DNA of 64,000 bases from Pelomyxa schiedti (lineage: Eukaryota; Protista; Evosea), in NCBI GenBank assembly GCA_020536535.1, contig JAHLWZ010000423.1, positions 124,001 through 188,000 on the forward strand, read 5' to 3'. The position numbers were made by a program, and so were the translations under genes. Below the pieces are notes generated by a model. The model worked only from the letters and a program-made list of their open reading frames with translations. It was not told where the DNA came from and did no database searches. Of the stretch, positions 1 to 64,000 are shown in pieces; within the stretch, counting starts at the first letter, position 1, and each line of letters starts with the position of its first letter.

Positions 1-42
1 GTGGGCCAACGCCAGACCGGAAAAAAAAACGGAACAATAACA

Positions 43-1602
43 ATGGTCCCGCTGCGAGCGCTGCTTGTTTCTTTTATGGTGTTGGTGGGATCTAGATCTG
101 TCGTGTACGGCGACACCAAAAACAACAACAACTGCACGTACAGTGGCTACGGTACTTTCTCCGTGTTAAACAACATGCGAGAAATGACGGTATCGTACAG
201 CGGCGGCAACGTCAGCGTTACCGCGGTGGACTACTGCCTTGGATCGTTGTCGTTTGCCGGAAAACCGCCAGACGGTGCAGACGATTTCTCCTGCGATTAC
301 CCAGGGGCCTCAGGCACAAATGGGTGGACAGTTACATTCTCTGGATACGGCGGCACCATCGTCACTGTGAGCAGGAATTTCACAATGGATGAGTACACCA
401 CGTTCTGCGCCGAGACTGAAGAAACCCCGAGTGGGTATCAGGTATCTACGACTGTATACGAGGAGACCATGCCTTTGGTGACTGGAATTAACCTTGACGG
501 CACGCCAGCTTATGTCACTATTTGGTCTCCTTTCTATGATGTATTGCCAAACCCAACCATACTTTTTGCAAAATTTACATCTCACAGGTCTCGGTACTGC
601 CCTCTTCTACCTCTGCTGTGTTAGAGTGCACTGTGGAAGATTCAGTTGCATGTGGGGCAACAGTAAGTGCTACCCTGGGACTGGCTGGGGAAACAGCAAA
701 TATTAACATAGTCACACAAGTGGTGGCACCTTGGACTTTTGTTGCCATTAATCCAAGCCCGGTAGAAATACCTGCTGACGCTATTTCTGCAGTAGTGCTA
801 GTAACATCTGAAGTCTCTAACTCCCACTCCACGTCACAAGCAAGTGGATTGATCACTGTAGTCCCCCAAAGTGGTTGCAAGGTCTATGGTGAATTGAGTT
901 TCCTGACGTATATCTGCACGGAAGACGAAAATTCTTGCAGTGATGTAGCATTGGATGAAATGCCATCTTTCGCAACAACCATTTTTCTGGACATACCGGA
1001 AAATTGCAGTGAAATGCAAGCCCACGATTCTTCCACCACTCTATACATACGCACAAGTCTTCCTGATGGAACCCCTGCTTATTCAGTTGCAGGGGGAGAT
1101 AGTATGTCATGTGTCCTTTCCCTACATCGGACTAACTCGGAAAAGCCTTGATCATCGAGGAGATCATCACAACATCAGTCAGTGTACCCGATTCGATTTG
1201 CTCTTGTTTAACGGATCTTATGGTCTATGACTGGGCCGGTAACATCGTTGGAGCATATTACCGCATTGAAAACAACACGATGTTTGCGACTAAAAAGCTG
1301 AATTCCACCCCACTGTATAACAAGTTTAGGTTTGCCTAAATCTCTCTTTTCATTCGCTAAGTTTCTCCCACAGCACAATCCTCCCTGCGGACCTTTTCCC
1401 ATCTGACAACGTTGTTTGGCTCCAGGCTACTTGTCAACTCAGCTCAAGTACCCCAGTCTATGGTGTGATATTAATCACTGTGGGGTCTTCAGAGACTACT
1501 GTTGGCTACAAGGCATTCTGGTTACTCCTGGGGGGTGTCGCGGTGCTGACTTTTGTGGCTTATGAGATCAAAACACACAAATCACGCAGCCAGAGGGGAT
1601 GA
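43..1602 (+). CDS. Type I membrane/cell-surface protein of unknown function (4 exons) with internally repeated beta-rich units
   Basis: ATG at 43 is followed by a hydrophobic signal (MVPLRALLVSFMVLVG). ORFs 1-624, 618-1151 and 1148-1339 join through GT-AG introns. The motif DGTPAY occurs twice. The last exon encodes a TM segment (FWLLLGGVAVLTFVAY), a short basic tail and TGA at 1600-1602. Confidence 0.7.
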
Positions 1603-1744
1603 CAGCAATTTGCCCTGCAAATGAATGTAACACTAGTGGCACTCTAAGTTATTCTATTTTCACCAAGGGTGAATGTAAAAAAAAACAATTTATTTTACAC
1701 AATTCGAATGTGTACCCCTCCCACAAAACCACCCACGCCCCCCT

Positions 1745-1922
1745 CCCTCACTAAGTGAGGGTGCTCAGCACAAGAGGTAATGCCCACACAGGAAAGCGAA
1801 TTTCCTTTGCGGAACCAACTTGGGTTCATTCATGGCATTGGTGCTCATAATGACACACTCCTCCTGGTTCTTCTGATGTCCAACAGCATGCATCCACTGT
1901 GTTCGTGCACCGTGTCTTGTGC
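1745..1922. ncRNA. Candidate structured intergenic element F
   Basis: Hairpin CCCTCAC/GTGAGGG (1745-1761). Closing stem GCACAAGA/TCTTGTGC (1768-1775/1915-1922) encloses AATGCC/GGCATT, AGGAAA/TTTCCT and GAACC/GGTTC. Confidence 0.4.
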
Positions 1923-1974
1923 AAATCTTTGGTACACTTTCAATCATTAAGAATCTGTTGGGCTTCCTCTGGTA

Positions 1975-2957
1975 ATGGCAGCCGCGGCGATTACATCTAC
2001 ACCCACGACTACGAGCACCAGCACGAGCACGAGCACGAGCACGAGCGCCAAGAATGGTGGGGTGAGTCAGGGGCCAGATGTAATGATGACAGAAGAAAGA
2101 ACTGGCAGACAACGGTGTGTTGTTGATTTTAGGCGTTACTTCCTTGCTTACTTACAAACCTTAAAAACCCAAGAAAAGGGTGCCTGTGCTACGTGTGTGG
2201 AGGTATTTCTTCTTTACTTTTATTTTCCCCCTGTTGGTGGTTTTCAATCCTACTCGATGTTAGTGTCGCTCGTGATGAAGGAGTCTGACTTGCAATTCGT
2301 GTGACAATAAGGTTTTGGCCATTTGAAGTGTAATATGTGCGAGGGATGCTCCGGACTTGGCCACACGAAACCAGAATGTTCAAATCAAACAACTCCGACT
2401 TGCAGTGAGTGCGGCATTCCTGGCCACCTTTCCCAGTATGACTCTTTTTCTATTGTCTTAATTAGGACTTTCAACTAAACATACCTAACTTGCAGAAATT
2501 GTGTTATATTTCGTTCCGTACAAAGCCCTGTTACAGAAATGTTAGACCTCAGCGCAATCCGAAGAGAATACATGCATCGCCAATCTCCCGGATCCCAACA
2601 GATTCCGCCTCGTTCTGTTTTAGCCCAAGCTTCCACCACGGTACCCAATGTCCTCCAACAAGCGGGTTATGGAGATGGTGGCGCCAGAGGCAGCCGGAGT
2701 AAAGGCACCAACAGGGGTGAACAGGTTTGCTTCAGCTGTGGACAACCTGGCCACCGCCAAGCTCATTGCACCTCCACCGCCGCACCGTTTTGTTACCACT
2801 GCGGTCAGTTTGGTCACGTTCCCCGCGCGTGTGATGTATGTCATGTATGCAAAAACCGAGGACACTATGCCGCAGTAAGCTTCCTTCTTTGTTACCTCTT
2901 GCTAAAAAATGGAAAACAAAAACCACAAAGGAATGTCCTGCCAGGTCATCCCATTGA
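1975..2957 (+). CDS. CCHC zinc-knuckle nucleic-acid-binding protein (CNBP/AIR-like), multi-exon
   Basis: Several CX2CX4HX4C knuckles: CEGCSGLGHTKPEC, CSECGIPGH, CFSCGQPGHRQAHC, CYHCGQFGHVPRAC and CHVCKNRGHYAA|EC. The last is completed by splicing, followed by stop TGA at 2955-2957. Confidence 0.8.
2011..2046. repeat. (ACGAGC)n hexamer repeat encoding a Thr-Ser tract
   Basis: Tandem ACGAGC units visible in exon 1 of the zinc-knuckle gene. Confidence 0.8.
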
Positions 2958-3036
2958 CATTCTTTGTGAAAAGGAAAAAAAAACCAAAAGTGGTGTACAT
3001 TTTGTAGTGAGGATTCTCTTTTTGTTATTTTTATTT

Positions 3037-4761
3037 CTATGAATGATCCTGGCCGTCTGGCATGTCGCTGTCCTTTTTATTCTGGTCTTTTTTGTCTTGT
3101 GGGGCAGTGTCATTTTGTTGTTGCTTTTGTAGAGATGCTATTACTTCCTGAATTTGGGGATCACTGGGGTCAACACCAGGCAAGGAGGCAAGGAGGGAGT
3201 TGACATCTTGGGGGAGCTCAAGGCCCGTCTGATTCCCCTGTGACACTAGTAAGTATTTCATCGAGAATCGTGCAATACACACTTGGTTGGGTTGCTGGTT
3301 TGGCTGTGTTTGAGTCGGCTCCTGAGAGAAAAGTGAAACATCCTCGCCAAGTGATAATTTCATTGCCAGTATCTCATCGTCGTTCATATCCTCTGGTGGA
3401 GGCACGGATGTTGTTGGTGGGGCTTGTGTTAATGCCTACTAGGGGTAAGTGAAATCTCAAATGGCAAATAGGTACTGGGTTTTGTTGGGTTGAGGCATTA
3501 AAATCGGCTCTTGATAAAAGCATAGCTTGTCTTAGCTCCTCGTCATCATCTTCAGAATCTTGAGGTACAGGGGGAGGAGGAGCTGCCGCTACAGGCAACA
3601 TATGAGAAAGTTTCTGCGAAATCTAGTGTTACACACGTTTTTGTGAGGCTGGGGCAGCACGTTCCATGTCTCGCTGATAATCTAATAGTGATTCTCTTAA
3701 GGCCTGCAAAAATTTAAGTGACAACGGGGTAAAAGGGGAAATGGAAACCTCAGCAAATTCAGGATCATTGTTAGCATCAACTGCCATCGAAGGTGCCTCC
3801 CCAGGAACAACACCTTCGGGATGTATTATAGGTGATATGGCAAGAAGATCGGAAAGAATGTGAGGCCCAGGGGGGATTGGCACAAGGTGACTAACAACAT
3901 AAGGGTATTTACTGGGAGATATTTGACACAGACCTTGCTGCTGTTCCCTCTTTATTTACGTTTTCTATAAATTTTTCAAGTTTTTCTGTGTTGGCTTCTA
4001 GTTCTCCAAAATTGACAATGTCTACACTCACGTTTGACATTCTCAGTTGCTTGGCTACCACAATAAGCTCCTTGAAGGGAAAAGGATATTAAATTTTACG
4101 TTACAATGAAGGGGGAGAACTTCAGTTGTCTGCTTTAGAGGTGAACCAACAAAGGCAACTATTCTCTGATTTTGCTCCTTTGGCATTCTGTGCCTCAGTA
4201 CAAGCTTTGGTATGTGAACATAAAGGAACCAAAAATTCGTGTCGTGATTACCACTGCAGTTTTTAGAGCAGACACGAGATCAGACGTACCAGAAACTTCA
4301 ATTCCGTGCGTTGCGTTCAGCATTTTCCCAGCATCGTTTGTTAGTGAAAGGAGTACCCTGACACTGTGACATACGTAAGCAAAAAACTAATAACTATTAA
4401 CAACATACCCAGATGTGCCTCCCATTGTGACAATAGCACAAGTGTTATCATTGTGCTTGCCCGTCTTCGCACCTTAAATACGAATATTGAGTCGTCACAA
4501 CGTGCTATGCGAGGAGAAAAAACCATACCACAAATGATGTTAGCGGCATCTACCTGCGCTTCCATTCGCGACGGTGTGTAATCTCCATTTCTTGCCCACT
4601 CGGAGTTGTCCAAACTACAATGCCGTCAATCGGCCGCCATGATAGCACAGCCACAAACACGTAAATCTACGTAGATCTACTGTCGATCTACGGACGTACA
4701 TAACAACAGTAGCCTCGACACTGGACTTTGCCGGTGCTTCGCCTTTGGGCTTAGCTGCCAT
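3037..4761 (-). CDS. RPN10: 26S proteasome regulatory subunit Rpn10/PSMD4 (vWA + UIMs)
   Basis: Spliced N-terminus EATVVI-LDNSEWARNGDYTPSRMEAQVDA; HLVPIPPGPHILSDLL; UIM-like DPEFAEALRESL and DEELRQAMLLS; C-terminal LLASLPGVDPSDP. Confidence 0.95.
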
Positions 4762-4843
4762 CGTCTTCTGTGTGATAAAACCTAATTTTTATTTTGTTGT
4801 TGACTGAATTGGAGGAAAGTGAATCAATTCATTCGAAACTGAT

Positions 4844-4952
4844 CGACCTTTCCACTTGAGGGTTCTGCCCTCTGCTCTGGGATTGTTCCTGAGCATCTGC
4901 CAGGTACCGGGACTCGCAATCTCTCACAGATTTGTGAGATCCGCAGAGGTCG
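4844..4952. ncRNA. Candidate structured intergenic element D
   Basis: Closing stem CGACCTTT/AGAGGTCG encloses hairpins GAGGG/CCCTC, TGCTC-GGGA/TTCC-GAGCA and TCTCACA/TGTGAGA. Confidence 0.4.
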
Positions 4953-5067
4953 TCCTGACCTTCCGTATTTGTCGTTGTACGTTTCATCACCACTCGCAGG
5001 GAAAGATGCCACACACAGAAAAGTTTTTTTTTTCTGTGCCTTGCAGTCCGCAATAAAAATAAACAAG

Positions 5068-8000
5068 ATGACCACCGACCCGTGCAAGGCACAACATGCC
5101 GTACCAGCGACAACAACCCATCAGTTTAGATCTCAGACACTTCGGCCACTTCCCTCTGTTACAAGCGTAACAGTGTCATCAACTCCATCTGCACCTACAT
5201 CTACCTCACCGCCACCCAACACGAATACTACTAGTCCTTCCAGCAGCGGTGCTGCTGAGGCTCAGCCTGCCGAAACCCCAACGTCACCATCACTGGCACG
5301 AAAATTGGTGCACGTAAAGGCAAATAGCACGAGCACCACGGTAGGGGTATCAACGGCGCGTGCGCTGCCTATGCCCCCAAAGGCTCATTCATTGTCTTCG
5401 ACTTTGAGAGCCAGGCCAACACCTCCACTAACAAAACCACCAACAAGTATTTTAACAACACCCCCCATTTCTAAAATTAATAGTACAACACCAAAACCAC
5501 TCACTACAAACACAACGTCATCCACTCAAAACCTGACACCATCAAATTTAACACATTCACCAAACCCAGTCACAACAAGAGCACTACCAAATCCACAAAA
5601 CTATACTCCCACGAAGTCAACCATCCCATGTTCTCCCACACCAACTTCTTCCAATTCTGGTAATACGTGTAATGCTACAACAAACCCTTCCAAGTCTTCA
5701 GCCTCAGCTGAAACCGTAGTAAATAATCCAACAGCACCTTCTTCAAACGGTGGGTGTGTGACAAGCTGTAATTCTACAACAACATCGTCATTTGTGCGAT
5801 CAACAAGAACTGCTCCGGCAAGTCGTGGTTTGAGTGATTCCAAGGTACCAGCAATGGTCAGTGTACATCGCACAGCTCAATCATCACTAAGTCAGCCACA
5901 AACAAACTCCTGCAGTCCTCTTGAGGGTGATGGCAGTACCAATTTGGACTCTGCATCAAATACCAATCACACCAACAGTGAAAACCCTGATGAAAAAATG
6001 GGGGTGCCACAGAATGGAGCTGAATTGGGCAAGTCGACTGATATTTTACGAACTTCCTCTCCTTCATTAAACCCAGAGTCACCGGATAGGCTAGATAAAT
6101 CGTACATTCTATTCTCAACTGAACAAATCACTTTGCATGATCATCACACTGAAGGCAATTCTATCCCTAATAAAAATAAGTGTTGTGGAACAAAATGGAT
6201 TAGTTAAACTAGCCACTGTCGATGGTCTAGTGGCTAGGTTAACATCAGAAACCTATGCTGAAGATCCCCACTTGATGCTCCATTTCTTATTAACACACAA
6301 TGGGCATACACCACCTACCAGGCTACTGGAGCTTCTTATAGCAAGGTTTTTGAGAAATATCAAGCTACATGGCCATTATTCCCATTTCTCTCAATTAGGT
6401 ACAATCTCCAACCGAAATCTCCACCAGCAGATATGGACTTATGGATAAAAAACGTTTTGACACCAATACGTCTCAGGTTGCCCTGTTTTCCTTGATTTCA
6501 AATCTCATTGTCACAAAGAGTGTTTAACGTTTTGAGAACTTGGATAGAGCGACTCTGGAACAGTAGTACCCAGCCAGAACTGATAACCCGAGTGAGAGAC
6601 TTTCTTACCGAAGCGTCATCTGTTATGAAAAACCCTGCTGAAAGAGTCTTGTACTCACTAAATCGAGCTGTATGCTGTGCTAAATAGTGGAAAAACCCTG
6701 AAGAACTGACAGATTACTGGTGAAGAGGCGAAGAAACAGATAGTATTTGATAGATCACCTCCAATATCCCTTCTCCCTCTTGATATGGCCCTTGGCCAGA
6801 AATATACTGCTGCCTCTTTTTCTGTCCATAATTTACATGTACTCCACAAGATTTTCAAAATCTTGCTCACTGGAAAAAAATCACCAAGATGAAAGAGATA
6901 GCAAGACAAATGACACTCATAGAACAAAGTATTTATTGCGCTATTAAACCCTGGGAACTCATTGGCCTTGCATGGACCAAAAAGGAGAAAACCCTTGCCC
7001 CTAATGTGTCCAAAATGATTCAACACTTTAACAGGGTATCCAATTCCTTTCAAGCTTCATTTTTTCCCTAAAAGAAATGTAGATTAGCAAGTGGGTTTTC
7101 GAAGAGGTTACTGCAGCCGACAATCTTCCCTCTCGTATTAGAATTTTGGAGCGTTTCATTGAATTAGCTGATGTAGACTCTACCACCGTTAACTTTGCGT
7201 TTCTCAAATAAACTACAGTACCTTGAACAACTGCAAAACTATAATGCTTTGATGGAAATTATTGCTGGCCTCACCAATAGCATTGTCTTCAGATTGAAGA
7301 AAACTTGGGGGGTCTGTCAGCGGCCTTAAAGTAAATAACCTTACAGTCTTGCAGGGGATTTCACAGTGGCACAGTCATGTATTCGAAGCCTGCAAACACT
7401 TAATGGAAACTACAAAAAATAATGCTCGTCTGAGACAGAAACTCCACACTATCTACCCTGTAAATGTCCCACGTTTTTCTACTTCCCCTTCCATTTTTAC
7501 CTTGTCATTTGCAGCCATGTATCCCATACCTTGGAATCTACCTCACTGACTTGACTTTTATTGGTTCCAGTTCTTTCAAGTCTTCTTCTTTTAATTTACG
7601 AATAGAGGAAGGAAACTCGACCATGATTGAAGATAAAGTCAATTTTTACAAATGTCGTCTTCAAGTGAGGTTTTTCAACGACGGTGAGAACTAAATCTTT
7701 GGGCAGGCTAATGTTATACTTGAAGTTCAACAATATCAACAAGCACCTTATTGCCTTGAAAATGTACCTCTTTTGGCCGAGTGGATACTTTCACAAGGAA
7801 ATGCATCAACAGAGGAGCTATGCTATCAAAAATCATGCTTGTAGAACGTGGAAATATCTTGGGAATTGCTTACTCTTAAAAGACTAGAGCCAAAAGAGCC
7901 CTCCTTGGAAGAACCTCAAGCAGATACTACACCACCATTGCCCCTTTCAAATGATGTACAATTATTACTTCTTTACCCGGGGGAATTGGAACCATCCCAA

Positions 8001-11000
8001 GTAACTGTATGTCAAACTTTGACTATTGGGGAAGTAATGCGGTAAGAAAATGCAAAATCTTTAAAACAAGCAAATTCTTGTTTAACGAGTTCTGTTTAGT
8101 TCAGTACTGGACAGATGGGCAAAGACAAGCCAAAACCCAAATAGCTACACAAAACACTTCTTGGACAATATGAGCAAAGTCTCATTCTCATTAATAGCAC
8201 CCACATCAAGAACTCAGCCAGGGTTTATGGTAGCTGACTGTCAACTCCTCAGTGACTTGCTTATGAGCCAACCAAATTTTTCGAAAAAAGGGGTATGTTA
8301 TTCGACTTTTATGTTTCTGCCTTCTACTGAATTACAGGGTAACTATTTCGCCATTCTTACATCTCAAACATTTGTCAGCACAGCCTTTGTCTCTTCGGAT
8401 ACCTGCACAACAGCAGGTATGATTGCCAGTTTCACGTAATTATAACTTCATCAGTAACGGTCATCGACGGAAATGCCCCACTCCTATTAATGGAGCCTCT
8501 TTTTTCCACTGCTTTTGAAACAACCTCAGAACTAGTCTTCCTTTTCTATGAAGCTGGCTCGTTGGGTAAGTTTGCGCTCTTAAGTCAAATTCCAAACCTA
8601 TTTTGTAGTAAAGTGGCTCAATGGAAATCTCTCTTATAATGCGCACAAGCTTCCTAGCAATGGCCTGCTAATAGTGATGCCACTTGACCAAGTTGTTGTA
8701 AGTGCATACCACTTCTTTTATTGTTCTGCCCTATTCCTTTCAGAGACCAGACACGGAAGAGCAAATAAGAAATCGCACACAAATCCTCCACTCGGTATAA
8801 GACCCTGAATTTCCATACTTTTAACAGCCAACCTTTCCAGACTGAAGGAGCCTTGTGTGGTTACATGAACAAATTCGAAGCTCGATTCCATAGCTACACT
8901 TTCAAACCTGTTCAGGTGGAGTTGCAACCTAGAGTACGGAAGACTCAGGCTTTCACTAAAGAAAAAAGGAGGTGGCTTGTTGCCATTGACTCCTTCCTTC
9001 TGTATTACTCTGACATCCAGGTTGGGATGAAGAAAAACAAACAATACTCACGTACATTAGAGTCCAGCTCCTAAAAGAGTCATGGCTCTCCAGGCTTATG
9101 ACGTTCTTTTAGTACGAGATAATTCACAGTTATGCATCATGTTGAAACGGAACGTACAACGCACCAAAGAAGAGAAACCCTTTGTGGTACAATAGAATTT
9201 CCCTCATCCTTTTGATACTCTCACAGATAGCTGCACCTCAAGAAGAACAAACAAGACAATGGTTTGCTGTTCTATATACTAAGGTGATCCCCAATTTTCC
9301 TTCTCAACATTAAAATCTCATCCTATTTACTCATTGCCTTTCAGTCTAGAGTGAATGGTACGATTTTGTGAAGCTTTTCCAAAATTAATCCGAAGTAGAA
9401 CGTACAAGACAGTTTGGAGTTGAGATGAAAGTAATCGCCTCACGACCTGGACAGAAATTAGTCCCTCCTGTTATGTGTGAAGTGCTAAATTTCTTGTACC
9501 TTCGAGGTTTTTTTCCACAAAATAGTTGATGAGTTTAACACTACCCAGCCGTAGCCAATGATAAGCTCTTTTCTCAGGAGGGCAACCACATGATTCTGGA
9601 AAAGCTGAAATCTCAATTTGATTCAGGTTTTTAAGATCAAATATCAGCTCAGAAGTTTATTAAACTCATCTTCGAAAGGCCAATCCCTGGACCCCTTTTT
9701 TACTGATTACATCACTTTGGGAGAAGTAGTAAAGTTGTATCTGGCAGAATTACCAGAACCCCTTCTCACAACCTCTTTGTATCCAAAATTCGCTAAAATA
9801 GGAGAGATGACACTTTCACGTATTCTCTTACATACATCTGACTCAACCAACAATCAACCAGACGCAAATGCTGTTGGAGAGACGGAAGTATTAGCACTTA
9901 AAACACTGGTTCAACAGCTTCCATCTCCAAATAGCGCAGTACTAACTTATGTACTTGCATTTCTCCGCTATTGGAGTTGTGAGTCTGGGCTGGATATCCC
10001 CAAAGTACATTTAACATTTACGATCTAAACTTGATAATATGGGGATAGGTAGCCGCAATCTTTGGTCCCTACTTGCTACGTCCTACAGTAGATACTGACT
10101 CACATACACCCCCTGATACTCCAGGCTTAATAACATGTATAACTGTGCTGTTACTTAAATTTCAAGATAAGGTACTGCATTCCAAACGAAGGGATAAAGC
10201 GTAACATGCCTTCACAAAGATATGTAAGATGGAATCAGAAATGGTCCCCGCATTCCAAGAAACAATTGCCAGGGAAGTTCGCACTGAACCAGAATCGATC
10301 CATATTCTTTCCACAGACTTCCAGAATGTGTTTTTCCTCCTTCGAATTAAATTTCTAAATAGTACCTTTACAGGACATTGTGACAATGGTGAAAGAGGCT
10401 CAGGTTACTGGGCATTCCAAGAAGATCCGAGCACGTAGTTCGTCATCGCACGCAAAGCCGGTACCTCCTGACGGTGTGGAGTTCCCAATTTTTCCCATAA
10501 CTTATATCAATTCCCTTCCTGAAAAGAACCCGCTTCTGACGGCGCAGCATCAACAAATTCTCCAACAGTCACGAAGTCAGGTATGAGAACGAGTACTTCT
10601 TTGTAAATATTATAATAGTTTCAATTTCTCATTTCTATTCGAAAGTGAAAAGAAGTAGCCAAGATGGCGACAATGGTGCTTCACTTACTAAATCAACAAC
10701 TTCAAGCGACTCTAGTACCCATGCACTTGATAAGGGTACAGTGAGTGCATCAAACGATCCCTCTCATAATAACACCACAAAACCAGTCAGCAATCCATTG
10801 CTGGCGCCACCCAATACTTCCAAAGCTGGAACTACATCCAGCACCACATTGCAGACTTCATCACCCGCAGTTGTACGGAAAAATACAACAGTCAGTTCCC
10901 CACAGCCTTCCATCCCCGTGAGGAAGGTTGCATCAGTTTCCTCACCACCTCCCACAACAAACCCACCACGCCCTGTTCCAGTTGCCACAGTATCACACCC

Positions 11001-11205
11001 ACCAGTCAACGCAATCTCCACCAGGAGCAACACACCTCCCACCACAACAAATGCAAACACTACCAATCCCCGAGATGCAAATACAGCTGGCAACACCGGC
11101 ACTAACACTAACACCACCAACAGCCGCAACAATCGCAGCCCATCACCATCACCAACACTAAACCACAATATCACCTCACCACTGTCACAGCCTGGAAAGC
11201 ACTAG
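5068..11205 (+). CDS. Multidomain RasGEF: S/T/P-rich N-terminus, REM, CDC25 GEF, PH, RhoGAP-like domain and low-complexity tail (many introns)
   Basis: REM VKLATVDGLVARL; CDC25 EIARQMTLIE and PCIPYLGIYLTDLTFI; PH CGYMNK..KRRWLVAIDSFLLYY; RhoGAP VKLYLAELPEPLLT and VAAIFGPYLLRP. The many introns I checked join in frame with GT-AG boundaries. Confidence 0.85.
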
Positions 11206-11318
11206 CTCTCCTTCCATCGCAGTGTTGTGTGTACTTACTACCCCATAAACTATACACCCAAAAACACCCTAACCCCATTGTACCCAAACAAAACTTAAAC
11301 AACAAAATTTTGGTACCT

Positions 11319-11417
11319 AGTCTTCACTCTAAAGTGCAAGACTCTATCAACGAACCTTTCTTTGTGTCAGTGAGAGGTGGATCAGCAGTTGCACTCCAGA
11401 GTTCGAGGAGATTGATC
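11319..11417. ncRNA. Candidate structured intergenic element G
   Basis: Three consecutive hairpins: AGTCTT-CACT/AGTG-C-AAGACT, ACCTTTC/GAGAGGT and GATCAG..CTCC/GGAG..TTGATC. Confidence 0.35.
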
Positions 11418-11438
11418 AGATTAAAAAAAGGAACAGTG

Positions 11439-13101
11439 ATGACCGCGGACGTTTCAGGAATTGAGGGGAGCCTCACAGACGACCTACTGACCAGAGTCCT
11501 GGAATACACTGGCCCCAAATTAAGGGCTACTGCCAGAGCTGTCAACAAAAGGTTTTTTCTTTTTTCCTTTTTTCTTTTTTTTTTTTTTCCCCCCTGTGAC
11601 TTTGAGTGTTAAGTGCCTCCACACAACAAAAGATGGAGGAACGTGGCAAGTTGCTATCGACTTTGGAGGTCGATAAGACTTTCAAGGGTAGATGACAACA
11701 GAGTGGTATGGACATGTGCTTACCTTTTTCGTTCGTTCGGCTCTTGTTTCTTTTCCTTTCCTTTTGCTTTTGCTTTTTACCTCAACCCAGAACCGTTTTG
11801 CTCATGCCCCTTATCTGAAAACGCTCAAAAGTGCATCATTTGGAAAGTGCTTCTTGTCTGACATTGGCATGCAGACCCTGGCTGCTTGCTGCCCTCAAAT
11901 AGTTAACATAAATGTGTGCCCCCAGCACCAAGGCATTTTTTTCCCCAAGTATTCTATCCACAGCTGACTCAAGTAATGTAGTTCCGAGAGCTTCTGCATG
12001 CTACTGATGATGGAATAATAACCTTCATACATGCTTTACCACGTCTTCAATCATTCAAGTTGCGTAGTGAACATATCACCAACAGGAGTGTCACTGAGCT
12101 CATTCTTAAGTGTCCTTTATTAGAGACACTCGAACTCGCTCAGTGCCCGAGCCTCACAAGCCTTGCACTGGCCTCCCTTGCCACTCATCCCGCACCTTCT
12201 CTCCGAGCAGTCAATCTCTCCTTTTGCAATATGGACGATCTTTCTGTGGAATACCTTACAAAATGTCCAGCACTCAAGGTGCTAAATCTTAGTGCAACAA
12301 TGCTGACACCTTTCGGGACAGCAATACTGGCTGACTCCCTTCATTTTTGGCCCAAATTGGATACACTCTTTATTAATTGTCTTCCTGTTGAAAATATTTC
12401 ACAGTATCGTCACCTGATGTTTTTTTCCCCAGCTTACACTTTCCTCTCTAAGACACATCACATTGCATGGGCAGCAAGTCAGACAACTAAGCTTAGCATT
12501 CACTACAACACTCGAAAGTTATGGTATGTGCGGAAATGTACTTAGTCATAAAAGACATCTTACTGTACCCAAGATGTTGTTCAACTTGCTAGCCACAGAC
12601 TCAAATCTCTTATTATATCAGGAAGCCACATTTCTGATAGTGCACTACAACAACTCACTGTCAACTGTCCAAACCTAGAAACTCTTGTATATTTTTCTCC
12701 TTTTCTGAAACTCTCACAAAAAACCAACACAGCACCTTGACTGTTGCTCCAATGTTTCAGATGCCGGCGTAATTCACCTAGCATCACTCCGTCTGCGCTC
12801 ACTTGTTCTAGACTGCTGTTCAGTAACCGATGCCAGCATAGTTCCAGTAGTAACGGCTTCTCAAGCCTGGTTATGCAATTTGAGTCTGAATGATTGTGCT
12901 ATAACTGACTTGACCGCGAATGCAATTTGCAACTGCAGAAACCTTGCCTCCCTCACTCTTTCTGGTTGCAAGGGAATTTCATTACAAGCACTAGGTCAGA
13001 TCATAAATACTTCCTTCCACACCCTCAGGATACTGGACGTGACATCCTGTGCAAAAAAAAACTTCATGGAAATACCCTCTTGTGTGAAAGTGAAATGGTA
13101 A
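11439..13101 (+). CDS. F-box/LRR-repeat protein (FBXL-like)
   Basis: F-box LTDDLLTRVLEY..ARAVNKRWRNVA..LWRSI; Cys-containing LRRs (CPLLETLELAQCPSLT, CRNLASLTLSGCKGIS). Confidence 0.85.
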
Positions 13102-13169
13102 ACAAATCCCAAAACCAAGAGAACAATGTGCATAAGAATTCTACAAAAGTTTTTTTTGATTTTTGGCCT

Positions 13170-16100
13170 TTACAACAATTTACTGATAGCAGCGGCGGCG
13201 GCATCATTCCTTTTTGCCTTACGAATTTGCTTTTGTGCTACCAAGCCTTCACTGGCAAAGGAAGAGCTTGGTGCTTTCTCCGCTGCCCGTTCGTCTCGTA
13301 GCACTGCGTCCATTTGCTCTACCTTGTTGCTGAAAGACTCCATAACGTCATCGTCTGCACCAACTCGCGCCATAAATCTTTGGGCAGCACGGGCTTCTAG
13401 TTGAGCCTTGGAACAGTCATTTCGCCTTTAATGGTATTAGGAAAATACCTGTTCATAATTTCCTCCCTTTGCTAATCTGGCGGCGGCACGTGCAGCGTGC
13501 GCACCAATAACTTTCGCGTTTGCTGCGGCTTCTGCTTCATCCCGGTTTTCTGTTACTTGGATTGTAGCTGTGGAGACACGGAGATGAATGGCACCATCTG
13601 GTCGAGTAAAGAGTAGTTGAACCTAGTAGCAGGGTTGCAGGGACTCTAAGATTGTGTTTAATCTAACCTGGAAGGGAATATCAGTGAGGCCCGTCATATC
13701 AAATTCTTCCTTTGTTCGGAAAGCATATGAAAAAGTGCATTCACTTACTGTTGTGACATTGCCCAGATCTTTCACCTTGAGAGCGAGTTTATCATCTTGA
13801 AGTTTTTCGGGAAGGACTTACCACCCAAAATCTTTGTTCTTTTTCGTCATCCATCTCACCGCGGAAGCGGAGGCCGCGGTGAAGAAGAATCATCGCCATG
13901 GACCCATAAGCTAGGAGTACTCAGTAAGAGGGCAATTTTTTCGACGGATATACCTATTACAGGGGGAGCTCCAACAATGGCATTGAGTTGCTTGGTCAAA
14001 ACAGTGGGGTCCACTCTCTCCACAGTTCCACTGGTCTTTTCAGTGACAACACTCAACGATTCAAGACGGCAATCAGTGCCAATTAGAGAAAGTACGGAAA
14101 CAGTTACACCCCTTGTTAAAGAAAGAAGGAAGTTTCAGGAAATTATGAAGTGGACAGAGTGAATACCTCAGCACGGCTTGTTCTCCACATTCAGTGTAGA
14201 AGGCAACAAAATCCTTCTCTCTGCCTTCCAAGGATCCTAATCCCTGTTTTCAAATTAAAATTAAAATTAAAATTACAAATATGGGAACAAACAAAACCTG
14301 ATTGGCTAGTCCATCTGTACATAGAATCACGTTCGATCCCGGTGCAGTGCCTGCCATTGCTATGCCCAAGAGTAAGGCGGGACCGAGAGCAGTTGCACCA
14401 CTTTCTTCCAAACTATAAAGGGCTTTTTCAAGTCCTTTCTGTGCATCGGCCACCTTTCTAGTTAGTCTAAATTTGCTGCCAATCGACCCAAGCTCTTCCC
14501 AAGAACTTAAGCGATCCCCAGCAACTAAGAAAATATGAGTCTATGCTCCTTGAATGCAGTTCAAACCTGTCACAGTATCTTGAAGTCCGTCTCCAATAAG
14601 TACAACTTCATTGTTAAAGGCAATGAGGCCTATTGTTGTTTAACCAAATAGGTTTGACTTGGTTCCTGCTTACCAACTCGTTTGTTTGGATGTTCACGGA
14701 CTAGGCGTTTGATCTGCTCTTCAATGGCCATCTAGGGCAACGGATCAGAAGACAAGTTGTAAAAGAAGAAGGCAACTTGTAGGCACTGCAAGCGACTAAC
14801 ATGTGTCACTCCTCTCTTCTCTCGAGGAAGATACTGGCTCCCAAACTCATCAGTTGCTTCCTTCAATTTGCTACTTGTAAGGTTTGAGCGGCGCAGATCC
14901 ACATTGCCATGAATCTCGGTGGTTACGCACATACTTCCGCTGATATCAAGAACGAAGACGATATTTGCACCAAGTTCCGATTCACTGACAACGGGAGCAG
15001 GTTGCACAAGGTAATCGACAACAGGTGCTCCGGGAACCTCTCCGCCATCAAGATCCAATTTGTTGGCTTTCTGGCGTAAGCTTTTTCTATGAACAATTTC
15101 AAAGTACCTGCACCACAAAATTCACAGCACCAGTATGATGTCTTTTCATCGGATGCAGTAGAATCTATGGAAGGTCATTTTGACCCAATACCAGGAAAAA
15201 GTCATACCTGCTTTAGATCCCACCCATGATGCACCCTCGAACCTGGTGTGAATAGGAGGAGCGGGTGTAAAAGAGGGTCCAAGTGCCGTCTGCTCTGTTA
15301 GGGCTTGCGCCTCAGCACTCGTCAACATTTTTGTTGCGGAGTGTGAACTGAAAATAACACCACATCTCTTGCACATGACGGGATCACCAGTCATTAAGCT
15401 TGCTTGTTCTGACAGAGTGTTGAGGCTGAGTTTCACAACATTAACATCAGTTTTTTTGGCTTTGTGCTTTTTACTGGGAGCAGCTGCAGTTGGTGTTGAT
15501 GCTGATGCCTTCGCGGCAGGTTTGGAGGCCACCCTTTTGGAATCTATTGCTGCCTCTAACTCAGAGTCACTGTATATGGGTTGAACCACTTGAAAATCGT
15601 TGACTCGTACCTTATTGACTCTGCATCATCATCGTCGCTTAGGACAGCTTCTTTGGTGGCATCTAGAACGGCATCCGACGCAGACAACTCGACACCTAAC
15701 TTCCTTCCTATGGCCTCACAGAGTAGCAACACAGTGCTTGTGATGTTTTCGTTTGCCTTGGAACTGCATTCAGACAGTCTGAGGCCATAGGAATCAGCAA
15801 ACTCTTGAGCTTCCCTTGTACTAACGCAATCGGGCCGGGAAGTCCTGAGGTCAGACTTCATGCCAACTATAACAGTGGAGACCGACTCCGCGGCATATCG
15901 TTCAACTTCGCCAAGCCATTGCTTTAGGTTGTCATACGAATGTCGGTCACTGATATCGCTGTTAACCAAAGTAAGTACAGTATAAAAGGTGGAAGTTTCA
16001 AACTAGCAGATCAATATGCCATGTGCACCACGGTAGTCTGTGGAAGAAAAAGAAATTAGGTTTATGGTCATGCAATGCTGTGAGTGTGCGACACACAAGA

Positions 16101-16758
16101 ACTAGTGATGGTCCTGAATCTCTCTTGACCAGCTGTATCCTGTGTGAGTCATGAGAATTGTCATAACGTTAATTAAGGATGAATGAACGTACCCACACTT
16201 GCAATTTAATAACCTTCCCACCCATCTCCACGGTTCTTATTTTCTGGCAAGTGTAAAGGGAAACTAATAGAAGAAAAGTGATGAAGGACTTACAAAATCA
16301 ACACCTTCAAAGAATTAATTGGTAAAACAAAAGGAGTTTAGGCGCACCAATTGTGCTAATGAAAGACTCAGTGAAGTACGAGTCATCTGAAAATCGCAGT
16401 AAGAAGCACGACTTGCCCACACCTGAGTCCCCTATGAATAAGGTTAATAGTGTACACGCAAATGGGAACAACTTCTACCCACCTATGAGTAAAAGTTTGA
16501 ACAAGTAGTCATATTCCGAGGCCCCTCTTACCACTCTCTCTTTCTGCTTTGCGTACGCAACCTTACCACCAAAGGAAAAAAGTCCTCCCGATGACGCTGC
16601 GCTAGCAGTCTAAAATGGTGAGCGAGCTGAAGGAGGAAAAAAGCGCGAAAAAAGAGGAAAAAGACCTTTGTCGCAGCAGGTGTTGTGGTAGGTGCTGTAG
16701 ATGGTGTCGCTGTCGCTGACGTTGATGCTGATGCCGCTTTGCTTGGATCTGACCCCAT
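13170..16758 (-). CDS. Rab1-like small GTPase fused to a Sec23/24-type zinc finger and vWA domain (cpRas/CPAS1-like architecture)
   Basis: Spliced [51 protein letters not shown] and ECSSK. These continue in frame into CKRC...WCCEFC and vWA motifs ([28 protein letters not shown]). Confidence 0.85.
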
Positions 16759-16847
16759 GTCGGTTTTTTTTTGTGGTGTTGTGGTACGGGCTCAAATTTC
16801 TGAATTTTTTTATTGCTCCTTCGACAGTTCTTCCCGGAAAACTATTT

Positions 16848-16982
16848 CACCCCGGCAATCCCCCACTCAGTGTTGGCTCTTACACTCTGGCTTCAATCCT
16901 CTGGGTACAGTCAAGAGTCACTTTCCTCCAAGTGTTTACTAATGAGGACAGGGCTCCCATCAAGGAGTCCTAGACCCGGGTG
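16848..16982. ncRNA. Candidate structured intergenic element A
   Basis: Closing CACCCCGG/CCGGGTG with inner GGCTCTT/AAGAGTC, TCCTC/GAGGA and AGGGCTCC/GGAGTCCT. Ends about 30 nt before the radical SAM ATG. Confidence 0.4.
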
Positions 16983-17011
16983 TTCTTTCCTTTTTCGCAC
17001 CCAAAATCCAG

Positions 17012-19393
17012 ATGCAAGCGGTTGTTGTGGGGGCGCCCGAATACAGTGGTATGTAAGCCCCCCCATAATGTGGAATTGCCACCAATAGTAACCACCAAAG
17101 ATACTGACCCTTCGTTATCTCTGAATCCGCTTCTGGTTGAGGATCACTACCACGCCTCTGTGCCTTTCCTCATTGAGTATTTCACAAATGGCAAAGTTGT
17201 TATGCGGCTATGTGTTTTTTCCTGTTATGTTTCGTTTCACTGTTGTGGGTGATGTAGTGTGTTTTCTTTTTGTTTCTGCTTTGTAATTTAACTATTTGGC
17301 TTGTGGGTGACATTCACTATTTATGTTATTGGAAGAATGCACACATGGCACACACCAAAGTTGAAGAAGGAAAAACAAGAGTGCACGTAATGCTTGGCGC
17401 TGTCTTTATAGGACAACTTTTGCAACGGGAACGTGGTGTTAAGTGCCACCTTGTTCACACTTACTGTAATTCTCCTGCTGCAACCTCTGATTTTGAGGAA
17501 AAAGTGGCTGCATCATCAATCGTTTTGATCAGTACTACACTGACAACAAATTGGTGGTTTACCGAGAAAATTGCGCAACATGCAAAAAGAGTTAATCCTC
17601 AGGCTACTGTAATCGCTGGAGGGTTGAGAGTTTTCAAGTGCTCCTGGTTCCTGCACCCCAAACTTCTTTCTTAGTTTCCTTAGGTCATACATATCCAAAG
17701 TCCTTGAGGACCAGCAACATGCAGTATTCCTCAATCCTACTCCAATCTTTGGTGCTCCATTTTCTAGTGCTGTTGATTTCCTTATAGTGAGTGTATATGG
17801 ACAGGCTACACTCCTTAGTCTCTACGACTCTTTGATTAATGTCATCACCTTGTTTTCTTCTGTATTGTAACACTCTAAAAGTCTGATCAAAGTTGGAAAT
17901 CTTTAAGTAATATTGCTTGGTATGACCACTCTCAAAGGAACTTTCACATAAACACCAGTACCAAATATTTATTGCCTTACTTTTGAAAACTTTTAACAGT
18001 AGAGGAGGAGCAACCAGTTGATTGCGAGGTGGATTGGTCGCTGGTGTCGTTTCCCCAATGGCCCAAGGTCTGGTATCCAGTACAAGTCGGGCAAGGCTGT
18101 CCATTAAAGTGTCTTTCCGTTTGATATCTTTACTAAGTAGTAACCCAGATGTGGATTCTGTGACTACGGTTCAGTTGCACCCAAAATGACTTGGTGTACC
18201 CCAGAATCAGTATTTCGTACACTAGAAAGTATTCCTCGTGATTCTGATGGATTTAGAAGAGTGCACCCACCCCCTTTCTGTTCTAAATAACGATTCCCAG
18301 GTCCTCTTCACTAATGACAATCTGTTCTCCAATAAAGTTTATGCGCAGACATTCTTCAAAGAACTTATCAGTCGGCACCTTGGTGTAGTGTGGAAGGGTT
18401 TTGTTAGGTTTTGCAGTTTATCTATAATCCTCCTCCAACACCATTCCGCCAGGGCGGACTCGATACAAGACGAAGAAATGGCTGACCTTCTGAAGTCCGC
18501 TGGTTGTAAGTTCGTGTTCATTGGTATGGAAAGTGGAGATGACACAGTGCTACGAAATATGCAGAAACATTGTACCGCTGAGGTAAATAGAAAGCAAGGA
18601 TAACATTTCCTAAAGAAAATAAAATAAAAAAGATGATTCGTAAATGTGTGTTACTCCTTCTTTCTAGGGGGATTATTGTCCGACTTTCACTTGTAGTCGG
18701 GTTCCCAGGGGAAACAAAGGTGAACTAGTGATCCTTCTCACTTCTCTCATTATATAATAATCAAAGCAAACCTGGCAAAATACAATGGATTTTTTAAATT
18801 CTATTCCTCCTATTGGGTGCATTGAAGTACAGGTATTCTTATCAGGATTCCAAACCGAAATCTAATACGTGAAAGCCCTTTCCGCTTGTTGTATCACCAC
18901 TTGCGCCCGTTGGACAGCAACCCATGCGGCAAACATACGGCCTGAAAGGACTATGGGCCACCTGGTCACACAATACAATGTCATCATCTGAAGCCAGTGC
19001 AATTGCAAAAACTACACCGGGAATGCTCTTACCACATCTATCTGTTTGCTATGATACAGGTGAGTACTCCTTTTATCTCAAACTTCTATTCTTTTTCTTT
19101 TTTTTCGCCCCTAAAGTTAGAATTCTAAAGATTCTATTACCGATGATATAGCACATATCAACACTGATTTCCGCAGAGAGGTCTATCGCCTTAGGAATCT
19201 TGTACTGCATTCCTTCTTTTTTTTTACTACAGCATTAACACATGGTGAATTTCAGCTTGCGCGGGAACAACGAACAACCGGCACAACAAACCCGCAATTA
19301 TGGGCACAGCTTGAATCAGCCGTTCTTTCCATGATCACCAGCGCTTCCCCCCCGCACACCCAGCCACCCACAAACGCAATCATGGGAGAGTAA
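17012..19393 (+). CDS. B12-binding domain radical SAM protein (class B radical SAM methyltransferase-like), many introns
   Basis: N-terminal Rossmann-like cobalamin domain (IVLISTT..IAQHAKRVNPQATVIAGG); CxxxCxxC motif GQGCPLK|CGFCD split by an intron near 18109-18148; FTNDNL; LLKSAGCKFVFIGMESGDDTVLRNMQK; LVVGFPGET. The start (MQAVVVGAPEYS) is inferred from splicing. Confidence 0.85.
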
Positions 19394-19568
19394 ACCACGG
19401 AAGAGCCCACTCCAATTTGTCCCACAAGAACAAGATTTCTCGTTTCGCGTTTCGCGTATTTTTTTGTTGTCACAATCCAAGGGACATTCAAAAAGCAAAG
19501 AACCTTTTTTTCCTTTCAAAAACTTGTATCAGTATCATTTAGGGCACCAACCTAGCCACATTAAACAA

Positions 19569-21012
19569 ATGACGAGTTGGAAAACGTTTGCTATTGGGGG
19601 CGCTGTGGGTGTTGGTGCTATTTTGGCTCTCAAGAAGTATTGTGGGGGTCCAATGTGCACATACTCCCCTTCATTGAAAGGTGGCAAATTCCGGAATTTG
19701 TTATTGACTCCTTGTCTTTGTCACAGTTTTTGTTTTATTTTCTTTTTGTTGTGATAGCTAATTTTGAACAGGTCAGCTGGCTGTTGTTACGGGGGCAAAT
19801 ACTGGAATTGGATATGAAACAGCACTGCGCCTCGCTGAGCTTGGTGCAACCGTTGTCATAGCTGTCAGGGATATCGCGGTATTCAATCAACTCGAACTCA
19901 ATGGTCTGCTGACTTTGAAAATAGAAGGGAGAAGCTGCCATAGCATCCATGAAGGCCCACTCTGGCCCCGCCCTGGATTTAGTCTGCATGCAGCTGGATT
20001 TGGCCTCCCTAGAGTCGATTCGTGCATTTGCTCAAGGTACCTTTGTTTATCAGGACCTTATCCTTATATTCGCTCTTTTGGCTAGAATTCGAATCAAGGT
20101 ACAACAGGTGCAACATATTGATCAACAACGCCGGTGTAATGATGTGCCCGTATATGCAAACAAGAGGTTGTGATACTTTTCCAAAAAAAAGTTAAACTAA
20201 ACGATGGTCAGATGGCTTTGAAATGCAATTTGGAACAAATCACCTTGGTCACTTCTTACTCACAAACTTGCTTCTGCCAGGTTCTACATCCCTCCTTGGG
20301 ATCCAGCAGATTTAATTCTGCTTCTTCCGATTCGAATTCCCGCACCTTAATGTTTGCAGTTCTATGCCGCAGCAAGGCACGTGTCGTCAACCTATCTTCC
20401 TATGGGCACACCATGGCTCCCCCCTGTGGTATTGAATTTGACAACCTCAACCCTGGCCCAGCAGCCTACAGCAGCACCAAAGTTAGCTTTCCCCTATTAA
20501 CTGTTTCACGACCAAACCAAATCATCTTACATAGGCTTATGGTCAAAGCAAACTAGCAAATATTCTATTCACCAAGGAGCTTCAAAGGAGACATGGAACA
20601 GACATCTCAGTTTATGCAGTGCACCCTGGTTTTGCCGTTTTCTCTCGCCACACAAACTGACATAAAATACCATCAACAGGTGCAGTAAGGACTGAGTTAA
20701 CACGCCATTTCAATGGCGTTCTGTTGTCTCTGATAGCTCCAATTGGGTATGCAGTGGCTTGTTTGATACCTCAAAGCTTCTCACTGACTTTTCTTTTTTT
20801 CTGTGTCAAGGTGGGTGCTGCTAAAGTCACCAATACAAGGGGCACAGACATCATTGCACTGTGCTCTGGCTCCTGAGGGCCATTTGCCTACTCAGGTCCA
20901 ACCTGGCCTCTATTACCAGGACTGTCATCGGCAGACTGTGTCTTCGGCCGCAAATGATGCTGACTTGGCAAAGAAGTTGTGGAGTGTGTCTGCCGACTTG
21001 GTGAAGCTGTAG
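19569..21012 (+). CDS. Short-chain dehydrogenase/reductase, retinol dehydrogenase 11-14/WWOX-like
   Basis: [46 protein letters not shown], catalytic YGQSK, VHPGAVRTEL and GAQTSLHCA. Confidence 0.93.
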
Positions 21013-21081
21013 GTGCTGGATTTCCCGCCATACGATTGGTGCCCCGAATAAAAAGACATGGGATTTGACACCCGCTCTTAC

Positions 21082-22250
21082 TTAATACTTGATGTAGTTT
21101 TGTTTTCTGGTGAACTTGGAGGCGGGGTTTGACTTGTATGCAGTTTGTATCAGGTTGTAACTAAGGGAAATGTAAGGCATTTGGTGGAGTGAGTTGATCG
21201 TACAAGAAGGAGTAGTAGAAGAGCAAATTGTCATAGGCACCAGCATAGGGAGAGCTCTGCGAGGCTTCAAAATGTTCTCTCATAAATTGATAGATTGCTA
21301 AATGAGTGTGAGGTGGGAAAGACTCTAAAGACTCACCTTCGATGGTTGCTAAAAATTCATCCCCGTGTTGTTGATAGCGCCAAAATAGTGTTTTGCTTGT
21401 CACAATCTTCACACATCTAAGTTTTTGGAGATTGGGGTGCCGCAGCACAGCATTTGCCTTGTGCCACTGTACAGAGTTAGACTTGCCACAAAAAACAAAA
21501 GCCTGAAACCTGTGAATCAATAACTACAAGTTTCCTGACTTGTCTCAAATCTTCCAGACTCAATTCATTCAAAGAAACGGAGGTCTATCACATGAAAAAG
21601 CTTGTTTGGTGTTTGAATTTGGATGTTTGAATTTGTATATTTCACTTGATTTACCCTCACGCTATTATTAACACCAGTATTAGTTTCCATACTTTTGATG
21701 GATATAGCAACAAGTGATCAGAAAGACTATAGTCAGGAACGTTAGGGTAATCTATAATCGAAACTTGTGTAGGAGCAAGAAGTTTGGCGTGAACGGCGGT
21801 GCTCTTGGTAAGTAACTCAGTTGGGTAATGTATGCTGTAATATATTAGAAGAAAGTCTTCGAAGATGAGAAGCGAGTACATGTCCACGTCTACAGGGAGT
21901 CTGAAATCCGGAATTCGGCAAAAATTGATATAGCACTCACAACAAAAGTACTTCCGCATGTGACCACACTTTGGGCATTTGGCACGGCTCATCGTCTGCA
22001 GTTCATCGTGCGTTGCTATTTTCATTCCCGAGAACGCCGTTTCTTGCGACGGAGAAGGAGTGACACAACTCGAGGTCGTGGTACAAGCACTGGTCGAAGT
22101 TGAACTGGCAGAAGCGGAACAAGTGGAAGACGGCGAGATCTCTGCATGTCCAGTTTGGTCCGGTGCCTCCGGGGTTAAAGACGATGATGTGGTGGTTGTC
22201 TCCGTGTTGCATTCTGCAGGCCCCGCAGTGGCTTCGCTTCCGGATCTCAT
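21082..22250 (-). CDS. DTWD1: DTW-domain tRNA-uridine aminocarboxypropyltransferase (DTWD1-like)
   Basis: CPKC..KYFCCEC, KSTAVHAKLLAP, LLYPS, VIDSQW (DXTW motif), FWRYQ..LATIE and YDNLLFYY. Confidence 0.85.
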
Positions 22251-22454
22251 TCTTTGATGATGGACTTTGTAGATTTTAATGATAATCTTTTTTTTTGATT
22301 CGATCAACGCATCCGAATTCTAGATTACGAGAACATGCCAAACTGACCATTTTAAGTACCCGGCACTAAATTCAAAGTGAAAAACTAAACAAATCTTGAA
22401 CGAAGAAGGGTGGTGTTGGTACACCGAAACCACAGATCCACACTTCAATACGGA

Positions 22455-25450
22455 ATGACCGACAGTGCAGTATGTCTATTTGTCGTTCTTTTCGTTTCTA
22501 ACTCGCTCAGGAAAAACGTTCACATCGAAGCCTCAGTTTCGATTCATCGGGGGGTACAAATGCCGTTAAACACGATACTTGCACTAACCAAAATCCAACA
22601 AAAACAATATTTTAAAATATAAAAGAGTCTAGGCATGGATACCACCATCATTCCAGTCATTCCCCACGCACTACCGTAGTAACTTCGTCACACCATTCAG
22701 CACACCATTCAGCACACCATCATCACCACCATCGCGAGGCAGGCGAAGGCGACTCGGCAGAAACGTCCGAGTCAAACACGACTGCGAGCACAGCTCCTCC
22801 TCTTCCGCCTCCGATTTCTCCTCTGGAATCTTCCGCTGCACCAGAATATAACGAAAGCAGCTCTAGCAGTGATTCTGAAAGTGACACTGAAAGTTCCACT
22901 GTAGCTGAAGTTACTGCCACCTCAAATTCAGCTTCTGCATCCTCCTCAGCTTCAGCGTCCACCAATCTTAGTGCAGCATCAGGTTCTTCTGGATATGACT
23001 CTCCACGATTGCCATATGTACCAAAAGCAACCACTCGACCACGAAGTCGAACATCTGATGACTTTCGCAGGAATTCAATGTTTGAATTATCACCCATTGC
23101 CTGAATAATCAAACGTTCAAAAGGGATGGCAATGAAAGCAAACTGGCCAAGTTATTAGGGTCCGAACTAACTGGAGCAATGCTTGCTGCCACAGCAGAAG
23201 CAGTACGTCACTTTACTCGTACCACAAAACAAACATAGCACGCAACATGCAATTTTAAGTTAAACATACACTCTGAACTAACTATAATAACAAGCCAAAA
23301 CCATCATCTGTTCCCATTCTTTTGTATCTGCCAGAAGGTGTTGATTCGGCCATCACTGTACTTCTTTTTTTGTCCATACTTCTTTTTTCTTTGACAACTA
23401 CCAGCACTTCAGTGAACCTGGGGAACCTCCCCCATCAGTAGCAGATTTGTGTAATCTACACTATCCAAAATTTGAGGAACCTGACTCTGAAGATAATGTT
23501 AAATGGATGCGGGTTCCTATCGACCAGACCTCAAATGTAGAATGCTATCTTCCACCTTTCCTCCCCCTTACTCGTTGCCTCCATCCTAGCTCCCACCAGG
23601 AGCAAGAGATGTTATGATCCGAGGAGGGAATGTATATAAACTTATACAATTTCTCACTCACCAAGAGGAAATTGGTATGTTGTTCAGGTGATCAAATATT
23701 TGACTCACACCAACTCAGATTTAGCATACACACAATCATTTTTAATCTCATACTCTGCTTTCATGACAGGCACTGACCTTCTAGATTTATTAGTTGTAAG
23801 GTAGCAGTCAAATTCCTTGTTCCCTAGGGACAATCTGAAATGTATCACCAGATTTTTCTTGAGACGGCCACTCGGTTCTCCCGCCTCTTGGGTTACTGAT
23901 GTGCGAGCTAAAGTTAGACTGAGGTACTAGCGTCTTTCTTTCCTTTATTTCCAATACTTTATTAGAGTCATTAGCATGCTGAAAATGTGGGCTTCACAGT
24001 ACAACGACGATTTCTCTGAAAATCCCCAAATGATGACAAAAATAAAAGAAATCCTGGCATTATTCTCTGAATCCTCAAAGCTTGCTGGAAGTGTTAGTCT
24101 TGAAAAGGTCTGTGTTGGACTCGCTATTGTGCTTAATAACACAATCCCAGCCAAAAGAGCGAGCAGTCATCGAATCAGCTTTTCCACAGCCTGTAATTTT
24201 AATTGGACTCACACCAGAATCCCCAATCAGATCTATACTTGACATGCACCCTGAAGAAATGGCCAGACAAATTGCACTTATTGAGTGGGATTTGTGGAAA
24301 AAAGTACGTCCAAAAGGTGAATTCACTTTAGGAGTATCCCATCTTAGAAATCCTCCTTCTTTAGAATTCATTGGCCAGAACTGGAATAAGCCTGCTCGTA
24401 AGGAAACACATGCCCCGAATATCTCTAAAATGATCATGGAATCGAATAGGGTACCCCATGCTTTATTTCACAAAAACTGAATGCACTATCCAGAGAACTT
24501 GTTGGGCTATCACCGAAATAGTTCACCAAAGAGATCTCAAGGACCGTGCGGTTGCAATTCATCGATTACTCTTGTGTGCTGAAGTACGAGTACCAGCTTT
24601 AAACCAATAACTAATGTAATAAGGCATCGTTCCAAATACGAAATTTTAATGCTGTAATGGAAATCATATCTGCACTTCAAAACTCTGCTGTTCATCGCCT
24701 AAAAAATACATGGGAGGTAATTTCTGGGGTTTTTTTTTTTTAAATCAATCATTTGCACAAAGATACTGTCTCCAGCAGCCTGGGATATTTATGATAAACT
24801 CACTGCATTATTCGATGCTAAGGGCAACTTCCAGGTTTACAGGGATGCCCTCAAGGTTGCTGTTGCACCTTGTCTCCCCTACCTAGGTAATCACTCACTC
24901 TTTTATTTTCTGTGTTCACCTTCTCAGGTTCCTTCTTGACGGATATAATTTTTGCGGGGGATGGAAACCCTGACAAAATTCCACAAACTGATTTGATTAA
25001 CTTTGTTAAATACAGAAATCTTACCAGCATAATTAAGTGTGCTCTCCTTTGACAAACTTGCAAATAATTCATCAAAACCTCAGAGGCATTCAAGTGTGGC
25101 AAAACCAGGGATTTTCCTTGGCCACAGTCCCAGCTGTTCAAAACTACCTTATAAACGCAGCTGCAACCTCCCTTTCCACTGATGCCTGCTACGACATCAG
25201 CCAGGAAATTGAACCCGCAAACACACAACAAAGAGGGTATCCTTTCCCACCATCAACATTTTACCAACCAATGGCAGAACCATGGGAAAAGAAGCTGCAG
25301 CCAAGCGAACTGCTGCAGAAAAAACTTCCAAGGTATAATAACTTGTTGGTATAGAATCCTTAACTCACTTCCTTGTAGGAAGTGTTTTCCAAGGAGGAAA
25401 AGTTGCTCACCAAATCAAAGAAAGCGGCTCTCAAAAAAGAGAAGAGTTGA
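22455..25450 (+). CDS. RasGEF (REM + CDC25) with His/Ser-rich N-terminus
   Basis: IRGGNVYKLIQFL, MLKMWASQYNDDF, HPEEMARQIALIE, NFNAVMEIISAL, CLPYLG-SFLTDI and DGNPD..LINFVK. Start and end come from manual splicing. Confidence 0.88.
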
Positions 25451-25521
25451 ACGAAGTAGGCAATACTTAGTAAATAAAAAATGTTTTATGTTGATTGACA
25501 ACTGGTTTTTTTCTGGATAAA

Positions 25522-26141
25522 TCAAGACAGGACATAGAGGATTTCTGCCTTGTAACCGTCACAGCCACTGTAAGACACTGTGTAGTTTGAGCCAACGGGG
25601 TTCACATAGATACTGCAGGAGTTGTAGCCAATCTCTGGAAGGTCCCACTTGGCAACTCTAAATGAGAAATAAGTGTCCTCAAACAGGCGTATATCTATGG
25701 TTCTCTACGTCATAGTGATGGGAAAACATACACGGAGTACCCGGTTGTACCAATTTTGTATGTAACGCTGGGCAGAGAGAAATAAAGTCAGTAAAAGCAG
25801 AAGAAAGTATAGACCCACCTTCCCTCGATTCCAACACAAATGTCAGTAGCGGACCAAGTAGTGTCAGAATTTCCATAGACGGTCTTAGCCAGTGTAAGTA
25901 CATGTTGGGGATTCTTTCGTTTGTACATACAGTTGCGGGTGTCGACTCCCATTTTCCATCGGTCAAAGTGTATCCGGTGATGCTCAGCTGGTCACTCGCT
26001 TGGTTGCTAAGTGCTACGACAATTAGTGCGAGTGTTGACACAGGGGGAAAAAAGGTTACTGGCATCAAGGTGCACTGGGCAGTCCTTTAGGGCAACAGCC
26101 AAGGCAACGAACGCAAGAACGCAAACTGTCCTAGATATCAT
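25522..26141 (-). CDS. Small secreted beta-sandwich protein, aegerolysin/ET79-like
   Basis: Signal peptide MISRTVCVLAFVALAVA; LSNQASDQLSITGYTLTDGKWESTP; C-terminal KWDLPEIGYNSC..GCDGYKAEILYVL. The family call rests on motif resemblance only. Confidence 0.55.
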
Positions 26142-26193
26142 CGGTGCTGTCTTTTTGTTTTTTTTTGTTTTCTCTTCTTTTCTTGTGCCATTT

Positions 26194-26326
26194 CCGGGAT
26201 GGGTTCCGCTAAATCGCAGAAACCCTTCGTGCACACTCAACTCGGCAACTGCTCCAAGCCTCATGACATAGGCTTACATCTGCCCTCATGTTATGACAGT
26301 TAACTAAGGAGCAGATCACTCCCAGG
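26194..26326. ncRNA. Candidate structured intergenic element B
   Basis: CTGCTCC/GGAGCAG encloses either TCATGACAT/ATGTTATGA or AAGCCT/AGGCTT. There is an additional hairpin GGGTT..GC/GC..AACCC. Confidence 0.4.
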
Positions 26327-26361
26327 ATCATCAAAAACCGGCCAATCGCTTTTCTGTAATA

Positions 26362-27159
26362 ATGCAACGGGTTGCGCTGGGGGAAGGGGTGTGCCGATTC
26401 GAGGCTACGAAAGTGCGCAGGGGTGTCGTTGGCGCCTGGGACCTGTTCTTGTTGGCCGTCGGCGTGGCTGTCCTGGCAATCTACGGCAAAACTGTGTGTA
26501 TGTGAGCGAGGGGGCTAGGGGGAGTTGAGTTGATCTGATCATCTGATCATATTGATGGATGTTTCTATAGAGCTACGTTGTTGTGGCTGGTATCGCGACT
26601 GTTGCTGCTCTGAGAGTATGGAGCGTTCTTACTGCTGTCGTACAAGGTTCAATTTTGCCATTTGCCATTTGAGTTTGGTTGGCTAGCGAATGGAACAACC
26701 AAATTGTGTCGGATGATAATTTGACTTTTTGTTATAAGAGTCTGTCACTGTGATGGCTGGAGTGGGAATTCAGTTGGCTTCAAAGACGTTCATGGGGTCT
26801 ACCTCAACCAAGTTTGTTGAGTTTGGCTTGATTGAGGATTTGGTCATTAATGAATCCATCCAAATGTATTCTGTGGTACCTTACCTGGCAATAATGCTCA
26901 AACAAACAGCGCCATCACCCAAACCGGCAACTAAAAACGATCCACAAGCTCCCTATGCACCAGACCTAATTGTTCTTTTCCAGGTGCATTCCACTTTTTT
27001 ATATCACACAATTCTCATTGACTGTATAACACTCAGCACATTATGCCACGCCTCCACGTACTTACTGACACTTTGAACCAAGCCAGGCAGACCCTTTTTT
27101 TCCACTCCCCAGAACGACTCAACAAAGACAAAAGTGCTCTGCAACATGCAACCAGTTAA
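26362..27159 (+). CDS. PIGH: GPI-GlcNAc transferase subunit H (PIG-H/Gpi15)
   Basis: Two TM segments, then ESVTVMAGVGIQL, IEDLVINESIQMYSVVPYLA and LIVLFQ|HIMPRL, matching the PIG-H pattern. Confidence 0.85.
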
Positions 27160-27214
27160 TTACATCAAACAAAAAAGCAAAACAGTTTTTCTTTTTTTGC
27201 CTTTGTGTTAACTT

Positions 27215-29919
27215 TCAAATATGGTACAAACAGAACTTGACTTGCCTGTCATCACTGACAGTGACCATCAAGCCAGCCGTTGGGTGTGATGTCACGAGAG
27301 TGATCAGCTTTGTGTGGGCCTCGACTTGGAACACGAGGCTTCCAGAAAATGTTCCACAGTCTCAGACTTCCTTCCTCGTCAGGGAGTGCGATGTGTTGCA
27401 GCCCCTTGTTGACAAAGCATGGCATGAGGATGAATGTGGACGTGAAATGGTGGCGAGGCCGTGCGATTCATACAGCCGAACCACGGCACGGTGTTCCAGG
27501 GACCACAGGTACACGTGAACTTGGTCTTGTGCTGTGTCTAGTCTCGTCGCTGTTATCATGTACTTCCCACAGGGTGATATGTGTCTTCCAACGATTACAC
27601 TGGGGTAGTGACTTGCTTTCCAACAAATCTTTGTTTTGTTTGTTTTTTGGGGGGAAAGCGGGCATTAAGTCCAAATTCTTTTGGAGAAGGTTTAAAACCT
27701 CATACTTCGACCGCGGTCTTTATTCAACTTGTAAAACCAAACATCGGAAAATCTAGAATGGCCAGTCAAAGTTGCAATCATACTTCTGTAAGTTCCCTGG
27801 TTTTGTGGCACTGGAAGTGGCAATTTGTAAGCAGCAATATGCGAGGTATTGTGGATCAGGTCATTGATCACAACTTGAGATGGTGGTGTCCGGTATACAA
27901 CCACACCGGCATCAATCCACCACGCATAGGAATAGAACTGGACTGGATTTTAGGGGAAGAAAAGGAAGGAAGATTCCTACGTTACCGCCAGGAAGAGTGG
28001 CTTTTTGTATCAAGGTTCCATCAGAGACTTCCAGAACAACGGAAGAAGCAGCGCGCCGAACCTGTGTGCCATGAGTCACTGCTTCATCTACAACCAAGAA
28101 CTTGGAGTCGCTTTGAATGCATGTACCATAAGCTGCAAGAAAACCGACTGTGGGAGGAGGCATACCTGCTCCAGGACACTTTTGCATTGTCGAAAGCTGC
28201 TCTCCACACAGAACACGGGTTCGCAAGTGGAAGTTCACCCCACGGGGGTACCTGAGAAACGCCGGAGGAGTTGCACGCACTGACGATAGACTCAGTCCTA
28301 AACAAGAAAAGCATCCTGTCTCTGGAAGCGGTTGCCAGATAGGCACCACAGGGCTGAACTCGGCCGAACAGAACCTCATCACAATGCATAGTCGAAGCAG
28401 CACGAGGCTTCCTTGGGATAGTCACAAACTCCCGAAACCAAATCAATTTGGGATTGGCGCTGCCGTTCTCGTCGGCGCTGGCGCCTTGGGTACCACCACC
28501 ACGAGGAGGCGGGGCGGCGCAGGCCGGGCAGCCGCAAGACCGCCGCAGAGACTCGAGGTCGTCGCGGGAGGCCGAGGCGAGCAGGCGCTCGGGGACCCGC
28601 AGGTACCGCGACGCGACCCGGGGCCACAGCGACGACTCGCGGTCCGGGAGCCCGACCAGGCGCGCGAACCGGCGGCACGTGCGCGAGAACCGCGCGATGT
28701 CCGGCACCGCGCTGTACGACCCCAGCAGGCACGCCCTCCGGGTTGGTCAACCAATTTTCATGGAAAGCCCCCAACTTGGGGGCTTATTGTTGTGTAAGTG
28801 CACTTACAGCCTTGAAGGAAGTGGAGGGGATGGAGGTGGGCTTGGCCCTGGTGTGCTGGGTGCCTGGGACATCACAGAGTCGAGCGAAGCTGCCGACCCG
28901 TATGAGGCAGGATACGCTGCCAATGACACCAAGTCGCCCTGCTGCTCCGACAATGTCGATGACAATGCCAACGGGGATGCCGCGGAGGATACTGAGGACT
29001 GGGGACTCACCATTGGCTTGAAAGCCATCGGGAGGTCTCTGGGGGGCAAAGGGGGAGGCAACGGGGCCAAGGGGGATGTGGTTGTAGTAATAGTAGTAGT
29101 TGTTGTTACTGCTGTTGATTTCAAGGAACTTCGCCTGGAGGATGAGGAGGGAGGTGCGGGAAGGATTGGTTTGTTTGTGCCGCTTGTTGGATTGTTTGAT
29201 GGTGGTGGAGGCGGCGGTGGGAGTTGTTCAACTGAGTCTGATGGGTTTTCAACAAAGCGGCACGGGAGGTCAGCTTTCCCGTTCTTGAATTTGAAAACAG
29301 CATCCCCGGTTGGAAGGTTGTCAGAAAAAGTTCCTGAGAAGATAGATCCTTCAGGGTACGTCCATGTGCCTGTTCCATCCAACTTTCCTTCTTTCCATTC
29401 TCCCTCATACTGTTTTTTTTAAAGAAGCGTTATTTTTAAGCGTGCGCCGGGGTAAGAGTACCACGGTCAGGGTGTCAGCATGCAAGTACTTTCCAGTGCC
29501 ATGCTTTTTATCGCTCTCCCATTCTCCATCATAAGCATCATTATTTGCGTACGTGTATTTTCCATACCCATGCCTCTTGTTGTCCTTCCAGTCACCTGTC
29601 GACAAAAATTAATCTCGCTTCCCAAAGGCGTGTCTGTAACTCAACCTCTGTAACATGACTTATCAACATAGTCATATGCACCCCAACCATGCTTCATGCC
29701 TTTATGCCAATAGCCCCTATATATAGCCCCCGAAGCGGACGCGTACGTCCCCCGCCCCTCACGCAATCCCCCAGCCAGTCCCCCAACGTACTTATCCCCA
29801 TTTGGATATTCCTGGGCAGTTCCGTCTTCGCCCCACGATTCTTCCTCAAGAACCCGGCAACTTATGTCAGGGGTGCCGAGCACGACCATTTCTACAGGTT
29901 CCGTCTCTGCTGTTGTCAT
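27215..29919 (-). CDS. MORN-repeat, Pro/Ser-rich linker, F-box and WD40 (FBXW5-like) protein; possibly two genes
   Basis: MORN repeats (YPNGDKYVG, YRGYWHKGMKHGWG, YDGEWESDKKHGTG); F-box-like LPSRL|ACLLGSY..DIARFSRTCRRF..LW; WD40-like HCDEVLF..GAYLATASRD and a terminal VTVSDDRQVKF. Confidence 0.65.
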
Positions 29920-30115
29920 TCTGATGGTGGGAATGGCACAAATTCGGTGCGGCGAAGGCAGACTTATGGTGGCAGTCAATGTACCCACGTGTGCAGTGAA
30001 GGATTAATGTTTTAATGACTTTTGCGGGGCGCGTTGATAACAGTGAACGGTGCCACATTTCGTTTTGCCCAAATATTTCGTTTTGAAATGTTTCCCTTTG
30101 AACCGTTTCAAACAA

Positions 30116-30226
30116 ATTGAGTGGTGGCCGTGCAGCGACAAGGGGAGAAAATCATGAGGATGATCAAAGCACTCTGGGGGAAGATGGTTCAGGAGTGATG
30201 AGGGTCTCAGCTTTCAATTGCTCAAT
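30116..30226. ncRNA. Candidate structured intergenic element E with C-box-like motifs
   Basis: Closing ATTGAGTGGT/ATTGCTCAAT (with G-U pairs) and inner CACTC/GAGTG. Contains GTGATGA and GAGGATGA. Confidence 0.3.
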
Positions 30227-30318
30227 CTGCGAAAAAAAACGAGGACCAAAGTCAAAGCCCTTTGAAGGGAAAAAAAAGCCTGTGAAAAGGAAAAAAAATA
30301 AATCACAGAGCAGGGGTG

Positions 30319-32868
30319 ATGCAGCAGCCCGAAACAACGACACCCGCCGCTGAGGAGGCCCCCAAGGCCGCAGCAACTGAAGCCGTAGTACCCGCGACCA
30401 CAGCGGCCCAAGCCCCAGCGGAAGCCGCAGCCCCCACCGCAGCCGCCACGCAGAAGCCCAAGGTCACCATAGTCAAGAAGCCCGCCACCCCCGCTTCGGC
30501 TTCCCCATCTGCCAATCCCGGCACCGCAGCCCCCAAGGGCAAGGCACCAAAGTCACCCGCTCCCCAAGGCTCCGCGCAGCAGCCGCCCGCCGCAGCGCAG
30601 CCCCCTGCCGAAAAGGCCCCCAAAAAGAAGAAGAAGAAGGCCGACCCCAACGAGCTCCTGCCCGGCGAGGCCCCGCCCACCCCAGAAGAGATCGAGCGCC
30701 GGCGCCAAAAGAAGGCCGCTGCCGTAGCCGCCGCCGCCGCGTCCTCGTCGACTGCCGCCACGCCCAAGGCGGCCTCCAGCACTCCCGCCGCGACGCCGCA
30801 GGCCCATCCCCAGGGCAAGGCGCCGGCTCCGCAGGCGGCCAAGGGCCCCGTGCCTCTGCAATTGCAGCCTCAGCCGCTGCAGACGGGGGCGGCCGCCGCC
30901 AAGAAGCCCAAGACGAAGCAGCCCAAGAAGCAGGAGCCCGAGGCGCCGGCTCTGTCCCTGCGCACTCGCACGGCCGCCGCTATGGCTTGCAACAAGCCGG
31001 CTCCAGTCGATGCCCCGAGCGCTGCTTCAAAGGACTCTGGTCAGGCCAAGTTTGAGGCTGCGATGGTCGAGTTCGATACAAAAATCAAAGCTTGCGGCAT
31101 GAAATTGGTAACTGCTTTCTCCTTGTGTTTTTTATGGCGTCCCAAATCCCTGTCTGGTACTAACTTTTTTTAAAGATGCAAATCAGTACCTCATTGCAAC
31201 AAAAAGATATTTCCCTCAACACTTATCTTAACACAATGAAAACCTGCCGTGAAACTCTCCAGAAACTGGAGTGTGTTTTTTTTTAATTTTATCACCCACT
31301 AATTTTTGTCTCTTCCAAGGGCATCGGCAGCTGAGGCAGCCAAGTCAAAAGTTGAGGCCGAATCCAATGTAAAGAAGTTTGAGGCTCTTAGTCTGAGTCT
31401 AACTTCCGAAGTCGAAAAGGTACCCTCCTCCTAAATACCATTTAAGTATTCACCTTTTCCAGTCACGACAAAAACTTGTTGATGCTGCAAAGGGAGTAAG
31501 AATTACTTGGAATTTGCAAAAAAATCTCGCGAACATTGACCAGAAAATACTGTTCGTACAACCACTTTTTCACTTCCACTTTTTTGGTTGATATTATCAC
31601 AGTGAGGTCCAAAGAGGTGGGGACCACAAGGGACCAAGGATTGTAGATCAATTAGAGAAAGCAAAGACTGCTGCTATGTCTGTCTTTTTTTATTCTATCT
31701 CGAATACTGAAAGTTTGACAGGGAGTTCAATGCCAAGCAGCAAGAATTGAAAGCAAACAGCCCACAACACCATGCCTATCTCGCACAGGTTAGCTTGCGC
31801 GCTACTTTGTAACTCCTAACGCTTTCTTCAGCATGCTGATACCCAGATAATTCACATCCGTCTTCAGCAGGCAGCAATCTTGGAAAGACTTAGACAAGCA
31901 CACTCAGGCTTAAAAAAGAATAGAACGGAAATTGTACCTCTTATGACCGAGAGTATTTTCCTCCACTTCTTTTTGCCTGTCAACACTTTTTACAGGGAAC
32001 GCTTTACTCCAGGAGATTAAAGACCATGTGGAAGGAATGCGTCTCGCAAGAAAACAGGAGCACGAACGTTTAATCGATTCTGCGATTAGCAATTGGCAGG
32101 AGGGACTTAAAACGTACCATGCTCAAATTGAGGAAGGCCACAAACGGAGAACGCAAGAATTGGCAGAAAAAGAGGCTCAAAGAGCTGCCAGGTTCCTTGT
32201 TCTATGAGGAGGCTCGATCTAATTCTCCAATAGAACCAAGCAGATTAAAAAAATAGTAACTGTTGCAGAAAATCCCTATGAAGCAGAAATCGCCACATGC
32301 AATGATTTAATCAATTACGTGCAGCAGATTAAGAGAACAAGTGCCCCAGCACATTCTAAGGGGAAAAAGGTAACTGCTGGCATAACTTGTTTCCCATCTA
32401 ATCCTTTTCGTAGCAATCACTTCAAGTCAAAATGGGCAGCTTCAAGCTCTTTGAATTAATTGGAGTTGCTGTTCCTCTTACACCTGAGGACCTTCCTATT
32501 GCCCTCAAAACGTTGCAAGATAAGAAGGTACTCAAATTGTCTAACAATCAAACACCCTAACTTCCAACAAGGCGGCATTCCAAGCAAAGGCTGCAGAACA
32601 AATGAAAGCGAAGGCCAGCACAAAACCCCCCACACTCGCAGCAGAGGAACCCAAGGCAATCTCAATAGCCCCAGCTACAATCCCCACCGAGCCAGTAGCT
32701 CCGGAAACAACACCAGAGACCCCCTCTTCCACAACAACAGCAGCAACTACCACCACCACAACAAGCACAACAAAAACAGAACCCAAACCAGAACCCGAGG
32801 CTGCACCGGAACCTGAGCCCGCGACAGAAGCGGCACCCACAGAGGAGCCAAAGACCAACTTGGAGTAA
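30319..32868 (+). CDS. Coiled-coil protein, Bfr1/proton-pump-interactor-like, with A/P/K-rich N-terminus
   Basis: Long coiled-coil exons; NPYEAEIATCNDLINY and FKLFELIGVAVPLTPEDLPIALKTL resemble the Bfr1/PPI C-terminal motifs. Confidence 0.6.
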
Positions 32869-32920
32869 AACGAAAAGAAACTCTTTATCTTAAATTCCGC
32901 TTTGGGTTTTTCTTTTTGGT

Positions 32921-34864
32921 TTAGAACAGGTGCTGCTGGCACACTGGGATGTAGCCTGCATAAGAAGACATGCGAGAAATGATGGGAGCAACATCATTGT
33001 CTTCCTTGCGTGCAGCTTTCTTTTCAGTGCCTGTATCAACTATATTGCCCCATCCATAGCACCACTGGTCAGTCAAGCGATACCCACGTGCATCCAGAGC
33101 AAGAGGAGAAGTCACTTTGTAGTTGGAGGAAGATGACTTGGCGCTAGGCACGAGGGATGGTGGTGAGACTTGGAATGTGAGTGTCTGAGTGGTGGGGTTC
33201 TGGAAATCGGTTGTGAATTCGGTCTGTGAGCAGCGGAATACTTCCACGCAGGGAAGTGTGGTGAGCTTCAGGGTGTCTGTGCCGGAAATGGTCCAGATTC
33301 CCTCGGCTGTTTTGCGAATAAAGACATCCTGAGGTTGTAGGAGATTTCTCAGCACTGGAACGGGGAGGATGGAATTACATCGTTACGGCGTTCCGTGACA
33401 GATGAGAAATCAATTCTACATGTGCCAGTACGTCGGAGAGTTAAAGTGATTCCCCAATCTGCTTTTGTATCAGATGTGCGACTTGTGTTGTTCCTATACC
33501 TGTTCCCCTGGCCCAGGCGCCATCAGAGTAGGAGTAGCCAAATTGCCTTGAATCTTTGGTGGCAAAAAGGTTCTTGATAGCCAGGGGACAGGTTTCGCTC
33601 AGTGGCGTTGCTGTCTTCAGTAATGTCGACAAGCGAGCACACTGAACAGGATCAGCAGTTAAAGTCTTGATAATACCAGGTGGAAGGTCCAACAGAGGTT
33701 CTATTCCCTTTAAAGATGCACGTTCTATTTCGTCAAGTTCTTTTTTGGCCTAAATTTGTTTAGTAAAATTAACTTGAATCTTTCAACTTTGCGATATGAA
33801 GACAAAACTAAAGGAGGTGTTTCTTTAATAGTTTTCAGATATCCTAGAAAGTTGGAGCTCATGCCAACGACTATTTTCTTAGTACTGAAAGCACGGGATT
33901 GGAGGTAACTTACTTGTTAGATGATATGCCGTTTTAGGAGGAGTTAACGATAGAGTATACTTCCCGGGTTTCACATCAATGAAAGAGGGAGGACCGGCTA
34001 GTAGATGTTCAGCCACTTTTTCTCCGCTGGGATCCGGTCCAAGAAAAATGGAGGCTTTTATCATTCCAGAAAATATGCGAATTTTCTCAAGTCCTACAGG
34101 GACTTCAAAATTATGAATGGCTTCTGGCTTTTCAGGTGTAACTCTGCCCCAATGATCCAGAAGTGTGGAGAAAAGAGGAAGTTTGTTCTGATGAAAATGA
34201 GTGAAAAGAAATTCACCGGTACTCTGAGTAACCGTACTTTAAGGTTAGGTCTGAATTTCAACAGAATTTTTGTTGTGAGTTGTTGCAGCGTTTCGGCATT
34301 TTTGATACAGGCTCTGTGATTTCCCTCAACGTCAACAGATTCTTCTGAAAGTACGCTTTCCCTTAGAGGAGCTGTCACAATATCTTTGGTCTTTAGCCAC
34401 TTTTTATTCAGTCTGATTATCTGGCCATTCACCCAATGAGAACGCAGCGATCGAGTATTTTCGCTTTACACCTAGGAGAACTAAACAACCTTATGCCACA
34501 TCAACAAGTCAGACCAAGACACAATTCCCCTGCACATGTCAATCGGCACCCCGCGTGCCACAGCAAACAATGCCGTCACCCTGGGATCCTCCTCAAGCTT
34601 CTTCGCGACTTTACTGACTGCTGCAGCAGAAGCATTAGACGAAACTGAAGCAGTGACCGCTACGGCGGCAGGGGCCTTGGCTGGTGGCGTCTTTGTGGGG
34701 GCATTTGTGGTTGCGGGTGCTTTTACCACGCCTGGTTGGGTCTGAGTTGTGGTGGACGTTGCACCAGAAGCGGATTTCTTCTTTTTGTTGTTGCGTTTGC
34801 GCTTCTTCTTGGAAGCGGTGTTGTTCGCTGGTTGTGTGCTTGTGGCGACGGGCTTGGCTGACAT
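32921..34864 (-). CDS. Hypothetical protein with a basic NLS-like N-terminus (multi-exon)
   Basis: Collinear minus-strand ORFs 34481-34864, 34094-34432, 33879-34064, 33441-33692 and 32921-33355, separated by short intron-like gaps; KKKRKRNNKKKK. No family recognised. Confidence 0.6.
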
Positions 34865-34953
34865 TTTTGATGGAGGTTTTTTTTAAAAAAAAAAGAAAAA
34901 GGGTTCTCGACTTTTTCTTGACCAGTTTTTTTTTTTTTCTGTTAAGAACTGTT

Positions 34954-36333
<1,380 letters not shown>

Positions 36334-36887
36334 CTACAGCTCCGGTCTGGGGTTTGCCTCTTGGGAAAAGAAAGATCTGGCTTTTTCCAATACATCAGCC
36401 TGGGTGACTTCTGTGGGCCTTCCTCTGAGAACCTCCCTGGCAACTGACTCTGGGAACATCTGCATGATGGAGTCATGTCTCTGTGTGCCGGGCAGAGGCT
36501 CGCGGTGTGACTTGACCACGCAGTTCTCCTCAGAGGCATCACAAGCCACGTCAACAACGAGAGGCACTGACGACCCTGCCAACATGTGAAGGCTCTCGTC
36601 GACTTCCAGGCACAGAGCCCACGCAAATAAGATGACTGTATTGTCCTCTGGAAGCGTAACCACAAGTGGGTCGTCGTTCCCTGGTGAATGGAAGAACTTG
36701 TGGGAACAGAACACCTGCAGGTTTGTGAGTAATACAGCATTGCGTAAATGAGACTGAGACACACATGGGCAGACACCGGGCTCATGAAATGCACTGGAAG
36801 GTACGCTTCTAGTGCATCGTCGTACGCACTTCCACACGAACTACAGACAACCAAAAACCCAACCACAAGTGCCACACCCCACCACAT
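36334..36887 (-). CDS. Small secreted protein of unknown function (2 exons), C-terminal RPEL
   Basis: Signal peptide MWWGVALVVGFLVVC; a phase-0 GT-AG intron joins HFMSP|VFCSHKF to ORF 36334-36837. Confidence 0.65.
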
Positions 36888-36968
36888 TCTGAGTGATCAA
36901 AATGATCGAACGAAACAAGATGTTTTCCAGGAACTGGATGGAAAGAAATCAACAAGTCAAAAAAACGG

Positions 36969-39900
36969 ATGTTCAGGTTTGGTGGCCACCGCAAGAAAGG
37001 CACGTCTAACCTGCGGCGTAGCAAAACGCCGCCGCCGAGCAAAACCCAGGCTCCAGCCACTCCCTCGCCCCTCCCCACTGTCATCCCGGCCGTGAGTGTC
37101 GCCAGCACCCCGTCGGCCACGGGCACGCCCCACCACAGCCACTCCCGCGCCCACGGCCACGGGGGCCGCCGGCACGCCCACCACGACGCGGACGGCCTGC
37201 GCCGCTCCCACACCCCCCCGGCCCCCCGTGCCCGCGGCGCCGTAGAGGACGACGACGACGACTCGGAGCCCGAGCGGCCTGATCAGCGCCCCCAGCCCCT
37301 GCCACTCCCCACACTCACTGCATCCTCCTCCTCTTCCGCCGCAGCAGCGGCAGCAGCAGCCGCGGCGGCGGCTGCGGCGGCGGCAGCGGTTGTGATGACA
37401 TCCACTGGCACTGGGGCCAAGTGCCCCCCGCCGATGCCCACGCCGGCGGCCACTATGAGTGGCGGCGGTTCGGCCAGCGCCACTGTTTTGGGGAGGACTG
37501 GGAGTACTAGTTCTTTCGGGGGTCAGGAGGGCGACTTGGGCGCCGTAAGGCCAACAGACGCTCAGGTCAACGCAATGTTTGAGTCACTCCTGGTGAGCGT
37601 TTTCTTTTTCTTTTTCTTTTTCTTTTTCTTTTTCTTTTTCTTTTTTTTTTTTGAGCCAATAAAGGCGTAGTGCTCACATTGAATTTGTGTAGATGGAATT
37701 GAGGATACCAACAACAGGGAAAGAAATGTCTTTGCCTATCGACATTAAATGGCAAATGATTCTATCAAACAATAGAGAGAGAGGAGACACAGATGTATGA
37801 AGTCTAGGCTAAAGTCTTTCTTACAGTGTATCCATGACAGGAAACAAAATCAGCCGCGTTTGTCACAGCCCAACTTGGTAGCTCACCCCCTACAACGAAA
37901 CTACTTGAAACAGTTGCCGTGAGTTTGAGAACAAGCCCCCCACGATGGGTGGAAGAGTATGCTGCCATTCTATTCCATTTTTCCTCACAGCACCAAGATT
38001 CATAGAGAACTCTGGCTTACAACACCTAACAAAAATTCTGTCTCATTTGGTATCTGTGTATCCAAGGTATACCTTTATAAAGTAATTAATAAAGCAACCT
38101 CAATCCCTTTCAGTAAGAAGGATATGAATTCAGCCGAGCTCATTCACTTGACCCTTTTGTCTTTGAAAGCCCTCATGAAGAGGTCCAAAGGCTTGCTATA
38201 TGTAATGAAAAACCAGGATGCTGTTCGAAGTGTGGCCATGTGCCTGGCACTTGGAGGTGAATTACAGTCGACAATGCTAAGCATTCTCGAGGACTCAGTT
38301 TCGTTACTCATCGCCCTTGCTGCTTGGAAGGAGAAACTTTTGCCAAGATTTTCCACAAGGGACCTGTCTATTGACCTTGGTGAGCATTCTGTGAAGGGGC
38401 ATGAGTAAGTAAATTTCCAGCCCCATCTTATTCTAACAACCTAGCAGCATAGTTCTGCAAGCACTGGATTTTGTTAAAGACCAATTACGGGATAGGAGCA
38501 AATTTCAGCAAATTTTGAGACTTCTCCAACAAGAAGCACCCTGTTCTGTGGACGAATTGCCTTCAGTCACAGCTATAGCAGATCTCAAAGCCAAGCTAAT
38601 TGCACTTGTAAATGTATTGATTGACAAATGTGATGACTTGAGTCTGAGAATTTTCCTGCGTAATGAACTGTATTCCCTTGGCTTCCATAGAATCCTTGAT
38701 GTAGTCTATTTCCTTGGCACCTTTGGAATTTCCTAAAGTATCTCAGATGGAAGAAATGAACTCAACGGAATCATTACACAACCAAGTGACAATATTCCAG
38801 GAAGATAAAGCAACTGATGATGAGCAAGTCCAGAGGTATATGCAGCATGTCAACGAGGAGTTGGTGAGATTCAATTTAGAGTATGTTGATCTCCACAAAA
38901 TTCAAATCTCACTATTGCAAAGTAATAAGGAGGAACTTGTTTCCGAATTGTTTGAACGTTGTGCTGCGATTGGGTTAGATGATACGCTTCTATCCCTTCT
39001 CACAAAATTATACTCCCTCACAACAGACAGTCAGGGGTACTTTATCGTACAAAAATAGTAACACTAACAAGATTACAGGGTTTCTCGGTTTATCCTTTGT
39101 GATTTAATTATCACTCAACTGTTCCAAAACCTGGATTACATAGGATATGGAGGTACTTTCCTATACTCAATGCAAAGCTTAACGAAGAATATAGAGAAGA
39201 TAGTAGACATCAACGAGGCACTTAGTGGTGTTCAGCCCATGGGTGATTTTGCATTACTTCAACACGAGAAACAACAACAAGACATCATGATTCAAACCCT
39301 AGAAAACAGACTAAGTGCCTTGCGTATGCATTATTTCGTCGTTTTCCTTAACAAGCTTTCTATTCTATTGCTTTAATTTAACATACTGCCAAGAAATGCA
39401 ACTTGACGAAAAAGACCTTACTCTCGCCCAAGGTGCAGAAGCAATTCAGGCTCTTACTTTAAAGCTTGATTATTCTGAGAGGTAACCAGTTACCAAACTG
39501 CATCACCTAGAATCTAACTTGCATGAACAGACTCAACCAGGCAGGCCCTGGTGGCCGGTCCACTACACTCGCTTCACCAACTGACACTGGAATTCTAAGG
39601 ATTCGGTCCGCTAGACTGTCCCGTTCAATTTCCCCCGACTCACGTAGTCTATCCCCAAAAGGTTTTTTAAGCAATAGAACAATTTAATGGAAACCTTATT
39701 TACCTCTTGCAGCTTGCCGAAACTCGCCTGCAACCACCGTTTCTACTGTTTACACCTCACCTCTTCCTTCCGCCAGCCCGACTCATATATTAACTCCTCA
39801 GCCAATGCCTCCCCCTCTTCCGTCTGCAGCATCAGATAGCCAAGTTGCATCTCAACAACCGCAAGAGCCTACAGTAACACCAACCAACACTGACCCCACC

Positions 39901-42547
39901 ATTAAGGAGTCTCCCATAATCACTTCACCAGAATCTATACCAAGCACAAAGTTGCCTTCTGACCAGAATCTTGCACTTGCGACTACTACTCCGCCAGAAG
40001 TGTCTACACTACAACAACCACTTTCTTCCCCATCAAGAGATACACCTACTTCATCTGAAATTTCTGTGCCCCCTCTGCCATCTGCCACCACCGACCCGAC
40101 ACCCTCTTCCACCACAATTTCCGAACCTCCGCAGCTACCACTTACAGCAGTGACAGAACCCCTGCCAGTGCCCCCTGAAAAGACTACTCCCCCTCCCTCA
40201 GAAACAACTGCAGTGACAGAACCCCTGCCAGTGCCCCCTGTCCCGCCCCCTGCCCCTCAAGCAGCTTCTGTACCTCCTCCTCCTGAAACAACATCTGCCC
40301 CCCCTCCCCCTGAAGTCCCGCCACCTCCAGGTCCCCCGTGTCCACCAGGTCCTCCATGTCCACCTGGCCCTCCAGGTCCACTGGGTCCCCCGGGTCCCCC
40401 AGGTCCCCCAGGCCCACCAGGCCCACCAGGTCTGCGTCGCCCTGTATGTTTGCTTTTCCCTTCCTACAGAAGCCACTCACTGAAGGCAACAACAAAAAAA
40501 AGGCTGCCAACCTTCCTCCTGCTATTGCCGCACTCCAGAAACCCTCTGTTGCTCTGAAAGGCATTCAATGGGTGAAAGTACCTCCTATAGCTCTTCCCAA
40601 AACAGTATGCACCCTTTGTGAACTAGCACTCTCAGTAACATACTATAACAGATATTCTCCACATTGAAAGGTTTTGATGATGTTGTGATACCATATCAAG
40701 AACTCGAAATCAACTTTGCCGCCAAACCAAAAGGAAAAGTAGCTAAAAAAGAAGGCGGATCAAAGAAAAAGGCAAACTTCATTGGACCAGACCTTTCAAA
40801 AAATATATGTATGGCACTGCTATCAGCCTTTTTACCTCCATCTGAAATTTGTTATCAGCAATCCTTTTGCAAGGATACAAAGGATACACACAAGAAGATG
40901 TGATTGACGGAATAAAGGATCTTAACGAGTCTTTGTTCACTGACCCCTCCAAGGCTTGAGCGACATTACTAACACGTTGATTAATCAAAAATATTTCAAC
41001 AGGTCAAAGACATTTCCAAATGCTTCCCCTCAAAAGATGAAGTTAGTTTCTCTTGTACCAGTATCCTCAGTTAAAGGTTGCGTTCAATAGGTTGAAAATA
41101 TCAAGCTTCACCTTGCAGACAATGATGCAAGTACACTTGGACCAACAGATCTATTTGCGTACAACGTGTGATTTAAACCCACATGACTTCTTCTAAGTAT
41201 ATTTGTAGTTAGCAATACTACCACACTCTCAAGAAAAATTGAATGTCCTACTGTTTAAGCTTGAGTTTGGTCCAAAAGTTAAAGATCTTCGAGAGGTATC
41301 TGTCTCTAATTGAAACTCTATTGAAACCAATGCCTATTCAGCACTTCACCATTATACTAGAGGCTTGCAAAGAAGTAAGTGCGACTCCTCATTTCCAAAA
41401 GCTGCTGTGTGTGTTGCTGATGGTGGGCAATTTTGTCAACCACAGTACAGCTCGTGGTGGATGCGCCGCATTCAAGATAGACATTCTTCCTAAGGTTGAC
41501 TCTTCTACCACCGTTTGGTAGTTTAACTGTATTTGTGAAGTTGAAGGAGGTTGCACTGGCTGATGGCAAGCGTAATATGCTGCATGCCCTTTGTTCAGTC
41601 ATCAAAGCCAATAAACTCAATGAATTGTTGGAGATCAAACAAGAAATGCATTTCACTTGCCGAGCCAAGTCTGGTAAATTACCCTGGTGCTCATCATTTC
41701 TAACTGTCCTACATAGTTCCTGCAAGTATTTTTGATGCCGAACTGGCCTCACTTAAGAAGGGAATTGAAGAAACTGAAGCCTTCTTTTCATCAATAAAAA
41801 CTGAAGTCAATGACAAATACCTCATTGCTCTTCCTGTTTGTCCTCCCTCTCTATGATGCAACTTAATTTTCTGCACAGCCTTTCATCACCCTGGCAAAGG
41901 ATGACATGGCACAACTTACAGATATGTACAAGACAGTTAAAGGTGAATACCAACGTATTCTGGTACTATTCGGCGACAACCAAGAGGCGTACCCCCTTCC
42001 GTGTGACTTCTTTGAAGTGTTCTTTAAGTTCTTTGAAGACTTCCAAGTATCTCCACACAAAAAATAAACCCAACAACACACAAATTCTAAACAATACAAA
42101 CATCCCGATACATCAACACCAACCGGACACACAACAACAACAACCACTTCATCGCACCGACGAAATTAAATTGAAACACGGCCCCCTGACCCATGTCATT
42201 TTTAGAAAGCAAGGAAAGAGCAAGAGGACTATGAGGAGCAGGCGGCACGGGAGGCCCGATTTGAGGCGATAAGAGCCCAGAAGGCCAAAGAAAAGGCCAT
42301 TCAGGAGGAGAAGAAAGCCAAGGCACAACAGATCAAGCAGCTCAAGGAAGAAGCAGAGTCACAGGAGCAAGACGAGTTGGTCGATGAGCTGGTTAAGAAC
42401 GTAATGTCTGCAAAGAAGGCCAAGCCAAAAACGGCGGCTCAGAGGAGGCCAATGGTCAATGCTGCTTCCAGGGTTCCAAAAAAGACACTGCAAAATTCTG
42501 CTTCAGCTTCAACCAGTGCTGGGTCACAACCAATGGATTCTCTCTAA
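36969..42547 (+). CDS. Diaphanous-related formin (GBD/FH3, FH1, FH2)
   Basis: VNAMFESLL..KWQMI; LVNVLI..LRIFLRNEL; poly-Pro FH1 at about 39800-40430; FH2 LKGIQWVKV and LLMVGNFVN..RGGCAAFKIDILPKL. Confidence 0.92.
40147..40240. repeat. 31-bp exact direct repeat (63-bp spacing) in the formin FH1 region
   Basis: GCAGTGACAGAACCCCTGCCAGTGCCCCCTG occurs at 40147-40177 and 40210-40240. Confidence 0.9.
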
Positions 42548-42651
42548 TACTGTACAGTGGAAAAAAAAACAAGTTCAGAATAGAATGAATATATTTTTTC
42601 ATAGGAATAGTGCTTCGTGGTGCTAAAATTTACATACAATGCATAGGCACA

Positions 42652-45600
42652 TCAGTGCCAAGTCAGAAACCACACTTTGATTGTGCCGTGGCAGAGGGCC
42701 AGAAGAAAGCTGTGGTTTGAAGAAGCTGAATCAGGGAGGATGGTGCAGTATCTAACTGTTGTATTCCGGCCGGCTCTTATGCAGACGAAAACCTCGTTGG
42801 ATACTGGGTCCAATAGGTGTATGATTCCTTCCTCGTACCACACAATCATTACAGGGAGGTCAGTGCTGGTAAGCTGTCCCGTCAGGTCTACGATGGTAAG
42901 CCCACGTGGTTTGGCATCCAACGGAGCTACAAGGGGCGGTGAAAGGGTGATGTTGTGGGTGGTTTTGCTCCCTGTAATGAGAGTAGTAGGTTTCCATAGA
43001 ACATCTTTGCGCGACAATGTGAACTTGATTATGTTGGATGTGCACTTGCCAATCAAAATGACAGGAGTACCGCTGGTGGCAGAGGGTGTGGTGTGTACAA
43101 CCTCTAGCTGGGTTGGTATCTCGCCGCTGGGGAACGGAACCAGGATGTGCAGTTCCAGTGTTGTGAGGTCGAAAAGGCAGCACCCAGTGTTTGTTGCCAT
43201 AATCACTTGATCGTCAAAATATACCATTGAAAATACTTTGCACTTCAAGTTTACTTGGTGAAGGAGCTTTACATTACAAAGTGTGTTCAATCCCTCCAGA
43301 ACTGAAAACACTTCAAACAGTGAAAGTAGTCCTTCTTCGTTGCAATCACACACAGAGTTCGACCCATAGGCAATAAGGCCTACAATTGGTGAAAAGCCTC
43401 GATCTTCCTACAAGAGAAATACAGTTAAGTTTGTCCTTGGTGGAAGGTGTTACCTTAGCCCAGGACTGATTCCCAAGGAGGTCAAATGCACAAGTTCGAC
43501 CTTCATTTGTTCCACAGAAAAAGATGTTGTTCATGCATACCATGCAAGTAGCTTTTTCTTTTTTTGTCTTCAATCTGAGTTCCACAACAACTTCCTTCAG
43601 TGAACAAAAATAGGGGTCTATTTTGCAGTCCACTACGCAGAGGCTGCCAGTTGCTGCACACAAGAGACGCCTTTCATCGATTCGGTACATTTTTTCCCAT
43701 TCTGTGGAAGGGAGTAGATCAAAGGTAGCCACGGGTTCTGCTTCAACTGTGGGCTGTGAGATATTACTATCTGGATTCTCCATTCCCATTCTCAGAAGTG
43801 GTATCAAGTGCCCGCATTTTATTCGTTTTTCAGGTTCAAACTGCCAGCAATAATCGAGTGCCTTTCTTTCGAAGGATTTTAGCATACAGCACGTGCAAAT
43901 GGGCTTATGATTCGGCTCAAAATGTCCTATATCAGATATGGAGTGGTGTGATCTACCAGGAACTTTTCGGCAGGTAGGGATAGATGGCTTCACCGTGCCA
44001 TTTGCAATGGCTTCTCTCACCCTGATGAGATCTTGGACTGGCACCTCCCGACGATAAGAGGAGAAATAAGGATCGTCAAGAAGATGGTCGTAGGGCTTTG
44101 TGAAAGGATCCATAACAAATCTGAAAATCATCCCGTAGTTCCAGACATCTGCTGGTGTCCCATACGGCTTATGTGCTAATACTTCTGGTGCAAAAGATAT
44201 ATCCTGCCGAGAACCCATGGTTGCCTAAAAGGGAATGAGAAATGGCACCAAGAAAGACAATTACAAAAGCATTTCCTTCCCGGTGTGCGAGTTCAAAATC
44301 GATAATCTTCTCTAATTAGAAAAAGATACAAATAAAATAAATGGAAACCTTGGCATGTGGACCTTCATCTCTGAGATCAAGGGAAACAATACACACGTTT
44401 CCTTAAGTGCCAAATTAAGAGTTCAAATGAACGAAAAGGAATTGGAAATACCCGAGTGCAAGTCTGCGTGAACTATAGATGGTACTTGGGCATGCAGGTG
44501 ATTTAGACCCTGTGCTATATCCAGTAAGATTTTCCAACGCAACTCACGGGACAAGACGGCGTCAAATGATTTACGTTGCTCACATAAGTTCCCCACCAAT
44601 GTCTGCTTTATAGTGCTTAGCATGGTGCCAAGGTCAGATCTCAGGAAATTAATGACAAATTTCGGAGGTTTTATATGCTCCACACATAAAATGAATGTCT
44701 TGTTGTGATAGCGGATGCCACATGTTTGTGCTATATTTGGATGCTCTGGTATTGCTTCGATGATGAAAGGGCTATACAGCAACTGCTGTAAGACAGACAA
44801 TGAATCCCCCTGGAATTTTTTTACTGTGAAGTCTGCATCATAATGTGATGGTAGTGATGTTGCAAGACTGGTACTGTGCTTTTCAACTTGTCGATGTGTG
44901 TCAATTTTTTTATGTTGCAGGTACAAGAGCTCCGGGACTAAATCCTCAATGAGTACTCCTGCCCCATCAATCCCACATCTGATTTCATAGTTCCCTTCAA
45001 GCCACCTGTCGATGCACTTCCTCAATGACCAATAGTTCACAGGGAGAAGGTTAGAATCCACTGCACTATAGTACATGAAGTGGGAATCTCTTTTCAAACA
45101 GTTTGGACAAGGTACCCACTGTTTGGGAGGCTTGTTTGCTGTACAAGCCGTCACAGAAAACACAGTTAGCACTAATTTCATGAGGAGGGAAGAGGGAAAA
45201 TGTTCAGACAGGCTCTTCACACTAATAAAAATCCTCTTTTTCTCTGGTATGAGGCAAACAAGAGCTTTTTCATTGGGACTCTCAGAGTGTACAATAACTC
45301 CATATTTCCATACAGCATCGTGGAGTACTCCCTCAGTTTTTAAAATGCATACAATGACTTGCTGGAATAAATCTAGCATATCAGATTCTAATTCAAACAA
45401 CCTTCCACAGTGTATGCTGCAGTCCAAATCAAAGCAAGAAAGAGGTGGATCTGAGCGAAAAAGCTCTGGCATAGCATAATTGTCCAAGCTTATCTTGTGG
45501 GTGATTTGGCAAGCACCAAGAAGGTGAATGATCTGATCAGCTGTCAAGCCAAACCGCTTTGGAATCACCAAATGATGTGCATCAAAAAAACCTTCGTTGC

Positions 45601-48600
45601 CCATGTTCAAACTGATTAGTTCATGTATCAGCTCACTTAACCACCTTGGCTTTAGCACGACGAACTGTTTCTTTTCTTTGTCCACATAATGTCGCCTTGT
45701 TTCTAAGTACATGATATACCCAGAGTCGACAAGAAAATCCCTGAAATGCTCTTCCTCTCCTGGGAGGAAGTCCCAGCCGCTACACAGATCTCTGAATTCT
45801 CCCCATTCCATGACTTGCTTCTCATTCATTGAGAGTTGTCGCACGCCAATTTCCCAGGACAAAGGAATGTGTACAAGGGTATCTGGAAAAGCATTTTCCA
45901 GGCGATTGACAAGTGTATCCATCCCCATCAAAGCGTCACTGGGTCGGCCATTTCTGTCAATTTCAGAGACTTTTTTGGATTTGACATTACATATGAACAC
46001 CAAAGAGATTCGAAGGATGTGACGTCTCACAAGGGGAAAAATGCTTGTAGCTTCTTGGCTGGGAAGCAAACTGCTAGATGATATTCCAATAAAAACAGTA
46101 GTTGTTGTCAAGCTTCTTAGGCATTGCTCCATGGAATGATATTCGGATTGATTTGACAAATCACAAACGCACACCAACGCAGTAGAATTTGTTCCACTCA
46201 AAAATAAGTGGCTCCACCGCAAACCTTGAAAACCTTCACACCATTAGTGTGCTTAACGTGGAAAACAAAGTATACCAAAATCCCACAAATTCCATAGCCA
46301 CTTGGAGCCTGTTATGTGGCACTGTTCGTGCACTAATAAATCTTCCTCTCTACAGGAGATGGGAGGTCCCGCTGCGCCTTGAATTGCTCTGAAAAACTTT
46401 ATCTTCGTTGCAGTGCTCCCAATGACATTCATTTTCCTGGTATTATTTAATGCAGAAGGCTCACGAACGAAATATTTCAACTTGGGCCACGGCAGGTTTG
46501 TTGGCACAGAATTGGGCAACGGATTATTTTTGATTAATACAGACGTGATGCCTGCAAGCCAAGGTGGTAACAAACGAAGTTCGTTTGTTCGAAGATCGAG
46601 TTCCTTGAATTTGAAGGGGTAATCCGTTGAAGCCAAGTCAATATTGCTGAGACTGAGATGTGACAAGTCGAGTTTGGCTACTCGGGAATCAAACCACAGC
46701 AGAGGTTCTGTATTTCCTTGGGCAACAGAGCGTCTGACGAAATTGTGTGCTACACGATTAAGTAAATTTGAACCCCTATCCTCCAAGTGCACCATGACAT
46801 GTTGGAGAAGAGAGACATGAGGCTTTGAAACTTGTTCCACAGGAGACATTAGTATTGCATGTGCTAACAGCAATGCAGCTTTGTGATCAGGCACTTGCGG
46901 AAATCCCTTTATTAATGGGAGGAGAGAGTATTTTCCATGCTCCCTAAAAATCTCTTGATGGGTTTGTAGTAGGTCTATAATATGTATGCTTCCAACGGGA
47001 TCAGCTGTAAGAAGGAAGGTTGTAAAAAGGTGTTCCCAACTTTCTTGGCAGTGAGGCAAATCACAGTTGAAGTAGTTCCCATCGGGAATAGATAGAGCGA
47101 GCTTGGATAGGGGCCTCGAAAAGGAGCCCATGATAGGGTCCAAGTCTGTAGTTATTGAGAAGAGAGGCTTAGAATTTCAAGTTAGAACCGTACCACTGTC
47201 TTGGAGACAGCGTTGTATTTGAAGAAGAGAGGCTAGGGATAGATTTCCTGTAGGAAAGTTATGAAACAAAATCTACCATTCTTGAACCTTGAAGACTTAA
47301 AAAACGGAGTGTAACATTTTTTTGCAGGTAGCTGGAGGCACTATTGACAAGAAGATTGGACAATCCAGTTTCTGTAAAGGTTAATAAGAAATTACAGTAT
47401 TGCACATACGCCCAATATCAAGACATGTGAGTGAAGTGTTCACCACCAAGGCATGGAAAAGAAACGCTGCACCCTCATTACCAATAATGTTTCCTTGGAA
47501 AAAACTCAATGAAAAGCAATAACTTGAAGAAGAGAACCTCTCAGATTGAGAGACAGGAGGTGGGAATTGTAAATAAGACTTTGCGCAATTTTTTCTGCCC
47601 CTGGTACCTGAATTTTGTTCCCTTTGTTACTACATTAGTACTCTATGTAAAAGTTCTGAAACAACCATGTAGATCTAATGTGGTTAATGAGGTATTTATC
47701 TTCAGGGCAGATGCAAGTTTCTCTGCTACTCTGTCGGCAATTTCCGAATCTAAAATCACGCTACTCAACTAATATTTTCAAGGAAAAGAAAAGTACTTGG
47801 CAAAATTAATGCCACAAGAGTGCAGGAGGGTTGCATCAGGAATTTGCGAGTATCTCGAATGAAGTGTTCAGGAAGAGAATCTGTGATAACTAAGACACAG
47901 AATTTAGGCAATGAAACAACCAGAGTTTACTTTAAGTCTTCCTTCTGTGAATTCTGGCAATTTTCTTTTATCATTTCCCTCAAATAAGGTAGTATACTCA
48001 GCACCGTTGCGTAGGAGGAGTAAAAGACACTGGAACTGTGATTCGCTGAGAGATTTCTGCAGATTGATGTTTGATTTCAAAAACAGTGCACGAAGGGTAC
48101 ATCAAGGCAATCGGATAGAACTGGAGCTGCCCCATGCTCTAGTAGTAAAGAGACACATTCGGTGTGGCTGTATCTAACAGCTAAGTCTAGTGCTGTCTTT
48201 TCAAAGTCAGGAATGAAAGAGATTGAGGAAAGAGACTTGTCCATTCTGTTGTCTCCATTAGGCTTGTTTGATAGTGTTTTGAACTACATACATTCTAAAA
48301 TAGGAGCAGATGTATTTTAGCAAAGTAAAGCAGTTAGACAGGTTTTTGGTAGAAATGAGACATACAGTCTAAATACCATATTAAAAGAGCAAAAGGGAGG
48401 TCGGGTAAAGAATACCACAAGGTTCAGCTGGGCTCCAGCTTGTAGAAGCAACGCCAGAACCTGGAAATAGCCCTTGAAAGCAGCATAGTGAAGTGGAGTC
48501 TATGTATCGTTAGTACTCACAAAAAGGATGCCGAGAGCATACACAATTCTAGGTACAGTCATTAATAAGATGAGGGTATTCAGTTACCATATTCTGTAAA

Positions 48601-50217
48601 TTTTCAAATAGTTATTACTCATGAGAAGAGTGCAACCAAAGGGGAAAATAATTTACGTACATCCTATTTGGAAGTTAGAAGAATGGAAGGAAACAGGGAG
48701 CCACCTGTGGATCTAACTGGATACCACTAAGTTTGGTCATATTGTAACAACAACTCAATTGGTTATATAAAGCACAGTAGTGCAATGGAGTCTTGTGGCA
48801 TGTTAAAATAAAGGATGATAACAAAAGTGCTCACTTGCTGCATTATTAACAGATAGTTTCATTCTACTGTTAGAATATGAGAAAAGAACATTAGAAGTCA
48901 CCTTATGTTTCTTTCAGAAATTAGACAAATAACAGAAAGAAGAGAGGGAGGCGTACATCCTGATAAGGGAAATAGGTCAGTTTCTATAAATTTTGCTTAA
49001 CCATACCATGGTATTAACATCGGGATTTTTGGATGCCAAGAGTGGTATTAAAGATGAAGTTCCTTGCTTAACAGCATAATGGAGAGGAGTCTAAGGATAA
49101 AGTGAGACAAAGTCATTTTGCTCTCCGATACCATCTGGCAGGAGGAACAATATACACAAGTGTGTTAAAAATGAAGGTAAAGAAAGCAATGCATACCCCC
49201 TTGACAAAAAAAAAAAAAAGTGAGTGGAATACCACTGGAGAACGAACTTACTTCCTAGAAAGTGCATGGAGGCAAAGGGAGCACAATGACATTTAGCAAT
49301 GGTGAGAGTAAAAGGGAGATAACCTCCTTGATTTCTTAAGTTAAAAAAACCAAAAAAAAGGGGCATGCCTACATCCTAGTAACAGGTTACATTTGTTTTT
49401 AGAGTGGGATAGGGTGTTACTTTTTCATTCACATCAGAAGTGGAAACAAATTTCATAACTGTATCCAAATCCCCGTGTTCAATGATCTTGTGTAATGTAA
49501 TCGTCTAGAGCAAGGTGAGAACTTCATCTCAACAAAGAGGATGAAACAAACAGGTTGGTTTTTAAGCACTGTGTCCCACATCATGTCTCTCTTATCAGGG
49601 TCCACAACTACACCTCTTCCATCATAGTACTTATACTGCCTGTGACCTCCACCCGGCGGCCGTGGTTGCACTTTCCCTGCAGGATCTGGTTGCTGCGGTT
49701 CTAACTGTGGCTGAAGTTGTTGTGCTGGTGGTGGTGGCGGCGGCGGTGGCGGTGGCGGCGGCGGCGGCGGCGGTGGTGGCGATTCAAGTTGTGGTGGTGA
49801 CTGCGTCGGAAGTACCCGAGCCAGAAGCCCTGATACAGCACCACGTACTCCCTGAAATATTTTGTTGCCGCCACTGGCGTTCACCGACCCACTTGGAGTC
49901 ACAATGTCCCCCCCGCCGCTGCCACCGTTGCCCGTGCTCTCGACGGCACTCTTACTCAAACCACTCTTGATCCCACTCGCACTCGCACTCGCACTCGCAC
50001 CCGCGGCTCCTCCTTTCCCAGTCCCACATAGTGCGGTGGCTTGGCTGCGCGTGTACAAGGTCTCGAGGTTGTCGACTACCTGCCAGTCGTTGGCGCCCTG
50101 CACGACTACGTTGACCTTGCTTCCCACCTTGCCCTTCACCTGGCACCCAACAATGACCGCCACCTCTTCCCCACTGCCGTCGCTCTCTTCTACTTGTTGC
50201 AGCGATACTGCCGCCAT
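42652..50217 (-). CDS. ROCO-family protein: ankyrin repeats, LRR, degenerate ROC, COR, kinase and beta-propeller-like tail
   Basis: Ankyrin TPLHY motifs near 49090, 48790 and 48500; LRR LDLSHLSL/LDLRTNELRLLPPWL; LWDFG; COR VVLKPRWLSEL and VWKYGV; kinase LDIAQGLNHLH..IVHADLH and APEVL..ADVWNYGM. Linkage of the 5' exons is inferred. Confidence 0.8.
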
Positions 50218-50362
50218 GGTCCCGCCGCTGTAAACAGCAGGCCAGCAATACAAGAAAAAAAAAAAAAAAAAAAGAAGATTTTCTGTGCAAGAAATTTGAA
50301 TGACTGTTGGGTAAGTCCAAGCACTTGGTTTGGCTAGTTTTGTGGTAGGCTAGGGTTTGCGT

Positions 50363-51665
50363 TCAGTCTATTTTTACTTGTTCTAAATGCCTGAGGTACA
50401 CATCCAAACCCAGCATGGGGGCAACATACCCAAACATGTTGAGAGTGAGAACCGCAATGACCCACCACTGAGAGCGGGAAACAAAAGTCCCTCCACCGCA
50501 CCCTTTCTGCACAGCCAGAGCTACCAGGCCCCCCTCAGGTTCAATCACAGAATTCTTGCCAACCGTTGTCTTGTAGCAGAGCCTCATGGCCTCGTCTGCA
50601 GTTGTCATAAACACCCTTACCCCAGAGCAGAGAGGAACTCGCCATTCCGTAAGACAAGCATCACAATCGGTACCCCTGCATGGAGCGTTAATGGAGGGTG
50701 AAACTAAAACAGTGTACGACCTCCCAGCAATTCTGCAGACCGCATAAAAGTTGGGAAGCTGGAGCCCGCTCATCACTAGCGGTGCTGCACACCAATGTTC
50801 GTAGACGTCATTTGAATAGGTCATGTTATCAAGGTCCACAGTTGCTTTGTTCGGTCCAAATTCGTATACAAGGCGATGCGGAACAGGCGATGGGGGTGAC
50901 ACACGGCCCTGTGAGGAGATTAGACAGGTAGCGAATGAGAAATATGTGGGTACATACTGTAGAAGAGTCAACACCAACTCGATGCACTCCCCACACCAGG
51001 GTGGAAACCCAAGGTGCAGTCTGCATTCCCAACAGCACAGAAGACACTACCATCACCAGTGCCCCAAGTACAACACACGCCACGCAGTACCACTTGCTTG
51101 CAGAGTCAAACCGGAAGTTTCCAATGTCCGGCACAGCCGCAGCGGTGGGAGAAGCAGGCTGTCCCCCAGATTGCTGTAGCCGCTTCTTCCATGCCCTCAT
51201 ATACAACCACTTTGCCGTCAGTCCCAGAACAGGGAACCCCAGCATGCTACTGAGCAAGACATGAGGAACGTTGCCCAGCATGTCATACGTCACGCTCAAC
51301 CACACTCCAATGCACCACATCAGGCACTCCCACAATCCAATCAGCACGGCAAGCCCAACAGCCACGCAACTCCTCACCCCGCGTTGCTGTTGCTGCCTCG
51401 CCAAAGTAGCTGCCATTCTTGGTGATGGAACTGGAGATGGCGCCGACGGAGATTCCACTGCTTCAGGCGACGGTGCCGTCGATGTGGGAATAGGATCGAG
51501 ATCTGTTGAAGTCGTTCTTGTGTCGTTCATTGGGGTGTCAACGCCCTCATCGTGAGATTCGTCAAGTAACTGTGATGAAGGAGCCGCCGCCGCACTGGAA
51601 CGTACTACTGATGAAGTTGTTAACACAGAAACAGTTTGGTTATCAACTGCGTTTTGGTCATCCAT
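50363..51665 (-). CDS. Multi-pass membrane protein of unknown function (2 exons)
   Basis: ORFs 50829-51665 and 50363-50977 join by a GT-AG intron (VDSST|GRVSPP); about 4 hydrophobic segments; Cys-rich loop. Confidence 0.65.
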
Positions 51666-51888
51666 CTCGTAACTAGTTGCACAACAACACGCTCTGCACT
51701 CCTCTTGTTTATTTACACAGTATGAATAAGAGATCTTGGCATAACAGAGGCAGCAGGGGAAAAAAAGCGCATGTGTCTACTTTACATCATCTCCTCCTTT
51801 CGAAAGGCAAAAAATAAGCAAAAAAAAGTAGAAATAGAATGACAGGAAATAGAATAGATCGGCTAAGTCTGTGTTGGAATTGAGGAAC

Positions 51889-54270
51889 TCAGTGGGTGAA
51901 GGCCATTGAGTCCACAAATAGGGATTGAAAGGTGGGATCCCCAGCTAGTTCTACATAGTGCACTGACTTTGCCCAGCTCCTAGCCCAGTCTCTGAGTCTG
52001 TGTGACACCAGGGCGGCAGCAGCACCATCACCAGCAGCATTCCCTATTGCTCTGACTGATTGTGGGTTCAGGCACTGAGGTAGCATCCCTATGGCTGTGG
52101 CGTGGACAGGGTCTAGGTAGCTTCCAAATGCTCCGGCGAGAAGAACTTCAGATAGGGCACACCCGCAAGAGCACCGGCTGATGTTGGAGTTGGTGCCGGT
52201 GTTGAAGCTGGTATCAGAAGTCTCCTGTGGATTTTGGTGTTCAAGATTGGAGATGGAATCTGGAGGGGAGCCTGTGGTTCCGCAGTTGGCAGCCCGAAGC
52301 AGCATCATGGAACCGGCATGCAGTGCGGCTTTTGCCAACTGTATTGCGCGAATATCTCGTGTAGTTATGGTCAGTTCGTGTCCGGATGTTGTCTCGTGTG
52401 CCCAAGCAAGTACAAACTCCCCGGTGGCGGCTGTGTGCTTTCTTAATCTCGATGGGTTGTTGTCGGCTGCTGCCAAACTTACAGCTTTGTGAGTAAAGAC
52501 AAATTTTCCGGTATTGGAAAGAATCCCAACTCTTAGTAGCTCAGAAACAACTTCTATGATTCCACTTCCGCAAATTCCGGAAGCTTTCAGGGTGCTGGAT
52601 TGGCTGATATCTGATGTTTGCCAGTCTTCTCCAATTAGTTTCAATGCAACTTCTAAGTTATCACCAATTCTTACCCTTTCAATTGCACCACGAGTGGCTC
52701 TCATCCCACAAGAAATATGTGCGCCCTCAAAGGCTGGGCCTGTTGGACTTGATGCTGCAAAAACCTTCCCTTCGTGCTCCAAGACCAGCTCACAATTAGT
52801 GCCAATATCAAGTATAAGTCTCACTCCTTTGCCTTTGACATCTCCATGTAAATGGTGAACTGCAATAGCTACACCTACTGTGTCGGAACCCACATGCCCT
52901 GCAACAGCCGGAAGCCAATGTACACTTCCACATGGCGCCAAAGAAAGTCTAACTTCACTGGCAGTTGTATTGACCGGGGAACTCAAAGGAAGTGCGAAAG
53001 GGGATTGGCCAAGTTCAACTGGCGGTATTCCAAGAAATATGCTCTCCATAACTGAGTTTCCAACAAAAACAGAATCAACTATATCCTCCGAAATTTGGGT
53101 TTGTCTGTAGATGCCAGATGTATTTCTTGACTCCATAATCTCACTTTCAGCTATCCGGGATCTTGCCTCCTTTACCATAGCATTTATAGCACCTATGACA
53201 CTTGAACGAAGAGTTTCAAGGGATTCGTTGGATTTCGAGGAAAATTCCACCCTCGTCATCACGTCGTCTCCCCATGACGCCTGTGGGTTTGGTGCCCCAA
53301 CGGAGGCAACTATGGTGGCCCTGTCCAAATCGCAGAGATGAAGTGCCAGTGTTGTGGTACCAACATCAACCGCAATCCCGTAATGTGCACTCCTGACCCC
53401 GGGCAGTACTTGTACAAGCTTTACTAGGCCTCCAGTTTGCCACGGTACCTCGGCTGGTGCTAAGATGGCTGTAACAGTCCATTCCGAGCTGCGCAAAACA
53501 CTCTGCAAGCTTCTTAGCAGAGGTAAACTAGTGGAAGGAGGAGGTAACATTTTTAAACCATGCTGCTGCAACACCGCATTGGCCAGCCTCTCAGAATCAC
53601 CACCAGAATTAATATCCTCAAGCGTAGGAGCCTTCAATCTGACCACTTTTTTCAATACCCTCGGCTCCTCCTCACTCCTCCCACTTGCAGCGGCCTGAGT
53701 AGCAGCCTCGGCAGTAGCAGATACAACTTTACAAGATACATGTTGGATAGTCCCAGGAGTATCACATCCCGCAGAATCCACTCTGTGTTCCGATCCCATA
53801 ACCGAATCCGAGGAGTTCGCCGAACTGCTAATACGGCCGACAGAAGTAGGCGCGCCATTCTCAGCACAACGACCGCCGAGAGTGGCGCCGCAGACATCGA
53901 CGACCAAAGTCTCCACATCTGGCGGCACGGTCATGCAGCACCCGAGCCTCAGCACCCCCTCGCTCGTGGCCCCGCTCTTGTGCCTCGCCCCCAGGTGCTC
54001 CTCCTCTGCGGGCGTCAGCACCGCCACACCCCCGATCCCGTGGGCGCTTGCACTTGGGGAGGAGGAGGAGGGGCCCTGGGGCGAGAGGACGCGGAGGAGG
54101 CACTTGCCGCAGCGGCCCCGGCCGCCGCAGGGCAGAAGCAAGTCGATCCCCGCGGCCTTGGCCACCGCCACCAGAGGGTCCCCGGGTTGGGCTTGCGCCC
54201 TTAGGCCGGAGGGCTGGAACACCACCGAAACCCGGCACAGCGACATTTTTTTTTTTGATGGGTCATTCAC
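51889..54270 (-). CDS. Reductive activator of corrinoid proteins (RACo; [2Fe-2S] ferredoxin + ASKHA ATPase, DUF4445), intronless
   Basis: PCGGRGRCGKC...RLGC ferredoxin; YGIAVDVGTTT, GDDVMTR, LDIGTNCEL, GPAFEG, GICGSGII, DIRAIQLAKAA, LAGAFGSY and GNAAGDG. An alternative start is ATG at 54246. Confidence 0.93.
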   Translation of the reverse strand: MNDPSKKKMSLCRVSVVFQPSGLRAQAQPGDPLVAVAKAAGIDLLLPCGGRGRCGKCLLRVLSPQGPSSSSPSASAHGIGGVAVLTPAEEEHLGARHKSGATSEGVLRLGCCMTVPPDVETLVVDVCGATLGGRCAENGAPTSVGRISSSANSSDSVMGSEHRVDSAGCDTPGTIQHVSCKVVSATAEAATQAAASGRSEEEPRVLKKVVRLKAPTLEDINSGGDSERLANAVLQQHGLKMLPPPSTSLPLLRSLQSVLRSSEWTVTAILAPAEVPWQTGGLVKLVQVLPGVRSAHYGIAVDVGTTTLALHLCDLDRATIVASVGAPNPQASWGDDVMTRVEFSSKSNESLETLRSSVIGAINAMVKEARSRIAESEIMESRNTSGIYRQTQISEDIVDSVFVGNSVMESIFLGIPPVELGQSPFALPLSSPVNTTASEVRLSLAPCGSVHWLPAVAGHVGSDTVGVAIAVHHLHGDVKGKGVRLILDIGTNCELVLEHEGKVFAASSPTGPAFEGAHISCGMRATRGAIERVRIGDNLEVALKLIGEDWQTSDISQSSTLKASGICGSGIIEVVSELLRVGILSNTGKFVFTHKAVSLAAADNNPSRLRKHTAATGEFVLAWAHETTSGHELTITTRDIRAIQLAKAALHAGSMMLLRAANCGTTGSPPDSISNLEHQNPQETSDTSFNTGTNSNISRCSCGCALSEVLLAGAFGSYLDPVHATAIGMLPQCLNPQSVRAIGNAAGDGAAAALVSHRLRDWARSWAKSVHYVELAGDPTFQSLFVDSMAFTH

Positions 54271-54292
54271 GGAAGCAACCTATGGGTAAGCT

Positions 54293-54411
54293 TGTTCTAG
54301 TGTACCTGAGAGTGCTTCTCCCCCCAAAGTCCGTACACAACGAGGTACCTTCTTCTTCAGAGGTCCTTCAAGTGAGAGCTACTTGAGGCAAGCTTGAAAG
54401 CAACTAGGTCA
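54293..54411. ncRNA. Candidate structured intergenic element C
   Basis: CTAGT/ACTAG closing stem; GTAC/GTAC arm with GAGA/TCTC; ACCT/AGGT; CTTCAAGT/ACTTGAGG. Confidence 0.35.
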
Positions 54412-54485
54412 GTTCCGAAAAAAAGCTTTTGGTTTTGTTCTAACCACAACAGACAAAAAAAAAAAAGCAAACAACTGTAAGTGCA

Positions 54486-57018
54486 ATGTCAGACGCGCAG
54501 GAGCCACCAAACAAGCGACCCCGTTCCAGTACTAGTGATGGCGGTGCCGGAACTACAATGTCAACAAGGCCTACAACATCCACATCATCCACCACGTCGA
54601 CAAGTGCTCGCTCTTCATTGGCGTCACCCAATGGTATTTTCTTCTTATTCATGTCTTTTTTTTTTTGATTAAGCTTGCGAATTAACAATTTTGGAGATTT
54701 GGATTCTAGCCCACACCTGTTGGCCGATTGCACACTGTGCCACAAGAAATTCAACGTTGAGATTCCCCCTATGTTGTTGTCACCATGTGGTCACACAGTG
54801 TGTTCTGTGTGCTGGGCAAGTGCATCAAGGAAAAACCCTCGTGTGTGCCCAGTGTGCAGGGTCGAGGTCTCAGTGTTCAAGAAGAACGAGATTGCATCAA
54901 ACTTGCTTGAGCTTTTACAGGCTGTGGGGTGTGGAACGAGCTCTGCTTCTTCACATAACGCCAATGATACAACAAAGTGCGAGGAGTGCAAAACGAATGA
55001 AGCCACTGTCTGGTGTAAAGCTGAGGAAATTGCTCTATGCTCTAGTTGTGATTCTGGGCTACACCGGTCACAAGTCCGCAAGTTGCATGAGAGAGTCCCT
55101 TTCGAAACCTCCATGAACCCAAAGCGAGCTGGGACGGAACCAAAGTGCCCACTGCACCCAAAGAAAGATCTTGATTTGTGGTGTGAAAGTGACAAGGTGT
55201 GTGCATATATTACAATTAATTTTTATGTTTTATTCTCATTTCATGTATACAAATAGGAGCTTTGTTGCCTTCTGTGCAAAGAAGAGAGCCACAAAAACCA
55301 TACGATCCTGCTCCGGGACGATGCTCATCGCGGAGCTATGGAGACAATGACACAAACGTCAGAGAAAATCAAGAAAGTAATTAAGTCCCCAGGTTGGAAA
55401 GTTGTGGAAGATACTGCAACCCTCAATCAATTGAGGGCTGATGTGAGAGGCACCAGAGACACTATTGAGACTTTATTTTCCCGTTTTATCGAACAACTGC
55501 ATAATCGAAAGGCTGTGATTCTTAGGCAACTTGCGGCAATGGAAGAAAATTTAGTGCATGAACTCACTGGTTTTCCAGGTCATACTCTGATTTGTTTTCC
55601 TTTAACTGATAAAACAAAAAATAGCTGAAATGGTGTTCAGAAAAGAAAAATTCCAAGAAATCGATGATGCAATAGGATACCTCAAGGGGTGTGACAATAA
55701 TTTTTCAGTGTTGCAGATGCTCTCCCTCCTTAAAGAGAAGGAATGTGCCAAGAAAAGTGGGGATCTTGGAGTCGGAGACTTTCTTGGTGAAGCACAAAAA
55801 GCCCTGCCGAAGGCAGTGGAACTGGGCAAGCTGAACTTTGTGGCTGACATCAAGGCACTGGAAGATACCATTTCTAATTTCGGGCTCTTTGTCTTTCCTT
55901 CTTTGAAATTGGAGTGTATTGCTCATGGCACAACAGCCGTACTCACATTCAAGCCGACAGCACCTCCCGTCAAGAACCCAGATTTCCGGTACTCATATCA
56001 ATGCGAGTTATTATGTGGAACGGAAGTTGTACAACATTGGACTGCTACCGGCGGCAGTAGTCAACTTGAGGAACTTGAACCAGATAGAGAATTCGTTGTG
56101 CGGGTGAGAATGATCATTGGGAATCTCGATCATCTGGGAAACCAACCACATAATGCTTCCGGGTGGATACAGACCAGTTTCTCTACGCAGCCACGCAAAG
56201 CCTTCACAACACCAGGCCAACACACATTCACAGTTCCAGCCGGCGTGAGATCCATCAACGCCACTGTGATTGGAGGTGGTGGTGCTGGCGGATCCTGGTG
56301 CAGCAGCAAGCCACAGACAGGGACTGATGGAGGTGATTCAATGATTGAGGGGATTGTCACAGCCGGAGGTGGAAAAGCAGGAAGCTCCCAGCCAGGCGGC
56401 AGCAAGGGTGGAAAAGGAACAACAGCAAACGGTGGTGATGGCGGAAAATCTGCTGAGGATGGCACCAGTGGGTCACATGGAGGTGGTGGTGGTGCCGGTG
56501 GGGAGAATGGTGGATCTGACACAGGAGCACTATGTTACAGGAAGCTAGGTGGGGCAACGGACTGGAAGTATGCCGGCAGTGGTGGGCATGGAAGGGGAGG
56601 AGTAGAGCGTGGCAGGAAGAACTCCTCAAGTTCTGGTCAAGCTTCCTGCAAGCCACATGAAAAAAGGGTGGGTGGATTTCCAGGGTGGAACTATGGTGGT
56701 GGAGGGGGAGGGGCATTCAGCTGTGGTGGGGGTGGCGGTGGTTATTCTTCAGTGAAGAGGCACAGAGTCACTCCCGGGGAGAGACTGAACATCGTTGTTG
56801 GTGAAGGTGGGAAGCAGGCAAAGGGGGAGGATAGTACTCGGGAGGGTGGGCCAGGTGGTTGTGGCTTTGTCTTGATCTCTTGGGCCTCCACACGTGGAGA
56901 GGGCAGCATGGAGGAGAGTAGTGACAGTAGTGACAGCGACAGCAATGACAGTGCCAGTGGGAGTGGGAGTGGGAGTGGCAGTGGCAGTGGGAGTGGGAGT
57001 GACAGTGACAGTGAGTGA
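54486..57018 (+). CDS. TRIM-like protein: RING, two B-boxes, coiled coil, FN3-like and glycine-rich domain
   Basis: RING CTLC..CGHTVCSVC..CPVC; B-boxes CEEC..C..CSSCD..H..H and CPLH..WCESD; FN3-like LEPDREFVVRVR; Gly-rich FTTPGQHTFTVPAGVRSINATVIGGGGAGG..GGCGFVLISW; SG/SD tail. Confidence 0.88.
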
Positions 57019-57114
57019 ACCAATGTTTCATTACTCCCTGTACAGCATTTAAATTTAAGAAATGTGTTGCTTGCATGTTATTGCACCTTCTTAGAAATAG
57101 AACTTTAGATGATC

Positions 57115-57287
57115 AACATGATGGCAAAAGAAGGTTATTCGAATTTCCATTGGGATTTGATTCCAGGCCATTGGAACGTAGCCCGCGTGGTATTCATGCC
57201 ATTGTTTGTGAACCTAGCTAATTTGTGTTCTGCGCACTGGACAAAGAATACACCTGTGTGCGGGGTATTCATGTGCGCATGCACTAG
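57115..57287. ncRNA. Candidate structured intergenic element I
   Basis: Domain 1: ATGGCA/TGCCAT enclosing TTCCA/TGGAA. Domain 2: CTAG/CTAG, TGCGCAC/GTGCGCA and GAATAC/GTATTC nested. Confidence 0.35.
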
Positions 57288-57372
57288 TTGTTGTGTGCTC
57301 GGTACCGGAACGCTGTCATTTTCGTTATCGTCGCTCAGGATCGGCGGTCTGGTGTTTTTGTTATTATGTACT

Positions 57373-58355
57373 GTTCATGGCACAACAGCCACACTCTCCA
57401 TAGTAAAGAAGAAAGAAGGTCATGTCAAGAACCCAGATTTCAAGTATTCATACCAGTGTGAGCTGCTACGTGGCACTAAAGTGATCCGACGTTGGACTAC
57501 TGGAAAATTAATATATATAATGCACAACCTGGCTCCAGATAGAGATTTCGTTGTGCGGGTGAGAATGATCATTGGGAGTTCAGAACATTGAAAGGCAAAC
57601 GACATAACTCTTCTGGATGGACCGAGACCAGCTTCAATACACAGCCACGCAAAGCCTTCACAACACCAGGCAAATACACTTTCACAGTTCCAGCCGGCGT
57701 GCGATCCATCGACGCCATCGTGATTGGAGGTGGTGGTGCCGGTGGATCCTGGGGCTACGGCAAGCCACAGACAGGGACTGATGGAGGTGATTCAATGATT
57801 GATGGAATTATCTTAGCCGGAGGTGGAAAAGCAGGAAGCTCCCAGCCAGGCGGCAGCAAGGGTGGAAAAGGAACAACAGCAAACGGTGGTGATGGCGGAA
57901 AATCTGCCGAGGATTGCACCAGTGGGTCACATGGCGGTGGTGGTGCGGCTGGTGGGCAGGACGGTGCAGCAGATACAGAAGCGGTCAAATTCAGGAAGAG
58001 AGGTGGTGCAGCAAATCGAGAATATGCCGGGTGTGGTGGGAATGGAAGGGGGGAAGGAGACCGTGGCAGGAGGAAAACCTCTCTCTCTGGTGACGGTGCC
58101 TGCAGTCCAGCAGAAGATAAGAGCAGTGGGGGGCAACCAGGGTGGAAGTATGGAGGGGGAGGGGGAGGTTCATTCAGCTGCGGTGGGGGTGGTGGCGGCT
58201 ACTCCACCGTGGACAATTACCCTGTGGCTCCCGGTCAGGTTCTCAACATTGTTGTTGGTGTGGGTGGGCAGCCGGCCAGCACCTTCGAGGATTTCACAGG
58301 TGGACCAGGCGGTGGTGGATTTGTTTTGCTCACTTGGACCTCCACACGCACTTGA
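57373..58355 (+). pseudogene. Partial tandem duplicate of the FN3 + Gly-rich part of the TRIM-like gene, with a 1-nt frameshift
   Basis: Colinear with about 55921-56890. CAT-TG-AAA at 57586-57593 (paralog CAT CTG GGA) creates TGA at 57589-57591. RING/B-box exons are absent. Confidence 0.7.
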
Positions 58356-58467
58356 TGAATCCAGTTTTGGCTGTGGTCTGTCCCTTACGAGAAAAATTTT
58401 TCAAATTATTTTTGGCACTTTTTTAGAAATGACTCCTCGGAACCAGAAAAGATTGCTCTAAAACACT

Positions 58468-58572
58468 GTGGAGATTCACTGTGAGAAGTGATGTAGTTAA
58501 TGCTGTTCACGCAGGGTTGTGTTGTTGCGACACCCGCAGCACCTTGTCCTTCATCACTGGCTTCAGGTCCAC
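58468..58572. ncRNA. Candidate structured intergenic element H
   Basis: Nested GTGGA/TCCAC, AGTGATG/CATCACT, TGCTG/CAGCA and GGGT/ACCC. Ends about 28 nt before ATG 58600. Confidence 0.35.
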
Positions 58573-58599
58573 TTTTAACGTCCATCAAAAAATTTGGGG

Positions 58600-59109
58600 A
58601 TGAGTGGCATAAAGTTCGGTCACTTCTGCATCATCGGGCGCAACATCGACGCCCTGGCGGTGTTCTACACCCGCGCCCTGGGCTGCTTCGAGCTCCCCAC
58701 GGGCGGCACGGCCGAAGCAGTGGGCGAGTGGGCCGACGAGGTCACCGGCCTGCCGGGCTGCCACATGCGCCTCAGGTTTCTGGGCCTCCCCGACGGCGGC
58801 CTCCCCCGCGGCGCCAGCGGCTCCCCCGGCGCCCCCACCATCGAGCTGATCGAGTTCAGCGGCCCCCAGAGGGTCGTCGACGCCAACAACTCGAGCGCCG
58901 CGGCCCACGGCACCGTCCCTCCTTGCGCCCTGGGGCTTAGGCACGTGGCGTTTGTGGTCGACGACCTCGCCGCTGCTGTGAAGAATGTGCTCGACAATGG
59001 GGGCACCCAGATGGGCCCGCTGGCTTCCCCTCCAGAGGCAAAGTTCAAGCTTGTCTACTGCCGTGACCCAGAGGGAAACATTGTGGAGCTTATGCAGCTA
59101 CTTCCATGA
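58600..59109 (+). CDS. VOC/glyoxalase-superfamily metalloprotein, intronless
   Basis: FGHFCI..FYTRALG, IELIEF, GLRHVAFVVDDL and YCRDPEGNIVEL (H/E/H/E metal ligands). Confidence 0.92.
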   Translation: MSGIKFGHFCIIGRNIDALAVFYTRALGCFELPTGGTAEAVGEWADEVTGLPGCHMRLRFLGLPDGGLPRGASGSPGAPTIELIEFSGPQRVVDANNSSAAAHGTVPPCALGLRHVAFVVDDLAAAVKNVLDNGGTQMGPLASPPEAKFKLVYCRDPEGNIVELMQLLP

Positions 59110-59290
59110 GGGAATAAAAGAAGAAACGATGTGGCGTTTTGGGGTTCTTTTTTTTTTTTGTCTTTGTTTGTTTGCTACAGTGTTGGGTGCCAATGCCACC
59201 TTTTTTTTGTTTTGTGTTCCCATTCATTATTCCTGACTGGGGTTTATTTTGTTGGTGTTGTAGTTGGTGTTAGGAGTTGTCTGGCTGTTG

Positions 59291-62200
59291 TTAGGAGAGG
59301 TAGTCACTGAGGTTTTCCTTGCCAAGAACTTGTTGCATTACATTGGTAAGTTGCTTGGCTGCAGTTGCCACATCATGGGATGTGTCCTCCATCACCTCTG
59401 ATACAAACGGCAGAGTTTCCGGAAGCAGAGGTAGCATAGCAAGTCCCATTTTGCGCCACACCTTCCTAGCACACTGAAGTGCACCGCAGCGCACGTCGGC
59501 GACAGGAGAGCGAGTCCCCATCAGTATTTTGTAGTTCAATGGTTTCACGAACAAGTCTTTGTTCAGAGCCACAGCGAGATCACTGACGCAGGGTGAGAGG
59601 TGTTTGTCAATGAGCTCCACATAGTCCTCCCTCTTGCCGCAGAGAGCAGGAATTCTCCCGGCGCCGACGGGTGCAGCATAATCCACAACCTTGATGACCG
59701 CAAGTAGCCGTTCTATCTGGCCTGGGTTGGTGAATGTATGATCTGTGTCATGCTGGAAACAAAGAGCAAGCGCGTCAAGGATGCACGCTGCAGTGGAAAC
59801 GTGCAAGTGGCGGGCATAAGTGTCCTTCTCTTCCCTGCTTACTTCTTCTTTGGACCTCTTAAGAGGCTTGGAAAGGGTTAACGCGGGTAAAGCCTCATCA
59901 CCGAGTGTTTTGAACGAAGTCGGTGCAAGGAGTAATAGAGCATCTTCCATGAAATAGGAGAAGTAAGGTACAAAAAGAGCTTTGAGATTAGATGCAAGCT
60001 CTGTGATAAACCGGAAGTAGTAAAGAATTTGTTGGTAGGACCTTGCTTCCACAGCAACATGCAAGCTCTTGTTAATCTATATTAAAGCTGGTTAGTTTTT
60101 TTTTTTTTTTTTGCGAATTTATTGACCTTTTGGAAAACGGGATTGAAGTTGGCTTCACTTTGTTTTAGAATAAGCTTCATGAATGCGCCAATACAACTTC
60201 TTTCAAGTGATTCTAGAGCTTTCTCTTGCTCTTCTCTCAAACACTCTTCATTTGTGATGCTGGGGAGTAACTGGTTCACATCAAGAGCAAGCAAGGAAAA
60301 ATTTATGATTGTGTCAGCGAATGACTTGGTGTCCGCTGTTGAAAACGATGATACGATGTGCCCCACAAATTGAAAAAGGGCTTCAAGGGATTTGGACGAA
60401 TTGTGTGCCCGCCTATCGGTGAAAATTTTTATCAGGGAAGGTATGATTTGTCGCAGTGGTAATGATGACATGCACGCATCTTGATACTTAAAGAGGGCAT
60501 CAAGGACCTTTTAGAAATTGTTAGCCTATTTTGTTCTTTTTTTTTAATTAGTTGAAGAGAATTACATCTGGTGTGCTGTCAACCAAAAGCTCCGGGTGAA
60601 GAGAGATGGATAGGAGTTCAACGAGATATGGGCTCATGAAAGAGGACATTTTTCTTACGATAACTTGTAGTGCCGATAGACATGCTATTCTCTGTACCAC
60701 AGTGGAGTCGTACATTTCTTTGCTATCAACAACGGTAGACAACTTCACATCACAAAGGGTTTTCACGCGGTTCAGGAGGAGAGGGACATAGTCTTTCAAA
60801 TGCACCAAGGTTTTCTTTCCGAGTGTCTCAACAAAGCTAGAGAGACACAGTATGGCACTGGATTCCACAGCCTCCTCCTTTGCTAAATCTTGCTTGGTGG
60901 CTGGTTCACTTGTATTCGTTTTCAACTTTTTAGTGGTGGGCTTTGTGGGTTCAGCCTTGCAGCACAAACAAGAAATAACATCCGCAAAAATGTCGGAGAA
61001 TTGTTGACTATAGGAAGACCCAAAGTTACGCACAAGAATCTCTAAGACCATGAGTGCGGTCTGCTTTGTATATGGATTATCACTTGACAATATTTCAACA
61101 ACATCACCTAGAAGACCTTCTTTGTGAAGAAAAGCACTTGCTTCCTCTTGTGTCAGCTCACCCTCCACCTCCTGCAACTTTTCATTCAACAGGATAAGGG
61201 CTGTGTCTCGCAGACAACTTTGTTCATGCCGTAAAAGCTTGCTTATGCTGACAATGAACAAGGGGACAGAGAGTAGTTCGTTGAGATTTTTAAGGACATT
61301 CCGCACAGAGACCTGAATAACCTCTGTATGCCCCGTGTTTTTGGCTTGATGGGAGTCGATGTCACTTTTTTCCTCCAGCAACTCTACTAATATTTGTAAC
61401 AATTCATGGAACTGTTCCTGTAGTTTGGGCTGATCCACCAGTGGTAATTTGATGATTTGCTCAACAAATTCCTCTGTGGCCAGATGATTACTCACAAATG
61501 TTAGGCAGCACAGTTGTAAAAACTGCCAGTACTTGGTGTCAGATTGTGGAATGCCACAGTAATTTTTGAGTATTGAGGGCTTCTCTGTTAGGGCGTAATT
61601 CGCAAGGCTGGAAAGCTGGACAAGCGCTTGTGCAACTTGAACAACAGGATAGGTGAAGCACAGTGAGTGGCAAAATAAAGGAATTTGAATCTTTTTAGGT
61701 TCCGATCTGGTTGCTGTTGCGTATTTACTGGCAGCTGGTGTTTCAGAGACAACGAAGAAAGAAATAAAGGAAGCTAGCACGCTGCTTAGTCCGTCAGTGC
61801 CAAGTGAGGTAATCAACTTTGTGAAAAGGGGCATCTTGTGCTTTTCTGGAATTTTATCAAAGCTGCTTGTGATCATATTAACCAATTTGAAGGGCCCCTT
61901 TCCATAAATGAGCATCGGGGGTATTAAAAATTCAATTGCATTTAGAAGAGTTCGGGATGAATCGCCATCTTCTCGGGTATGGGCCAGGGTTCCCAACACA
62001 TCGATTACTTGCTCAAGATGGGGTTCAACCAAAGCAGGATTGAAGGACGCTACTTGCCCCAGTAATAACAAAATTTGGTTCTGCATGTGCTGTGTGTGAC
62101 ACTTCCCCAATACGTGCATAAGAAGGCTCATATCAAACACAGAAGAGAGTTCTTGGGACACAGAGTTGCCCTGGGAGGGTGTGCTCTTTCTCTTGCTCTT

Positions 62201-64000
62201 GATTTTTGGGAGGGACTCTGTTTTAGCAGGAGTTGCTTCTACCCTCGTATCGGACATGACAGTGTCCAGGTTCTTTTCAGTGGCAAGGTATTTGGTAATT
62301 ACTAGCATCAGAGTGATAGTTTGTGGAATGGCATATTCCACGTAAGACAACGAAGATAATGGATGATCTTCGTCAGTGAGACATCTGAGAAATTTAAATA
62401 GATTAGACAGAATCTGGAATGCCAGTATTCCTTTTGGTTCTTTTTCGATAAGGACATCCACTAATACAACCAAGTTATGAAGGGATTTTGTCAATTCCTC
62501 TTCAATCGAATCTTCAGTGCAGCAGGCTTCAAAATATGGAAGGAGGTTGCCAATTGAGATCTCGGAGTCAATGAGGAGCTCCCGTATTGTCGATTTAATT
62601 GCCTTATTTGAACCCATAAGAAGACTAAATTTTGGAATGTAAGAGGCCACGGAAAAGAAAAGTGAGTAACCTGCAAAACACTTCTAGAAGAGGTTTCTGG
62701 GTATCAGCATCAATGTTCTTCCAGAAGGCAGGAGAGATCTGGAGCATCACAACTTCACACAAGGTGAAGGTGGTTGGTGCACTGCGTTCATCACCAAAAG
62801 AAGCAGTGAACTCCGATTTCAAGGCCCTTAATACCGTGTCACGCAGTTCTGAACTCTCATTCAACATAGGAGCAGTATCTTGATTAAGCTGTTTGAAGGC
62901 AGCAGCGGCGACATTGCATAAAGTCATCAATGGAGAAGAAAAAGGCAATAGTTTTTGGGTACCCTCAGGTAAAACCAGTTGCTCACATAGTCGCTTCATC
63001 ATTGGGTGTAATATTTCCAATTTGTGCTGGGATACAGTTGAAGATACAAGGTTGACAAGCTCGTAGCAGGCTCCGGAAAATCCAGTTTCACCAAATAGAA
63101 TTCCATGACTGAGCAGGAAACACTCCAAACTGTCAAGTTCTTCCTGTGAGAACTGCCCCACATTCAATTTACAAGCAAACAGGCCATGCAAAAAAGTGGG
63201 ATCAGCCTCAAGCTCCTTACGCACTTCCACTGTCATGAAGAAAAGAAATTTTTTGAGAATGGGTCCCTTTGGAGGGGGGTAGGATGAAGGAAAAATCGAA
63301 GGATTCGATGTCGCAGACGGAGGATCAGCACGTAAGTCTTGAATCTTAACATAAAGTAAAAATAAACAATCCAGGGCGGCTGCCCGCGTATATCTTGTTG
63401 ATGACAACGCAGGAACTATCAGAGATGGTACTAGTTGCACGAAGGTGTTGTAAGTGTAAACAACTTTCTTTGACTGAAGGAAGCAATGCAGTACTTTGAG
63501 AACTGTATATTTCCTGGAAGTACTAGCTGTGTCTCTCAGCCATATATTTGCCAAAAATTTGTACAGAACCCTAGGTGATTTGGAAAGAAAACATGTAATA
63601 GTATGCTTCAATAATGTCTTGGCTTCAGCAAATTCCCAATGGCATAATGCATGATCTACCATCGAATCGATAGTAGCTGCTGTGCCTTTATAAGGAAAAT
63701 TACTGATATTTTCTACAGAAAGTTGACAATCGTTATGGTCTTGCAGATGCATGACGACCCGTAACAGCACCTGAAATGCAAACTGGGGAGATGCCCCAGA
63801 AAAGAAATTCAAAGCAAAATCAGTGGGATCGGAGAATTCTTCCCAACTACTTGAAGTTTTGGATTTCTCTTTTGCAGCAAAGTGGACAGATAAACAATCC
63901 AGAATGCTGTCAAGTTGGGACATGGGAGTCCTTTTTTCAAGCTCCAACAGAACAAGAAGCCTCAGAAAAAGCGAGGATGGTTGAGTGAAGTTGTTCTTGA
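59291..64000 (-). CDS. UTP10: U3 snoRNA-associated protein 10 / HEATR1 (3' part; runs off the window)
   Basis: Long HEAT-repeat ORFs; BP28CT-like QSEANFNPVF and LKALFVPYFSY; terminal LPLLPETLPFVSEVMED. Confidence 0.9.

Follow-up and report, generated by a model that had tools for sequence, protein, structure and literature searches.

Eukaryotes are thought to rescue oxidized B12 via a diflavin reductase: MTRR, a diflavin NADPH reductase that is unrelated to RACo, acts by SAM-dependent reductive methylation without the use of ATP. The same chemical problem that MTRR and the reactivation domain of MetH address, i.e., the rescue of Co(II)-cobalamin, is addressed in prokaryotes by reductive activases. 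RACo of Carboxydothermus hydrogenoformans activates the corrinoid iron-sulfur protein that serves in the Wood-Ljungdahl pathway; RamA of Methanosarcina, the reductive activase for the corrinoid proteins of methylamine methyltransferases, converts Co(II) to Co(I) in an ATP-dependent manner, has MttB-family systems as clients, and carries C-terminal [4Fe-4S] clusters, not an N-terminal [2Fe-2S] domain. A further group comprises the RamA-like proteins with Fer2 and DUF4445 domains, including PGA1_c15200 of Phaeobacter inhibens and SPO2041 of Ruegeria pomeroyi, of the split methionine synthase and MtgBCDE systems, which are also present in aerobic bacteria (PMC5764234, PMC12478193). Desulfovibrio requires RamA-like proteins to synthesize methionine, some bacteria have them alongside a MetH with the standard reactivation domain, and in the alpha-Proteobacteria, DUF1638 has the same presence/absence pattern as the RamA-like system (PMC5764234). 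Eukaryotic cobalamin-dependent methyltransferases have been said to act solely as methionine synthase (2025, PMC12478193). We found no report of a modular B12 methyl-transfer pathway in eukaryotes in the searchable literature, and MetH is the only one of the B12-related genes described below that appears in the published Pelomyxa schiedti papers or their supplements.

Here, we present an analysis of a gene for a corrinoid reductive activase in the anaerobic amoeba P. schiedti. Together with its candidate partners, it argues for a modular pathway of B12 methyl transfer that probably makes methionine. As judged from its genes, the amoeba has the bacterial solution instead of, or besides, the diflavin reductase: a [2Fe-2S]/ASKHA activase predicted to be driven by ATP, a methyltransferase of the MttB family, a homocysteine module resembling that of MetH, and, separate from these, a corrinoid carrier.

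The gene lies in the window, the 64,000-nucleotide stretch of P. schiedti DNA that was analyzed. The open reading frame as listed spans 51889-54270 on the minus strand and codes for 793 amino acids from a GTG; the ATG at 54244-54246 is a usable eukaryotic start, and the complete, intronless CDS (51889..54246, minus strand; TGA at 51889-51891) encodes 785 amino acids, its 2355 nt being open without a stop or frameshift. The first-pass annotation had described a complete [2Fe-2S]-ASKHA frame with all family motifs and without introns, and both points were borne out: all four Pfam domains are present in order, and homologues align co-linearly from residue 5 through to the C-terminus. The N-terminal plant-type [2Fe-2S] ferredoxin domain (53893..54234, minus strand; residues 5-118) matches Fer2 with an E value of 3.6e-5 and 24.1 bits against a cut-off of 21, and contains the four cysteines Cys40, Cys46, Cys49, and Cys103. 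It is followed by the RACo linker domain (53395..53667, minus strand; residues 194-284; PF17650, E 1.3e-11), the RACo middle domain (52858..53382, minus strand; residues 289-463; PF17651, E 4.1e-38), and the C-terminal ASKHA ATPase domain (51892..52821, minus strand; residues 476-785; PF14574, RACo_C_ter, E 7.1e-67), which score 44.6, 131, and 225.7 bits against Pfam gathering cut-offs of 26.2, 26.8, and 27, respectively. The middle domain includes the ASKHA phosphate-1 motif DVGTTT (53350-53367, minus strand), and the ASKHA domain includes DIGTNCE, SSPTGPAFEGA, GICGSGIIE, AGAFGSY, and GNAAGDGA; the alignment columns of these six motifs and of the four cysteines are invariant across 22 relatives.

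Five Ser/Thr/Gly/Ala-rich insertions interrupt this conserved framework (residues 70-76, 119-176, 369-385, 583-589, and 657-696). They had been noticed in the first reading of the DNA as Ser/Ala-rich insertions, and the alignments establish them as real and lineage specific; all five are predicted to be disordered. The first is a 7-aa insert within the [2Fe-2S] domain. The second belongs to a Ser/Gly/Ala-rich segment (53671..53892, minus strand; residues 119-192; pLDDT 23-33) that, in the alignments, stands in place of the conserved bacterial 'PEESQARKQVVRKAA' stretch, and the last is a Ser/Thr/Asn-rich insertion of 40 aa in the ASKHA domain (52159..52278, minus strand). The basic C-terminal tail of the bacterial relatives is lacking. 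In an AlphaFold2 model, the core of the protein has a pLDDT of 80-94, and the top Foldseek matches are the RACo structures 3zyy and 4c1n (E 2e-43 to 8e-40, TM 0.67-0.79), with the next fold at an E value of 1e-6; using phmmer, 3zyy is matched with an E value of 2.9e-58 in three stretches spanning all domains. Thus, the protein is a member of the RACo/DUF4445 reductive activator family by both sequence and fold.

The activase shares with Carboxydothermus RACo the fold, the domain order, and the [2Fe-2S] and ASKHA motifs, and presumably also the ATP-driven uphill electron transfer; however, the two are only 24-27% identical, and with 292 bits against a curated cut-off of 800 for AcsV (NCBIfam NF040756), the protein is not AcsV. 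The position aligned to Ser398 of RACo lies inside the SSPTGPAFEG motif that is conserved in the subfamily of the activase. With Methanosarcina RamA, it has the ASKHA/DUF4445 core in common, but its score of 84.8 bits against a curated cut-off of 500 (TIGR04270) shows that it is not RamA proper. The highest identity, 35-44%, is to the bacterial RamA-like activases of the split methionine synthase/MtgBCDE type, including Chloroflexota homologues, which have the same four-domain architecture; in this comparison, homologues from Stappiaceae, Roseobacteraceae, and Paracoccaceae stood in for PGA1_c15200 and SPO2041. Because every relative found is prokaryotic and none in a collection of 5.8 billion proteins exceeds 44% identity, we conclude, in agreement with the lateral acquisition first proposed for this gene, that it is of bacterial origin. 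The long metagenomic relatives P0002, P0005, P0020, and P0059 were considered as hidden eukaryotic orthologues and rejected, their extra length consisting of different, Arg/Glu-rich inserts and terminal extensions.

Among 80 bacterial loci, a corrinoid protein is encoded within 7 kb of RACo in 52, a pterin-binding methyltransferase in 50, a homocysteine methyltransferase (S-methyl_trans) in 14, a URO-D protein in four, and MttB in three. Based on their gene content, these neighborhoods are those of the split methionine synthase/MtgBCDE system and not of CoFeSP or methanogen operons. Accordingly, the initial description of the gene as a RACo-type activator stands, but its closest subfamily is not that of the CoFeSP, O-demethylase, or methanogen RamA activators that were named with it. 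The proposed anaerobic corrinoid-dependent methyl-transfer pathway is upheld in that partner genes exist; however, related systems are also found in aerobes, and because the closest subfamily is that of the split methionine synthase/MtgBCDE activases, the pathway is more likely anabolic, for methionine, than energy yielding. One Anaerolineales operon (L042) consists of genes for URO-D, a corrinoid protein, RACo, S-methyl_trans, and DUF1638 and has no pterin module; as judged from its gene content, pterin-free variants of RACo/corrinoid operons exist, and L042 points to an uncharacterized folate-independent methionine synthase variant in bacteria.

In bacteria, the neighbors of the activase gene thus encode a small corrinoid protein, a pterin-binding or URO-D methyltransferase, and a homocysteine S-methyltransferase; P. 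schiedti encodes counterparts in the form of a corrinoid protein, an MtgE-like protein, and an MttB/MtgB-family protein. In contrast to the bacterial systems, the genes are nuclear and dispersed on different contigs rather than arranged in an operon, and the partners, most of which are spliced, have spliceosomal introns; the link between them is co-occurrence together with bacterial synteny. For the spliced genes (corrinoid protein, MttB-like, MetH, and URO-D), the analysis covered either single exons or the unaltered in-frame read-through. The stand-alone corrinoid protein (contig C996) has the DxHxxG motif and three GT-AG introns, and in a tree from which the last exon was left out, it groups with 99% support with corrinoid proteins whose genes adjoin those for URO-D or MttB. 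The MtgE-like S-methyl_trans protein (contig C286) shares 45% identity along its entire length with the product of a gene adjoining a bacterial RACo and 50% with an Anaerolineales copy; it matches NCBIfam PRK07534, and its closest PDB match is the homocysteine module of MetH. A second S-methyl_trans protein (C191) was rejected as a pathway partner, being only 21% identical to the operon type. The gene of the MttB superfamily (contig C815) is spliced and complete in three exon blocks, and bacterial homologues, one of which is assigned by name to Chloroflexota, share 50-56% identity with it; assigning a substrate from structure failed, since the protein is equidistant from the TMA-MttB and glycine betaine MtgB structures. 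For the URO-D paralogues, which were considered as candidate methyl-donor methyltransferases, NCBIfam favors MtaA/CmuA over HemE, and their distances to operon-linked and unlinked types are equal. The closest bacterial relatives of one of them (C721) adjoin sugar-transporter genes, and neither these nor the nearest relatives of the MttB-like gene are adjacent to corrinoid genes.

Two components of the bacterial systems were not detected: DUF1638 (PF07796) had no match in a six-frame genome search, which misses domains in short exons and so is not evidence of absence, and neither PF00809 nor a bacterial MtgD-like query found a stand-alone pterin-binding MtgD in searches of a type that is unreliable in this genome, as a control in which it missed the pterin module of MetH, split into short exons, demonstrates. 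MMACHC and MTHFR were likewise not found; this is not evidence of absence either, as short-exon domains are missed and MMACHC was silent in the control genomes.

We consider it reasonably likely that the protein is a reductive activase of the RamA-like type that uses ATP to act on corrinoid proteins and has C996 as its most likely client, as part of a methionine-making module. By analogy with the family, a low-potential donor such as ferredoxin would pass one electron to the N-terminal [2Fe-2S] cluster, the protein would dock via its middle and ASKHA domains on the corrinoid protein oxidized to inactive Co(II), and ATP binding and hydrolysis would power the uphill transfer of the electron, returning the cobalt to Co(I). 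The C996 carrier would then shuttle a methyl group from the MttB-superfamily methyltransferase, whose donor is possibly a quaternary amine, to the MtgE-like protein, yielding methionine. The P. schiedti set would thereby be a eukaryotic form, scattered over the genome and with introns, of the split methionine synthase/MtgBCE module of bacteria. More tentatively, and as somewhat less likely than not, we suggest that the pathway is a complete modular one of bacterial origin, in which MttB-family and possibly MtaA/CmuA-like methyltransferases feed the corrinoid protein and, via this, the MtgE-like protein, with the activase sustaining the whole system; the amoeba would then turn methylated compounds of its environment, e.g., quaternary amines, into methionine with cobamides supplied by the methanogen and bacterial endosymbionts. 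If this is correct, it would be the first eukaryotic corrinoid methyltransferase system besides MetH and the first eukaryotic ATP-driven corrinoid reductive activase. A working pathway would extend modular B12 methyl transfer to eukaryotes, give a concrete metabolic reason for the dependence of the amoeba on B12-producing endosymbionts, and provide a tractable case of several genes of the same bacterial affinity that match parts of one bacterial operon type and were domesticated and scattered in the nucleus. By sequence comparison, the RACo, corrinoid protein, MtgE-like, and MttB-superfamily genes all show a Chloroflexota-type affinity, and the donor of the activase gene was most likely a Chloroflexota/Anaerolineae-like bacterium from which it was acquired long ago. 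With RACo alone, however, placement with Proteobacteria is not rejected in the AU test (p = 0.064).

The canonical five-module MetH (contig C73) is present and complete in P. schiedti (also PMC8887013), and it is possible that it is the real or an additional client. The stronger version, in which the activase serves mainly or only MetH and takes the place of the diflavin methionine synthase reductase of aerobic eukaryotes, an enzyme possibly missing from an anaerobe, strikes us as unlikely. It agrees with the role of RamA-like proteins in Desulfovibrio and their coexistence with standard-domain MetH in some bacteria (PMC5764234), and the two strong FAD_binding_1 loci in the genome are [FeFe]-hydrogenase-CPR fusions and not MTRR. 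However, although no clear MTRR was found among these two, there is a third, weak FAD_binding_1 locus (C730), and negatives of this kind are unreliable in this genome. Moreover, the MetH of P. schiedti retains the SAM-dependent reactivation domain (PF02965) in three exon blocks, and it is, therefore, not a MetH without this domain as in Desulfovibrio; in addition, the genome has a stand-alone corrinoid protein that looks cognate as well as an MtgE-like gene, with the same bacterial affinity as the activase.

The activase has diverged considerably. Of the 167 columns that are invariant among 21 bacterial relatives, it has retained 129, compared with 91% or more in every bacterial sequence; the 38 altered positions (23%) include radical changes (F58G, H402S, W543Q, D528G, and R743A), and the terminal branch is very long (2.5-3.9 substitutions per site). 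Because of the long branch and the lost invariant columns, its function may have shifted. We nevertheless give little credence to the idea that it is a decaying or neofunctionalized relic, transcribed but without corrinoid activase function, to which the shortened public gene model and the unmatched DUF1638 would also lend themselves: the frame is open throughout, the cluster ligands and nucleotide-binding motifs are all intact, the core is confidently folded in the model, the 3' part is transcribed, and the partner genes are intact. Slightly less credible still is a broad repair role, in which the activase would return the bacterial-type B12 enzymes of the amoeba in general from Co(II) to Co(I). 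The B12-binding domain has several matches in the genome, including one at ~17390 in the window, and the window also contains, at a distance of 35 kb from the activase gene, a radical SAM gene of the B12 type; however, such spacing is meaningless in a eukaryote, and the relatives of the activase are linked to small corrinoid proteins and not to radical SAM genes. We know of no RACo-family protein that serves radical SAM enzymes.

Two DNA contigs, assembled per run and independently from separate single-cell DNA libraries, span the frame and both flanks without any difference (X1, 50286-56000; X2, 50841-54471), and the GC3 of the frame is 0.49 compared with 0.46-0.52 in the adjoining host exons. 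Together with the lineage-specific disordered insertions, these data demonstrate that the activase gene is a resident nuclear gene of P. schiedti and not a chimera. An assembly chimera or contamination by bacterial or endosymbiont DNA, a concern because the assembled DNA was amplified from single cells and the amoeba is rich in prokaryotic symbionts (PMC8887013, PMC10579272), is, therefore, effectively refuted, also by the low identity to any prokaryotic sequence, the length of the contig (252 kb), and coverage by RNA that the same study obtained from another sample.

Two contigs of this single-cell RNA-Seq run, both co-linear with the DNA, cover 51847..52975 on the minus strand and extend 42 nt beyond the stop codon. 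Thus, the gene is transcribed over its 3' 1.1 kb, with the part coding for the Fe-S domain outside the coverage; the run yielded no RNA contigs in the flanks and adjacent genes. None of the three findings named in the first reading as refuting, i.e., an assembly chimera with bacterial DNA, no expression, and no corrinoid client protein in the genome, was thus observed. The gene model in a public protein collection (P0001) begins at Met330 and, thus, is without the Fe-S domain and the phosphate-1 motif. The flanking genes had been regarded as intron-bearing eukaryotic genes. The upstream neighbor (54675..57018, plus strand), which encodes a RING, B-box, and glycine-rich protein outside the B12 system, is in keeping with a eukaryotic context, and its introns are suggested by the split of its coding sequence over three reading frames.

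The ORF for a RACo-type corrinoid reductive activase that the first-pass annotation placed at 51889-54270 is present on the (−) strand, where it has 793 aa from a GTG. We assign the activase a CDS of 785 aa on the (−) strand, from the first ATG (54244-54246), which is preceded by an A-rich run, to the TGA stop codon (51889-51891). Fer2, RACo_linker, Raco_middle, and RACo_C_ter are present in the canonical order, each above its Pfam gathering score, and the Carboxydothermus RACo structures 3zyy and 4c1n match across all domains (E 3e-58). The four cluster cysteines (C40, C46, C49, and C103) and the motifs DVGTTT, DIGTNCE, SSPTGPAFEGA, GICGSGIIE, AGAFGSY, and GNAAGDGA occupy columns that are invariant when the protein is aligned to 21 relatives. 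The core of the AlphaFold2 model has pLDDT values of 80-94, and its top structural matches are RACo (E 2e-43 to 8e-40, TM 0.67-0.79), while generic ASKHA kinases reach only E 1e-6. Five Ser/Thr/Gly/Ala-rich insertions (residues 70-76, 119-176, 369-385, 583-589, and 657-696) are lineage-specific; they are absent from every relative and match low-confidence segments of the model. The gene has no intron: from residue 5 through the C-terminal residue, it aligns co-linearly with its homologues. Altogether, the earlier reading of a complete, intronless [2Fe-2S]-ASKHA ORF with the family motifs and Ser/Ala-rich insertions is borne out, and the activase plainly belongs to an established family, which has one locus in the Pelomyxa genome.

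Because the assembly derives from amplified single cells of a symbiont-packed amoeba, a chimera needed to be excluded. Separately assembled contigs from three DNA runs map to the activase locus, and those from two separate single-cell runs (X1, 50286-56000; X2, 50841-54471) cover the entire ORF and both flanks with zero differences. The ORF has a GC content of 0.53 and a GC3 of 0.49, and the adjoining host exons have a GC3 of 0.46-0.52. Consistent with the eukaryotic flanks described previously, the gene upstream encodes RING, B-box, and glycine-rich segments split across three reading frames. In a collection of 5.8 billion proteins, no sequence exceeded about 39-44% identity to the activase. 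Bacterial chimera or contamination is effectively ruled out by the bridging per-run contigs, the host-like GC and GC3, the insertions, and this low identity; the activase gene is a resident nuclear gene.

Expression, for which RNA coverage had been proposed as a check, is seen in a single-cell RNA-Seq run from the same study. Two RNA contigs (51847-52600 and 52615-52975) are co-linear with the DNA, and coverage extends 42 nt past the stop codon and is limited to the 3′ 1.1 kb of the gene. No RNA contig from this run maps to the flanks or neighboring genes, a pattern that favors a transcript over DNA carry-over. Six bases beyond the stop codon (51883), within the 3′ UTR, one base that is present in all three DNA runs is missing from the RNA contig; a misassembly, an allele, or variation between strains could account for it. 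A public gene model (P0001) begins at Met330 and thus omits the Fe-S domain, linker, and phosphate-1 motif, which might explain how the gene escaped notice.

Every relative of the activase that we found comes from a prokaryote. When placed in a tree alongside 81 bacterial sequences, the Pelomyxa protein lies on the Chloroflexota/Nitrospirota/Bacillota side of a split with 100% support, outside a clade of 48 Pseudomonadota and 2 Actinomycetota, and its terminal branch is very long (3.87). In a careful 50-row tree, it falls within a Chloroflexota-rich set of 19 rows (support 95/96); forcing it into the proteobacterial clade was not rejected by the AU test (p = 0.064). As judged from these sequences, the donor is bacterial and was probably Chloroflexota-like, although RACo alone is no proof of the latter. 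With its long branch, its insertions, and its ameliorated composition, the gene looks like an old acquisition, in agreement with the lateral transfer suggested by the first-pass annotation.

In the nearest bacterial relatives, the genes around RACo encode a methyltransferase (URO-D or pterin-binding), a small protein that binds B12, and a homocysteine S-methyltransferase; these neighborhoods show a split methionine synthase. Among 80 named bacterial loci, a corrinoid protein lies within 7 kb of RACo in 52 and a pterin-binding methyltransferase in 50, while S-methyl_trans (14/80, chiefly Chloroflexota), URO-D (4/80), and MttB (3/80) are found less often. Genetic analyses by Price et al. demonstrated that Phaeobacter and Desulfovibrio require Fer2+DUF4445 "RamA-like" proteins, along with DUF1638, to make methionine (PMC5764234), and in Ruegeria, MtgB/MtgC/MtgD/MtgE together with RamA and DUF1638 couple glycine betaine demethylation to methionine synthesis (2025; PMC12478193). 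An operon of co-directional genes in Anaerolineales bacterium UBA6055 (locus L042; DIYL01000033.1, 2605-10761) encodes URO-D, URO-D/thioredoxin, a CobW-like GTPase, a corrinoid protein, RACo, S-methyl_trans, and DUF1638, without the pterin-binding module. Bacteria thus have versions that come near the set of genes in Pelomyxa, and this one looks like an uncharacterized form of split methionine synthase that does not depend on folate.

In Pelomyxa, the counterparts of the bacterial module are dispersed over contigs C996, C286, and C815 of the assembly (G000); spliced genes were treated exon by exon or as unaltered in-frame read-through. A candidate for the corrinoid client expected somewhere in the genome is present: C996 encodes a stand-alone corrinoid protein with B12-binding_2 and B12-binding domains and the DxHxxG motif. 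Without its three canonical GT-AG introns, it is co-linear with the bacterial protein up to the stop codon, and it clusters (99% support) with corrinoid proteins adjoining URO-D or MttB genes. Right after its last exon, at about 900-1350 of the extracted locus (L003), there are tRNA-like sequences (e.g. GCTCTGGTAGCTCAGTTGG...). The intronless S-methyl_trans gene of C286 (18588-19535; L023) encodes a protein with 45% full-length identity to the product of a gene adjoining a bacterial RACo and 50% to a copy from Anaerolineales; in its tree, it falls outside the clade of Proteobacteria (100/100), and it is nearer to the MetH homocysteine module than to BHMT or HMT. Its best NCBIfam match is PRK07534, which would be the Sinorhizobium "Bhmt" type that has been reinterpreted as MtgE (PMC12478193). 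This gene and a second intronless one (C191:73020-74015; L024) form GC-rich islands (GC3 0.88 and 0.82, respectively) between flanks of 40-49% GC, which on C286 are eukaryotic in appearance; the islands could reflect expression-linked codon bias or more recent acquisition. The MttB-superfamily gene on C815 is complete, with three exon blocks and zero in-frame stops, and its product has 50-56% identity to bacterial homologues (one from a named Chloroflexota) and is equidistant from trimethylamine (TMA) and glycine betaine enzymes. The role in corrinoid-dependent methyl transfer proposed earlier is therefore supported by these partner genes; the likely class of client has changed, toward the split methionine synthase of the relatives' loci.

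In the RACo/RamA families, a low-potential donor reduces the [2Fe-2S] cluster, the activase associates with a corrinoid protein in the Co(II) state, and its ASKHA domain binds and hydrolyzes ATP to power the thermodynamically unfavorable electron transfer that yields Co(I). By analogy, the Pelomyxa activase would receive its electron from a low-potential donor, plausibly ferredoxin reduced by pyruvate:ferredoxin oxidoreductase, dock on a Co(II)-form corrinoid protein, and use ATP to generate Co(I). Most likely, we predict, the Co(I) form of the C996 carrier would be methylated by the MttB-like enzyme from a putative donor, the C286 enzyme would transfer the methyl group to homocysteine, and the activase would rescue the carrier upon occasional oxidation. 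Because the activase has no N-terminal extension compared with the bacterial proteins, we take a cytosolic location as the default.

MetH is a possible additional or alternative client. The canonical gene (C73:22119-26974), with many very short exons, is complete and retains the domain for SAM-dependent reactivation. The only two strong FAD_binding_1 loci in the genome (C594:7087-10713, L115 ORF 1153-3315 (−); C579:3578-7240, L116 ORF 733-3159 (−)) have long ORFs in which the C-terminal region of an [FeFe]-hydrogenase is joined to a cytochrome-P450-reductase-type diflavin reductase; because neither of these [FeFe]-hydrogenase-CPR fusions resembles methionine synthase reductase, MetH stays a possible client. 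Some functional drift of the activase may also have occurred: of 167 positions invariant in 21 bacterial relatives, it keeps only 129, while none of the bacterial sequences keeps less than 91%. A six-frame family search of the genome gave no match for DUF1638, a stand-alone pterin-binding MtgD, MMACHC, or MTHFR. These negatives weigh little because this search misses domains in short exons: it wholly missed the MetH pterin module (at least seven exons of 25-50 aa each), so that claims of absence from this genome call for caution.

The literature on P. schiedti (two papers and the genome-paper supplements) mentions, of B12-dependent methyl transfer, only methionine synthase, the sole function ascribed to eukaryotic methyltransferases of this kind (PMC12478193). 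In the literature searched, the one paper with "DUF4445" was the bacterial study by Price et al., and corrinoid proteins, MttB, or RamA were never linked to a eukaryote. The novelty lies in the host of the activase and in the presence and domestication of further genes of the pathway; the protein family itself is known.

At least seven URO-D-family loci (among them L009-L016), mostly spliced, score higher as MtaA/CmuA than as HemE, and these paralogues are candidate pathway members only. For the best of these, the C721 gene (110740-111489; L010 1135-2268 (+)), the NCBI entry reads "uroporphyrinogen decarboxylase [Pelomyxa schiedti]", but its MtaA/CmuA-type methyltransferase score also exceeds that for HemE, and its nearest relatives are Anaerolineae proteins whose genes adjoin sugar ABC transporter genes. 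Within the window, a weak match to a B12-binding domain was observed at about 17390-17626 (within 17012-19393).
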